Assembly (NCBI RefSeq): GCF_963921235.1
Contig: NC_086097.1
Span: 134,356,001 to 134,420,000, forward strand
DNA length: 64,000 nucleotides
Direction of reading: 5' to 3'
From: Mobula hypostoma
Taxonomy: Eukaryota
The position numbers and the translations under genes are program-made. Shown here piece after piece: positions 1 to 64,000 of the stretch; positions within the stretch are counted from its first letter, which is position 1, and each line of letters begins with the position of its first letter. A model generated the notes under the pieces. It made no database searches. It saw only the letters and a list, made by a program, of their open reading frames with translations, and was not told the origin of the DNA.

Positions 1-3000
1 CAGAGCCTTCCAATATTCAGTGATTTTCATTGAAATACCAACCCTCCCCTGCATTCTTCTGAACTCCCATGAATACAGTCCAGAGCCATCAAACACTCAT
101 TATCCATTAACCTTTACAATCCTGCAGTCATTCTTGTGAGCCTTCTCCAAACCCTCTCCCATACTAGCACACCTTTTCTTAGATATGGGGCACTAAATTT
201 GTCGCAACATGCCAAATACGGTCTTAACAATGCCTTATTAAGCCTCAGCATCATATCCTTATGTAAATGTAAGTAGGAGTCCACGTTACATTCCTCCTGT
301 CTGTAAAGGATCTTTTGTTCCAAATCTCTGCTTTCTATGTGTTAATGAGTTTTCAATCCATGCTAACACACTTCCTCCAAGACCCGTCAATTTTCCCTGT
401 CAAATTGAGAAAATTTGTGAAACATGATTTACCTTTCAAAAAACCATGATGACTCTGATTGTATGTAGCTTTCTTAAATGATTAATTACCTCCTGTTCCA
501 TTATTGACTTGAGTGCCTTGCCAACAACAGATGATAAGCTTACTGGCCTATATTTATCCAACTTCTGTCTTCCTTTTTGGACACAGGAGTCATGATCCAA
601 TTTTCTTGCACAAATCTTCATGTATTTTTCTGGATTTCAGTGAGTTTTGAAAACAAAACAATGAATCCACTATCTCTGCAACCATATTCTTTAAAACCCC
701 TGGATGGAGGCCATCGTATCCCGGTGATTCATCTACCTTTGAACCCTTGTGATTGAGACTTTTGCAGGTTCATCCCTGTTATTTGAAATTAGCCCATTTG
801 TTATATTTCCAGTGACTTTCATAGTAAAAACCGATGCAAAAAATAGTTTAATATATCAGTAATTTATTTTTGTCTTCTGCTATTAATTCATCAGTCTCAT
901 TCGCTAGGAGTCCCACACCAACTTTCCCTCCTTCTTATTATTTATATCCATAGAAACTCTTACAGCTTGTTTTTATTAGATTTAAATTTCCTCTCAAAAT
1001 TAATATTCTCTTCTTAAGAGCTGTTTAGTCTTTCATTGCTAGATCCTAAAAGGTTCCCACTCCTCTGGCCTACCACCAGTCCTTGCCACTTTGTCTGCGC
1101 AGTTTTTCAATGTAAACGTCAACGTCCTTTGTTAACCACAGGTTGTGTTTCTTTCCCATGGAATTCCTCTTACTATTTGGAATAAATTCCTGCCTAGTGT
1201 GATGGATCAGCTATTTGAATATCAACCACTGTTAATCTATTAACCTGTCTCATAATTTATTTTCCCATTCCACCTCAGACAACTTATACCATTATAATTG
1301 CTGTAACTTAAGTTGTAGTCAGTGATTTTGGTCCTGTGGTGTTCAACCTCAAAGTGCACCCAGAATTCTATCTGATTGTGGTCACTACTTCCCCTGGGAT
1401 CTCGAACCACAAGGTCTCTTATTAATCCTTCCTTGTTATTCATGACCAAATCCACAATATATGTTCTCAGCTAAGTTCCATAACTTACTGTTTTAAGAAG
1501 CATTGCTTGATACATCCCACAAACTCTTCTTCTACAATACCTTTGCCAGTTTGGTTTGTCCAATCCATATGAAGATTAAAATCTTCCATGACAATTGTAA
1601 TTCATGTTCTAGGTAGTCCCTCATATATGTCATCCTGTTGAGATATCATGGTTTGTCGGCTTATACATGGCTCACCTCTTTGTCTTCCTTTTCCTGCTAT
1701 TCATGACTCCAACCCTAAAACCATTCTTCATTACTATTCATTGCCTCTATATCATGACTCAACTCCATTCTGATACTTCCCTTGATTAACAACACTAACC
1801 TGCCTCTTTTCACTTTTCACCTGTTCTTTTGGAACATTGGATAACCTAAATTATTGAACACCTAGTCCTAGTTACCTTGTCACTGGGTCTCTGTACCTCT
1901 ATTAATCACACTCTTATTTTACCATCTGTGCTGCCAACTCATCTACCTTATTGTAATACTACATGCATTTTAATAAAGACCATTCAGATTTGATTTTTAT
2001 ATAGCTCTTGCTAACTCCCAATTATTTCAGTGCTGTAGATTTTTGTTTACATTTCCTGCCCCATTTAGTCACACTTTGACAATATCCCCATCACTACTCT
2101 CTGCCACCACTCTCTCATTTCCTCCTGAGTTATTAAACAGCCCGTTCACGAAGACTTCCTTCCTCCTAGTCAGTTGTCTATAACAATAATTTTCAGATTA
2201 GCCGGAATGCTAGCCCCAGCACAGTTCAGGTGAACCCCTTCCCAATGGAATAGCTCTCTCCGTCCCTTGTATTGATGCCAATGTCCCATAAATTGGATCC
2301 CATTTCTACCACGTTTCACTTTGAGCCACACATTTACTTTTCTAATTAGCTAATTTGCACAAGACCTAGGTATTAATCTGGAGATAATCACTCTTGTAGT
2401 TTTGCCTAGACCACTTTATATTCCCTCATCGGAATCTCTTTTCTAGTCCTATCTATGTCAACTGTGTCTATATGGAGAATGAGCATTGGATCCTCCACCA
2501 TCACACCCCCACTTCACGTCTTTCTCTTGGCCAGAAGATAAATCCTTGACCATCATACCAGACAGGCAATGCAGCCTTTGGCTATCCACCTTTGTGAGAG
2601 AAAACACCATCTGTTGTCCCTCGAACTATGCGGTCTCCTTGAAAAATCACATTTCTCTTTTTTTCCTCCCCCCCCCCCCCCCCACCACCACTGTCACTTG
2701 AATGTCTCCCTGTACTATGGTGTTGTGGACAGTTTGCACATCCTCCTCACAGTCTTCACTCTCATCCACACAGGAAGTAGGATCCTTATACCTGTTGGAC
2801 AAGGGGAGGAGCTGAAGCTCCTGCTGAACTACCCTCATGATTGTTAAACGTCTTTCTTCTGCAGTCACACTATCCTGCCCCTAACTATTCAGCAGTTTAC
2901 AGATAATTAATTTAAAACCTTATACCTGTTGGACAAGGGTAAAACTGGGGCCCTTCCACAACCATCCTCAGGATCCTTCTACTTCTCTCTTCTGCAAGCT

Positions 3001-3230
3001 CGCTGTCCTGACTTTGACCATTTGCCAATTTACAGAGGGTCTCTGAGGTGTGACAATCTCCTGGAATCTCATGTCCAGGTGATTCTCTTCCCTGATCTGT
3101 CAGAGTTTGGAGCTAGGACTTCAGCTTATTGATGAGCCAGTAGTTTCTTGAGCAATCACCATTTGCTGCATATGTGGTCACTGTTAACCACAAAGGGGTT
3201 CACTCATCCCCATGTTGCATGCCCAGCCAT
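1..3230 (-). mobile_element. Old, heavily decayed CR1 LINE (ORF1 and ORF2 remnants), running off the left edge
   Basis: Minus-strand fragments RPYLACCDKFSAPYLRK...ERVWRRLTRM (114-323), YRPVSLSSVVGK (436-621) and DLVMNNKEGLIRDLVVRDPRGSSDHN (APE end, 1240-1455). Esterase-like ORF1 remnants lie at about 2200-2600. Confidence 0.75.
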
Positions 3231-3429
3231 CTGTTCTCATTAATTAGTTGTATCTATTAGCTTAATTAATTTGTATTAGACCTCACCATTTTAAACGTGC
3301 AGAACTTACACTAAATTTCCCTGATTTGAAACACTTAAGAAATCAGAAAACATAAGATGAATACCCAACAATCACTTCCCTGTAGTCCTGTGGCCTCACA
3401 CACAAGCATCCACAATCAGGAAGAGATAG

Positions 3430-3530
3430 TACTCCTTCCGGAATATCTGCCCAAATTTGTTACTTGAGTCCCTGGAGTGGAGTTTGAACGCACAACCTTT
3501 CGTCACAGAGCAGAGAGAACTACCACTGAA
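3430..3530 (-). mobile_element. tRNA-derived Deu-SINE (SacSINE1-like) head fragment
   Basis: Minus strand reads tcagtggtagttctctc...gcgttcaaactccactccagggactcaag, a tRNA-like A/B-box head. Family assignment is from recalled consensus. Confidence 0.45.
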
Positions 3531-3598
3531 ATAGTAATTTATAAACTGGCTATTGTAGCCCATTAACTCTTTAAAAGCAGTGACAAAAAAAACCCAGA

Positions 3599-3757
3599 CT
3601 GCTTGAGGAATTCAACTGGTCAGGCAACATCTGTACAAATGATATTTTAGGTTGAGATCCTTGAGTAGTTGTCCATTTCTCTCTACAGATACTGCCTAAC
3701 TTGCTAAGTTCCTCCAGCAGTTTGCTTTTTTGGCTCCAGATGCCAGCATCTGCTTTG
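3599..3757. mobile_element. Penelope-derived inverted-repeat (hairpin) mini-element
   Basis: ctgcttgaggaattcaactggtcaggcaacatctgta is followed by its approximate reverse complement tacagatactgcctaacttgctaagttcctccagcag. Confidence 0.55.
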
Positions 3758-4021
3758 CTTTCAATCTCCTCTAGAAAACATGCTCTAAATGCCAGTCTTT
3801 TATATGCACACACTGAGCAACTCAAAGCTGCAGAGCAAAGTGCCATTAGTTTCCAATGAAAACGCTCATTGATCTCACCACAGAGACATTGTGACACACT
3901 CACTAGAATATTAACCCTATGTGGCAGCAGCTTACATGTTTATTAACAGCAACTAGACTTCCACTCTCTTGGTGAAGATTTTAAACTACAAATATCTTCC
4001 TGCTTCATAGATATATTTAAT

Positions 4022-5690
4022 CCTTCCTTCCTTCCTTGTGCCCTTAACTCCTGCTGGAGTCCTTGGGGCACCGTCATGACAAGCTTTGCACCAGTCTGTT
4101 CCATCTGTCACAGTTGTGTGCCAGAGACTGGGTCATTGCAAATGTTTTCCCTGTCCATTCTTTAATGTTGTCCATCCATCTTTTCCTCTGTCTACCTCTC
4201 CTTCTTTCCCCCTCCACAGTTCCTTGTAGAATGGTCTTTGCAAGGCCACTGGATCTTGTTACGTGGCCGTACCATCTCAGCTTTCTTTTCTTCACCATTG
4301 TAAGAAGGTCTTCATGGGGGCCAACGTGGTGCTGGATGGCCTTGTGGACCTGCTCGTTTGTGATGTGGTCCAAGTAGGAGATGCCCAAAATGTTGTGATA
4401 GCATCTCATTTCCAATGCCTGTATCTTCCTCTGTAGCTCTGCTGTGAGGGTCCATGTCTCACATGTGTACAGGAAGATGGAGAATACCAATGCATGCAGG
4501 AGTCTGATCTTGTACTTTATGGTAATGTTGCTGTCCCTCCACATTGTCTTGAGTTTGGATAGTGCAGTCATTGTCTGTGTGGTTCTTGCCAGGACCTATG
4601 GTCTTGATCCTTCATCACTGATGATTGCCCCCAGGTATTTGAACTGCTGCACCGTCTCAAGTTTCTGACTACGGACTGAGATGTCTGTTGTGATGGCGCC
4701 ATTGACATTTGCCATGAGCTTGGTTTTCTCAGCACTTATTTCCATTCCAAACTTTGTGGAGGCTCTGTCAAGATGGCTGACCAGGTGGGCCAGTTCGTCC
4801 TCTTGTCCTGCAAGTCCATCAATGTCGTCAGCAAATCTTAGGTTTGTGATGTTCCTCCCTCCGATGCTGACTGTGCCCACATGATCTTCAAGTAAACACT
4901 CATGATTCGTTCCAGGAAGACATTGAAGAAAGTGGGGGAGAGGAGGCAGCCCTGACAGACTCCTACAGAAGTATGGAACCACTCCCCGATAGTGCCCTGA
5001 GCGAGCACTGCACTGGTTGCTTTGGCGTAAAGCCGGTGGATTGTATGAATCAGCTTATGCCCCATGTTGAATTTCCTCATGGTGGCCCATAAGGCATCAT
5101 GCCAGACTCTGTCAAACGCCTTCTTGAAGTCTATGAAGACATGGTAGAACTCTCTCTGGTGCTGGAGGTGTTTCTCACAGAGGGTGCAGAGGTTGAAGAT
5201 CTGCTCAGTGGTGCTTTTGCCCTTACAGAAGCCTGCTTGTTCCTCGACAATAATGTCTTCTGCCTGAGGTCTTAGTCTGTTCAAGATGATTCTGAGCATT
5301 ACCTTGCTTACATGGCTGATCAAACTGATGGCACGGTAATTCACAGTGTGCTTGAGGAGAATCAACAAGCCAAAAAACAGCCGGCTGAGATTCGACCTTG
5401 AAAAACTGAAAGACCCCGCCACCTCTGAAGAATTTCAGGTAGCAAATGGGGGGAAGTTTGCACCAATACTCCTCTTTGATGAAGACCTGGAGACCACCAT
5501 AAATAACTTTAACACAGTGATGACGGAAACAGCAAGCAAGATTCTGGGGAAAAGCCACCGCAGGTCTAAACCATGGGTCACTAACAAGATACTGGATATG
5601 TGTGATACAAGAAGGAAATTAAAGAAAGATAAAAACACAGCAGAGGGAAGAACAGAATACAGGAAAATCAACAAGGAAATCAGAAGGGAA
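4022..5690 (-). mobile_element. RTE-clade LINE, 5'-truncated, with inverted 5' segment (5347-5690 on +)
   Basis: RT motifs NYRAISLISHVSKVML, EEQAGF, FIDFKKAFDRV, GVCQGCLLSP and LRFADD; C-terminus KTILQGTVEGERRRGRQRKRW; (GGAA)n tail at 4022. Flanked by atatatttaat (4011-4021) and atgtatttaat (5691-5701). Confidence 0.9.
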
Positions 5691-6059
5691 ATGTATTTAA
5701 TAGGAGGTCAGATAAATATGCCAATGACCGAAGGTCACACTAAAGGAGTTAGATGAAAATGGTGGGAAGTGAAAACACAAGCAAGGATCAGGAGGACCAA
5801 ATGGGCTATTTCCAAACTGTAATGTTGCTGGATTGTAAAAGAAACAAAGGTAGACTTAAGTGTCTGCAGAGGTTTTTAAACATATTTAGACATCAAAAAT
5901 ACTTTAGATCCACTATAATATCTATGAAATCTTACCACTACCATAATGCAGATAACACTATAACACAGCAAGCTCCAACAAACACAGCAAAATGAAAACA
6001 ACCAAATACATTTTTAACAATATTAACAGAATACTATATTTCAGCTATAGCACTGGAGA

Positions 6060-6250
6060 TAACTCATCTTTATTCAAAATAATGCTTTAAGATTTTATCC
6101 CATCCACTCAAGAGAGTAAGTAGGGCCAGTGTAACAATTCATTCAAAAGACAACACCTCCAGGTATGCAACATTCCCTCAGAACTGCATCAGAGCATCAA
6201 CTTCGATCTTTATGCTCAAGTCTCTTGTCTGGGACGTGAACTGACAGCAT
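6060..6250 (-). mobile_element. Deu-SINE (SacSINE1-like) fragment
   Basis: cattccctcagaactgca...tatgctcaagtctc is the reverse complement of the motif seen in the + copy near 32630. Confidence 0.4.
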
Positions 6251-6432
6251 GGCAAATATGTAACTATCTTTCAAAGTCAATGCAGTATCTCCCTGTTAGG
6301 CAGCTCAAGATGTTCCAAAGCTACTTTTTGCTCGGAACTTTGACAGGGGACAGATATGAACAGTTGACTTGATGACAACAGTAAATATCACTGCAAACCC
6401 ACAGCAACTCAGTGAATCATAGCAAAACGTAA

Positions 6433-6585
6433 ACACAAGAGATCCTGCAGATGCTGGAAATCCAGAGCAACACACAAAAAATGTTGGAGGAACTCAGCAG
6501 GTTAGGCAGCATCAATGGCTATTTATTCATTTCCATAGATGCTACCTGACCTGCTGAGTCCCTCCAGCACTTTGTGCATGTTGCT
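6433..6585. mobile_element. Penelope-derived inverted-repeat mini-element
   Basis: tggaggaactcagcaggttaggcagcatc...gatgctacctgacctgctgagtccctcca forms a long hairpin. The same sequence is found at the end of the GIY-YIG element near 55400. Confidence 0.65.
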
Positions 6586-6665
6586 CCGATTCACAGCAAA
6601 ATATAGAGAGGAAGCTACTGTCAAAACATGATAGAGAGAATGTCAGAATCTGAGCGGGTAAATAT

Positions 6666-6837
6666 CAACAAATAAAGTCAAAGGCTGTTAAGCTATCAGT
6701 GAAGAGTTACTGGTAGCGCAAATGTTCTCTTGTTGCTTATTTAACTGTGAGGCTCCATCTTTGGAGCTGATTGTATTAACAAGGCAGGAAATCTGAGTTT
6801 TGCAAACAGAGTGCTTCTATATTGAATTACAGGTAAC
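6666..6837 (+). repeat. Left copy of ~172-bp direct repeat flanking the HERO-like element (putative long TSD)
   Basis: Aligns to 10902-11074 with 13 substitutions and one 1-nt indel by manual count. Confidence 0.92.
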
Positions 6838-6906
6838 TTGCATCATGCCCTGGGATGCTCTCTACAGTTACCTGATGAAGTGACCATAGCCTTGGCCAAG
6901 ATCAGA

Positions 6907-6976
6907 TTGTCAGGTGGTGCCCAACCTTCGTAGAGTGTTTTGACCCTTTACCACTACACTGTCTAGTTGGTGGGTC
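6907..6976 (-). ncRNA. Candidate hammerhead-like pseudoknotted RNA in the HERO 3' UTR (core degenerate in this copy)
   Basis: Four helices: gaccc/gggtc, ccaact/ggttgg, agtgt/acact and gtggt/accac. A GTA triplet, cAAAAC (~GAAAC) and CTGACAA (~CUGANGA) sit in hammerhead register. Confidence 0.45.
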
Positions 6977-8273
6977 AACAGTGGTGGCCAAGTCACTGCC
7001 CATCTACTCCTGACTCCCAGCTCAACTCCTCTCGCCTGCTCCATATCCAGCAAAAGGCTCTTTCTGCTTCCTCCACAATCCTTTGAGCTGCTTGGTTCTT
7101 GCTCTTATCATTAAGACCCAGCGCAGACAGCAACCTCCATGCCAAACTTGCTGGGAACACTGTAAGGCTGATCTCCACAGGGAAAAACCACGTCTGCAAT
7201 CCTTTGTCCTTGCACCCCAGGACTAAGGACTGGTAATTCAGGGCCTACCTCTCCTGAGCCTCCTTGCATCCTTCATCCCATGGTACTGTGAGCTTCACCA
7301 GGATGATTTTCTTGCTTTTGGTGGTCCACAGTACAATGTCTAGTCAAAGTGTGCTTCCCACATCGACCCTCATCTCCCATGATTTCTCAGTTTGCTGCAG
7401 GTTGGATTCAGGCCTCTTTGATATGACTGGTGTGGCCCTCTGCTTGATGAAAATGACTATCCTGTCTGCCAGTTAGTTCATTTTCACTCCTCTCCCACTT
7501 CAGTGTGTCAGCAAGGGATAGCTGGACCTTGTCGTGGCACCACCTATACCATCCTTGTGTTAAAGCTGTTTTACATTCTGACAGTGTGTGTGCCAGCAAA
7601 CCCCAATGACCAAAAAGCTTACAGTTAGGGTCTTCTCTTAGCCCCCATGTGTGCAGCTGTGATGGTGTACGGAGAGTGTCATACATGGACCACAGGAGGA
7701 GAGAAATCCAGAAGGGCTCCAATCTCCAAAGCTCTGCCCAAGTGATCTTACGCTTGGGAAGATCCCATTTTGTCTAGCCACCCTGTGACCCCAACTCCAT
7801 TGCCTTCAATACCCACCTTTCATTCTCACGGTTCCATACCTCTGCCTGGACCATGTCACGCCTACCACTTGCACTTGCACTCCCCCATCGTTGAAAGTGT
7901 GCTGAACTAAGGCCTTGTCGTCCCAGGCGTGAGTTGTCAATGATGTCTCTCAGTTGCAGGGAGCTCACTGCCTGATCAATGGCCGAGCTGGCGGCCCACT
8001 TTCATCTGATCTTGTTGTGATTCCTGCTTGGTTTATTGGCTTGTCATTGGAGCCCCAGTGTTAAGACAACTCTACACTTTGCCACCTTGAACTCCTCCAC
8101 TACTGATAACAATGGGAGCTGTAGCTGGTCTGATCTTATGTAGAGGCTCACTGAAGAAAAACTTGGGGGGATCCCCAGCCACCCCCACAGGTGCTTGTTA
8201 ACTTTCCTCAATGCCTTCTACAGTGGTCATACAGAACTCATACACCGTGAAAAGCCAGAGCAGCCTTGGTAGT

Positions 8274-8822
8274 AAAACACACAAAATGCTGGAGGAACTC
8301 CACAGGCCAGGCAGTATCTATGGGAGTACAGTCGACATTTCAGGCTGAGACAGGTGTGGGGAGGGGAGGGAGAAACACAAGGTGATAGGTAAAACCAGAA
8401 GGGGGAGAGGGAGAGGTGAAGTAATGAGCTGGGAAGTTGATTGAAGAAAGAGGATCAGGGCTGGAGAAGGGGAAATCTAATAGGAGAGGACAGGAGGCCA
8501 TGGAAGAAAGAAAGGGGAGGAAGAGCTCCCAGAGGGAGGTGATGGGCAGGCAAGGAGATAAAAGGGGTGGGGGAATTGGGGGGGGGGGCATTACCGGAAG
8601 TTCGAGAAATCAGTGTTTATGCCATCAGGTTGGAGGCTACCCAGACAAATATAAGGTGTTGTTCCTTCAGCCTGAGTGTGGCCTCATTGCAAAAGTAGAG
8701 GAGGCCATGGATAGACATATCGGAATGGGAATGGGAAGTGGAATTAAAATGGATGGTCCTCCAGCATATTGTGTGCATTGCTTAGCTTTCTAGCATCTGC
8801 AGATTTTCTCTTGTTTGTGATT
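8274..8822 (-). mobile_element. Penelope-like 3' fragment with inverted terminal repeat, nested in the HERO RT/thumb region
   Basis: Reverse-complement match to 54960-55425. Flanked by gcagccttggt (8260-8270) and gcagacttggt (8823-8833). Host reading TWLYQHG|LPRLLW resumes across it. Confidence 0.75.
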
Positions 8823-10654
8823 GCAGACTTGGTTGACCATGTTGGTACAGCCATGTCTTAAATTTATCAGGAAGTCCAGTTTCGTCGGTCTTCTTCAGCC
8901 ATTCTTTGGTCTGCTTTAGTGTCAGAGATGTTGGTGCTGTCTGTCGTTGCTGCATTAAACCACTTTCTAAGACACTACTGGGTTGTCCTCTATGAATGGA
9001 ATGACTTCTCCCTGTACTTGAAGACTGAACTTGCTACTAAACTTGCCCTTTTACATCACCATGCATCTGGACTTCCTAGCCTTGAAGGTCATCCTAGCCC
9101 ATATAGCTACGTTGTCCAGGGTTTCCAATACCTATCTTGCTTGGACATAGGTTACAGTGGTTACTGTGATGTCATCCACAACCCCCACCACCGACTATTG
9201 CAGGCTGTCTAATGCTGGGCTTCAACACTGGGCCTCATGTTACGTCTGCTGCTGCTGATATGAGAAGGTTCATACCCATGACAAACAAGATGAGGGAGAT
9301 GGTGCCGCCGGCTGGAATCCTTTTCTGGAGGTCTTGCCACCTGGTTGTAAAGTGGGCTGAAGTGATGTGTAGCTTGAATCCTCTTAGGTAGCTGGTGATC
9401 ATGTCTCGTGTTACTGGTAGGATATAGTAGTGGATGAGGACATGTGGAATTGATCTGCAGGCACTGGCTAGGTCTAACCAGACAATTACTAGTTCATCTT
9501 TCTTCTGCTTGGCCTTGCGGATCAATTGGCTGATTACTGAGGTGTGTTCAAGGCACCCAGAAAAACTCGGAATGTCACCTTTCTGGATGGATGTGTTGAT
9601 ATAGTGGTACTCCATTAAGTGCCTTCTCGCAAACACCGAGAAGAATATCTTGCACACCATGCTAGGGAGGGAGATTGTCCTAAACTGGGTGATTGTAGAG
9701 GAATCTTCTTCCTTGAGAACAAAGCATCCTTCAGCTATTTTCCAGCTTGGTGGGATACCTAGAGCCTTTAGTCCAAATCTTCCTCATTATCTTCCACAAC
9801 CTCCGGAGGAGTTTTGAGCATTTCTCACATACCTTTTGGTCCTGGGGTGCGGATAACTTTGCTCTCTTGAAGATATCCTAGACCTTCTGCCACGTTCAAC
9901 TCAGTTTCTGGGATTTGGAGGACTGTTGGAATTGAATTCTAGTCCCTGATTCCGATGGGGATCACTGTCTGATTCCCACAGAAATTCTTCCACCTCCTGC
10001 TTTGAGCTGGTTAGGGTGTCAGACTTTTGCTGGCTGAGAAGAGCCTTGGTGAACCTGAATCGGTTTTTAACAAACTGCATTCTCCTCTCTTTCTCCCTTC
10101 TTCGCACAGCTGTCCCACAATTTGCTGGTCAGATCTTCAATACCTGCTTTTTCATCAGGCGAACTGCTTTTGAATTGTTTGTTCAGGGTCTTACCTTGCT
10201 TCTCAGCTGGTGAATCTCCCTTTCTTTCCTATTTGGTTGCTATGATGGTTTAAGATTCCCTTTCTTCTCCATTGGGCCGAATCGCTCTAGCAAAGTTGAA
10301 CACAACGGCTGTGAGGGAGTTGATTTATCTGTAGACAGGTCCTGCCAGGGTAGCTTCGAAGATCCAATCCAGGTCATCATCAAACTGCCGCCAAGATACA
10401 TTGTCCAATCCTCTCTTTCCTTGAAGAATGGAATAGGGTGTCAGAAGAGGCTCTTGGTCTCTTCTTTGGCACTGGGGCAGCTCAGGTGCGGAGAGATCTT
10501 CAGTTCTGTGGGGTGCTTCCTGGCTGGGGTTCTCCATTGTCTCACCAGATGTTGAATCCACGTGTTGCACCTGAATTGCCTTCATTCCACAGTTGGACCT
10601 GCTATGGTGTATCTTGAGGCCTTTGATGTTTTCACAGATTTTGCCGCAATGGCA

Positions 10655-10841
10655 TAAGAACATAAGAAATAGGAGCAGGAGTAGGCCATCTGGCTCGTCA
10701 AGCCTGTTCCATCATTCAATAAGATCATGGCTGATCTAGCCATGGAGTCATCATCTCCACCTATCTGCCTCTCCCCATAACCCTTCGTTCCCCTACTATG
10801 TAAAAATCTATCCAACCTTGTCTTAAATATATTTACTGAAC
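10655..10841 (-). mobile_element. CR1 3'-end fragment nested in the HERO zinc finger
   Basis: taagaacataagaaataggagcaggagtaggcc is the CR1 tail, as at 19078. TSD atggca at 10649-10654 and 10842-10847. Confidence 0.85.
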
Positions 10842-10901
10842 ATGGCACTTTGCAATGAATGCCTCCCCAGTCACTGTTGTTTGCTTGAGCCTTCTCGTTA
10901 C

Positions 10902-11074
10902 CAATAAATAAAGTCAAAGGCTGTTAAGTTTTCAATGAAGAGCTACTGGCAGCACTGAATGTTCTCTTGTTGCTTATTTATCTGTGAGGCTTCATCTTTG
11001 GAGCTGATTGTATTAACAAGGCAGGAAATCTGGGTTTTGTAAACAGAGCGCTTCTATATTGAATTACAGGTAAC
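10902..11074 (+). repeat. Right copy of ~172-bp direct repeat
   Basis: Matches 6666-6837; both copies end in ...gaattacaggtaac. Confidence 0.92.
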
Positions 11075-12619
11075 AAGTGTGCAATCGACTTGCTGGTTCA
11101 AGCTTATGAAAATCTCCCTGCATGGATATATGACATACAGGAAATCAATTAGATATTAAAGGCAACTGTTTCTGTATACTGATTAAATAGCCGATTAACT
11201 AATTTAAAGACTGCAAGTGTATTAAATCCCAGTATCAAGTTAGGCATGCTTCAGTATAACAGGCACTGTGTTCTGGAACCTCTTTTACAAAGGAAATAAT
11301 TTCTCTCCGCTTGTTCAATCAACTCTTTTAATCACCACGACACTTCAGTTTATTTTAAAGATCGCTACGTATTCCATACTCTACGGAAATGTTAGCATGA
11401 GCAGACAAAATGCTCCCTTGAGTTCCTCTACTGTCCGCATACCTTCATTACTTAAGAGGCCAAAACATCTACTTCAGCTTTGAAGATATTCAATGCCTGT
11501 GCATAACCCACTCTGTGGTAGCATATTACATGTGTTGATACATCCAAGACTTTATTCCTGGCTTTGCCCTGAAAAATCACTTATCCTCAGATGAGGAGCA
11601 TTTTACCTAGTGTGGTGGTCGAAGAAGCAGTAAGAATTTGAAAAGATACTGTGAAGCGACAGTAATTAACTTTCCAACATTTGTGCTCTGTTTTTATATG
11701 CTCCTGCTCAGTGGGCTCGAAATCCTCCAAGTTTATTCCACATGTTTTGTCTCTATTTTGGGCAGTCATGGGCCATGGTTTCCTACAAGTCAACAGAGAT
11801 GCTGCACCGCAAGATAGCACTGGAACATGACAACTTGTTGCAAGCTGATCACTGCAGATCTACTCATTACTTGTATTTTTAAAATCTAAATTCTATAACT
11901 CTAAGAATTACTAGACTCTATTCTGCATTCTGTTATTGTTTTCCTTTGTATTACCTCAATGTACTGTTGTAATGAAATGATCTGTATGGATGACATAGAA
12001 AGCTTTTCACTGAAATTTGGCATATGTGACATTAATAAACTAATTTACCAATCCTGATGGATATTTGCATTCAAGTTCATTGCTCACCTACACTTAAAAA
12101 CAAACTGTGACAACCTCAAACCTTTCCATTCTCAATTTTTAAACCAACCTGGAAAATCCACAATGGGAAGGTGAAGCAGAAGCTTAATTGTGATTCAGAA
12201 CAGATCCTAGGAACTGTCAATATGAAGAAAATGTTAAGAGATTTATGATCAAAAAGAGCAAGATCGCAAATTATTTAAACTGATGGAATGATGTTAATTT
12301 TTCATTGTAAACAATTAAAAAAAACTTGAGGTTACTCTAAGTACCATAAACCACATTTATCAGTAAGAAAAGCCTTTGCAATTTGTATTGCAGGACACAG
12401 TTCTGAAATTTCATATTTAATATAAGGTTTACAGTATAAATTAGTTTTTTTTTAAACCAAAACAGAGGGTTGGGGTACAAAATGGCAATGGTAGTGAAGT
12501 CTTAAGTTTGTTGGAAAGTGCAGATCTTCCTTATTTATTTTGTGATCGTTTTGAAGAGTAAAAGTCTTTCTGGACTGGTTGGACTGAATAGGAAGTTTTC
12601 ATCTCATAAAATTTCATGA

Positions 12620-13215
12620 AGTCAGAGTAATACAGCATGAAAACGGCCTCTTGGCCTAATTTGTCAATGCTGACCAAAGTGCCTTCCTCAGCTAGTCTCA
12701 TTTGCCTGCATTTGGTCTATATCACTCTCTCTGCTTTAATAAAATCACGAGCGGCATGTATAGGATGAATATGCACAGTCTTTTTCCCAGAGTTGGGGAA
12801 TCAAGAAGTAGAGGGCAGATGTTTAAGGTGAGAGGGAGGAAAGACATTTAAGAACCTGAGGGGCAATATTTTCATTCAGAGAGCGATCAGTACATGGAAT
12901 AAGCTGCTGAAGGAAGTGGTTGAGGTAGCTATATTAACAGCACTGTCTTCGATAGGTACTGTATGTGGATAGGAAGGATTTAGGGGTGTATGGCCCAAAT
13001 ACAGGCAAATGGGATTAGATTAGATGGGACCTTTGGATATATGGACCAAAGGGCCTATTTCTGCGCAATACATCTATGACTCTATAAACTTTTCTCCTCC
13101 ATGTATTGTCTGAACGCTTTAAAAATGAACTTATTGTACCTATGCTTCCCAGTTTCTTTGGCAAATCATTCCATATATTCACCACCCATTGTGTGAAAAA
13201 CTTATCCCTTCAGAG
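12620..13215. mobile_element. Cluster of CR1 3' fragments in opposite orientations
   Basis: Minus-strand tail at about 12620-12730, plus-strand 3' end at about 12740-13085 (ending tctatgactctata), and a minus fragment to about 13215. Confidence 0.6.
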
Positions 13216-13360
13216 ACTATTCTAAATACAAGTATCCCTGGGGTATGATTGCTTACTATGAACAGCCATATATACAGTCAAGCTCCTGTAACATTATTAA
13301 GTTTAAAAGTCCAATATACAACTTACATCCATTTCTCTGAAGGCAGAACTAGTTTCACAT

Positions 13361-13485
13361 AAGGGTCTCGGCCCAAAATGTTGACTGTACAACTTCCTGT
13401 TGATGCTGCCTGCCCTGCTGTGTTCTACCAGCATTTTGTGTGTGTGTTGCTTGAATTTCCAGCATCTGCAGATTTTCTCGTGTTC
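13361..13485 (+). mobile_element. Penelope terminal-repeat fragment with degenerate hammerhead half
   Basis: aagggtctcggcccaaaatgttgactg followed by gatgctgcctg...cagcatctgcagattttctc. Confidence 0.6.
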
Positions 13486-13899
13486 ACATTTCCCTCTCGT
13501 TTTTATTAGAAACTGTTTTAATTGCACACTTAAAAATGAATCACAATTAAAACAAAAGTAAACAAAACCTTTTCAGTGCAGAGGAGTGAAAGTGGTCATG
13601 GTGTTACTAAACTCTGCTCTATGACGGTGGTGCAGGGGCTAAGAAGCTGGATTGGAGACCTAGAGGTTTGCAGACCTGAGTTCAAATCCCACCTCAGCAG
13701 CTATGGAATTAGAAGGGCTTGTCTATTTTCCTGCCAGTGTGGTAGTGGAGAGGTGGATACATTAGGGACATTTAGAAACACTTAGATAGACATGTGGATG
13801 ATAGAAAAAAGGAAGGTTATGTAGGAAGGAAAGTCCAGATTGATCTTAGAGTAGGTTAAAAAGATTGTAATATGCTGTAATGTTCTATGTTCTAAAGTG

Positions 13900-14605
13900 T
13901 AGTGATGAATTTGGTTCAAGAATTGAATAGCCGAAGGAAAATAACTATTCTTGAATCTGGTTGTGTGGGAATTCAGGCTTCTGTGCCAATTGCTCAATGA
14001 TAACTGAAAAAAGATAGTGCAGCCTGGATGATGATGTTTCCTTCTTGAATCAATACTTTCTGTAGATACTACAATGATAGGATATGATATGCCCCATGAT
14101 ATATTAAGGCAGAGTCCACTACTCACTGTAGCTTCTTAGGTTCCTGCACACTTGAATTGCTGTACCAGACCATGATGTAAGAGTACATCGGTAGAAGTTT
14201 GTTAGAGTGTTCAATAACATCTCAATATCCTTAACCTTCTAAGAAAGTAAAAATGCTGGCATGCTTTCCTTACCATTGCATCCACATGCTGGGCTCAGGA
14301 TAGGATATCCAATATGTTAATGGACAAGAATTTAAAGCTGCTGACTCTCTCCAACACTGATCTCCTAATATAGACTGGCTCATGTTTGCCCTCCTTTCCC
14401 TTCCTGAAGTCAACAATCAACTCTTTAGTTTTGCTGACATTGGGCAAGATGTTACTTTTGCAGCATCACTCAACTAGATGACCTACCTTGCTCTGGTAAA
14501 CTGATTCGTCACTACCTGACAAATTTGAAGATGGCATTGGTGCTGCGCTTAGCCGTACAGTCAAGTATGTACAGAGAGTACAGCAGAGACCGCAGCACGC
14601 AGCTT
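13900..14605 (-). mobile_element. Rex1/Babar LINE 3' fragment
   Basis: HHPGCTIFFQL..HRSLNSHTTRFKNSYFPSAI in ORF 13782-14126. Confidence 0.7.
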
Positions 14606-14752
14606 AGTACAACTTGATAATATTTTGCCTTGTATATTGTATTACTTTGCAGGTGAGTAGGGTATCAACAATAGTACTCAGACAATTCTTAGTAAATCTC
14701 AGACAGAGAAGACAAAAATTTTAATTCTGAGTATCTGTGCTCAGATATGGGT

Positions 14753-14754
<2 letters not shown>

Positions 14755-14810
<56 letters not shown>
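14755..14810. repeat. (GT)n microsatellite
   Basis: Uninterrupted GT dinucleotide run. Confidence 0.98.
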
Positions 14811-14814
<4 letters not shown>

Positions 14815-16179
14815 GTATGCAAATCATGACATTGGTTATTGACTTGCCCTTCTGACAGCAGTACAGTGATGGAGATAAATGCAAAAACAGTAGTATTCTC
14901 ATCACTGTCCCACGTTTACCAACAGTTGAAGCTACAGACAGGCTTTAACTAGACTACACACCTTAGAAGAGAAATGAAACCCTCAATATTCATTTTAGAA
15001 CACAGTTCTCCTCAACCTTAACATCCAATTGGGTTGGTTTACTAATTATATCCTTTCTTTTCCCTCTGTAAAGAAACAGTCTCTGTAGCTCACAGTTCCA
15101 GCTATCACCTGCTTGTGCTGCTTCTGCAGATCAATAGTGCCTAGTTAAGTGGATGAAAAGGCTAAATGTGACTCTCGTTTGCAATGCCAGGGGTTATTCA
15201 GCTTTTAAGTGGTACTCTTGTGCTTCATCTCAGCAAGCTCAAATCAACTCCCAGGTGGTCTGGACTTTGTAAGTTATTTTATTATTAAGGATCTGTCATT
15301 CCTTTTTACTTCGCTACCTCCATACCGCAATAGGTTACAGTTAGACTGCTTGCATAACCATCATGCAGAAAATCTACATTATCCTCCAAAGATGTTGGTC
15401 ATACATCTCATATGGCAAAACTGACACTGGTTTTAATGCAAGCAAAGATCAATAAATATTAACCTTTTCTGACACTTCCTACACTGATACTTTATCAGCT
15501 ACTGTCAAGTTTTACAATAAAAAGCCAGTGATACATTGCATTTTTTAAGCTAAGAATCAATGATAGATTAGAAAATCAATGTAGATTAGCAAAGATTCAA
15601 TATTAATTACTTTTTAAAAAAAGACAATGAACGACACGCAAGAAGAATTCTGGCTGAAAGATAAAAAAAACCTGTCCTGGTGCTGTGGCATTAATCAAAT
15701 CTCCTGTTTCACATTAATATTTCAGGATTACATTAAATGCTACAAAAGGGTGCACACATAGGGGAAAACGTTACAATCTACATAGAGCCTGCTACTGTCT
15801 TTTAAGTAAGTTAATGCATGGCTGCATTAGTTTCCTGCATTACAAAAGAGCCTGCACTTCAAAATAAAGTTTATTGGCTCGATAGTACTTTAAGGTGTTC
15901 TGAGGCCATAATGGCCAAAAAGAAAAGATGCAGTTTTTTCAGCTTTTAAGTAATAATGCATTAAGAGACCATAAACCACAGCAACAATGTAAAACATCAA
16001 CATCTATACATGGGCAAAAACTGTGTTGGTTATGGCAAATGGAGGCAGTAATTGGAGGGCAGCTGCTGCTCCCATGCATGTAAGGACCAGCTGCATGTGT
16101 GGAACTGATTAAGTGATGATGCCATCACATCTGCCATTCCCCTGCATCACCGGACTCTATATAATAACCATCAGACTTG

Positions 16180-16490
16180 GCATAGTCATTCAGCATGGAA
16201 ACACCCCCTCTGGTCCATCAGGTCTAAGAATACCAAGCATCCATTTACACTAATCCATTATACTCTCTCCACACTCCCATCAATTCCACCCAGATTCTAT
16301 CCCTCACCTACACATGAGGAGCAATTTACAGAGATTAATTAACCTATCAACAAACACACCTTTGGGACATGGTAGAGGATTGGAACACACAGAGGAATGC
16401 ATGTGGTCACAGGGAAGGTGTGCAAACTCTACACGGTTAGCACTTGTGGTCTGGAACGAACCCTGGTCACTGGAGCCGTAAGCTGTACCA
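16180..16490 (-). mobile_element. V-SINE (HE1-like) with CR1-type tail
   Basis: Minus strand has a tRNA-like head (ccagtgaccagggttcgttcc), a V-domain (gtgtagagtttgcacaccttccctgtgaccacatg) and a CR1-like tail. Confidence 0.65.
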
Positions 16491-16914
16491 CTCTGATTTA
16501 GGATAAGACCCCGTTTATTTCCGTAATGTTCGAAAGCAGGGAGGGTAATTATTTTTAACCAATTATATAGCCTATAATATATAGCCTGTATTATAATGAT
16601 TATGTTCCACATGATACAGACTGAACTCCCTGGTGAGCTTTATTCTGGGGAAGTGAAAGGCAGAAAGTGACATAACTGAATTATTTTTAAAAGTATAGAG
16701 TGAATAGATAGAGTGCACACAGACCTTTAGGAGCAAGCTTCACATTCTGAGAACACCCTGGATAAATCTCTGGAATTCCCTATGATACTTAATGGTTATC
16801 TTCTGCATATAAGACCCTCAAATTCTGCCTTCCTAAAGATTTTCCCAAGGAGTGGTTAAAAAGTAGAACTCACTACTATGGGGAGTTGTTGATGTAAATT
16901 GCAGAAATGTGTTT

Positions 16915-17480
16915 AGGTGAATGACGGAAATATAAACAGGCGTACGGTGTGTTGGCTTTCATTGATTGGGGGGTTGAATTCAAGAGCCTTGAGACAATGT
17001 CATAGCTCTATAAAACCCTGCTTATACCACACTTCGAATTTTGAATTCAGTTCTGGTCCCCTTCATCATAAGGATGTAGAAGCTTTAGAAAGAGTACAGA
17101 GGTGATTTACCTGGATTAGAAAGCATATCTTATGAGGATAGGTTGAGCGAGCTAGAACTTTTCTCTCTGGAGTGAAGGAGGATGAGAGATGACTTGATAG
17201 AGGTGTACAAGATTATAAGTAGCATAGATCAAGTGGATAGCCAGAGACATTTTCCCCAGGGCTGAAATAGTTAATACAAGGAGGCATAATTTCAAGGTGA
17301 TTAGTGAAAAATACATGGAGAATCGGAGGTAAGCATTTTATACAGAGAGTGGTGAGTGCGTGGAACATGCTGTCAGGGGTGGTGGTGGAGACAGATACAT
17401 TAGGGGCAGTAAAGAACCCTGAGATAGGCACATGGATGATAGAAAAATAGGGGGGAAGGGTTAGTACATCTTGGGTAAAT
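16915..17480 (+). mobile_element. CR1 ORF2 3' fragment
   Basis: HHKDVEALERVQR and downstream sequence similar to 28300-28860. Confidence 0.75.
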
Positions 17481-19077
17481 GGATGCTTGGCATTCTTAGA
17501 CTTGACAGACCAAAGGGACTATATGTTCTTTAAGGGTACGCTGATGGGCTGGGATAATGAGAGCTGGCGGCCGGTAGAACTAGAGCATATAAGATTTGAG
17601 CCAAGCAGGGTATTTCTCTGCTGTCAATCTGATCAAAATCATAAATTTACAACCTATCAAATATTTACTTCTCCCTTCAGAAGGAACAAAGCAAAAATCA
17701 TTCTTTTCATTGATTTGGTGCTTTCTTGTATCTTGGTAATGAATTCAGTCATTAATTTACCAAATGACAACAGAGATTAAGTATATCAGTTGTAAAATTC
17801 ATATACAGCTAGAATACTTTGAACATCAATGCAGCATATTTCAGATTTATTTTAAAATTTTAAGTTAAGTAAAGGAGTTACCATGTCCTTTTCATAAACA
17901 AAAATGTCCTTTGATTTTAAATTTCACACTTAGAGACCAAAATTCTGTAGTACTAAACCAAGGGTAATTAACTGGTAGAAGGCTGACCTGCATGATGTGT
18001 ATATTTCTAAAATATAATGGGTTTAAGTAATGTTGTAGCATTTCTTACTTAGGATAGGAAGATAGACAGATAGTGCAATGAAAGTGCATCATTCTGATCC
18101 CTAAGAGTTCAAACCTTTTTTTTCTCAGGTGCATATTTTATTTAAGACACATACTATAAACTGGGTAGTTTTTCTTGACAGATGTGTGTCCAAGCTGTCA
18201 ATCAAACCAACAGTTGTGTGGAAGACTAGGTTTTCAACTGTGATACAACTAACCAGTCTCATCTGATAGCCCAGCTAGAAAGTAATAAAGCTCTGGGCTT
18301 AAAAGAAAATATTTGTTGTTTTAACAACTGGTGGGCAAAGTAGAGAAACATACAGGAATACACAACAGTCCTGATATTTGTTGTAATTAATATATTATTT
18401 TTAACACTTTATAAATGTCCAATTGCAAATTCAATTCAGCTTTCAACTGAAGCCATGGACTATGGTTAGGACAGAGCACTCTGCATCACTGTTTCTGGCC
18501 TAGTGCTATTTTTTTAAAATTGACAATATTTCTATCAATGTGATAGGTAATGAGCAGGTCTATATAACTGAAAGATGCTGTTCTCTGCTCTTTTCATGGC
18601 TCTGAATAATTGCCTTCTGCATTTTTCTACAGTTTTATCGAATCATTATGGAACTCCCTGAGTTCAAGACAAAGATGATTGCTCTTTACTCCCCACTGAA
18701 AGTATACCTGACGGCCAGGTCAGTGTTTGCACAGTTGATCCTCATTGTCTAGGAAATCCTTTTCAAAAACCCATATTGTAATTAATCAGCAATGCAAGAC
18801 ATTAGGATGTCCTGATTGCTCAAGCGAAGCAATGAGACCTCCATGTTGATTTACAAGTGCTTCATATTATAGGAGTGTGTTCTGAATTCTGTAGGAAATA
18901 AGCTTTATTGGGCGATAATTCAGCTAGAAAGTTGTTAAATGATGTGATAGCGTGCAATTTTTTTTCTGAAAGTTGTGAGAGAGAAAAAGAAGTGACAAAG
19001 AAAAGAAATAGAGAGAAAGAGACTAAAAAGGAGAGAAAAATGACTACTTACAGCTTGAAAATTAAACCTTTTCTTTT

Positions 19078-21906
19078 AGAAACATAGAAAGTAGGTGCAG
19101 GAGTAGGCCATTCGGCCCTTCGAGCCTGCACCGCCATTTATTATGATCATGGCTGATCATCCAACTCAGAACCCCGCCCCAGCCTTCCCTCCATACCCCC
19201 TGACCCCCGTAGCCACAAGGGCCATACCTAACGCCCTCTTAAATATAGCCAATGAACTGGCCTCAACTGTTTCCTGTGGCAGAGAATTCCACAGATTCAC
19301 CACTCTCTGTGTGAAGAAGTTTTTCCTAATCTCGGTCCTAAAAGGCTTCCCCTCTATCCTCAAATGGTGGCCCCTCGTTCTGGACTTCCCCAACATCGGG
19401 AACAATCTTCCTGCATCTAGCCTGTCCAATCCCTTTAGGATCTTATACGTTTCAATCAGATCCCCCCTCAATCTTCTAAATTCCAACGAGTACAAGCCCA
19501 GTTCATCCAGTCTTTCTTCATATGAAAGACCTGCCATCCCAGGAATCAATCTGGTGAACCTTCTTTGTACTCCCTCTATGGCAAAGATGTCTTTCCTCAG
19601 ATTAGGGGACCAAAACTGCACACAATACTCCAGGTGTGGCCTCACCAAGGCCTTGTACAACTGCAGTAGTACCTCCCTGCTCCTGTACTCGAATCCTCTC
19701 GCTATAAATGCCAGCATACCATTCGCCTTTTTCACCGCCTGCTGTACCTGCATGCCCACTTTCAATGACTGGTGTATAATGACACCCAGGTCTCGTTGCA
19801 CCTCCCCTTTTCCTAATCGGCCACCATTCAGATAATAATCTGTTTTCCTATTTTTGCCACCAAAGTGGATAACTTCACATTTATCCACATTAAATTGCAT
19901 CTGCCATGAATTTGCCCACTCACTCAACCTATCCAAGTCAACCTGCATCCTCTTAGCATCCTCCTCACTGCTAACACTGCCACCCAGCTTCGTGTCATCC
20001 GCAAACTTGGAGATGCTGCATTTAATTCCCTCATCCAAGTCATTAATATATATTGTAAACAACTGGGGTCCCAGCACTGAGCCTTGCGGTACCCCACTAG
20101 TCACCGCCTGCCATTCTGAAAAGGTTCCGTTTGTTCCCACTCTTTGCTTCCTGTCTGCTAACCAATTCTCCACCCACACCAATACCTTACCCCCAATACC
20201 ATGTGCTTTAAGTTTGCACACTAATCTCCTGTGTGGGACCTTGTCAAATGCCTTTTGAAAATCCAAATATACCACATCCACTGGTTCTCCCCTATCCACT
20301 CTACTAGTTACATCCTCAAAAAATTCTATGAGATTCGTCAGACATGATTTTCCTTTCACAAATCCATGCTGACTTTGTCCGATCATTTCACCGCTTTCCA
20401 AATGTGCTGTTATCACATCCTTGATAACTGACTCCAGCAGTTTCCCCACCACCGACGTTAGGCTAACCGGTCTATAATTCCCCGGTTTCTCTCTCCCTCC
20501 TTTTTTAAAAAGTGGGGTTACATTAGCCACCCTCCAATCCTCAGGAACTAGTCCAGAATCTAACGAGTTTTGAAAAATTATCACTAATGCATCCACTATT
20601 TCTTGGGCTACTTCCTGAAGCACTCTAGGATGCAGACCATCTGGCCCTGGGGATTTATCTGCCTTCAATCCCTTCAATTTACCTAACACCACTTCCCTAC
20701 TAACATGTATTTCGCTCAGTTCCTCCATCTCACTGGACCCTCTGACCCTTACTATTTCTGGAAGATTATTTATGTCCTCCTTAGTGAAGACAGAACCAAA
20801 GTAATTATTCAATTGGTCTGCCATGTCCTTGCTCCCCATAATCAATTCACCTGTTTCTGTCTGCAGGGGACCTACATTTGTCTTTACCAGTCTTTTCCTT
20901 TTTACATATCTATAAAAGCTTTTACAGTCCGTTTTTATGTTCCCTGCCAGTTTTCTCTCATAATCTTTTTTCCCCTTCCTAATTAAGCCCTTTGTCCTCC
21001 TCTGCTGAACTCTGAATTTCTCCCAGTCCTCAGGTGAGCCACTTTCTCTGGCTAATTTGTATGCTTCTTCTTTGGAATTGATACTATCCCTAATTTCTCT
21101 TGTCAGTCACGGGTGCACTACCTTCCTTGATTTATTCTTTTGCCAAACTGGGATGAACAATTGTAGTTCATCCATGCAACCTTTAAATGCTTGCCATTGC
21201 ATATCCACCGTCAATCCTTTAAGTGTCATTTGCCAGTCTATCTTAGCTAATTCACGTCTCATACCTTCAAAGTTACCCCTCTTTAAGTTCAGAACCTTTG
21301 TTTCTGAATTAACTATGTCACTCTCCATCTTAATGAAGAATTCCACCATATTATGGTCACTCTTACCCAAGGGGCCTCTCACGACAAGATCACTAATTAA
21401 CCCTTCCTCTTTGCTCAAAACCCAGTCCAGAATAGCCTGCTCTCTAGTTGGTTCCTCGACATGTTGGTTCAAAAAACCATCCCGCATACATTCCAAGAAA
21501 TCCTCTTCCTCAGCACCTTTACCAATTTGGTTCACCCAGTCTACATGTAGATTGAAGTCACCCATTATAACTGCTGTTCCTTTATTACACACATTTCTAA
21601 TTTCCTGTTTAATACCATCTCCGACCTCACTACTACTGTTAGGTGGCCTGTACACAACTCCCACCAGCGTCTTCTGCCCCTTAGTGTTACGCAGCTCTAC
21701 CCATATCGATTCCACATCTTCCCGGCTTATGTCCTTCCTTTCTATTGCGTTAATCTCTCCTTTAACCAGCAACGCCACCCCACCTCCCCTTCCTTCATGT
21801 CTATCCCTCCTGAATATTGAATATCCCTGAACGTTGAGCTCCCATCCCTGGTCACCCTGGAGCCATGTCTCTGTGATCCCAACTATATCATAATCATTAA
21901 TAACAA
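19078..21906 (-). mobile_element. Young CR1 LINE, ORF2 nearly complete, 5'-truncated in the APE domain
   Basis: 277-aa APE ORF (GITETW, GDFN, SDH) is in frame with the 559-aa RT ORF (YLDFQKAFDKV, GVPQGSVLGP, FADD). (TTTCTATG) tail at 19078. Confidence 0.96.
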
Positions 21907-22825
21907 TGATGACTTTCTTAGTCTTCTTCATGTAAAGCATTGTTTTTAAATGATTTTGTGTTCAACTCTTCTATAAAATGTACTTTTTAAAAAAATTCTC
22001 AGCCTGCAAGTGGCTCCAGTCATTTTGAAATGTTATTAAACTCATATAATAACATCCAAAAAAACACGCTATTTACCCTTACAAAAAAAAACGGTGAAGT
22101 CAACAGAACCAAAGTTTGGAACTGGAGTTCAATGTGAAAAGTTAATATATTGCACATAGCTCAGCAATGACTAGTGTCATTGTAGAGTGTGACTTTCCTC
22201 TCCAATTGTTCTAATTATTGCTGACCGATTTCAATTACATCCTAGAGCACTGTAGGATCACACCTCCCTTCATTAATGTCCATTATAGATGCCTATTCCA
22301 ATAGTAATATTGCACAAATAGAAAAAAAAGGAGACATATTAGATTGATTTGCTCTTTCAAATCCATGTAAAGCAACAAATGAACTGTAGGTTTTATGGAT
22401 TCACAGTAGGGGTGCAGAGATAGCCTGGTGGAAACAATGAGCGAATTTATGTTCTTACCTAAAGTCCAGTTCTAAAACATCAACAGAAAGATCAGTGATA
22501 TCCCATCATGTTGTATACATAGGAAAAGTATAGGATTTCCAGTCCTGAAAGATCACTTCACAATGTCCAAATTTTGATCATTAAATTCCATATGCAAATA
22601 TAGCTTCAAACATAAGATGTACCTTTAGTCCCCATTTTCTTTGAATACAATTTTGTGTATTTGTTATAAATACGGGGAAGGAGGTAGGTTAAGGGCACTT
22701 GTCTGGGCCAGGCTATTAAAGGGGAAAGGTGAAATGAATTGTCATCCAACAACAAACCCAACTCAGTCTGTATCAGGAACACTGAAAAGCTGAAGCTTTA
22801 GTACTTTGAGAAAGGTCAATCTTAC

Positions 22826-23004
22826 CCGCGTGGAGATATGCCAGATCTGGATTCTCAATATCAGGATGAAGCTCCTTGAGATGGTTCCGAAATTCTAATG
22901 GTACGTTGGTTCCATACTCGCACTTTGGACAATTGTACATCAGAACACCCTCATGTTTGCCCGTATGCAGGATGTGCTTCCGAATATTCTCTGCACAGTT
23001 TGAT
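22826..23004 (-). CDS. ZNF407: Internal coding exon of zinc finger protein 407 (end of one C2H2 finger plus the final finger of the C-terminal array)
   Basis: Encodes (R)SNCAENIRKHILHTGKHEGVLMYNCPKCEYGTNVPLEFRNHLKELHPDIENPDLAYLHA(G), recognised as ZNF407. Acceptor cttAG at 23006-23005 with an upstream pyrimidine tract; donor GTAAG at 22825-22821. Length 179 nt = 1 nt + 59 codons + 1 nt. Confidence 0.9.
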
Positions 23005-24208
23005 CTAAGCAGGGTTTTCCCCCAAAAAAGAAAAAGAATCATCAATCTCAGAACAATCTTATTTGCTACCTTAATGTTAATTCTTTCCAGAAGATGCAGT
23101 CCTCCAGCACTTTGGATTTATAAAACAGTCTATCAAACAATGCAGAGGAAAGATACATATGACATGAAATTAAACATCCAAAGCTGAAGGCGGAAGGGCA
23201 ATTATATACACTGTATAAAAATCCAGCTCATGTGGTCATGAGCTAGTGGTACAACAATTACTAAGCTTTATGTTGTTATTAAGTAAAAGTATGCAAAAAG
23301 AGGCCATTAAAGATAAATGAAACATTGGAAATAAAAATAACAATTTGCATGTTAATACATTTTCTTTTCCACAGAAATATTGTTACTGCATGTAAATTAA
23401 TAGAGTAAGATTTCCAGTCTTCTGGTCTCATCCTGGAGCCTCCAGGAATTAATCTCCTGGGCGTAACTCCAAGTAAAATCAGAAGAATCAGTGGGAAATG
23501 TTAATGTTGAATCTACTTATCTTTTACTAAGAGATTTTGCTTCATGCTGAATGTAAAAATGGCATCTTGTCTCTTCCTATGATCCCATTTCCTGAATAAA
23601 ACTCTTAATGCTTGACCCTCTACACAGATGCAGAACTGGAAAGTGTCCAATCAAAGCAAGTAACCCATTATATCAGATACACCCGAGACTTGCCCTTTCC
23701 ACCTGAAGTCACAAGTACTTGACCCTTTGATCTTTTGGATTTATTTCAAGTGTTAACACATCATTTCTCTATTTGTTGGAATAGCATGCTTAATTCCAGA
23801 ACCTAAACCCAATTTAAACAAGTGTAAGGCAAGTAATTCATTCCACACTAGTAGCTGAAAACACATGCTATATTAGTGACCACAACTGAATTGTTTTTTT
23901 GGGAAAAAACAACATACTGACATTATTAGTACCACATTATGGAATGGGGATGAACTTTTTTGTATGCCCTTTAAATACTGTAATGCTAAGAACTAAACAT
24001 TGTAAATTAGAATATTCAAGAATAAATCAAAAATGATTCGGAGGTCATCCGTGTTTTCTGGTCTGAATGCTTATTCTTATTCTACACCTTTACAGCAGGA
24101 ATAAAAGTTAATTTTATTATTGACATAAAATGCACGAAATACATAAAATTATTTTATGGTATTAACGTATAAAGCACTGAGAGTTGTTGATACATTCCAT
24201 TCCATATA

Positions 24209-25267
24209 CAGTGCCCATAAAAAGTATTCACCCCGCCCCCCCCGTAAGTTTTCATGTTTTATTGTTTTAAAATATTGAATCACAATGGATTTAATTAGGC
24301 TTTTTTGACACTGATCAACAGAAAAAGACTCTTTTGTGTCAAAGTGATAACAGTCCTCTACAATGTGATCTAAATTAATTACAAATATAAAACACAAAAT
24401 AATTGATTGCATAAGTATTCACCCCCCCCCCCTTTAATATGACACACCAAATCATCATTGGGGCAGCCAAATAGTTTTAGATGTCACATAATTAGTTAAA
24501 TGGAGATCTGTTTTTGGAGACCTGTGCACAGTCAAGGTGCTTCAATTGATTGTAGTAAAAATACACCTGTATCTGGAAGGTCCAACTGCTGGTGAGTCGG
24601 TATCCTGACAAAAACTACATCACGAAGAAAAAGAACACTCCAAGCAATCCCACAAAAAAGTTATTGAAAAGCACAATCAGGAGATGGATACAAGAACATT
24701 TCAAAGCCGCTGAATATCCCTTGAAGTACAGGTAAGTCAATAATCAAGAAATGGAACAAATATGGCACAGCTGTAAATTTGCCTAGAGCAGGCCATCCTC
24801 AAAAACTGAGTGACCATGCAAGAAGGGGACTAATGAGGGAGGCCACCAAGAAACCTATAACAACTCTAGTTACAAGCTTCAGTAGGAGAGACTGCACATA
24901 CAACAGTTGCCTGGTTACTTCGCCAGTCGCAGCTTTATGGGAGAGTGGCAAAGAGAGAACCTTGAGTTTGTGTGGTAAACACAAACCGTGAAGCATGGTG
25001 GTGGCTGCATCATGCTGTGGGGATGCTTCGCTGCAGCAGGCCCTGGAAGGCTTGTGAAGGTAGAGGGCAAAACGAATGCAGCAAACTACAGGGAAATCCT
25101 GGAGGAAAACTTGATGTAGTCTGCAAGAGAACTGTGATTCAGGAGAAAATCTGTTTATTTTCACCTTGACACAAAAGAGGCTTTTTCTGTTGATCAGTGT
25201 CAAACTGTGATTCAATGCTGCAAAACATGAAAACTTTCAAGGGAGCTAAATACCTTTTATCGGACTG
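24209..25267 (+). mobile_element. Internally deleted Tc1/mariner (IR/DR type) DNA transposon
   Basis: TA|cagtgcccataaaaagtatt ... aataccttttatcggactg|TA. Inner DR aagtattcacccc at about 24413. Transposase remnants PRAGHPQKLSD..REATK and [14 protein letters not shown]. Confidence 0.88.
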
Positions 25268-25289
25268 TAACCAAGAACCATAATTTAGG

Positions 25290-25505
25290 CTTACACTCCC
25301 AGTGCTTTTACAGAATGCTGCACTGTCAGTGGTACTTTTCTCAACAGTGTTAAACTAAGACCCAGGTGGACAAAAAACATTGTACATTACTTCAAGAAAG
25401 AGCACAGGAGTTCATGCCAGTGCCCTTGAGTCAATACTATTCTGCAGTACAAATTATCTGGTCCGAAAGTGCATTAATGTTTGTTGGAGCTTGCAGTGAC
25501 TAACC
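25290..25505 (+). mobile_element. Deu-SINE 5' part, split by CR1 (remainder at about 28932-29000)
   Basis: gaatgctgcactgtcagtgg...gttggagcttgcagtg, then gagccatgcttcctgcactatagcagtg after the CR1 tail. Confidence 0.45.
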
Positions 25506-25507
25506 AA

Positions 25508-28500
25508 ACGTGAGAAGGATACCTGCATGGTTTGTTGCCTCCTGGGTGCCAGGGTCCGGGATGTCTCTGACTGGGTGCACGACATCCTGGTATGAGAGGG
25601 AAAGCAACCAGAAGTCGTGATACATGTTAGGACCAACGACACAGGCAGGAAGAGGGATGAGGTCCTGAAGTGTGAGTTTCGGGAACGAGGCAGAAGGCTG
25701 AAGAACAGGACCTCAAGGGTGGCGTTCTCAGGATTACTGCCAGTGCTACGTGACAGTGATGGTAAGAATTGGAGGAGATGGCAGTTGAATGCGTGGCTGA
25801 GGAGTTGGTGCAGGGAGCAGGGTTTTAGATTTTTAGATCATTGGGATCTCTTCTGGGGAAGGTGGGACCTGTACAGATTGGATGGGTTGCACCTGAACTC
25901 GAGGGGGAGCAATATCCTTGCAGGTAGGTTTGCTAGCATGGTTCGGGAGGGTTTACACTAACTTGCGAGGGGGATGGGACCCAGAGCAATGGAGCAGTGA
26001 AAGAAGTGCATGGAGTAAAGCCAGCTCTAACATACAGAGAGGCTTTGAGGAAAGAGAAGCAGAATAAGCAGTGTAAAGACAGTAAGGTAGAAGGGCTGAA
26101 ATGTGCGTACCTCAATGCAAGAAGCATCAGGAACAAAGGTGATGAACTGAGAGCTTGGATACATACATGGAAATATAATGTAGTGGCCATTACAGAGACT
26201 TGGCTGGCACCAGGGCAGGAATGGATTCTCAATATTCCTGGATTTCAGTGCTTTAAAAGGGATAGAGAGGGCGAAAAAAGGGGAGGGGGTGGCATTACTG
26301 GTCAGGAATACTATTACAGCTACAGAAAGGGTGGGTAATGTAGCAGGATCCTCTTCTGAGTCAATATGGGTGGAAGTCAGGAACAGGAAGGGAGCAGTTA
26401 CTCTATTGGGGGTATTCTATAGGCCCACTGGTAGCAGCAGAGATACAGAGTAGCAGATTGGGAGGCAGATTTTGGAAAGGTACAAAAATAACAGGGTTGT
26501 TATCATGGGTGACTTTAACTTCCCTAATATTGATTGGCACCTGATTAGTTTCAAGGGTTTAGAGGCTGCAGAGTTTGTTAAGTGTGTCCAGGACGGATTT
26601 CTGTCACAGTATGTGGACAGGCCGACCAGGGGGAATGCCATATTGGATCTAGTACTAGGTAATGAACCGGGTCAGGTCACAGATCTCTCAGTGGGTGAGC
26701 ATCTGGGGGACAGTGACCACTGCTCCCTGGCCTTTAGCATTATCATGGAAAAGGATAGAATTAGAGAGGACAGGAAAATTTTTAATTGGGGAAAGGCAAA
26801 TTATGAGGCTATAAGGCTAGAACTTGCGGGTGTGAATTGGGATGAGGTTTTTGCAGGGAAATGTACTATGGACATGCGGTCGATGTTTAGAGATCTCTTG
26901 CGGGATGTTAGGGATAAATTTGTCCCGGTGAGGAAGATAAAGTATGGTGGGGTGAAGGAACCATGGGTAACAAGTGAGGTGGAAAATCTAGTCAGGTGGA
27001 AGAAGGCAGCAGACATGAGGTTTAGGAAGCAAGGATCAGATGGGTCTATTGAGGAATATAGGGAAGCAAGAAAGGAGCTTAAGAAGGGGGCATGAGAAGG
27101 CCTTGGCGAGTAGGGTAAAGGAAAACCCCAAGGCATTCTTTAATTATGTGAAGAAAAAAAGGATGACAGGAGTGAACGTAGGACGGATTAGAGATAAAGG
27201 TGGGAAGATGTGCCTGGAGGCTGTGGAAGTGAGCGAGGTCCTCAATGAATACTTCTCTTCGGTATCACCAATGAGAGGGAACTTGATGATGGTGAGGACA
27301 ATATGAGTGAGGTTGATGTTCTGGAGCATGTTGATATTAAGGGAGAGGAGGTGTTGGAGTTGTTAAAATACATTAGGACAGATAAGTCCCCGGGGCCTGA
27401 CGGAATATTCCCCAGGCTGCTCCACGAGGCGAGAGAGGAGTTTGCTGAGCCTCTGGCTAGGATCTTTATGTCCTCGTTGTCCACGGGAATGGTACCGGAG
27501 GATTGGAGGGAGGCGAATGTTGTCCCCTTATTCAAAAAAGGTAGTAGCGATAGTCCGTGTAATTATAGACCAGTGAGCCTTACGTCTGTGGTGGGAAAGC
27601 TGTTGCAAAAGATTCTTAGTGATAGGATCTATAGGCATTTAGAGAGTCATGGTCTGATCAGGGACAGTCAGCATGGCTTTGTGAAGGGCAGAGCATGTCT
27701 AACAAGCCTGATAGAGTTCTTTGAGGAGGTGACCAGGCATATCGATGAGGGTAGTGCAGTGCATGTGATCTATATGGATTTTAGTAAGACATTTGACAAG
27801 GTTCCACATGGTAGGCTTATTCAGAAAGTTAGAAGGCATGGGATCCAGGGAAGTTTGGCCAAATGGATTCAGAATTGGCTTGCCTGCAGGAGGCAGAGGG
27901 TGGTGGTGGAGGGGGTACATTCAGATTGGAGGATTGTGACTAGTGGTGTCCCACAAGGATCTGTTCTGGGACCTCTACTTTTCGTGATTTTTGTTAACGA
28001 CCTGGATGTAGGGGTAGAAGGGTGGGTTGGCAAGTTTGCAGATGACGCAAAGGTTGGTGGTGTTATAGATAGTGTAGAAGATTGTCGAAGATTGCAGATA
28101 GACATTGATTGGATGCAGAAGTGAGCTGAGAAGTGGCAGATGGAGTTCAACCTGGAGAAGTGTGAGGTGGTACACTTTGGAAAGACAAACTCCAAGGCAG
28201 AGTACAAAGTAAATGGCAGTTTACTTGGTAGTGTGGAGGAGCAGAGGGATCTCGGGGTACATGTCCACAGATCCCTGAAAGTTGCCTCACAGGTGGATAG
28301 GGTAGTTAAGAAAGCTTATGGGGTGTTAGCTTTCATAAGTCAAGGGATAGAATTTAAGAGTCGTGATGTAATGATGCAGCTCTATAAAACTCTGGTTAGG
28401 CCACACTTGGAGTACTGTGTCCAGTTCTGGTCACCTCACTATAGGAAGGATGTGGAAGCATTGGAAAGGGTACAGAGGAGATTTACCAGGATGCTGCCTG

Positions 28501-28930
28501 GTTTAGAGAGTATGCATTATGATCAGAGATTAAGGGAGCTAGGACTTTACTCTTTGGAGAGAAGGAGGATGAGAGGAGACATGATAGAGGTGTACAAGAT
28601 AATAAGAGGAATAGATAGAGTGGATAGCCAGCACCTCTTCCCCAGGTCACCATTGCTCAATACAAGAGGACATGGCTTTAAAGTAAGGGGTGGGAAGTTC
28701 AAGGGGGATATTAGAGGAAGGTTTTTTACTCAGAGAGTGGTTGGTCCGTGGAATGCACTGCCTGAGTCAGTGGTGGAGGCAGATACACTAGTGAAGTTTA
28801 AGAGACTACTGGACAGGTATATGGAGGAATTTAAGGTGGGGGCTTATATGGGAGGCAGGGTTTGCGGGTCAGCACAACATTGTGGGCCGAAGGGCCTGTA
28901 CTGTGCTGTACTATTCTATGTTCTATGTTC
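25508..28930 (+). mobile_element. CR1 LINE with 3' half of ORF1 (SGNH esterase) and disrupted ORF2
   Basis: ORF1 IHVRTND...DGLHLNSRG (25617-25961). ORF2 YLNARSIRNK, AITETW, GDFN, SDH, NYRPVSL, GVPQGSVLGP, FADD. Tail ttctatgttctatgttc. Confidence 0.95.
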
Positions 28931-29859
28931 AAACTAGGGAGCCATGCTTCCTGCACTATAGCAGTGGTTACCCTTTTAAAATGCTTCACCAGCATGGGAA
29001 CATCTCACAATGTCCCATTCAATTTTATCAGCAAAGCATGTATTTTATTGCATTTTTGGAACAATAAAGTAGAAGTTGATCCACTTCTGTCATTTTGCCT
29101 CTTCTTTCTTATTCTTTCCTCACTCTGTCTTCTGCCTCCATGAAGTGAACCCTTGTCTTTGGTAAAAAGAAGACCCGATCCCACCTATATTGGTTTTTAA
29201 GGTAAGGAACATGAACTTGCCAGTATCTGTGTGGCAACTCTCTGACATCCCCAGGCTGTTACTCTTCAGAGGTTCCCCTTGGAAACCATTTCTGCTTCCC
29301 CTGTCTTTCCTGAATTGGCTGAGGCTAACAAGGACTTATGAGACTGCAATTTAGAAATTTTCTCAGAAAGATCATCCTTCCCTAAATGTTTACTATTGCT
29401 GATCAAGAACTTAATGTGAATGGATTCTGGAGGGTCAAATCTTGCAGCTGATATGCCTTAATTATCCCTTATTGGAAAAACATTGAGCCACAATAGTAAG
29501 AGTGCAAAAAAAATGAAATAGAGATAACATTTCCAATTAAAGGCCCTTCACAGATCATTGTTTCTGTTGCCACAGATGCTGCCTGACCTGCTAAGTTATT
29601 TCCAGTACTGTGTTTTTATTTCAGACTGTGCAATATATTTAATTTTCAGTATTAAAGAGTGTGGTACTCTCTCCCTTGATATTCATTATCTTCCTTTAGT
29701 AATTCAAAGAGGAGGAAAAGACAGGAATATAAAAATGTATTTCTTAAACCTCTGTTATGTTCTTTTATTAGATGTATCTGAACTTGCAAATCACCTTATG
29801 TGTTTCCCATCTGACAAGGATTCAATTTTTAAATTATCAACCTTTTTTTTTAGTAATCC

Positions 29860-30205
29860 CTACGTGACTCTCATCTGCCTCGTCCCTGTAACCTCCTCCA
29901 GATGTACAACCTGGCAAGATCCTCATGCTCCTCCTATTCAGGCCTCTTGATCATCTGCCAAGTTTACTTCTTCCACTATTGGCAGCTGTTGCTTCAGTTG
30001 CCAAACCCCTAAGCTCTGGAATTCCCTTCCAAAACCTTAACATTTTACTTCTTTAAAACACTCCTTCAAAACCACTTATGACCAAGCTCTTAGTCATCTG
30101 GCCTGACAACACTCTCTGTAGTTCACTGTCAAAAATATTTTATTTTGATAATACATCCTGAGTATCTTAAGACTTCCAGCTACATTAAAGGCGCTATGTA
30201 AATGA
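29860..30205 (+). mobile_element. L2 LINE 3' end (old)
   Basis: gcttcagttgccaaacccctaagctctggaattccct...aaaacactccttcaaaacc...taaaggcgctatgtaaatg, typical of an L2 3' end. Confidence 0.55.
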
Positions 30206-30559
30206 AGAGTCTTGATGCAGGGTCTTGACCCAAAATCTCAACCACCTTTTTGCCTCTACTGATGTGCTTGAGTTCCTCCAGCAGGTTGTTTCTTGGTAAA
30301 AATGCAAGTAGTCATTTCACGTAATTACCTTTTTCCTAAGAATCTTTAGAGCACAAGTTGTGAAATTAATATAAGAATTGTGAAATAATTTACATCTAAT
30401 GTTGTTTGGTCATTCTAAGCATTCATCATTCAATGTGGTATTCCACTCAAATAAGTAATTATTATACAATGTGGTAATTGTTTCCATTCTTAATCCAGGT
30501 CCTTATTGCATTAATCTATGTAGTAAATACTGCATATTATACAACCAGATACTTTTAAT

Positions 30560-30868
30560 GGCATAGTGACGCAGTTAGTAGAACTACTGCCTCACAGTGC
30601 AAGAGGCAGAGACTCAATGCTGACCTTGGATGCTCTGGTTCTCCCCATGACCCCACAGTTTCCTCCCACTAACTATTCTGATCTATAGATCAAAAGATTT
30701 ATTGGCCATTGTAAATTGCTCCTCCTGTGTGGAAAAGTAATCAAATCTTGGGGAAGTTGATGTGAATTTGAGGGGAATTAAAATAAAATGGGTCGTAGGG
30801 TTAGTATAAGTGGGTTGGCGTAGACGATGCGGGCTAAAACGTCTGTTTCCATCCCTCTATAACTCTAC
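30560..30868 (+). mobile_element. V-SINE-like element
   Basis: Head ggcatagtgacgcagttagtagaactactgcctcacag; CR1-like tail cctctataactcta. Confidence 0.6.
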
Positions 30869-32589
30869 AACAGTTCCGTGAATCAATTGTACTTAAAAAC
30901 TTGCATCATCAGCTCCTTTGCCATTAAATTCTCTCCTGACTTCCACCCATCCCTCTCTCCTCTTTTCCCTTCCTCTCTCTAGGCTTGCTTGAACATCTGC
31001 TATATTTTCAGCACTGGTGAAAGATCAGTGACCTCAAAGATTAATTCAATTTCTCTCTTCAGAAATGTTGTCTGATCTAACAAACACTTCCAGCAGTTTT
31101 TTTCTGCTCCTGTTTCCAAATTCTACAGTTTTTTGCCTTTGAAACCACGACAGGAGCTACTGTTAAAGCATCAGTCTGAGTATGCTTATAACTACTGTAG
31201 GATGAATTGATCCTGTTAAAATAACTCAAGCTGCATGCAAAGGATAGACACCACAAAACTGAAACAAAACTCAAACACTCAGTAATCCCTAAAATGCAGG
31301 GAATGATTCAACATGCAAATATCATTGACTGCTCATCCTTTAGATACCTAAACAGATTCAGGTCATCAGGTCTTTAAGTTTTTGAATTACAGCAAGTAGT
31401 TTTAATTCCTGAAGAGCATCAAAACTGATGTGTTGGAATAACTGAGTACAGAGCTAAATGAAAAATACATATCAACAATTTTCACTTATGTTGTCACTTT
31501 AACTCAGTAAAATGTACCAAGGCATCTCAGCGGATCATTAACAGCTAATATCTGAATTCAGCATTCAAATGCACTGGTAAGAGAGAAGGACAAAGGTACA
31601 GGACATACAATATTTAAATGTACATAAACTGGATGGGAAAGTGGGAAATTACTAGACAAATTATTGTATTAAAAGCAGATGCTTTAACAGTGGCTTATGT
31701 GGTGGTTTAAAAAGCAAAATACTGCAGAAATCAGAAATAGGAGCCAGAAATACTGCTGCAAATGTTCATTGGGCCAGATAGCATTTGACAAAAGAGAGAC
31801 ACAATTAACGTTTGAGGTCAGTGATCTGCCATCACAACCAGAATTGGTTTTATTATCACTGACATATGACTTGAAATGTGTTTTTGTGCGGCAGCAATAG
31901 GGTGCAAAAGCATAAAGTGACTATAAATGACAAAAATGAGTAGTGCAAGAGGGAGAAAAGGGAATAACGAGGTAGTGTTCATGGCCTGTTCAGGAATCTG
32001 TTTGTAGAAAAGGAAAAGGAAAAGGCAGTGGGATAACAGAAACCTACCACTTTAACCTAGTACAACGTGCAAAGGTACTTTTCAGGTACAGAATCAGACT
32101 GGGGCACACAAGTACCTACTTGCAAGTTGACCAACAATTTGATCAATGAGCTAGGTTTTCAGGATCCATCTGAAGGACAAGAGGCCAACAGATAGTGAGT
32201 GTAGGGCAGGAACTCCTTTTCAGCTCCCATGCAACTGATTCCACAATGGGGGAAGCAAAGGAAATCAGGACTTCACAAGAAACCACATGAGTCAGGGTGT
32301 TACAGAGATGTCAGGGGATTGTAGGGTTGGAGGAAATATGGAGATATTAGTGGATGAAATCATGGAGGGATTCAAACACAGAGATGAGATCCTGCTGAGT
32401 ATTTGTTCAATGTGAATGATAGGCAAACAGAACTTAGTGTGGGCTGGGATCAAGGAGCAGAGTCTCACTCACACTCCTATAAGTTTTGGTACTGTAGAAT
32501 CATAGTCCATCCCTACCCTATTATGTTATCATTAGACCACACCATCAATAGCTTAGATGGTAGTTTGGTCATTCTGAATCAAACCCCTC

Positions 32590-32900
32590 CAGATTTTAAG
32601 TTCACTCAAATCCCAAGCAGACAAATCCAACATGGCACTGAGGGAGTGATGCACTGGAAAAGGCGTTACCTTTCAGAGAGGATGCTAAATCTGAAGGCTC
32701 TGCTGCTCACTCAAGTAGGAGATCCCATAGCTCTAAAGAGGAGAGGAGTTTTCCCTTGTACACCCACTAATTTTAATCTCTCATGCAACATCTCTGAAAC
32801 AGAGCACCTGACTGCTACTAAATTCCTGATTTTGGGAGTTCGCTCATTTCCTACAGGACAGCTTAACTGACTGCAAAGTCCTTTTGGATCATGAAAGTGA
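32590..32900 (+). mobile_element. Deu-SINE (SacSINE1-like)
   Basis: cactgagggagtgatgcactgg...tttcagagaggatgctaaa...gaggagaggagttttcc. Confidence 0.45.
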
Positions 32901-35900
32901 TGTGATTTTTTTTAATATATAAGTGTAATTCATTTATTTTGATGAGAGCAAAGAATATAAGGAAGGGAAAATGTCAAAATTTATTTTAACAAAATAAGGT
33001 TACAAATATGAGCAGGAGTTAAGTTTCCCACCAAAACATATTAAAAGTAGTTTTGAAATAGAGAGATTAAATACCAGATATTGTTCAGAGTCAAGTATTG
33101 ATCCCTTTGTTTGGCTTCCACAATAAGAATCACATATTTCCATGTACAACATAAAACTGTATCTTCTTATAATGAGATAAAAATGGTTAAAAAGGAACAC
33201 ACAAAAAATGTATCATTTTTCTTCCTCTGAACTTTTCCCAGAACAGAACCAGATAAACCAGAGTGTTGCTTTTGTAAGGTAAACAGTGATTTACTGGAGA
33301 TAACCACAGGAGTGAGTGAAGGTCAGCAATAAGATGATGCCGCAGCTTAAGCAAGGTGCATAATATTGAGCACGCTCATTCTTCTTAAGCCACATCAGGC
33401 CACCCCAGCAGGAACTTTACAGAAAGTGTCTTTGGTAAGATATTCTGGTTGAAGAGTACTGCAAGAAAGCTTACTCAGCTGCTTTCTCATCAGAAATAAA
33501 ATGAATTTTAAAAATGGTTGATTTTTATTCATGCTTAGAGAACTTGAATACAGCAGTACAATAGCCTGTGGCAGATTGGTAATGCAGAATGATAAGTAGA
33601 TTAGTAAAATGAAGACACATGAAAATGGATTCTGAGGATAAATGGAAGAAAACCTATATTAAAATGCCAGAATAACTACAAAACAAAAACCCTCATGAAT
33701 GTAAACATTGGATATAACCAGCATACTAGTTGCAGACGTAAAATAAAACAGTGGATTCCATGGCTCATTTCACTCAACAAACTATCAAATAGTATTTGAT
33801 TATGCTCAAAATTCACAAAACAAATTGATGCAATATTGTCAGCTGCATAAGCTCAGCCTAACAAGGAACATATCCATAACGCATGGAACAGCAAGAAAAC
33901 AAATTGATTATATCATTTGTAAAGCACAGGGGATGCAAATTATAAACCTGGAGATATTAAAGCATTATTTTTTGATACACCATTGAAATTAACACAATAA
34001 AACAAATGCCTTTATGCTTTCATTGTATTTTTTAAGCTGTTGGAGTATTTCCATTGCTGGTATCCAGTTTGTGTTCAGTTTTATACCTTTTTTTGCTGGC
34101 TATTTCTTTATGTATGCATTTGATGCAAATCTAAATAAGAACTGCTTCACAACTTTTAGAAAGGATTTTTTATAATAAATGAGGAAATAAAAAAGGCAAT
34201 CAAACTTTGGGGAAGCTAAATCAAGCAGGACTGTTTTATAAAAAGCTGAAAAAAACATTTAAAAATATCCCATAGAGTTTCAGAAAGTTGCACATATTTT
34301 GTACAATCTTTTGTTCTTTGGAATTCTTACAAATGTCTTCCTTTAACAGAATATATGATGTTCCCGAAAGACACCTCCCCATTTCTATTCTCTTCAACTC
34401 CTGTGAGCCCTTGTTCTGTGTGATAAAGCAATCTCCTTGGGGATCTGAGCTGTGTAGTTTTTGCAATTCGAGTGACAAGGACTCGACTTGAATAACTGCT
34501 GTGTGCAGGTTGTAATTATGTCAGCTGGAGCATTGAACAAGGGGGTTGATTAATGTGATCCCCTGCCCAGAGATGGTCCCCATCAAAACCTTACCTCAGA
34601 CCAGCACGAGGGATGGGTTAAACTGCAAAGAAATGAGGATGACATGGGGGCAGGTGGTGGTGGGGGAATAAGGACAAACTAACTACACGACAGAGGAATT
34701 GCTGGAACACACTTCAGGCAGATACTCATGAACAATATAATATACAATTACTAGCCCTTATCACCTTTGCTGGTACAATAAAAGTAAGGCTACTAGAGCT
34801 CATTTGAGTGAAGTTAGTTCCCGCTATACTGGAACAACTCGCCAACATGTCAGACAATGAGCATTCCCTGACTCAACATGAGAAACACCCAGCACTCAGG
34901 AGTTACAGGATCAATTTAATGAAGTCAAATCCTGTTGATCTGAATCTACTTTGTGAATTTGACTTTGAACAGAAGTAAGGCAGATTATCTTTGTTTTCTT
35001 CAAGAATGACAAAAAAAATTAAAGAAAAAAATTGGTAAAATTACACAAGGCAGAAGCTGAGAATAATAACTGTTTAACATAATTCACTGTGGGGCAATCA
35101 ATGATTGGCAAAAAGTTAATCCCACATACAGCATTGAAATGCAAACTAAAGTGGAATGCCATCTAGTGGGAAGCATGTCCACGAAGAATTTTGAAAATGT
35201 TTTCTTGTAATAATTGGAGAGTGTGTGTGTGTGTGTGACTTGATTCGTTTGTTTTTTCATAGCAAGATGTTCTATTCACCACACTCACTCTCTTCCAAAT
35301 TTTTTTTCTTCCTCTGTCAATCAATACCTGGCGCCACACTAAAAACTTGCATTTACATAGTGCCTTTAACATTATGAAACATCAGATGGTGGCTGATTAA
35401 AGTGTTAGTAGACAAAGGCTGACATACTAAGCCACATAAGAAGATACAGTAAAACTCTGATAAGACACCATGCTCAGGACTTTGGTGGAAATAGATTGGT
35501 GGATTTTCCAGGTTACTGGATGTTATTCTTATGAATAATCCAACGTCCTTTTAATTCACCTTTTAAGGTGTTACACAATGTTGTAATGAATTTTCCAGTG
35601 AATCAGTTAAGCTTCAAGGGCAGAAAGAACTGAAGGATAGAACAAGAGAGAAAGAGTGAGAGAGAGTGTGAGTAGCAGCAAGAGAGTGCAAGAACAAATT
35701 TCAGAGCTTGGTGTCCAGACAATTAAAGGCATAGCTACTAAATATGAAGAAAATCAAATGATGTACAGTAAGCTAGAACTTATAAAATGCAGGTTTCTGT
35801 GTTGCTGTGAATTGAGGTGACAGAGATTGAGATGTGCAAGATCTTTTAGAGGATCTAAGATGGATAGGAGATGATGCCAGTATAAATCGGCAAGCAAATA

Positions 35901-36109
35901 AGGGATAGACAAGCAGTTCATGGTGCAATTCAGACAAATACAGCCAGAGAGGGTACAAGGTGCGAGGCAGGTAAGGTCAACACTGGAATATTGCAAGAAA
36001 TATCTAAACTGCACCTAGATAGCAGATGCTAAAATGCTATTCAATCACATTGACATGGCAACTAACTCCAATCCAGGATGTCCTCTCAATAGGGAGATGG
36101 TAGCGTAGA

Positions 36110-37075
36110 AGAATACAGAGCACAAGAAAATAGGAGCAGGAGCGACTTGTTAGGCTCCTCAACTCAAAACAATCAAGAATAATCTATACTGGCTTCAATT
36201 CCCATTCTGTGCTAATAACCCTCAATTCCTCAGTCTTTTGAATATTTACTTTTAAATATATCTATCGATCTGGACTCCACCACCCTCAGGGTGTTGAGAA
36301 TAGGATCACCCCACATACTTGTAAACTCCAAGGGTTACAAATCCAAACTTATTGAGCTTCTCTTGACAGACCAACCCTTTCATCACAGGAAGTGTTTTGG
36401 TGAATCTCCCGTGGACTGCTAACCGAACACTGAATAAATATCATGTACAGGTACCAAACAGCAAGGATTTTGCTGAGATTACCTCCGAGACTGCTGGTTC
36501 AATCAATGAAGGATTACAAAAAATATCAAAATATTTTTGCTTTAGCAATGCTTCCTAAAAGAACCACTTCATTGTAGTTCTACAAAATCATTTATGACAT
36601 CAACATTCTCATGCATGCTAAAACACAATTAAAACATCTGTAAGAACTTACCAATATGTATTGGGCACGGTCAAACAGAAGTTAAGTATTAAGATTTTCT
36701 AAATAGGATGCTGTACTTTTCTCTGGGAAAGCAAACATTGAGAGTGAACTGCTGGAGTTTTTTAAGTTATAGAAGTGTTCAAAGGGTGAACAGATTTTAT
36801 CACTTAAGTCCAATATTAAGGAGCTGAAATACAAGATAGTGTCTAACAGGTCTAACAGGAAATTCCAAAGAGGGGTCAGAATGTGAAACTTGGTAGCACA
36901 TAGAATAGTTGAGGAAAGCAACATGAATCCATTTAAGGAAAAAAAAACAGATAACTACTATACATGAGAGAAAAAGAAAGACATAGAACAATGTGTTGAT
37001 AGAGGAAGACGAGGTTGCATTGGAGAAAACTCAGGTGGAACACTGAGTAGCTTGTTCTAGTGTTGTAAATTCAAT
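36110..37075. mobile_element. Old CR1 3' fragments (minus about 36110-36420; plus about 36700-37075)
   Basis: cacaagaaaataggagcaggag tail and degenerate similarity to the young CR1 3' ends. Confidence 0.5.
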
Positions 37076-38099
37076 GTATTCCTCAGCAATTTATTCAAAG
37101 GATTGATAAGCGCTTGACAAAAATTGTGTAGGTTTAGTGAAAGAACTATAAAAGATAAAAAGTTCAAAGTCATATTATAACATAAATATGCGACCAGTTC
37201 TAATGCACTACTTCAGTCTTAAAATCCAATGCCTAGTAAGTCATCCTTTCCTAACTCTAGTTAGAGTAAGAGGACTGTATTCTAATCTGCTTCCAAAACT
37301 CATTCCCATTGAAATTAATGAAACCAGATTTTAAAACAGTAGAACATGATGCTGCTAATATTCAGAGCACTTGGCGCTAGTGACTGTACAAATTATGGAG
37401 CTGTAGTATTCTTCAGGACTGATGGAAGAAAAATGACAAAAAATCATTCCGGATAGGAAATATATTCTATTGAAATTATTTTCCTGGGTTGCATCATCTG
37501 ATTTGTCAGTACACTCAGTGGTATTTACATTTCAGAATAATACACCAAAAGCATTTTGGAACTTGACAAGTTGTACAACAACATACAACAATGCTCCATC
37601 TAATTTTTTTTACAGCCGCATGGACCAACCGTTGCTTTGAGCAGGAAATTTCTTACACGGTCTGAAAACTGTGCAGCATTTAAATTTTTTTTGTAATATG
37701 CATACTATGATGATTCAGAATGAAAACTGAAAAATCACATACTTTTGATTTTATTTATTAATTCAAGGGTATAATGAAATACAGTACAAAGAAAATCTTT
37801 CACATTTCATAAACTTTTTCTCATCTGTCTTTATTACAAATCCATTGTCTATTAATACTGTCCTGATTAATTTTGCATCCAGAAAAAAGATATCTCCTAA
37901 TCTTCATGTACCTATGAATTATCCAGTTAAAATGTCATTTTAAGTCATCTGACTTCCAATCTTGCCATTTTTTTTACGCTACTGAACTTGTCCCCAACTT
38001 TCACTTCCACGCAAGTGGTGCACACAGCATCGCCAGTATCCTGATATGTAAAAATATTGCCACTTTTAATTTTTTGTTTTGATACAAAGACAGTAGCTC

Positions 38100-39000
38100 A
38101 GAATCAGAATCAGGTTTACTACCACTGGCATATGTCATAAAATTTGTCAACTTTATAGCAGCAGTACAACAAAATATATGACAGATATAGAAAAAAGTGA
38201 ATTAAAATAAGCATAAATGTGTCTATTAAATAGTTAAGTTAAAATATGTAGTGCAAAACAAAAACAGAAATATAAAAATAGTGAGGTCGTGTTCATGGGT
38301 TCAATGTGCATTTAGAAATCGCATGGCAAAGAGGAAGACGCTATTTCTAAATCACTGAGTTTGTGCCTTCAGGCTTTTGTACCACCTTCCTGACAGTAAC
38401 AATGAGAAGAGGGCATGTCCTGGGTGGTGGGGATTCTTAATGATGGACACCACCTTTCTAAGGCGCTGCTCCTTGAAGATGTCTTGGATACTACGGAGGC
38501 TAGTATCCATAACAGAGCCAACTAATTTTACAAGTTTCTGCAACTTACTTCGATTTTGTACAGTAGCCACCGCCCCCCCCCCATACTAGACAGTGATGCA
38601 ACCAGTTAGAATGCTCTCCACAATACATTTGGAGAAGTTTTGAGTGTTCTAATTGACAAACCAAATCTCCTCAAATTCCAAATGAAATATAGCTGTCATC
38701 TTGCCTTCTTGAGAGCTGCATCGATATGTTATGTCCAGGTTAGGTCCTCAGAGATATTGATACTCAGGAACTTGAAATTGCTTACTCTCTCCACTTCAGA
38801 TCCCTCCATGAGAATTGGTTTGTGTTCCCTCATCTTACCCTTCCTGAAGTCCACAATCAACTCTTTGGTCTTACTGATGTTGACTGCAAGATCATTGCTG
38901 CAACATCACTCAACTAGCTGGTATATCTCACTCCTATATGCCCTTTCGTCACTATCGGAAATTCTGCCAGCCATGGTTGTATCATCAGCAAATTTATACT
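38100..39000 (-). mobile_element. Rex1/Babar LINE 3' fragment
   Basis: YKFADDTTMAGRISDSDERAYRSEI and IIKNPHHPGHALFSLL; (GATTCT)n tail. Confidence 0.85.
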
Positions 39001-39221
39001 TGGCACTTATAGAATCAGTATCTAGGAGTTGCAAAAGCCAAACTACCTTAAATTCTGTACAAGCTTTGTTCTTCAAATCATTTAACTCTTCGTCTGCTTT
39101 TCTTTTTGACATTCTTTGGATACTAAGAATAATAATTATTATTTGAGATTACTAAAAATAATTATTTGAAAAATTTAACAAGTCAAAGAATTATAATTTT
39201 AATAAAATAACCACAGTCATG

Positions 39222-41030
39222 AATTGAGTTGGATTGAATTGAATTGACTTTATTACTTACATCCTCCATATACATGAGGATTAAAAACCTTTACGTTACT
39301 TCTCCATCTAAATACGCAATGTGCAATTTATAGTAATTTATAAGAAATAGTATATAGAACAGGACAGCCAATAGAACATAGAAATACAATTGTACCAGCA
39401 TGAATTAATCAGTTTGATGGCCTGGTGGAAGAAGCTGTCCTGGAGCCTATTGGTCCTAGCTTTTATGCTGCGGTACAGTTCCCCGGATGGTATCAGCTGG
39501 AACAGTTTGTGGTTGGGGTGACTCGTGTCCCCACTGATCCTTGGGGCCCTTTTTACCCACCTGCCTTTGTAAATGTCCTGAATAGTGGGAAGTTCACATC
39601 TACAGATGCGCTGGGCTGACTGCACTACTCTCTGCAGGGTCCTCCGATTGAGGGAAATACAGTTCCCATACCAGGCAGGATGCAGTAGTCAGGATGCTCT
39701 CAGTTGTGCCCCTGTACAACACTCTTAGAATTTGAAGTCCCATACCAAACCTTTTCAACCATCTGAGGTGAAAGAGGCGCTGTTGTGCCTTTTTCACCAC
39801 TCAGCCAGTATGTACAGACCACGTGAGATCCTTGGCGATGTGTATGCAAAGGAGCTTAAAGCTGTTCACCCTCTCAACCCCAGATCTATTGATGTCAATA
39901 GGGATTAGCGTGTCTCCATTTCTCCTGTAGCCCACAACCAGCTCCTTTGTTTTTGTGACATTGAGGGAGAAGTTGTTTTCTTGACACCACTGTGTCAGGG
40001 TGATGACTTCTTCTCCGTAGGCTGCCTCATTATTATTTGAGATTAGGCCAATCAGTGTAGTATTGTCAGCAAATTTAATGAGCAGATTGGAGCTGTGGAT
40101 GGTGACACAGTCATGGGTATACAGAGAGTAAAGGAGGGGACTTAGGACACAGCCCTAAGGGGCACCTGTGATGAGGGTCAATGGGGCAGAGGTGTGGGAA
40201 CCCACTCTTAACATCTGCCAGTGATCTGACAGGAAGTCCAGGATCCAGTTCCACAAGGCAGGGTGAAGACTGAGGTCTCTGAGCTTCTTGTCAAACCTGG
40301 AGGGAATTACGATGTTGAATGCTGAACGGTAGTCCAAGAACAACATTCTCACATAAATATCCCTCCTCTCCAGGTGTGTGAGGATGGTGTGTAGAGCTGT
40401 GGCTATTGCGCCATCAGTCGATCAGTTGTGTTAGTAGGCAAGTTGTAGGGGGTCCAGTGTGTGTGGTACTATGCTGCAGATGAAATCCTCGATCAGCCTC
40501 TCAAAGCATTTGCTTATTATTGAGGTGAGTGCAACAGGACACCAGTCGTTCAGGTATGTCACACCTTGGTCTTTTTAGGTGCAGGAACAATGGCGGATGT
40601 TTTGAAACAAGAGGGTACTCTACACTGGAAGAGGGAGAGATTAAAAATGTCTGTAAACACACCTGCCAATTGCGCCATGCACACTCACAAAATGCTACTA
40701 TGATCTGCAACAAAGTCATCAAGGCAGCGAAACAATACAGGGACAAGATCCAAACACAACTCTCCACCAACAACACACGCAGCTTATGGCAAGGTCTGCA
40801 CACCATCGCAGACTTCAAAGCTGAACGCAATGGAGTTTCCAACATCGCTGCCTCTCTCCCAGATGAGCTAAATCTTTTTTATGCTTGATTCGATGTTGCT
40901 AACACTGAGCCCCTGAGGAGAGCCGCTGAAGCGACCTGCACCTTGGTCTTCTTGGAAGCTGAAGTACGCAGGTGTTTCCAATGAGGGACAGTCACAAGGC
41001 TGTGGGACCAGACAGCATCCCAGGGCAGGC
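39222..41030 (-). mobile_element. Rex1/Babar LINE with inverted 5' segment (40688-41030 on +)
   Basis: Minus strand [35 protein letters not shown]; plus strand RSLWQGLHTIADFK...LPDELNLFY...KAVGPDSIPG. (TTCAA)n tail. Confidence 0.88.
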
Positions 41031-42224
41031 AAACAATTTTAAAGAAACACATTTTTACCTTGTTCTAACAATTTTTAAATTAAGAACTCTTATTAGATTA
41101 TGACTTCTTTGAAAGATTACTTAACAAAAAAGTCAGAATACAGAATTTTTCACATTAAACAAACACAAACCACAACTCACAATACAAGTAAACAATATCA
41201 GACAGTCAGAACAACCGACAGGCACAATGGCAAAAATAAAATGTTTTGGCTAGGCTGCTTCAACATTTGGTGGGTAGGTGGTTTATTAACAATGAGCAAC
41301 TGACTTCGATTCTGTGTTTATTGTTACAATTTGTAACGGTGTTGTAACTTGAAACACTGACAGTGTAAATACATTGAAGCTCCAATATTTCAAGGTAAAG
41401 GTTGTGGTATGTTTATTATTTAGAAAATTTCTGGATTATATTCATTATTACATAATTAATTACAGAGTATATCACAATTATATTAACACAGATTTTAAGA
41501 TCATATTAGCACAATTTCAAAATTATCTTACACATTATAATAAAAGAAAATTCCAGCTGTGTGGCAACAAAGTCTATGTGCACAGGAACATTTCAGTTAT
41601 TGGGTGGCTGTGCAGCTTGGAGGAAACAGTGCTGTACAATATAAATGTACTAGAATTCATGATAAGAATTATAGATGTGATAACGATGGAAGAAATTGCA
41701 CAGCAACTTCTGGAGGATGCAAATATGTAGTTAAGCATGGAAATCCAGAGGGTGCCATAAGTGATTCCCTACTTCTCCACACTGGTGCATCTTCTCAGCA
41801 TAATTCATGAAATCTGTGAGCTTCAGGTACTTGTAAACTATTCTCATCATGGCAGTAACTTTGCAAAATTTTATGCCTTGATGAAGGAAGTGTGAGCAAG
41901 TCTTGAATGGATTATTTAGCTTACCAACCTCTATGCACTCAAAACTAATTTTATATGTCTGGATTGTCATAATAATTTCAAACTCACCGTAATTAAATGT
42001 GCTGTTTCGTTTGGCTGTATTCATGGGTATTCATGTATGGTTGAATGACAATTAAACTTGAACTTGAAATATAGAAATATTTTAGCTTTAACGCTTGTTT
42101 ATGAGATTTTAGTCTTTTCCTCAGAATTTTTATTTCCTTGCCTATAACGCATTGAAAAGGTTTTTTTAAAAATAAGAAATCATTGCTTCCTAGTTTGATG
42201 TCTGTAAAAATATATCAGGATGTA

Positions 42225-42580
42225 CTGGTAATTATGGGAGGCATACATAGAGTAGACAGCAGGTATCTTTTCTGATACTAGACAGCATGCATTTTAAGGT
42301 AAAAGAAGTTAAATTCAAAGGCGATGGGAGGGTCAAAAAAGTTTTTTTTCCCCACACAGAGTGGTGTGTACCTGGAATGTGCTGGTAGTGGAGGCAAATA
42401 CAGTCGAGTGTTTAAAAGGTTCTTCGAGAGGAACATGGATGAGTAGAGAATGGAGGGATATGGACATTGTATAAGTAGAAGGGGTTGGTTTAATTTGACA
42501 TTTAATCACTAATTTAATTAGTTTAGCACAACATCATGAGATGAAGGGTCTGTTCCTGTGCTGTACTGCTCTATGTTTTA
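42225..42580 (+). mobile_element. CR1 3' fragment
   Basis: cacacagagtggtgtgtacctggaatg...ttcctgtgctgtactgctctatgtt. Confidence 0.65.
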
Positions 42581-42931
42581 CATACTCTTCTGTCCATTTG
42601 GCTGCTCAGTATACCATTTCAGGTTGTCAGTAATCCCTTAAAGATGATCCTCATCCACATCTGAAGTTGGAAAACACAAAATCCAAGCTGAAAAGATCCC
42701 CAGTTAGTTGCTGGGTAGCTTTGTTGACGTCAGCAAAGAATGGTGTGACTTTGTTACTGATCACATGGTACCACAAAAGCAGCTTCACTGCTTTGACACA
42801 CCCTTCACGTAAAATAAAGTGAAAATTTGGGCAAGAGTTGGACAGATGTATTGGGAATTGCAATTGCGGTCATGTGGCAAGACTCTATGTGGCAATGAAT
42901 AACTTACAGAAGGAAGCAAGTATTCAGATAG

Positions 42932-44790
42932 AGTTCAAAGTTCAAAATAATCTTATTACCAGAGCACATATATGTCACCATATACAACCCTGAGATTCAT
43001 TTTCTTGCGGGCATACTCAATAAATGCAATAACCAACATAGAATCAATGAAAGATCACACCAACAAAGCAGACAACCAGTGTATAAAAGACAACAAGCTG
43101 TGCAAATTAAAAATATAAAGAAAAAAAAACTAATAATAATATCAAGAATATGAAACAAAGAATCCTTGAAAGTGGTTGTGGGGCAAGTGAAGTTGAGTGA
43201 AATTAATCTCCATGGTTCAGGAGCCTGATGGTTGAGGGGTAATACATGTTCCTGAACCTGGTGATGTGAGTCCTGAAGCTCCTGTACCTTCTTCCTGATG
43301 GCAGCAGCGAGAAGAGAGCATGACCTGGATGGTGGGGGTCCCTGATGATAGATGCTGCTTTCCCGCAACAGTGCTCCATGCAGATGTGCTCAATAGTGGG
43401 AACGGCTTTACTCGTGACAGACTGGGCCATATCCACTACTTTCTGTAGGATTTTCCTTTCAAGGGCATTGGTGCGTCCATACCAAGGTGTGATTAAGCCA
43501 ATAAATATGATTTCCACCACACATTTATAGAAGTTTGTCAAAGTTTTAGATATCATGCCGATCTTCGCAAACTCCTAAGGAACCTGAGGTGCTGCTGTGC
43601 TTTCTTTGTAATTGCACCTTTGAGCTGGGCCCAGGACAGGTCCTCTGAAATGGTAACACTGAGGAATTTAAAGCTGCTGGCCCTCTCCACCTCTGATCTC
43701 CTGATGAGGACTGGCTCATGGACCTCCGGTTTCCTTTTCCTTAAGTCCTTGGTCTGGCTGACATTAAGTAAAAGGTTGTTGTGGGACCACTCAGCCAGAT
43801 TTTCAGTCTCTCTTCTATATGCTGATTCATTACCACCTTTGCTTCAGCCTACGACAGTAGTGTCATCAGCAAACTTAAATACGTCACTGGAGCTGTGCTT
43901 AGCCACACAACCTTGTGGTTCAGCAGTACTGATGGTGATTGTGGAGGAGATGCTGTTGCCTATCCAAACTGACTGGGGTCTGCAAGTGAGAAAATCGAGG
44001 ATCCAATTGCACAAGGAGGTATTGAAGCTTGAAGCTTATTGATTAGATTTGTGCGGACAATAGTATTGAATTCTAAGCTGCAGTCGATAAAGAGCATCCT
44101 GATGGATGCATCTTTGCTGTCCGGACGTTCTGGGATTGAATGAAGAGCCAATAAGGTGGCATCAGTTGTGGACTGGTTGTGCCGTTAGGCAAATTGAAGC
44201 AGATCCAAGTCGCTTCTCAGGCAGAAGTTGATATTGCTGCATTCCGGGGGGGGGGGAGGTGACCTATGCTAGTAATTGTTCTCGTGTTAAAATTCTTTCG
44301 TGGGATTATGGTGGGATGTTCAAGTTTATTTATTGTTACATTTTAACTTGGGTTATACAGTTATTCGCATGTGTGTTTGTGGGTCACCCTAACTGTAACC
44401 AGGGTGCGCCATATGTATGTGACTGAGAGGGTCACAAAAAATGCACCTCACAAAAAATGTTGTTAAGTTAAACAACCTTCCTCATCTGTCACCAGGGACC
44501 AAATGCTTGCCACAATGTGATTCATCATCAATCCCTCAAAACATTTCATCACTGTGGCTATACAGTGGTACTGGAGGATAGTCACTGAGGCAGGTTACCA
44601 CGTTCTTCTTAGGCACCAGTATAACTGAAGCCTGCTTGAAGCAGATGGGTACTTCAGACTGCCAAAGCAAGAGGTTAAAGACCTCAGTGAACACACCAAC
44701 CAGTTGATCAGCACAGGTCTTTAGTAGCTGGATGTTCTCCCTGGGTTCACACTCCTGAAGGATGCTCTATTGTTGGCTGAAACTGAACTC
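42932..44790 (-). mobile_element. Rex1/Babar LINE, interrupted at about 44232-44480
   Basis: IRMLFIDCSLEFNTI and SIIRDPHHPGHALFSLLPSGRRYRS; (CTTTGAA) tail. Confidence 0.85.
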
Positions 44791-47700
44791 ATTTATGAAG
44801 AAGCAAAGAATAGAAGTGATGGGAAGGGGTTTCTATTAAAACATGTTTTTTTTCAAATATGAATAAGACTGATGACAGAATATTTATTGCACACCAACTT
44901 TATATACGACCTTTAACCATAAACCACATTAAGTGATTCATGGTAAACAGGAACTGAGGGAGTCCTGGGTCAAAGCTGCTGTATTTCAGAATAGATGTAA
45001 CATAAAAACTTTCTTTGCTCTCTCAGGCGCTGGCAATACATCTCTAGATCCTATTATGAGGAGTAGGTGAGTTCACCTGAGTGTCCTGGGGTTAACATTA
45101 TTAATCGACATTATTTGGTCAATATCACGTTGCTATTCATGAAGCAAATTCACTACAGACAAATTTGTGGCTACATTTCCAACATCATTTCATGATTGAA
45201 CCTCAAAGTACGTCTGTATTTCAGAGACTATAAAATGGACATCCTGAGGCTCATGGAAATCACTAAAGAAAAACATGTGTTTATATTGTTATTGAGCTCT
45301 GAATTTAGTGGCATGCAACAATTGATCAGGTTTACTTAATTATATTTTGCATCAAAGTTGAACACAATCTATATTACTTCAGCAATATAATCGATAGTCA
45401 AATATACTCCATGACTGGAAATGAGATAGGCAGGGGAAATGGATGTTCACTTATCTTTGGTTGTTGCAGCACAATAATTAGAAGACAAAGACGTGTATGT
45501 CTCACTTTTAAAACCAGAGTTATGTCCAACAAAAATGCTGGGTTCAGGCCAGATGTGGATCACCAATCTAACTCCAACAGAGGATACAAAATGAATAAAT
45601 AGCGCTCTCTGTTGCTATGTCTCCTAATCAAAATACAATTAATGGACATATTCTAACATCACATTCAATATTAGTGTTAAGCATGGGTAAAGTGCAGAAA
45701 GTGGAAATCCCTCTGTGCTTTACTTCAAAGCTAAACCTCAGCATTATACAGTCTTCTATACAAGTGGCATTTCCATTTTGCACACTAGCCATTCCTGCAA
45801 GCTCCCTAGGTGAATCTGTCAATTTATAAAGGAGAGTTTCTATTGCAGCTTCATGTTTATTGGAAGCAGGAGCAGTTCTGTTTTGAGTTCTCTCCAAATA
45901 CGTTGGAGTGAGGAGACTTTCAGCAGCAAGCTGGAAATCTATACAACTCTGTGCATTTGCTCTTTCTTTGAACATTAAAATGTCTTTAAAACACAAATAA
46001 ATCGCATTAAGACCATGGTCTTCTGAAGTTACATCCCATTGTGTTACTTTGCTTAAAACTTTGTTCTTGCACAGTAGAAATTGCACAGCCTGTGCGGCAT
46101 TTGCATAGGTATAAGTATAGGTATATTGGAGCACAGGTAGATGTCAGCTTTGAGAAGAATAAAAATTACCTTCAACTTGGAAATGTTGCACAATGTTAGT
46201 AACTAAGACCTTAATACAAGATGTCTTTTCTGCTATTATGAATGTGCACATACCTTCATTAGAATTATATAGAAGACTATTATACACACATCTTATTTGT
46301 TACAAATAATTGTATAGTGCAATTTCACCCTGTTGCTTTCAGGACATCTAATTTGAAATAAATACATGCAAATGTCATGGTTCATAAGTTTGTTTGCTTA
46401 ATTTATTACCCTAATATTAGTTTTAATGTTTCCATGCAAGTTTTATTGACAAGACATGGTACATCAGTTTTATTGAAAATTAATCACAATCATGCTTGAT
46501 GTCATTGTCCTACTGAAATCAATCACAAAAAAATTAATCTGATGCTACCAAATTTATTGCAACTTCTGACTCCAAGTGAAATGTGACTGGGTATACCTAT
46601 TCCACCTCTGCTCATGTAAATCAGGGTTTGATTACTCTAATAATTATTACTTACAACCAATCAATAAGCTTTATCGTAATAATACCTACGGCTTTATTTA
46701 GAACCTTTGCTTTACACTGCAGTTTTTGATGTGCACTTGTGACTGAACCCCAGTGATGCATGTGATTCAGATTCATGTAATGAACATATGATTCAGAAAA
46801 GATAAGATATTTTGTGCTGTGTACCATGCTCCACACAAATGCAGCACCCATTCACCTTGTGGATACACCCCACCAAACCTGGGAAGATGCAGGAACAATA
46901 TGATAACTCAGACCAATTCAAATGAAAATTTTGCAAAAATTCCTCATGACCGCTGAGGTGAATGAAACTAATCCAGAACTCTCAAGACCTGAATAATGCT
47001 ACTAAGTATCATTCGACGAAGTGATTACATGGCCAGGATCAGATTCAGTTCCTTCTTAAGGGAGCTCAGTGAATTGGACTTGGCATTGAACCTTAACATT
47101 GAAATGAAATAGCAAAGTCAACTGAGCTGTTGGAGCTCTATATTGCAAAAACTGCTTACTCCTTTGTCTTGGAAATCAGAATATGACAACAATCAAATTT
47201 TGGTTTAATCTTTACAAGTGCTACTATGTCCACTTCTATTTCAGGTTTCCAGCACCCATGGTATTTCTATTTCTGTCTGGATATGACAGCATCTTAAACT
47301 CTGAACTATGTCTTGTTGGCATGACTTTACTTCCCTAAAGCAGGTTGTATTCTATTGCCTCAGATACAGGTATAAATAAACCCTTCATCCTCACGCTAAT
47401 AAAAAAAACCCTTATGCATTGCTATTTATAATTTTTGATCGGTAAGAACCTAAATTTACACGTATCTGGAAAAAGAAAACATCTAAACAGTCAGAATCTG
47501 AACCAGAATCAGAGTCAGGTTTAATATCACTGGCATGTGTCGTGAAATTTGTTAACTTAGCAGCAGCATTTCAATGCAATATATAATATAGAAGAAAAAA
47601 TATTTTAAAAATAAAATAATAATAAGTAAGTAAATCAATTACAGTATGCATATATTGAATAGATTACCTTGGAAGCAGTTGTGCTTGTTAGCTGTATCTG

Positions 47701-48144
47701 CCAGTGGCTACTTGACAGGAATGAAAAATATGCTCAGCCTGATTTCTTATCAATATTTACTCCAAGAAAGAAATCTCTTTCATTACACGTCAGCAAGTAA
47801 TAAGAACTGTGAGTGACTTACTTTGAAAATAAAATAGTAAATGCTAGGAGAACTCAACCCTTTGGAGAGGAGCTGAGAAAAAAAATTAAAGGTAAACACA
47901 AAATTTTAACAAAGTTATAAGAGTTCTGATTAAAGATTATCAACTGAAGCATCAACTTATTCCTCTCTTCTCAAATATCACATGGCCCATATTTTCAGAA
48001 TGATAGTATTTTCAGAATTATTTGCTTTTACTTCCAGTTTCCAGCATCTGCAGTGGTTTGCTGATTTTCCAGTTTTGGACCAATTGGTAAGTCAAAGCCT
48101 TCATGGCATTGTGCCTCTATTCTAAATTAAGTGGATAAAGATTA

Positions 48145-48291
48145 AGAGAAAGGAGAAAGGTTCTGATGAAGGCTCTCAACCTGAAACGTTGACTGTTGAC
48201 GCTTTTCCATTGATGCTGCCTGACCTGCTGAGTTCCTCCTGCAGTTTGTGTGTATTGTTTGGGTTTCCAGCATCTGCAGACTTTCTCTTGT
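48145..48291 (+). mobile_element. Penelope terminal-repeat mini-insertion containing a minimal type I hammerhead motif (core 48163-48195)
   Basis: CTGATGA-agg..cct-GAAAC-gtt-gactg. TSD taaagatta at 48136-48144 and 48292-48300. Confidence 0.75.
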
Positions 48292-48889
48292 TAAAGATTA
48301 GAACATGGTTTGATAATTTCAACAAGGAGAAATTTGTTTTAAAATCACATGCAGGAATGGTGTAAACTTTACTATATCAGGTATATATACTTAATTATCT
48401 ATGATAGCGACATTTTAAGTATAAATCTAGAACTGGTGGATGGGAGGCAGAGGCAAACATAGTGGCTCCAAGATGGAAGTTTATGGAGTTTATACCTTTA
48501 GGAAGAATTAGAGAAAACAAACTGTACTGCACTTACACAGACTCTTAATGAATTGGTATAATAAATAACGATGCCTAAGAGAAACAGACTGAGAGCTAAT
48601 GTAAAAGATGCAACAGCATGGGTCTTGATTTTAATGTAAAACTAGAACTCATTTGCAATGCTTGAAACTGTGAGAGGTCTTGTTCATTAAAGGAGTGCAG
48701 GAGGAGGAGGAAAATTTCCGCTGTTCAACCTGATAATCTTTGAAAGAAGTTCATATGAAGCCAATAAACTATTCAATTTTGAACACTGTAAATAACAAGG
48801 TGGCTTGTAGATCAGAAGGATCGTCTAATCATGGTATCAAAATATCGGTAACCTCCTGCAGGAGTAGTGAGACTTGACTAGCACGAACA

Positions 48890-49990
48890 CTAGTGTTGGC
48901 TGATTCTAAGGTGGTGATGAATCAGCATATAGGAGGGTGATTGAAAATCTGGTTGAAAATTGCCACAGCAACTACTTACTCTATGTCAGCAAAACCTTAA
49001 GGCCCTCTGTTGGTCAGGGTGGACGATGGATACTGCGTCCCGGCTGCCTATGTGATACGTGAACCAGCACGCATGATATGGAGAGCAAGCTGTGCCAATG
49101 TAGCAGGCTCCCTCCCTCCATGCAGTGATGAATCCAAAGGAAGGGCAGGGACCAATACATTTTGGCACCAGCAGCATTTCAAGAGTTGCCAGTCAGAGTT
49201 AAACTCAATATCAGACTATCGTTGGGACTCTAGCCCTGGATTTTTCCTTGGGGTTTACTCCCAAAGCCTTCTCCATGAGCGGTTATAGCCAGACAGCAGT
49301 GGAGATTTGAGATCCGAGTTTTCCTTCTCCTTGGTGAGCTGCTAAACACAGTTACCGTGCCTCACCTGCCTGAAGCGACTGGTTTTAAGGCTTCAATAAC
49401 CCACCTTTGCCCTTTACCCTGTTAGTAGAAACAGTTCCACTGGACTTAGTAGCTAAGGTACAAGTGAAGGCCAGAAGCTGTACTTAGTTGTCAGAGACTA
49501 TTTTAGATACATGTCTTTGGGAGCATTTAGTAGGTAGTAGGAGCTTATCCTGACTACCACCCAGGCTATAACAAGCTTAAGGAACCAAAGAGCTGACTGT
49601 TGACTAAAGGAGGAAGAAGCCAGAGGTCTTTGAGCCTGTCCTCGTTCGGGGATGAAGGGTTCAGAGGTGGAGAAGGTCAGTAACTTTAAACTCCTTGGTG
49701 TCAATGAGTCCTAGGACCAGCACGTAAGTATATCACAAGGAAGGCACACACAGCAGTGTCTCTACTTTCTTAGATGCTTGTGTAGATTCGGCAAGCCACC
49801 AGAAACATTGGCAAACTTCTCTAGATGTCCAGTGCAGAGTATCCAAACTGGTTATATCATAGCCTGCTGTGGAGACACCAGGAACAGAAAAGACCACAGA
49901 AAATGATGGATATAGTTCAGTCCATCACAGACAAATCACTCCCCACTATCGAGTACATTTACATTACAGAGTTGCCACAAGAAAGCACCA
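48890..49990 (+). mobile_element. Rex1/Babar fragment split by a ~590-bp insertion
   Basis: gtcagcaaaacc|aaagagctga (VSKTKEL) rejoins across 48997-49586. Confidence 0.7.
48997..49586 (-). mobile_element. Non-coding, probably RTE-related non-autonomous retroelement
   Basis: Clean insertion into a Rex1 codon run. Contains motifs recalled from RTE UTRs (aggagaaggaaaactc; ctggcaactc..tgctggtgccaaa). No ORF. Confidence 0.55.
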
Positions 49991-49999
49991 CCCAGCATT

Positions 50000-50475
50000 C
50001 CCTTTCATCAGTAATGTGCAAACTATCGGAGAGGATTCTTGGAGAGAGGATTTATGAGCACTTGCGAGGATAGTATTTTTAAGGATAGTCAACACGGCTT
50101 TGTGTGAGGAAAGTCATGCCTCAGAAGCCTGATTAGCTTCTTCGAGGAAGTGACAAAACAAATCAATTAAAGTAGAGCAGTGGATGTGATGTACATGGAT
50201 TTTAGTAAGGCATTCAAAGTTCCCCATGGTAGGCAAATTCAGAAAGTCAGGGGGCATGGGATCTGCATGGATTCAGAATTGGCTTGCCTACAGAAGGCAG
50301 AGGGTGATAGCAGATGGAGCGTATTCTGCCTGGAGGTCCGTGATTTGTGATGTTCTGCAGGAATCCTTGCTGGCCACGGGTGAAGTGGAAGGACAGGTTA
50401 ATAAGTTTGGAGATGATACAAAGGATGGTGGTGTTGTGGACAGTGTAAAAGGTTATCATAGGTCACAACAGAACA
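50000..50475 (+). mobile_element. CR1 RT fragment
   Basis: gatagtcaacacggctttgtg...gtacatggattttagtaaggca; WIQNWLAYRRQRV. Confidence 0.8.
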
Positions 50476-50529
50476 TGGCCTGGAATGGAAATATGAGGAA
50501 CAGAAGTGATTACAGAAACTGGTACATCA

Positions 50530-51995
50530 GATGTGGATCAGAAATAACATCTCCTCCTCTCTGACAAACAACAACAGTGCACCTGTAGGATGCGTGCTTA
50601 GCCCACTGCTCTACTTTCTCGACACCTATGACTGTGTGGCTACGCACATCTCAAATGCCACCTATAAATTTGCTATTGGCAGAATTTCAGACTATGATGA
50701 GTAGGCATACAGGAGTGAGAGAGATCAGTTGGTTGAGTGGTGTCACATCAATAACCTTGCACTCAACATTAGTAAGACCAAGGAATTGGACTGTGGACAT
50801 GAGGAAGGGGAAGTCGAGGGAGCACACACCAGTCTTTATTGAGGATTCAGTAGTAGAAAGGGTGAGCAGTATCAAGTTCTTAGATGTCAACATCTCTGAA
50901 GATCTATCCTGGGCCCAACATATTGATGCAAATACAAATAACCCACGACAGTGGCTGTACTTCATTAGGAGTCTGAGTAGATTTGGTATGACACCAGACT
51001 TGAGCAAATTTCTACAGATGAACGGCAGAGAGCATTCTAACTGGTTGCATCACCATCTGATACATAGGGGCCACTGCACAGGACTGGAAAAAGCTGCAGG
51101 AAGTTGCAGACTCAGCCAGCCCCATCATGGGCTCGAGCCTCCCCAGCATCGAGGACATCCTCAAAAGGCAATGCCTCAAAGAGGCATCTGTCATTAAGGA
51201 CTCCCATCACCTGGGACATGCCCTCTTCTCATTGCTACCATCAAGTCGGCAGCACAGGAGCCTGAAAACACTCACTTCAACATCTTAAAAACAGCTTCTT
51301 TCCCTCTGCCATCAGACATGCTGAGGATGTTCTACGAGTCTGTGGTGGCCAGTTCGATCATGTTTGCTGTTGTGTGCTGGGGTAGCAGGCTGAGGGTAAC
51401 AGACACCAACAGAATCAACAAACTCATTCGTAAGGCCAGTGATGTTGTGGGGATGGAAGTGGACTCTCTGATGGTGGTGTCTGAAAAGAGGATGCTGTCC
51501 AAGTTGCATGCCATCTTGGTCAATGTCTCCCATCCACTACATAATGGACTGGTTGGGCACAGGAGTACATTCAGCCAGAGACTCATTCCACTGAGATGCA
51601 ACACAGAGTGTCATAGGAAGTCATTCCTGCCCGTGGCCATCAAACTTTCCAACTCCTCCCTTGGAGGGTCAGACACCCTGAGCCAATAGGCTGGTCCTGG
51701 ACTTATTTCCTGGCATAATTTACATATTACTATTTAATTATTTATGGTTTTATTACTATTTAATTATCTATGGTGCAACTGTAACGAAAATCAATTTCCC
51801 CCGGGATCAATAAAGTATGACTATGACAATGAGTTCTGAACGACTTTCGCTCTCTTTTTGCACTACTTATTTAATTTAATTTTAAACACATATACAAATA
51901 TTTCTTACTGTAATTTAGTGTTTTATTATGTATCTGCTGCATACTATCAAATTTCACAACATATGCCAGTGAAATTAAACTTGATTCTGATTCTA
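50530..51995 (+). mobile_element. Rex1/Babar 3' part with a second, younger Rex1 3' end nested at about 51311-51827
   Basis: VERVSSIKFLDVNISEDLSW; nested ORF FYESVVASSIMFAVVCWG...KSFLPVAIKL with tail aataaagtatgactatgac. Confidence 0.8.
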
Positions 51996-54525
51996 AAAAG
52001 AGGATTTTTTGTTCTTCTTTTAGTGACATTGGCTGGAAGAAAAATAAGCCTCAAGAACTTTGAACATTTCAATAAAATCTTTATTATCCATTGGAAAAGA
52101 CAGTAAAGATAACCTCCTCATGCAATGTTTCAGTAACTGTACTGGACTATACAGAAAGTTTTTACATAGCTGCAGTATGAGCATGATGAACTCTACAACC
52201 AGCTCTCCTACTTATACATATTTTCCAGATAAGACAGACCACTCATATCTCCATCAATCCCCAGAGAAATTCACACTCATCCAATTCTGACCACTTGACC
52301 TTCTATTAGCTTAAAGCATTCAACTCCGGCTCTATCATTAAACATGTACTATTACATCACTACTACTTCGCTATCCTTGAGAGGCTTCTTAAAACTTCTC
52401 ACATTGACCATGCTTTGGTTAGTTTTTTTTCATTATTTTGTGATCTGTGTATCAATAGCAAGGCCAGCATTTACTGTATTGCCTATTTTTCCTTATATGC
52501 ATGAGTCAAATTTTACTTGATAAGGTTCCTAATGAAGAACATTGCATGCTGAAGGTGTAATACAAATTGGAGTTCTTGTTGTTGTTGCTGCAGCACTAAA
52601 GGGGTAAGGTGCTCAGTTTTCACCAAGGTTATGGAGGCACCTTTGATATTCAAACTCTAACCTCGAAAACACCATTTAGCTTCAAGAATACAGGAACTTA
52701 TGCAGAACCTGTTTGGCGTTACAATCCCAGAATGACCTCTTGGGAACATTGCAGCAAGATTTTGTCAGATTTTTAGGATATCCTTTCATTCTTCCAAATG
52801 ATCTTTCATAATCCCTCCATATATGGCAGGGGATCATCTTAGTGTCCTTGTTAAGACAGCAAAGAATAGTTGGAGCCTTCAGCAGCTGAGCAACACTTAA
52901 AAGTGCTCAAATCCTGAAGAGAGTTTCGGTATCTTTTGTTTTTGTTTGATGATTTAAAGGAGGAGGAGAACACCAGATTCAGGAACAGCAATTTCACACA
53001 CCTCAACAATGAACTGATTCCACAACCTACGGACTCACTTTCTTTTATGTGCTCAACATTATTATTTATATTTTTTTATTGTTTTATTTTGTATTTGCAG
53101 TTTGTCTACTTTTACATATTGATTGTTTGTCAGTCTTTGTGTGTCACTTTTCATTGACTGTTGCATTTCTTTGTTCTGCTCTGAATGCCTACAAGAACAC
53201 GAATCTCAGGTGACATATACACACTTTGATAATACTTTTTGAACTTTTTGATTTCTTTCACAAACTTAAACTGAACAGAATGAAAACATAACTGCGCAGC
53301 TACAGGGCGTTCTGGTAAAAATAGGAAAAATACTGGCCCATTAGTGTGGGAGGTATAATTCTGTATGTCGCAATTAAAGTTAATTCTGAAGAGAGACAGG
53401 TACAGAATGGTTACTCATTAAAGTTGCTCAAGATCATATTTAATAAGCAAAGTTTTGGTTAGAGGAAAACATCAGATTTCAGGTAACTGGTTTTTTAGCT
53501 GAAGCTTCTACTGGAAATAAAGCCAAGTTCTGCCTTAAATTGGAATCACTGCCTAGCATTTGACTGTCCCACAGTAATGACATGCAGCACTTGGAAAAAT
53601 GTGAATTTAATGGGATTGAACAGTGCAATGGTACTCAGTAGAGAGAAACAGCAGGGCACTAAATACAGCTCCTTTAAAAACGTCTCCCGATACCAGGCAG
53701 ATGGATTTTGTTTTTAAAAGTTGTGTGAGCAATGGAATAATTCCAGTTTATAACACTCCCACATTATAAATGGCCTGCTTAACTTGCTCCCAAGAAGCAC
53801 ATTCTAACAACTGTCTACTTATGCATTTACAGAACAGGTGTTCTGATAAATGCTCTTTGTGGAAAAAATGTTGACTTATTTTAATTTAAGTGAACTGCAG
53901 AAATATTCCAAGCTATATTGCTGAATAAGTTAAGTTTTCTGCATTCTGAATTCTGTACTAGACCATTAAGTGGTTGTATTACAAAAGATCTCAAAGAATG
54001 CTATCAGATCTAGTGACCATCGCGATGCTGATTTCACACAGTCAAGTGTCAATCCTGGGGATCTCTGGCACCCAGTTACAATGATGTCATTAAGCCAGCC
54101 AAGCATTCAGCCATATTGATAACTCTCACAGAAAAATAAATACACTTACAAATCAAGATGTTAACCATTTCACATTGTCAACTTCATCACAGAAGATTGT
54201 GATGAAGTAGACAATTTCTATTTTAAAATCTATTAATTTAAAAAATATTAACCAAGGACCTTCATCCAGAATATGCCCTTTTCTCATTAGTACTACTGGG
54301 AAGGTGGTACAGGAGCCCAAAGGTGATGCTCGGTGACTCAGAAACAGTTTTTCCCCATCACCATCATATTTCTTAATGGTATACAAACGCTACCTTGTTA
54401 TTCCTTTCTTTGTGTATTATTTATTTATTTTTGTAATTTATAGTTATTTTCTGTATTTGTACTGTAGTACTACAGCAAAACAACCAATTTCATTTTATCT
54501 CAGTGATGTCTGATTTACAAATTAT

Positions 54526-55425
54526 CAACCACTCCATCAGTGTCCACATCCAACACATTATCCACCACAACTTCCACCATCTCCAAAGGGATACTGCCAC
54601 TAAACCTACCTTTACCTCCCGCCTCCGATTTCCGCAGAGATCAATCCCTCCACGATTCCCTTGTTCATTCGTTCCTTCCCACTAAACTCCCTCCAGGCAC
54701 TTATCCCTGCAAGCAGCCCAAGTGCTACACCTGCCCATACACCTCCTCCCTCACCTCCATTCAGGGTCCCAAATAGTCTTTCCAGGTGAGGCAACACATC
54801 ACCTGCAAATTTGCTGGGGTCATCTATCGTGTCCGATGCTCCTGATGAGGCCTCCTCTACATTGGTGAGCCCTATCATAAATTGGGAGATAGCTTTGTTG
54901 AGCACCTCTGCACCATCCACCACAAGCAGATTGTGGGCAGATTCTGGTGGGCAAACATTTTAATTCCCATTCCCATCTTGATGTGTCAGTCCATGGCCTC
55001 TTCCTGTGCCATGAGGGAAACCTCAGGGTGTAGGAACAACACCTTATATTCTGTCTGGGTACCCTCCAACCTGATGGTATGACTATCGGTTTCTCCTTCC
55101 GGTAAACAAATCACACCCCTCCCCCCCAATTCCCCACTCTGACCTCTTACGTCTTCTCATCCACCTATTACTTCCTTCTGTGTCCCCTCCTCCTTCCCTT
55201 TCTCCTGTAGTTCACTCTCCCCTCCTATCAGATACTTCCTCCTCCAGCCCTTTGCCTTTCACACCCACCTGGCTTCACCTATCGCCTTCCAGATAGCCTC
55301 TTTCCCCTCCCCCCCCCCACCTTTTCATTCCGGCATCTTTCCCCTTCCTTCTCAGTCCTGAAGAAGTGTCTTGGCCCAAGACATCTCCTCCAGCATTTTG
55401 TGTGTGTTGCTTGCATTTCCAGCAT
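54526..55425 (+). mobile_element. Penelope-like element 3' part (GIY-YIG endonuclease pseudogene and terminal repeat)
   Basis: FRRDQSLHDSLVHS..PCKQPKCYTC..GVIY.V.C..GLLYIGE. Degenerate hammerhead cagtcctgaagaagtgtcttggcccaagac at about 55353. Confidence 0.85.
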
Positions 55426-55479
55426 TGTCTGTGAAAGAAAAGCTGAAGTTTTTCTCTTTCTCTCCTTTATATCTGCTCA

Positions 55480-56765
55480 GCTAGGGCAGTATAGATGCAA
55501 GACAGGATAGTGAAATGCTCCTCTTGTGGGATGTGGGGTGGCAGAGAGACCTCTGGTGTTCCTGAAGACTATAGCTGCAGTTTCTAACAAACCATGTTAA
55601 GGAGTTGGAGCAGGAACTGAGTGAATTCCGGATCATTTGGGAGGCTGAAGGGGTGATAGACAGGACATATTGAGAGGTAGTTACACCCAAGGTGCTGCAC
55701 ACAAGAAACTGGGTGACAGTCAGGAAGGGGAAAGAAGTTAAGGTGCCAGTGCAGAATACTCCTGTGGATATCCTCCTCACCAATAGGTATAATTATGTTA
55801 TATGTCAATGATTTGGATGATGGAATTGATGACTTTGTTGAAAAGTTTGCAGACGATATGAAGATAGGTGGAGGTACAGGTAGTTTTGAGGCAGTAGAGA
55901 GGCGACAGGACTTAGACGGATTAGGAGAATGGGCAAAGAAATGACAGATGGAATACAGTGTTGTTAAGTGTAAGGTTATGCACTTTGGTAGAGGAAATGA
56001 AAGGGTTGACTATTTTCTAAATGAATAAAACATACAAAAAAACTGTGATGCAAAGGCACTTGGGAGTCCTTGTGCAGGATTCCCTAAAGGTTAATTTGCT
56101 GGTTGAGTCTGTCGTGAGGAAGGCAAATGCAATCTTAGCATTCATTTCAAGAGGACTAGAATATAAAAGCAAAAATATAATGTAGAAATTTTATAAAACC
56201 CTGGTGAGGCCTCACTTGTAGTATTGTGAGCAGTTTGGGGCCCCGTATCTTAGAAAGGATGTGCTGAAACTGGAGGGTTCAAAGGAGGTTCATGAAAATG
56301 ATTCCAGGATTGAATGGCTTGTCATATGAAAAGCATTTGATGGCTCTGGGCCTGTATTTGCAGGAATTCAGGAGAATGAAGGATGACCTCATTGAAAATC
56401 TATAGAAAGCTGAAAGGCCTTGATAGACTGGATGTGGTGAGGGTGTTTCCTACAGTGGGAGAGTCCAAGACCAGAGGACACAGCCTCAGAATAGAGGGGT
56501 GTCCTTTTAGAATGGAGATGAGGAGGAATTTCTTTAGCCAGGAAGTGGAGAATCTGTGGAATTGTTTGCCACAGGCAGCTGTGGAGGGCAAATCTTTATG
56601 TATATTTAAGGCAGTGGTTGATAGATTCTTGAGTTGTCAGGGCATGAGCGGAAATGGAAAGAAGGCAGGAGACTGGGGTTGACAGGAAAATTGGATCAGC
56701 CATGATGAAATGGTGGAGCAGACTCGATGAGCCAAATGGCCTAATTCGGCTCCTATATCTCCTAT
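55480..56765 (+). mobile_element. CR1: ORF1 5' part joined to the ORF2 3' part
   Basis: MQDRIVKCSSCGMW at about 55496; KFADDMKIG at about 55845; CR1 3' UTR to about 56765. Confidence 0.8.
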
Positions 56766-57864
56766 AGTCAGTATACTGATTTCTGAAGGTCACACTATAG
56801 TAGGCTGCACAACAGTGGACTCTGTGGGTGGATCGTGAATTACTGAAAGGAACTCCTGGATTTCCCCATTCATCTGTACAAACATCAGAGGTTGCTGACA
56901 GAATTCTTTTATAATAACCAAGAGTGCTTTATTCCTTACTGCTATTTTCATAGTAAAATCTGAGCAATTAAGTGTGTTATATTCAAATTGTCTGAAGAAA
57001 AAGAAAATCTACACTTAAAATAACGCAGTTGCTGTGTTTGTTTCTCAATGACTGAGTTACAAAGTCTCCCATTCCAAATGGAGTACCTGGCATTCAGTTT
57101 TGAAAAGTGGTTTCACTAGCCTGGTCTATTCAGAGTCCATGTTACCTTGAACCCAGGTATCACTTCACACTTTGAGAAAACATCATCCATCAAGATAATC
57201 CTTAACAATCCCTGAGCATTGGAAGAAAAACTACTAGCATTACAAGCAGACTGATGGCCCGAACTCTGCACGATAACATCCAGCATCTTCCATGTGGGAA
57301 AACAAAACTGTGAAGAGTAAGGTTTGAAACTCAAATAGTTATTGTTAAAACAGAAATCAAGGTTCAAGAAACAAATGCAAGATGAGACTGATGGCAGTAT
57401 CACATAGCGAATGCTTCACTCAGTGATAAAGATCTAATAATTAATATGCCTTGTGTCAAGAACAAATTATGGGTCTTTCTCACTAGCAAAACAAACCCAA
57501 CATTGTATCACTTCTGGCACAAAAGCATATTTTTAACATTCACTTCAATAAGAGCACTTTCTTGGCACACATAAATACTTTGTTCATATAATTAATATTG
57601 TCAAAAAAACAATTCATTTATAATTCACATAAATTAAATTTGAATCTTACTCATTGATATCTGTAAAATCCTCTATCAGCTCAAAAAGTGAGCTACTGGT
57701 TTGAGCAAGATACGGTCTGAATGTTATTTGCTTTCTTTTACTGTTTGCATGATTTGTCTTTTTTTTTACCTGTACATTGGGTGTTTGATGATCGTTTTTA
57801 AGTGGCTTCTTTTGGGTTTCTTTATTTTGTAGCTGCCTGAGGAGACGAATCTCAAGGTCGTATA

Positions 57865-59466
57865 CAGTGGCATGCAAAAGTTTGGGCACCCCTGGTCAAA
57901 ATTTCTGTTACTGTGAATAACTAAGCGAGTAAAAGACGACCTGATTTCCAAAAGGCATAAAGTTAAAGATGACACATTTCTTTAATATTTTAAGCAAGAT
58001 TACTTTTTTATTTCCATCTTTTACAGTTTCAAAATAACAAAAAAGGAAAAGGGCCCAAAGCAAAAGTCCCTGCATGGTCAGTACTTAGTAACACCCCCTT
58101 TGGCAAGTATCACAGCTTGTAAACGCTTTCTGTACCCAGCTAAGAGTCTTTCAATTCTTGTTTGGGTTTTTTTTGCCATTCTTCCCTGCAAAAGGCTTCT
58201 AGTTCTGTGAGATTCTTGGGCTGTCTTGCATGCACTGCTCTTTTGAGGTCTATCTACAGATCTTTGATGATGTTTAGGTCGAGGGACTGTGAGGGCCATG
58301 GCAAAACCTTCAGCTTGTGCCTCTTGAGGTAGTCCATTGTGGATTTTGAGGTGTGTTTAGGATCATTATCCTGTTGTAGAAGCCATCCCCTTTTCATCTT
58401 CAGCTTTTTTACAGATGGTGTGATGTTTGCTTCCAGAATTTGCTGGTATCTAATTAAATTCATTCTTCCCTCTAGCAGTGAAATGTTCCCCATGCCACTG
58501 GCTGCAGCACAAGCCCAAAGCATGATTGATCCACCCCCGTGCTTAACAGTTGGAGAGGTGTTCTTTTCATGAAATTCTGCACCCTTTTTTCTCCAAACAT
58601 ACCTTTGCTCATTGCAGCCAAAAAGTTCTATTTTAACTTGATCAGTCCACAGGACTTGTTTCCAAAATGCATCAGGCTTGTTTAGATATTCCTTTGCAAA
58701 CTTCTGATGCTGAATTTTGTGGTGAGGATGCAGGAAAGGTTTTCTTCTGATGATTCTTCCATGATGGTCATATTTGTGCAGGTGTTGCTGCACAGTAGAA
58801 CAGTGCACCACCACTCCAGAGTCTGCTAAATCTTCCTGAAGGTCTTTTGCAGTCAAACGGGAGTTTTGATTTGCCTTTTTAGCAATCCTATGAGCAGTTC
58901 TCCTGGAAAGTTTTCTTGGTCTTCCAGATATCAACTTGACCTCCACTGTTCCTGTTAACTCTCACTTCTTAATTACATTACAAACCGAGGAAACGGCTAC
59001 CTGATTACGCTTTGCTATCTTCTTATAGCCTTCTCCTGCATTGTGGGCATCATTTATTTTAATTTTCAGAGTGTTAGGCAGCTGCTTAGAGGAGTCCATG
59101 GCTGCTGATTGGAGGGACAAGGTTTGAGGAGTCAGGGTATTTATAAAACTTTGAAATTTGCATCACCTGGCCTTTCCTAACGATAACTGTGAACAAGCCA
59201 TAGCCCTAACAAGCTAATTAAGGTCTGAGACCTTGGTAAAAGTTATCTGGGAGCTCAAATCTCTTGGGGTGCCCAAACTTTTGCACGGTACTCCTTTCTT
59301 TCCTTTCACTCTAAAATTGTACAAAACAAAAATAATACACTAATCTTGCTTAAAATGTTGTAAAGAATGTTTCATCTTTAACTTTATGACTTTTGGAGAT
59401 CAGTTCATCTTCTACTCACTTAACTAGTCACAGCAATTTTGACCAGGGGTGCCCAAACTTTTGCAT
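57865..59466 (-). mobile_element. Tc1/mariner (IR/DR) transposon with disrupted transposase, inserted into a Rex1 3' tail
   Basis: TA|cagtggcatgcaaaagtttgggcacccctggtc ... gaccaggggtgcccaaacttttgcat. Inner DR at about 59266. ORF 58254-58946 contains GRPRK, WTDQ, VKHGGGSIMLW, QDNDPKH and WPSQSLDLNII. Confidence 0.93.
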
Positions 59467-60229
59467 TACATAAATACTTTGATAATAAATGTACTTTGAA
59501 CAAGTGGCATGGTTTGAAAGCCTGATGTGTGCTCTTGTACAATGTTTTTCTGGAACTGCTGGGGCTGCTTCTGACTCACCCAGAGTTTCTTAAAAATATA
59601 GGGGCTGTTTGGTCCCTTTCAAGGCTTTACAACCAAGGAAAACCTCTAAAGCGTAGTCATTATTGAAACATAATTATCATAGTGGCAAGTTACAAGCAGT
59701 AAATGTCTATAAAGAGGGGAAAGGAGGAGAAAAGATTTCAAGGTGATTGGTGCACTAAGGAGGAGTGTAAAATGACAGGCAGGGTATACAAGGCAAATCC
59801 ACCATTCACCCTAGAATCATTTTATGCCAGTCCCCTCCTCCCTATTGTATTGGCCATCTCTCCTCTCTACTCTCAGTCCTGTTGCAGGGTTTTGACCTGA
59901 AATCTTCACAATTCCCTTCCACCCAGAGACGCTGCTCAACCTGCTGCGTTCATCCAGCAGATTGTTTTTTGTTCTAAATTCCAGCACATGCCTCCAGTCT
60001 AAAATGGTGGCTCAGATATAAAGCCTAAGATGATGCCGATAAGTGGGGACTCTTTGTGTGCAGCTCTGATGGAATTCATCAAATATTCCCATTTAGGACT
60101 GCTACAGCTGAAATCCACAGTCACAGACACAGGTACTGCAGGAAGCACTATCGTTTTAAGGCATTTACAAAAATTCTAGCAATCCTCAAAATCGCTGGAC
60201 TCTGGATGGCAAACTTCCCTTTAAGAAAA

Positions 60230-63200
60230 GAGAAGTGCGGAAAGCATGCTGGGCTACACATACAATCGAAATGCAGAAGCCTCAGACACTTCACTCCCGA
60301 CTATACTGCTGGCGAATGTACAGTCTCTGGAAAATAAAACTGAAGACCTCAGAGCAAGATTGCAGTACCAGATAGACACAGGAGATTGCTGTGTACTTTG
60401 CTTCTCGGAAACATGGCTCACCCCTGCCATTTCAGACACAGTGCTGCAGCCCAAGGGTTTCACCATTCACTGCAATGACAGGACATCTGAGTCTTTTAAA
60501 GGTAGAGAAGGTTGAGTACGCTTCATGATTAACTCATCATGGTGCACAGACGTGGTTCTGTCTTAATCCTGCTCACCCGACCTGGAACATCTAGCAGTTA
60601 AGTGTTGTCCATTTTTCTGCAAAAGGAGTTTTCTATTGTTACCCTGGTAACAGTGTATATTCTATCTCGAGCCAACATCACTCAGGCATTGGAGGAGCTG
60701 AACACCATGATCAACAGTCACAAAACAGCACACCTTGTTTCCTTCCGCATCATTGTGGGGGATTTCAACCTGGCCAGCTTGAAGAAGTCTCTGAACAACT
60801 ACCACCAACAAATCACCTGTGGAACCAGAGAAGCCAACACACTTGACCACTGTTATAGCACCATCAAGAACACTTACCATGCCATCACAAAGTCATGCGT
60901 TGGAAAGTCCAATCACCTAGCTGTACTTCTACTCCCAGCATATACGCAGTGACTAAAGACCACAGCACCAGTGGTGAGGACCTATGAGGTATGGTTAAGG
61001 GAGTCAGGTGGACACTTACAAGACTGCTTTGAGATTGTGAATTAGATAATATTCAAGGATTCACCTTCAAGTCTGAATGAATATGCCACCATTGTCACTG
61101 ACTTCATTAATACCTGTGTGAATGACTATGCACTTTCGAGAACATACTGAACACACCCAAGCCAAAAGCCGTGGATGAACCAGATTTATAGACCGCTGAG
61201 GGCCAAATCTGTAGCATTCAAGATCAGTGATCCAGAACTATACGGAAAATCCAGATACAACTAACGCAAGGCTATTTTAGAAGTGAGAAAATAATTCCAG
61301 TTGAAGTTAGAGACAGAATCGAATGTATGACAGCTCTAGCAGTGTTTACAGGCCATTACTTCCAACAAGGCAAACCCTAACATTCAAGATTGCTTAATAT
61401 CATTTCCTATACATGAGTGTAAAGGAGAATGAAATAATTGTTACTCTGGATCTGATGCAAAACAAAAAAAACACTAAAAGATAAAGAACAGAATAATAAT
61501 AATAATTTAAAAACACAATAAATATAAATACATAAGATAGCTTGTATACATAGACTGATTGTATGTCCGTAAATTGATGCTAGGCACAGGAAAGTCTGTC
61601 AATAAGGTGACTGACAGGAAATAATACGTTGTGGTGGTTGGAGTGTGAGGGGGGCAATGGGGTAGGTGGGTTAGTGGGGCATGAATAGCTGTGATGCTTC
61701 ACTTCCAGAGGCGCTCATCGCCTGTTAGGCATGCCTTGAAAGAGGGAATAAAACTTCACTTGTGTGAATCCTTGCAGCATCTGGCGATCGTGATCTCAGT
61801 CTCGGAGTCTGATGGTGTACCTTGTAGGCCTCTGAAAACTTATGCCAACCAACTATCAGGAGTGTTCAAGGACATCTTCAGTTTCTCACTGCTGCAGTCA
61901 AGAGTTTCTTACCTGCTTCAAAAGAGTAAATATCATGCCCAAGAAGAGCAGGGTGAGCTCCCTCAATGACTATCACCCAGTTGTACTCACATCTACTGTC
62001 ATGAAGTGCTTTGAAAGGTTGGTCATGGCCAGGATTAACTCCTGTCTAAGCATGGACCTGGGCCCGCTGCAATTTTCCTGTCGCTGCAATAGGTCTATAA
62101 TGAACGCAATCTCACTGGCTTTCCACTCGGCCTTAGATCACCTGGATAATAATAATACCTACCTCAGGCTTTTGTATGTTGATTACAGCTCAGCGTTCAA
62201 CACCACCATACCTTCAATACTAATCAACATGCTCCAAAACCTGGGCCTCTATATCTCCCTCTGCAGGAGACCACAGTAAGTGCAAGATCAAAAATAACAT
62301 CTCATTGAAATCAACACTTGCACACCTCAAGCTTATGTAGTTAGTCCACTGTTCCACTCTCTACACACACATCTGTGTGGCTAGGCACATTCAAACAGCA
62401 TCTATAAATTAGCCAATGACACAACAATTGTTGACAGAATTCTAGATGGCGACGAGGAGCCAAACAGGAGGGAGAGAGATCAGCTGGCTGATTCGTGTCG
62501 CAACAGCAACCTTGCATTCAACGTCAGTTAGACCAAGGAATTGATTGTGGACTTCAGGAAGGGGAAGTCAAGTGAACACACACCAGTCCTCCTCGAGGGA
62601 TCAGCAGTGGAAAGGGTGAGCAGTTTCAATTTCCTGGGTGTTAACTTCTCTGAAGCTCTAACCTGGCCCCAACATTTTGATGCAATTATGAAGAAGACAT
62701 GTTAGCAGCTATATTTCATGAGGAGTTTGGTATGACATCAAAAACTCCTGCAAATTTCTACAGATGTACCGTGGATAGCATTGTAACTGGTTACATGACA
62801 GTCTCATATGGAGGGGCAACTGCACAGAATCAGAAAAAGCTGAAAAAAATTCCAAACTCAGCCAGCTCCATTATGGGTATTAGCCTCCCCAACATCCAAG
62901 ACACTTAAAAAAGACGATCACTAAGAACCCCATCACCCAGGACATGCCCTCTTCTCATTGCTACCATAAAGGAGGAGGTACAGGACCCTAAATGAACAAT
63001 AAAGCCATGAACACCACCTCAAACAAGAGAAAATCTGCAGATGCTGGAAATGACAAAATGCTGGAGGAACTCAGCAGGCAAGGGAGCATCGAAGGAAAGG
63101 AGTAAACAGTCAACCCTTCATCAGGACGGATGGAGGGTCTCAGGCCAAATCATCAACTGTTTACTTTTTTCCATAAGTGCTGCCTGGCCTGCTGAGTTCC

Positions 63201-63387
63201 TCCAGCATTTTGTGTGTTTTGCACCACCTCCATATTTTTGTTCTCTTTTTGCACTACTTACTAAATTAATTTTTTAAAACTGCTGAAACTTATATATATT
63301 TTAAAATATTATGTATTGCACTGTAAAGCTGCCACAAAACAAATTTCACACATACGCCAGTGATATTAAACATGATTGTGATTCTGA
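60230..63387 (+). mobile_element. Near-full-length decayed Rex1/Babar LINE with nested insertions (about 61383-61680 and 63022-63222)
   Basis: APE ANVQSLENK..CFSETWL, GDFN, LDHCY, SNHLAV; RT LNDYHPVVLTSTVMKCFERLV, YVDYSSAFN; tail gattgtgattctga. Confidence 0.87.
63022..63222. mobile_element. Penelope-derived palindromic mini-element
   Basis: caaaatgctggaggaactcagcaggc...gcctgctgagttcctccagcattttg, with CTGATGA on the minus strand at the centre. Confidence 0.75.
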
Positions 63388-64000
63388 AACTCCAGGTTAC
63401 ACAGTGCGCCTGACAATGAACCGCAAGTAAAAATTTATACACAAGGCGAATGGCCACTCATTTTGTAAAATGTTCTGCTGAAATACTATAATACAAATTG
63501 AAACAGCTGCAAAACAAAGCTCTCCCTCAAGGTTTTACAATTCAAGAATAAAGATTATGGTGAAAAGAATGCGCTCCAAAAAGCATGTAACAAGTTCCTT
63601 CTTAAATGTCCAATAACTTTTCTCATTTTACATTCAATTTGTAACATTCACATGGACACACACAAAATACACTTTAATTACCAGGGTTTCAGACTGAAGC
63701 TGTTACTAAATCCCTCTATGTAACTGGAATAAATATTCACAGACAGTATACTTTGTGCAGCTAAAATAAATTTAAGTCAATATCTTTGCAAAGTCAATTT
63801 CAGAAGTCAATCAGTACATCTGAATTCACTAAATTAGAATTGAAATAATTTTATGCTATAAAAGGATATGTAACAGAAGTATAATTTTTTCAATTACATA
63901 TAATTTGTGAATATGTCAGTAAGAATATGTCAGACTATGATGAAGAAATGATGTGTATATTAATCTTTGCTGACCTATGGAAATATTTTGATTTTCCATC

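Follow-up and report, generated by a model that had tools for sequence, protein, structure and literature searches.

A decayed, 5′-truncated HERO-like retrotransposon that encodes a restriction-like endonuclease (RLE) lies between two copies of a direct repeat of about 175 bp in the 64-kb stretch of DNA analysed here (the window; Table 1). Because the repeat is low-copy host DNA that brackets the element, its best reading is a long target-site duplication; we place at roughly 0.6 the probability that it stems from a one-off insertion in which the second break fell at a distant host nick. That a host duplication of this size arose at the insertion, by whatever route, is very probable.

Table 1. 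Features of the window that bear on the insertion (., no strand assigned).
Feature	Position	Strand	Basis or remark
Repeat copy at element 3′ end	6663..6837	.	Low-copy host DNA, 38% GC
Decayed, 5′-truncated HERO-like RLE non-LTR element	6838..10901	-	First base 10899-10901
3′ UTR with TGTAT-type terminal motif, no poly(A)	6838..6992	-	Aligns with 3′ UTRs of relatives L001, L002, L003 and L026
C-terminal part of broken ORF: end of RT region, zinc knuckle (zf-RVT), RLE region, stop codon	6993..8275	-	
Nested high-copy SINE/LINE-tail insertion breaking the ORF	8276..8835	.	tblastn gap; depth >100,000
N-terminal and reverse-transcriptase part of broken ORF	8836..10654	-	RVT_1 match; homologous proteins
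Nested high-copy insertion inside zinc-finger codons, with its own 6-bp duplication; presumably a CR1-type tail	10655..10841	.	tblastn gap, depth
Final 20 codons retained at the 5′ truncation, immediately upstream of the C2H2 zinc finger	10842..10901	-	Residues 55-74 of homologue P0003, 64-82 of homologue P0001
Repeat copy at element 5′ junction	10899..11074	.	Alignment to 3′ copy; junction comparison
Coding exon (AG...GT) of a C2H2 zinc-finger gene	22826..23004	-	

Aligned globally, 6666-6837 and 10902-11074 are identical at 159/172 positions, with 13 substitutions and 1 indel, and blastn reports 91.5% identity over 176 columns (E 2e-66). The match can be carried to 6663/10899 at the cost of one extra mismatch, so that the repeat measures 172-175 bp. 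The window holds neither a third copy nor any other direct repeat of comparable length and identity. Both copies are old, as is the element; at 7.6% they are about as far apart as organisms A and C, two of the sequenced organisms described below. The 14 differences appeared to cluster in the first 56 columns (9/56 versus 5/117, Fisher p 0.014), a pattern that we rejected once the breakpoint was treated as scanned (p 0.11, not significant). Rfam assigned no family above the gathering score to the repeat and its flanks, and its four weak matches all lie outside the repeat. The site of all four is a palindromic SINE at 6481-6578.

The element meets the repeat closely at both ends. At the 5′ junction, the alignment to homologue P0003 begins at residue 55 and that to P0001 at residue 64, right at the repeat edge; the ORF alignment to homologous proteins runs up to 10901/10898, and DNA homology to relative L001 starts at 10899. 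At the other end, the 3′ UTR alignment stops at ~6838 with a TGTAT-type terminal motif common to the relatives. Both junctions therefore fall 0-3 nt from the repeat ends, and the 5′ junction has ~1 nt of microhomology, a base common to repeat and element. Neither junction carries filler bases or a rearrangement. A preliminary description of this DNA had given the same counts of substitutions and indels, which prove exact, and had stated that the repeats abut both ends of the element, which holds to within 0-3 nt in the protein, DNA and 3′ UTR alignments; inspection of the sequence likewise bore out its observation that the 3′ end has no poly(A) or tandem-repeat tail.

The identity of the element was established from its protein. 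A 181-aa frame at 9235-9780 on the minus strand led to 78 homologous proteins, the best of which, from fish and the lancelet Branchiostoma, are 60-65% identical to it. Alignments to the homologues cover the minus strand between 10901 and 6996, interrupted by stops, frameshifts and the two nested high-copy insertions, and the broken frames cover one 1155-aa homologue from residue 55 to its end. The order of domains is one C2H2 finger, a reverse transcriptase (RVT_1), a zinc knuckle (zf-RVT) and the RLE region; the single N-terminal finger is found both in the homologues and in the window element. R2 structures are the best match of the protein profile (E 3e-43), and Pfam gave no match to an APE domain in the element protein. 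The homologue alignment contains conserved PD...E...K-type columns, across which the decayed window sequence aligns and which we take to be the PD-(D/E)xK restriction-like endonuclease motif. With a single ORF, a reverse transcriptase, a C-terminal zinc knuckle and RLE, and no APE, the element has the make-up of an RLE non-LTR retrotransposon. We assume membership of the HERO clade on the basis of the domain layout, the host range of the homologues (fish, Branchiostoma) and the label given in the preliminary description. The element is a dispersed one, inserted outside rDNA and snRNA targets: its flanks have no Rfam match above the gathering score. It is also truncated inside its ORF, a point absent from the preliminary description; the 5′ UTR is gone, as are no fewer than 54 codons that the homologues have, and the element has decayed, 23/102 invariant residues being changed.

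That the repeat is host DNA follows from read depth. A search of public runs with the window stretch returned 19 rows, 16 of them with the whole stretch or part of it, from four organisms, and we took depth from four runs: one of organism A, one of organism B and two of a single sample of organism C; the runs of organism D, with shares of 0.05-0.06, were left out. Contigs were mapped at likeness 80 (~170,000-180,000 records per run, mostly SINE), with a bin edge placed at 6837/6838 and three unique flank bins as the reference. The repeat bin had depths of 15.4, 31.2, 20.3 and 20.9, and the unique flank bins 16-24, giving repeat-to-flank ratios of 0.86, 1.60, 0.91 and 0.96 in the four runs, whereas the adjacent bin, in the element's 3′ UTR, reached 2562-3040, or 115-166 times the flank. 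Even the lowest element bins stood at 15-24 times flank depth, and the family therefore has at least tens of copies; by depth, its copy number is tens to hundreds. Because the repeat is at single-copy depth and the next bin at 115-166 times, the repeat is host DNA that lies outside the element. Its sequence matched none of the 82 related loci (best E 0.12) and had no credible match to the N-termini of the 78 homologous proteins (best E 0.001, at low identity). The preliminary description had read the repeat as a long target-site duplication and had named as a refuting case that the 172-mer might belong to the element. Depth in all four runs and the 82 loci largely rule out that case, and the reading stands as far as low-copy host DNA bracketing the element is concerned; its further parts, on exceptional length, a nucleosome and a family-wide property, find no support.

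We rejected depth as a counter of copies of the repeat itself, the ratio in organism A being 0.86 where two copies are expected; this organism is the nearest to the window and gives no two-copy signal. In organism B (7 differences in 603 flank letters), a contig stops at ~6775 (57 nt to the right of 6718), close to the 6774 predicted for the convergence of two copies, and this end, together with the 1.6-fold depth, is an indirect sign that both copies are present there. In organism C (36 differences in 517 flank letters), one contig, at single-copy depth, continues without a break past 6718 by 161 nt or more in both directions, a weak hint of a single copy, given that two copies so alike would let a contig pass in ~31/100 cases.

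These observations would be accounted for as follows. The RLE protein would nick one strand at 6837/6838, and the element RNA would be reverse-transcribed from its 3′ end, halting ~55-65 codons into the ORF. The break in the opposite strand would lie ~175 bp away and would probably come from a host nick, either already there or made during repair, not from a programmed cut of the element. The cDNA end would then join the distant break through ~1 nt of microhomology, and fill-in would copy the 175 bp onto both sides. We infer target-primed reverse transcription and the origin of the second break. The zinc-finger exon at 22826-23004 may bear on the strand involved. Comparison with protein clusters returned only C2H2 clusters, with no gene name, and we take the gene to be ZNF407; the orientations suggest that the element is sense to it, if the insertion site lies inside that gene. 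If the site is intronic, the second break would be on the sense strand of the host gene, an outcome expected 1 in 2 by chance and of little weight.

A distant nick could be dispensed with if, 175 bp downstream, the truncated cDNA end had taken a replication fork or the sister chromatid as a new template, with synthesis then returning across the insertion site. The 5′ truncation and the 1-nt microhomology at the 5′ junction would fit such a switch, and zebrafish LINEs are described with extra 5′ sequence copied from the flanks (PMC4245944). The clean junctions speak against it, and the final sequence would be the same as for a distant nick; we regard the switch as unlikely.

The long duplication might instead be a rule of the ray family, in which an element with an RLE alone and no fixed target would routinely break the second strand 100-200 bp away, perhaps at the next nucleosome linker, so that most copies would carry a duplication of that size, from a fixed stagger of perhaps one nucleosome like that of R9. 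R9 is itself an RLE element with a fixed stagger, these rays carry at least tens of copies of the family, and such a rule could be missed, since a recent survey of target-site duplications searched only up to 49 bp (PMC13295347). If it were true, host DNA would have been duplicated at tens to hundreds of sites, and the family would be the first, among those with an RLE alone and no site specificity, to have a long stagger built in; surveys stopping at ~50 bp would have overlooked such duplications, and the family would offer a natural data set on second-strand opening whose lengths could be tested against nucleosome spacing.

The flanks of distant relatives bear on this rule. A metagenome scan yielded 79 loci of distant HERO-like relatives, genome contigs yielded only 3 short fragments, and none of 8 candidate stretches in viral contigs was confirmed as a relative. 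From 16 loci with both flanks, picked by eye, we dropped 1 with no recognisable 3′ motif and 4 further loci with <300 bp on one side, which left 11 with at least 300 bp of both flanks. A flank duplication was absent from 9/11, was ~31 bp long in L071 and was ambiguous in L003, and no clean duplication >50 bp occurred among the 11; the script used also recovered the window's own repeat. The L003 element is embedded in a 60-bp minisatellite, and next to it lies a 1.9-kb duplication that has its breakpoint ~190 bp away from the end of the element. Outside the 16, 63 bp at the contig start of L078 recur ~600 bp past the ORF, which may represent an array, an extended UTR or a long duplication that has been cut. 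The relatives often stand head to tail, with inter-copy linkers of ~15 nt in the arrays, and Rfam found no family in six related loci. The start of the repeat resembles the L002 linker over 7 nt; this likeness, to a single distant relative, could reflect priming by microhomology.

These relatives come mostly from invertebrate-type metagenome contigs built from short reads, with some junctions placed roughly, and such contigs can break at or lose long duplications or join the flanks of different copies. They provide moderate evidence, drawn from 11 distant relatives, that HERO-like elements have no fixed long stagger. The nine without a duplication and the one with ~31 bp fit a variable second break, and in published data the long duplications made by Dualen, L1 and R2 mutants vary in length. 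We found no paper in the literature search that ties such duplications to nucleosome length, and published examples span 50 bp to kilobases; one length value gives no period and therefore no nucleosome inference. The suggestions in the preliminary description of a nucleosome-length stagger and of a family-wide property are unsupported, the latter in view of the 9/11 distant relatives with no duplication. We judge the family rule to be quite improbable and infer that the window's insertion belongs to a long tail of outcomes.

The ages of the two parts count against a simple single-event account. Non-CpG change in the repeat is 0.038 per site per copy (95% CI 0.02-0.065). In the element it is 0.069 per site at invariant residues (95% CI 0.04-0.11), an interval that overlaps that of the repeat, and 0.093 (0.069-0.123) at 223 sites conserved at 90%, an interval that does not. 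By decay the element thus looks older than the repeat, which counts in favour of two separate events: a 175-bp tandem duplication followed by insertion of the element at its junction, or a later duplication at the element edge. The L003 copy beside its 1.9-kb duplication offers a parallel. The age gap could also be explained by family-specific residues, by GC content (47-50% in the element, 38% in the repeat) or by later gene conversion, and two events would require the insertion or the breakpoint to have hit the boundary of the unit to within 0-3 nt by chance; the unbroken, single-depth contig of organism C, with its weak hint of one copy, also counts against them. Two separate events are, in our judgement, very unlikely.

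We give still less credence to the repeat being part of the element, as a terminal repeat, a 3′ extension or the remnant of a head-to-tail array. Head-to-tail relatives can mimic terminal repeats, but the depth contrast at 6837/6838 largely refutes this, the array linkers measure ~15 nt rather than 175, and the 82 loci contain no match; 3′ transduction by this one copy would be compatible with depth, yet leaves the repeat on the 5′ side unexplained. An assembly artefact is barely conceivable: none of the contig pieces listed, nearly all of them SINE or distant copies, bridges either junction, but the copies differ at 14 places, far above assembly error, one contig (X1) is identical to the left flank at 650/650 letters, and organism B gives indirect signs of two copies.

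A long target-site duplication from a one-off insertion would mean that a natural, germline-fixed case in a vertebrate, 175 bp at a HERO-like insertion, matches what nicking-deficient R2 produces in cells. To the question of how the second strand is opened by non-LTR elements, a single event adds one example.

Long duplications are known from several other elements, here compared on the basis of partial texts of the sources cited. R9 of bdelloid rotifers makes a 126-bp stagger (PMC6895275, PMC9977147, PMC13486585) and, like the window element, is an RLE non-LTR element with a duplication >100 bp on its flanks, but it is R2-derived, rDNA-specific and fixed at 126 bp, whereas the window has a HERO-like element in unique, presumably intronic DNA and one case of ~175 bp. 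In Chlamydomonas, more than half of new insertions of Dualen-4b_cRei duplicate >50 bp, with a median of 900 bp, and these duplications are described as considerably longer than those of R9 (PMC9977147). Dualen shares with our element an RLE domain and host sequence duplicated on both sides; it differs in having an additional APE endonuclease and many de novo insertions, where the window has a single old copy that lacks an APE region. Avian R2 makes heterogeneous duplications of ~1 kb when second-strand nicking is weak or protein levels are low, and the authors of that work raise the possibility of breaks on the sense strand where DNA is transcribed (PMC13486585); in the window, too, the second strand would be the sense one of the host gene. 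As proposed here, an RLE-only protein gives a long duplication when the second break arises elsewhere, although those data come from engineered mutants or low protein in human cells, a fixed rDNA target and lengths of ~1 kb.

For human L1, duplications >100 bp make up as much as 10% of HeLa insertions and are dominant in repair-deficient cells, with kilobase sizes dominating where nucleotide excision repair is lacking (PMC5223499), and a range up to several hundred nucleotides has been stated (PMC1291365). Because the published Dualen, R2 and L1 duplications are longer, 126 bp is no record, and the view that such a length is exceptional, which the preliminary description stated for R9, is unsupported. 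L1 resembles the window case in its sporadic >100 bp duplications around 5′-truncated insertions and differs in being an APE-type element observed in cultured cells. Rte-1 of C. elegans is reportedly flanked by a 200-bp direct repeat, near the length in the window, and differs from our element in belonging to the RTE clade and using an APE endonuclease. Our literature search, whose scope left out most Repbase reports and subscription papers, returned no report of that repeat and none of HERO elements with long duplications; the available portion of PMC7650587 has nothing on HERO duplications. The HERO clade itself, as far as the partial sources describe it, is RLE-bearing and mostly non-site-specific, and occurs in fish, lancelet and sea urchin (PMC4640811, PMC9004415), in keeping with the fish and Branchiostoma origin of the best homologues here. 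Set beside these systems, the window case adds one more instance of an outcome already on record.

Head-to-tail copies are very frequent among the metagenomic relatives of the HERO-like element (L001, L002, L004, L005, L008, L010, L012, L014, L015, L023, L068 and L069). In these loci a conserved 5′ start motif lies approximately 14–17 nt beyond the 3′ terminal motif (spacing read by eye in 8 of them). Many of the contigs are also circularly permuted. Together, the motif order and the permuted contigs suggest that tandem arrays or circles are a common state of the HERO-like clade, with the caveat of short-read collapse. Self-targeting or template jumping could perhaps give rise to this state. 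Two short HERO-like fragments (L080 and L081; 99.7% identical) come from assemblies of two unrelated marine bacteria, and probably reflect eukaryotic contamination shared by both assemblies.

Repeated sequence also occurs beside some of the relatives. At L071, a truncated HERO-like copy is flanked at both junctions by a duplication of 31–32 bp (543–573 and 1598–1629), which exceeds the usual length of 5–20 bp. L078 carries a 63-bp exact repeat, at the contig start (1–63) and approximately 600 bp past the open reading frame (4277–4339), which may represent a long untranslated region (UTR), an array or a cut long duplication. The HERO-like copy of L003 sits within a 60-bp coding minisatellite, close to a 1.9-kb duplication (994–2903 versus 5406–7315; 98.9% identical) that starts within sequence we take to be piggyBac-like.

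Several other elements occur in the window (see table). The palindromic element stands 65 bp to the left of the ~175-bp repeat that abuts both ends of the main HERO-like element. Because part of the decayed LINE, which is presumably RTE-like, lies on each strand, we suggest that it underwent internal inversion.

Other elements in the window, with depth as coverage by contigs from public sequencing runs
Element	Position	Strand	Features
Palindromic high-copy SINE-like element	6431–6598		inverted match 77%; depth approximately one million
Decayed RT-bearing LINE	4074–5756	both, in parts	
CR1-type ORF2, nearly intact	19166–21961	minus	open frames of 646 and 284 aa, one stop between
Tc1-like transposon	57872–59466		long terminal inverted repeats; 235-aa transposase frame

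GAAAC and CTGATGA boxes are kept in the 3′ UTR of the main element (6890–6960, minus strand) and of L001–L003, L005, L008 and L015. A search of sequence from the window and of six related loci returned no Rfam match for these boxes. By their sequence, the boxes appear to resemble a hammerhead core in permuted order.

Follow-up and report, generated by a model that had tools for sequence, protein, structure and literature searches.

Engineering of R2-group elements as tools for gene insertion is under way, and R2 elements with an HDV-like ribozyme at their 5' end are known. Hammerhead ribozymes with a rearranged order of their core blocks have been described and validated as types SGC (HRIMA-1 and variants), CSG and GCS, and were shown to cleave (Eckert 2023, PMC10085705). 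In the main text of that study the three blocks are assumed to be uninterruptible, and the SGC motifs come from metatranscriptomes, none being placed in the genome of a known organism except for one bacterial GCS motif; further variants may be listed in its supplements. For Penelope-like elements, the consulted part of a preprint proposes that a ribozyme-cut monomer circularises and is reverse-transcribed for more than one round (bioRxiv 10.64898/2026.07.22.740005). HERO elements are described as largely non-specific in their insertion, in the portion of PMC4640811 consulted. In a literature search, with Repbase reports and subscription journals outside its scope, HERO elements were nowhere credited with a hammerhead, with a terminal duplication or with circular RNA, and the consulted portions of an R2 review and of the Utopia paper (PMC4640811) make no mention of such features.

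A hammerhead-like motif in a LINE of Mobula hypostoma

The DNA analysed, called the window below, is a 64,000-nt stretch of contig NC_086097.1 of Mobula hypostoma. A first-pass annotation had pointed out segments of a hammerhead-like core on its minus strand, directly 3' of an ORF stop, and on reading the letters all of them were found where it had placed them. Two helices, the closing helix P0 and the hairpin Pa, had been overlooked, as had a 2-nt deletion that follows CUGANGA in this copy. The features are, from the ORF towards the 3' end of the element:

6993..10898, minus strand: decayed body of a LINE with reverse transcriptase (RT) and restriction-like endonuclease, 5'-truncated, with unrelated repeats inserted
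7001..7012, minus strand: P0 5' strand, made of the last ORF codons; its partner is the strand after CUGANGA (covariation)
6977..7000, minus strand: hairpin Pa (7000-6994 with 6983-6977), which holds the ORF stop and continues straight into G10.1 (covariation)
6995-93, minus strand: ORF stop
6972..6976, minus strand: stem II 5' strand from G10.1 (gaccc, 6976-72), displaced upstream (covariation)
6965..6970, minus strand: 5' strand of helix P3b (ccaact, 6970-65), the extra helix of the first-pass annotation, which lengthens stem III (covariation)
6955..6964, minus strand: 5' part of block S, with an internal-loop strand, the stem III 5' strand and the GUA triplet (agtgtA, 6960-55)
between 6955 and 6954, minus strand: predicted cut, by analogy with hammerheads
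6950..6954, minus strand: stem I strand 3' of the predicted cut (gtggt, 6954-50), 97.6% of cells paired
6947..6949, minus strand: linker of 3 nt between stems I and II, like that of the type-SGC hammerheads of the PMC10085705 main text
6933..6946, minus strand: block G, with the stem II 3' strand (gggtc, 6946-42), (G>A)AAA (in AAAAC, 6941-37) and the stem III 3' strand; G12 lost by CpG decay
6927..6932, minus strand: 3-nt bulge and GA(A), a kink-turn-like loop between stem III and P3b (by eye)
6921..6926, minus strand: P3b 3' strand (ggttgg, 6926-21; covariation)
6907..6918, minus strand: block C without its stem II strand, with the stem I 5' strand (accac, 6918-14) and CUGAC(G>A)A (CTGACAA, 6913-07); G8 lost by CpG decay
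6897..6906, minus strand: P0 3' strand, damaged in this copy by a 2-nt deletion and substitutions
6838..6896, minus strand: remainder of the element's 3' end, up to the family's common end point, which in 5'-complete copies is joined head-to-tail to the element's 5' start

The earlier claim of a new hammerhead topology stands in part. The reversed block order has already been published as types SGC, CSG and GCS (PMC10085705, main text); what is new is the break between A9 and G10.1, inside block C, which is filled by two helices, and the eukaryotic LINE host. Like the published types, the motif has the cyclic order S, G, C, a short linker between stems I and II, a pseudoknotted core and the full set of core nucleotides. 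Unlike them, all three of its inter-block links are intact and the chain ends inside block C, whose stem II 5' strand lies upstream and covaries there, in place of the contiguous block of those types. The motif is thus no member of the SGC/CSG/GCS series while apparently working like them. Possible exceptions are L119, L120 and L132, in which the G after CUGANGA could supply position 10.1 (by eye). Furthermore, the extra helix of the published types joins the far sides of stems I and II, whereas P3b forms a nested extension of stem III, with 1-3 nt connecting its strands to stems II and I. The motif sits in a LINE of animal genomes, the SGC motifs in metatranscriptomes.

Other assignments were tried and rejected. 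Plain type SGC with stem II after CUGANGA was ruled out, the strand after CUGANGA being engaged in P0. Type CSG by way of upstream CUG..GA-like letters of family A was ruled out as well, these letters forming hairpin Pa and not being conserved. Finally, a type I, II or III hammerhead would have the order C-G-S and stem II right after CUGANGA; the order found is S-G-C, with the following strand in P0.

The host, which the first-pass annotation had taken for a HERO-type retrotransposon, is a LINE encoding an RT and a restriction-like endonuclease, with zinc finger, RT, zinc knuckle and endonuclease motif. The ORF pieces of the window have RVT_1 and zf-RVT matches, below the Pfam cut-offs; the endonuclease motif, of the PD-(D/E)xK type, was recognised by eye. 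A near-intact relative (L203) has one ORF of 1166 aa, with R2 proteins as its best PDB matches (E 6e-24). This one-ORF layout of zinc finger, RT, zinc knuckle and endonuclease motif fits a non-LTR retrotransposon of the R2 group, encoding a restriction-like endonuclease. From its motifs we provisionally take the element to be of HERO type. Its dispersed, non-specific insertion fits the description of HERO in the consulted portion of PMC4640811.

The window copy itself is almost certainly inactive, as had been supposed, with G8 and G12 gone and 2 nt deleted after CUGANGA. The annotation had read both departures from the core as CpG decay, which is borne out by sibling copies, among which an intact G12 and G8 are common. 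Among 30 copies chosen by the upstream fragment alone and counted by eye, 21 keep G12 (14 TG, 6 CG and 1 with a gap) and five have CA; position 8 is covered in 28 of them and is G in 19. The decayed CAA form is the commonest one (14/30) among copies chosen for likeness to the window copy, because this sample is biased by its selection. Folding of the window copy was no better than that of shuffled sequences (z -0.54), and three intact relatives folded at z -2.0 to -3.6, in both cases with a program that cannot form pseudoknots.

The window copy is flanked by a ~175-bp direct repeat of non-element sequence (6663-6837 and 10899-11074; 87-96% identical), which begins exactly at the 3' end of the copy and is possibly an unusually long target-site duplication. 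No flanking repeat of at least 18 nt was listed around four other long copies. Downstream of the element, at 4596-5434 of the window on the minus strand, lies a piece of another LINE, unrelated to this one, that includes an RT domain.

Range and covariation of the structure

A protein search revealed four families in the M. hypostoma genome, which have very different 3' ends and all keep the motif. A metagenome scan yielded 80 loci, whose proteins share 32-78% identity with the query. Of these, 59 were matched by a covariance model of 45 sequences, always in sense orientation and downstream of the ORF; 18 of the matches lay outside the training set, many of them near-duplicates of training sequences. 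One further match was weak (E 0.19). Since 13 of the 21 misses have less than 200 nt of downstream sequence, the motif is carried by 59 of 67 assessable relatives. The eight true misses, with at least 250 nt downstream, are L127, L141, L146, L154, L160, L163, L169 and L170, of which L127 breaks off inside the motif. Relatives of the element were not found in viral contigs, and in prokaryote genomes only in two short contigs.

As the first-pass annotation had predicted, standard descriptors miss the motif. Rfam gave no match in the 64,000-nt window. In 18 loci, among them the eight motif-less relatives with long downstream sequence, it reported no ribozyme at E <= 1; a swap for another ribozyme class was therefore not found in these relatives. 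Since standard descriptors and Rfam miss this motif, other interrupted ribozymes may hide in repeats.

The annotation had named a lack of covariation between families, and retention of CAAAAC and CTGACAA by the relatives, as grounds for giving up the structure. All six helices (stems I, II and III, P3b, P0 and Pa) covary, including the upstream strand of stem II, and CGAAAC and CUGAYGA are restored in the relatives. The alignment comprised 45 sequences (41 metagenome loci and the 4 genome families), chosen with the pattern GAAA...CUGANGA; near-duplicates and decayed loci were omitted, and 41 of the 59 motif-bearing metagenome loci were used. Over the 22 pairs of stems II, P3b, III and I, 91.2% of cells are paired, against 61.4 +/- 1.2% after shuffling and 37-47% when partners are slid by 1-3 columns; the shuffles take no account of relatedness, which the slid controls retain, and the effect is large. 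By stem, 97.6% of cells are paired in stem I, 89.2% in stem II and 92.3% in stem III. Double changes occur at 20 of the 22 pairs, and at 14 of the 16 pairs of stems I-III. The covariation score is 0.706 versus 0.193 for shuffled alignments, none of 500 shuffles reaching the observed value.

Because GAAA and CUGANGA were used for picking, their invariance in the 45 sequences is circular. In 20 loci chosen by protein likeness alone, GAAAC is intact in 19 and CUGANGA in all 19 that cover it, and P0, Pa and stem II are paired in 91.1% of cells (65.7% when shuffled). Hammerheads cleave after NUH, with H not G, and leave N7 free. These rules are obeyed in the 45 sequences: position 17, which played no part in the picking, reads A (19 sequences), C (14) or U (12) and never G, U16.1 is kept in 44, and N7 takes all four bases. 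The pair 10.1-11.1 is G-C or G-U in 40 of 44 aligned sequences. The relatives thus have the hammerhead core of CUGANGA, GAAA and NUH with H not G, flanked in register by stems I, II and III, which covary; the register of the junctions that had been assigned from a single decayed copy is upheld. Judged by the comparative evidence, which decides here, the motif is a real and widespread RNA structure and not a product of chance.

P0 starts at the base next after A9, its other strand continues into Pa, and Pa continues into G10.1 without a spacer in the closer families; the two helices therefore replace the bond between A9 and G10.1. In each of the four genome families, both either overlap the ORF stop or lie right next to it. 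In L119, L120, L124, L130 and L132 a G stands right after CUGANGA and could pair with C11.1 (by eye); these variants are possible intermediates with the break one step later, taking the rest of stem II from upstream. In a kink-turn, a bulge of 3 nt precedes G-A and A-G pairs that stand in tandem. A candidate for this arrangement is seen in the closer families and is absent in several distant ones (L120, L131, L138 and L161; by eye).

On these sequence data, self-cleavage of the motif is quite probable. If the blocks cannot be interrupted, as the main text of PMC10085705 assumes, the break in block C may slow or abolish cleavage. A rival reading is a non-cutting hammerhead-like fold. It would be a recognition structure for the RT, the template would be linear from junction to junction, and the duplication described below would result from jumping of the RT from the 5' end back to the 3' end. 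Engagement of the strand after CUGANGA in P0 agrees with such a fold, and RTs of the R2 type bind folded 3' UTRs and can jump between templates. We regard it as unlikely: stem II is formed through the upstream strand and covaries, and a binding fold has no obvious need of a position 17 without G and of a full catalytic core across proteins that are 32-78% identical.

Head-to-tail duplication and the predicted cut site

Copies were counted by eye in samples that each held the 30 with the highest scores. An RNA that was cut and stayed cut should give rise to copies with a start or an end at the site. Yet not one of 30 copies picked by the downstream fragment starts at the predicted cut, and not one of 30 picked by the upstream fragment ends there, which would be expected of a non-cutting fold. 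No RNA run was listed as carrying the sequence, and contigs of four sequencing runs showed neither joins nor clusters of ends, a result that has no bearing on expression or cleavage. Two of four near-full-length copies carry the motif once more, ~3,640 nt away on the upstream side of the ORF, where their 3' end is present a second time as a direct repeat; the other two are truncated before the 5' start. This head-to-tail terminal duplication had been overlooked in the first-pass annotation. It places the motif at both ends of the unit and so explains the ~115 nt that are kept beyond the cut site.

In family D, 30 copies were chosen solely for containing the 5' start. Of these, 26 run across one common junction into their own 3' end, 20 of them reaching beyond the predicted cut and six starting between cut and junction; the other four start at or after the junction. 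For families A and B, 25 of 29 copies cross the junction, 13 pass the cut, 12 start between cut and junction and four at or after the junction; the thirtieth (L244) was dropped for its tandem 59-nt repeats. Together, of the 59 copies with a preserved 5' start, 51 extend upstream across the head-to-tail junction and 33 cross the predicted cut. A ends are joined to A starts and B ends to B starts. The upstream duplications taper smoothly from a few nt to ~850 nt (10 copies followed further), none exceeding ~850 nt among the 30 family-D copies; such a taper would be given by drop-off of the RT and not by a promoter. In the metagenome, the zinc finger of a next unit follows the motif in three of four distant elements, although collapsed assemblies can favour such joins.

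The starts of these copies bear on the non-cutting fold as well. Only two of 59 begin at the cut (L216 and L256), which is chance level, and eight begin within ~8 nt of the junction, several times the background rate. The latter cluster, at or just after the junction, speaks for a linear junction-to-junction template; it would fit an RNA 5' end there, or a stall after one full round. In 51 copies, however, the junction has a constant length and no added bases, unlike the products of end-to-end jumps. Seven of the 59 5' boundaries cluster at the CUGANGA/P0 edge, a weak hint that was noticed by eye and post hoc.

The duplication could also arise by self-targeting, with new truncated copies inserting exactly before existing full-length ones and the RNA motif being irrelevant. 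Tandem insertion is known in other target-specific LINEs (Utopia, PMC4640811, portion consulted), and tandem units are present in metagenome contigs (L167/L168). Most 3' ends, however, have unique flanks, yet 51 of 59 5' starts are preceded by another copy, which in every case belongs to the same family, and HERO is described as largely non-specific (PMC4640811, same portion), which makes self-targeting highly improbable.

The terminal anatomy of the element is Penelope-like. As far as the consulted parts of PMC4209133 and of the preprint (bioRxiv 10.64898/2026.07.22.740005) go, it shares with Penelope-like elements and non-LTR retrozymes a ribozyme in a terminal direct repeat and head-to-tail partial tandems, as well as tolerance of an insertion between positions 9 and 10.1, two ribozymes per competent copy and a proposed circular template with reverse transcription beyond unit length. 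Their ribozymes are of type I (circular-permutation) or minimal dimeric, whereas the HERO-like motif has a monomeric rearranged core. Moreover, Penelope-like elements combine a telomerase-like RT with a GIY-YIG nuclease, while the element studied here has an R2/L1-like RT and a restriction-like endonuclease motif. The ribozyme-bearing terminal partial tandem is present, the telomerase-like RT and GIY-YIG nuclease are absent, and the element thus works like a Penelope-like element in its terminal anatomy without being a member. With R2 it shares the RT and restriction-like-endonuclease LINE type and an RNA end thought to be made by a ribozyme (PMC13580325, portion consulted). It differs from R2 in its ribozyme class, in having the ribozyme after the ORF and on the 5' side only via the duplication, and in not being rDNA-specific. 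A linear ribozyme-made 5' end in the style of R2 would not allow 33 of 59 5'-start copies to extend past the cut.

A possible circular-RNA cycle

The conserved core, the read-through of the cut site, the fixed junction and the tapering duplication find their simplest account in the model for Penelope-like elements. We tend to favour the reading that the motif is a hammerhead with SGC/CSG connectivity that defines the element's RNA unit, the monomers being circularised and reverse-transcribed more than once around. The chain would end between A9 and G10.1, with P0 and Pa standing in for that bond. A genomic copy with the terminal duplication would supply two motifs one unit apart, and a transcript through both would be cut twice to release a unit-length monomer. 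Stems I and III would keep the two ends of this monomer together, and either the ribozyme or a host ligase would join them into a circle. The RT of the element would then prime ~85-115 nt downstream of the cut, at an internal site that is always the same, copy across the closed cut site and round the ORF, and often pass the point where it began. This over-run would give the head-to-tail duplication of variable length that is needed for the next round. Cleavage, ligation, the circle and internal priming are what we infer from the arrangement of the copies, and the head-to-tail start of the fullest ones suggests copying from a ribozyme-made RNA ring. The widest formulation is an evenly balanced proposition: a widespread clade of R2-group LINEs may replicate via a circular RNA of ~3.6-4.4 kb that codes for protein. 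A hammerhead with a seventh connectivity, its chain ends lying within the CUGANGA block, would make this circle, and target-primed reverse transcription would begin within it and go round more than one time.

The ribozyme might instead be active and regulated without any circle, trimming or destroying some of the transcripts, either as 5' processing for translation or, because P0 and Pa overlap the stop codon region, for the removal of untranslated RNA. Integrated copies would then stem from uncut RNA, and the duplication from template jumping or longer-than-unit transcripts. The conserved core and helices, the position of P0 and Pa at the ORF stop in four families and the read-through of the site by all integrated copies agree with this. 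So does L203, in which the long ORF opens right behind P0, within the upstream duplication; what looks like a 3' tail may therefore be an mRNA leader. Regulated cleavage alone, however, leaves the fixed-junction, smoothly tapering duplication of most 5'-complete copies unaccounted for, and we consider it decidedly doubtful.

If the circular-RNA reading is true, a hammerhead connectivity is added that the sole systematic treatment assumed away, rearranged hammerheads move from anonymous metatranscriptomes to animal genomes with thousands of datable copies, and an R2-group LINE gains a Penelope-like life cycle. A circular-template model has been proposed for a decade, and a direct test is made possible by a young family with copies 97-99% identical, a near-intact ORF and a fixed junction. 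A HERO-type construct cut at the apparent 3' end would be without the second motif, and perhaps without the true ORF start.

Several minor observations concern the arrangement of the copies. Whole elements are found in tandem on single metagenome contigs, namely L167/L168, with a period of 4,365 nt, and L093/L094, which belong to different subfamilies. In L244 (G000:C45:87651762-87652358) the 5' start of the element has been multiplied into tandem repeats with a period of 59 nt. Two internally deleted family-D copies (L229:973-1058 and L236:2254-2339) have the motif within ~1 kb of the 5' start; these mini-elements could be derivatives of a non-autonomous, retrozyme-like kind. An 18-nt motif directly behind the head-to-tail junction is conserved across distant elements (L094, L095, L096, L098, L101 and L116) and occurs twice, 60 nt apart, in family D (L203:2040-2117); it may be a second RNA signal.
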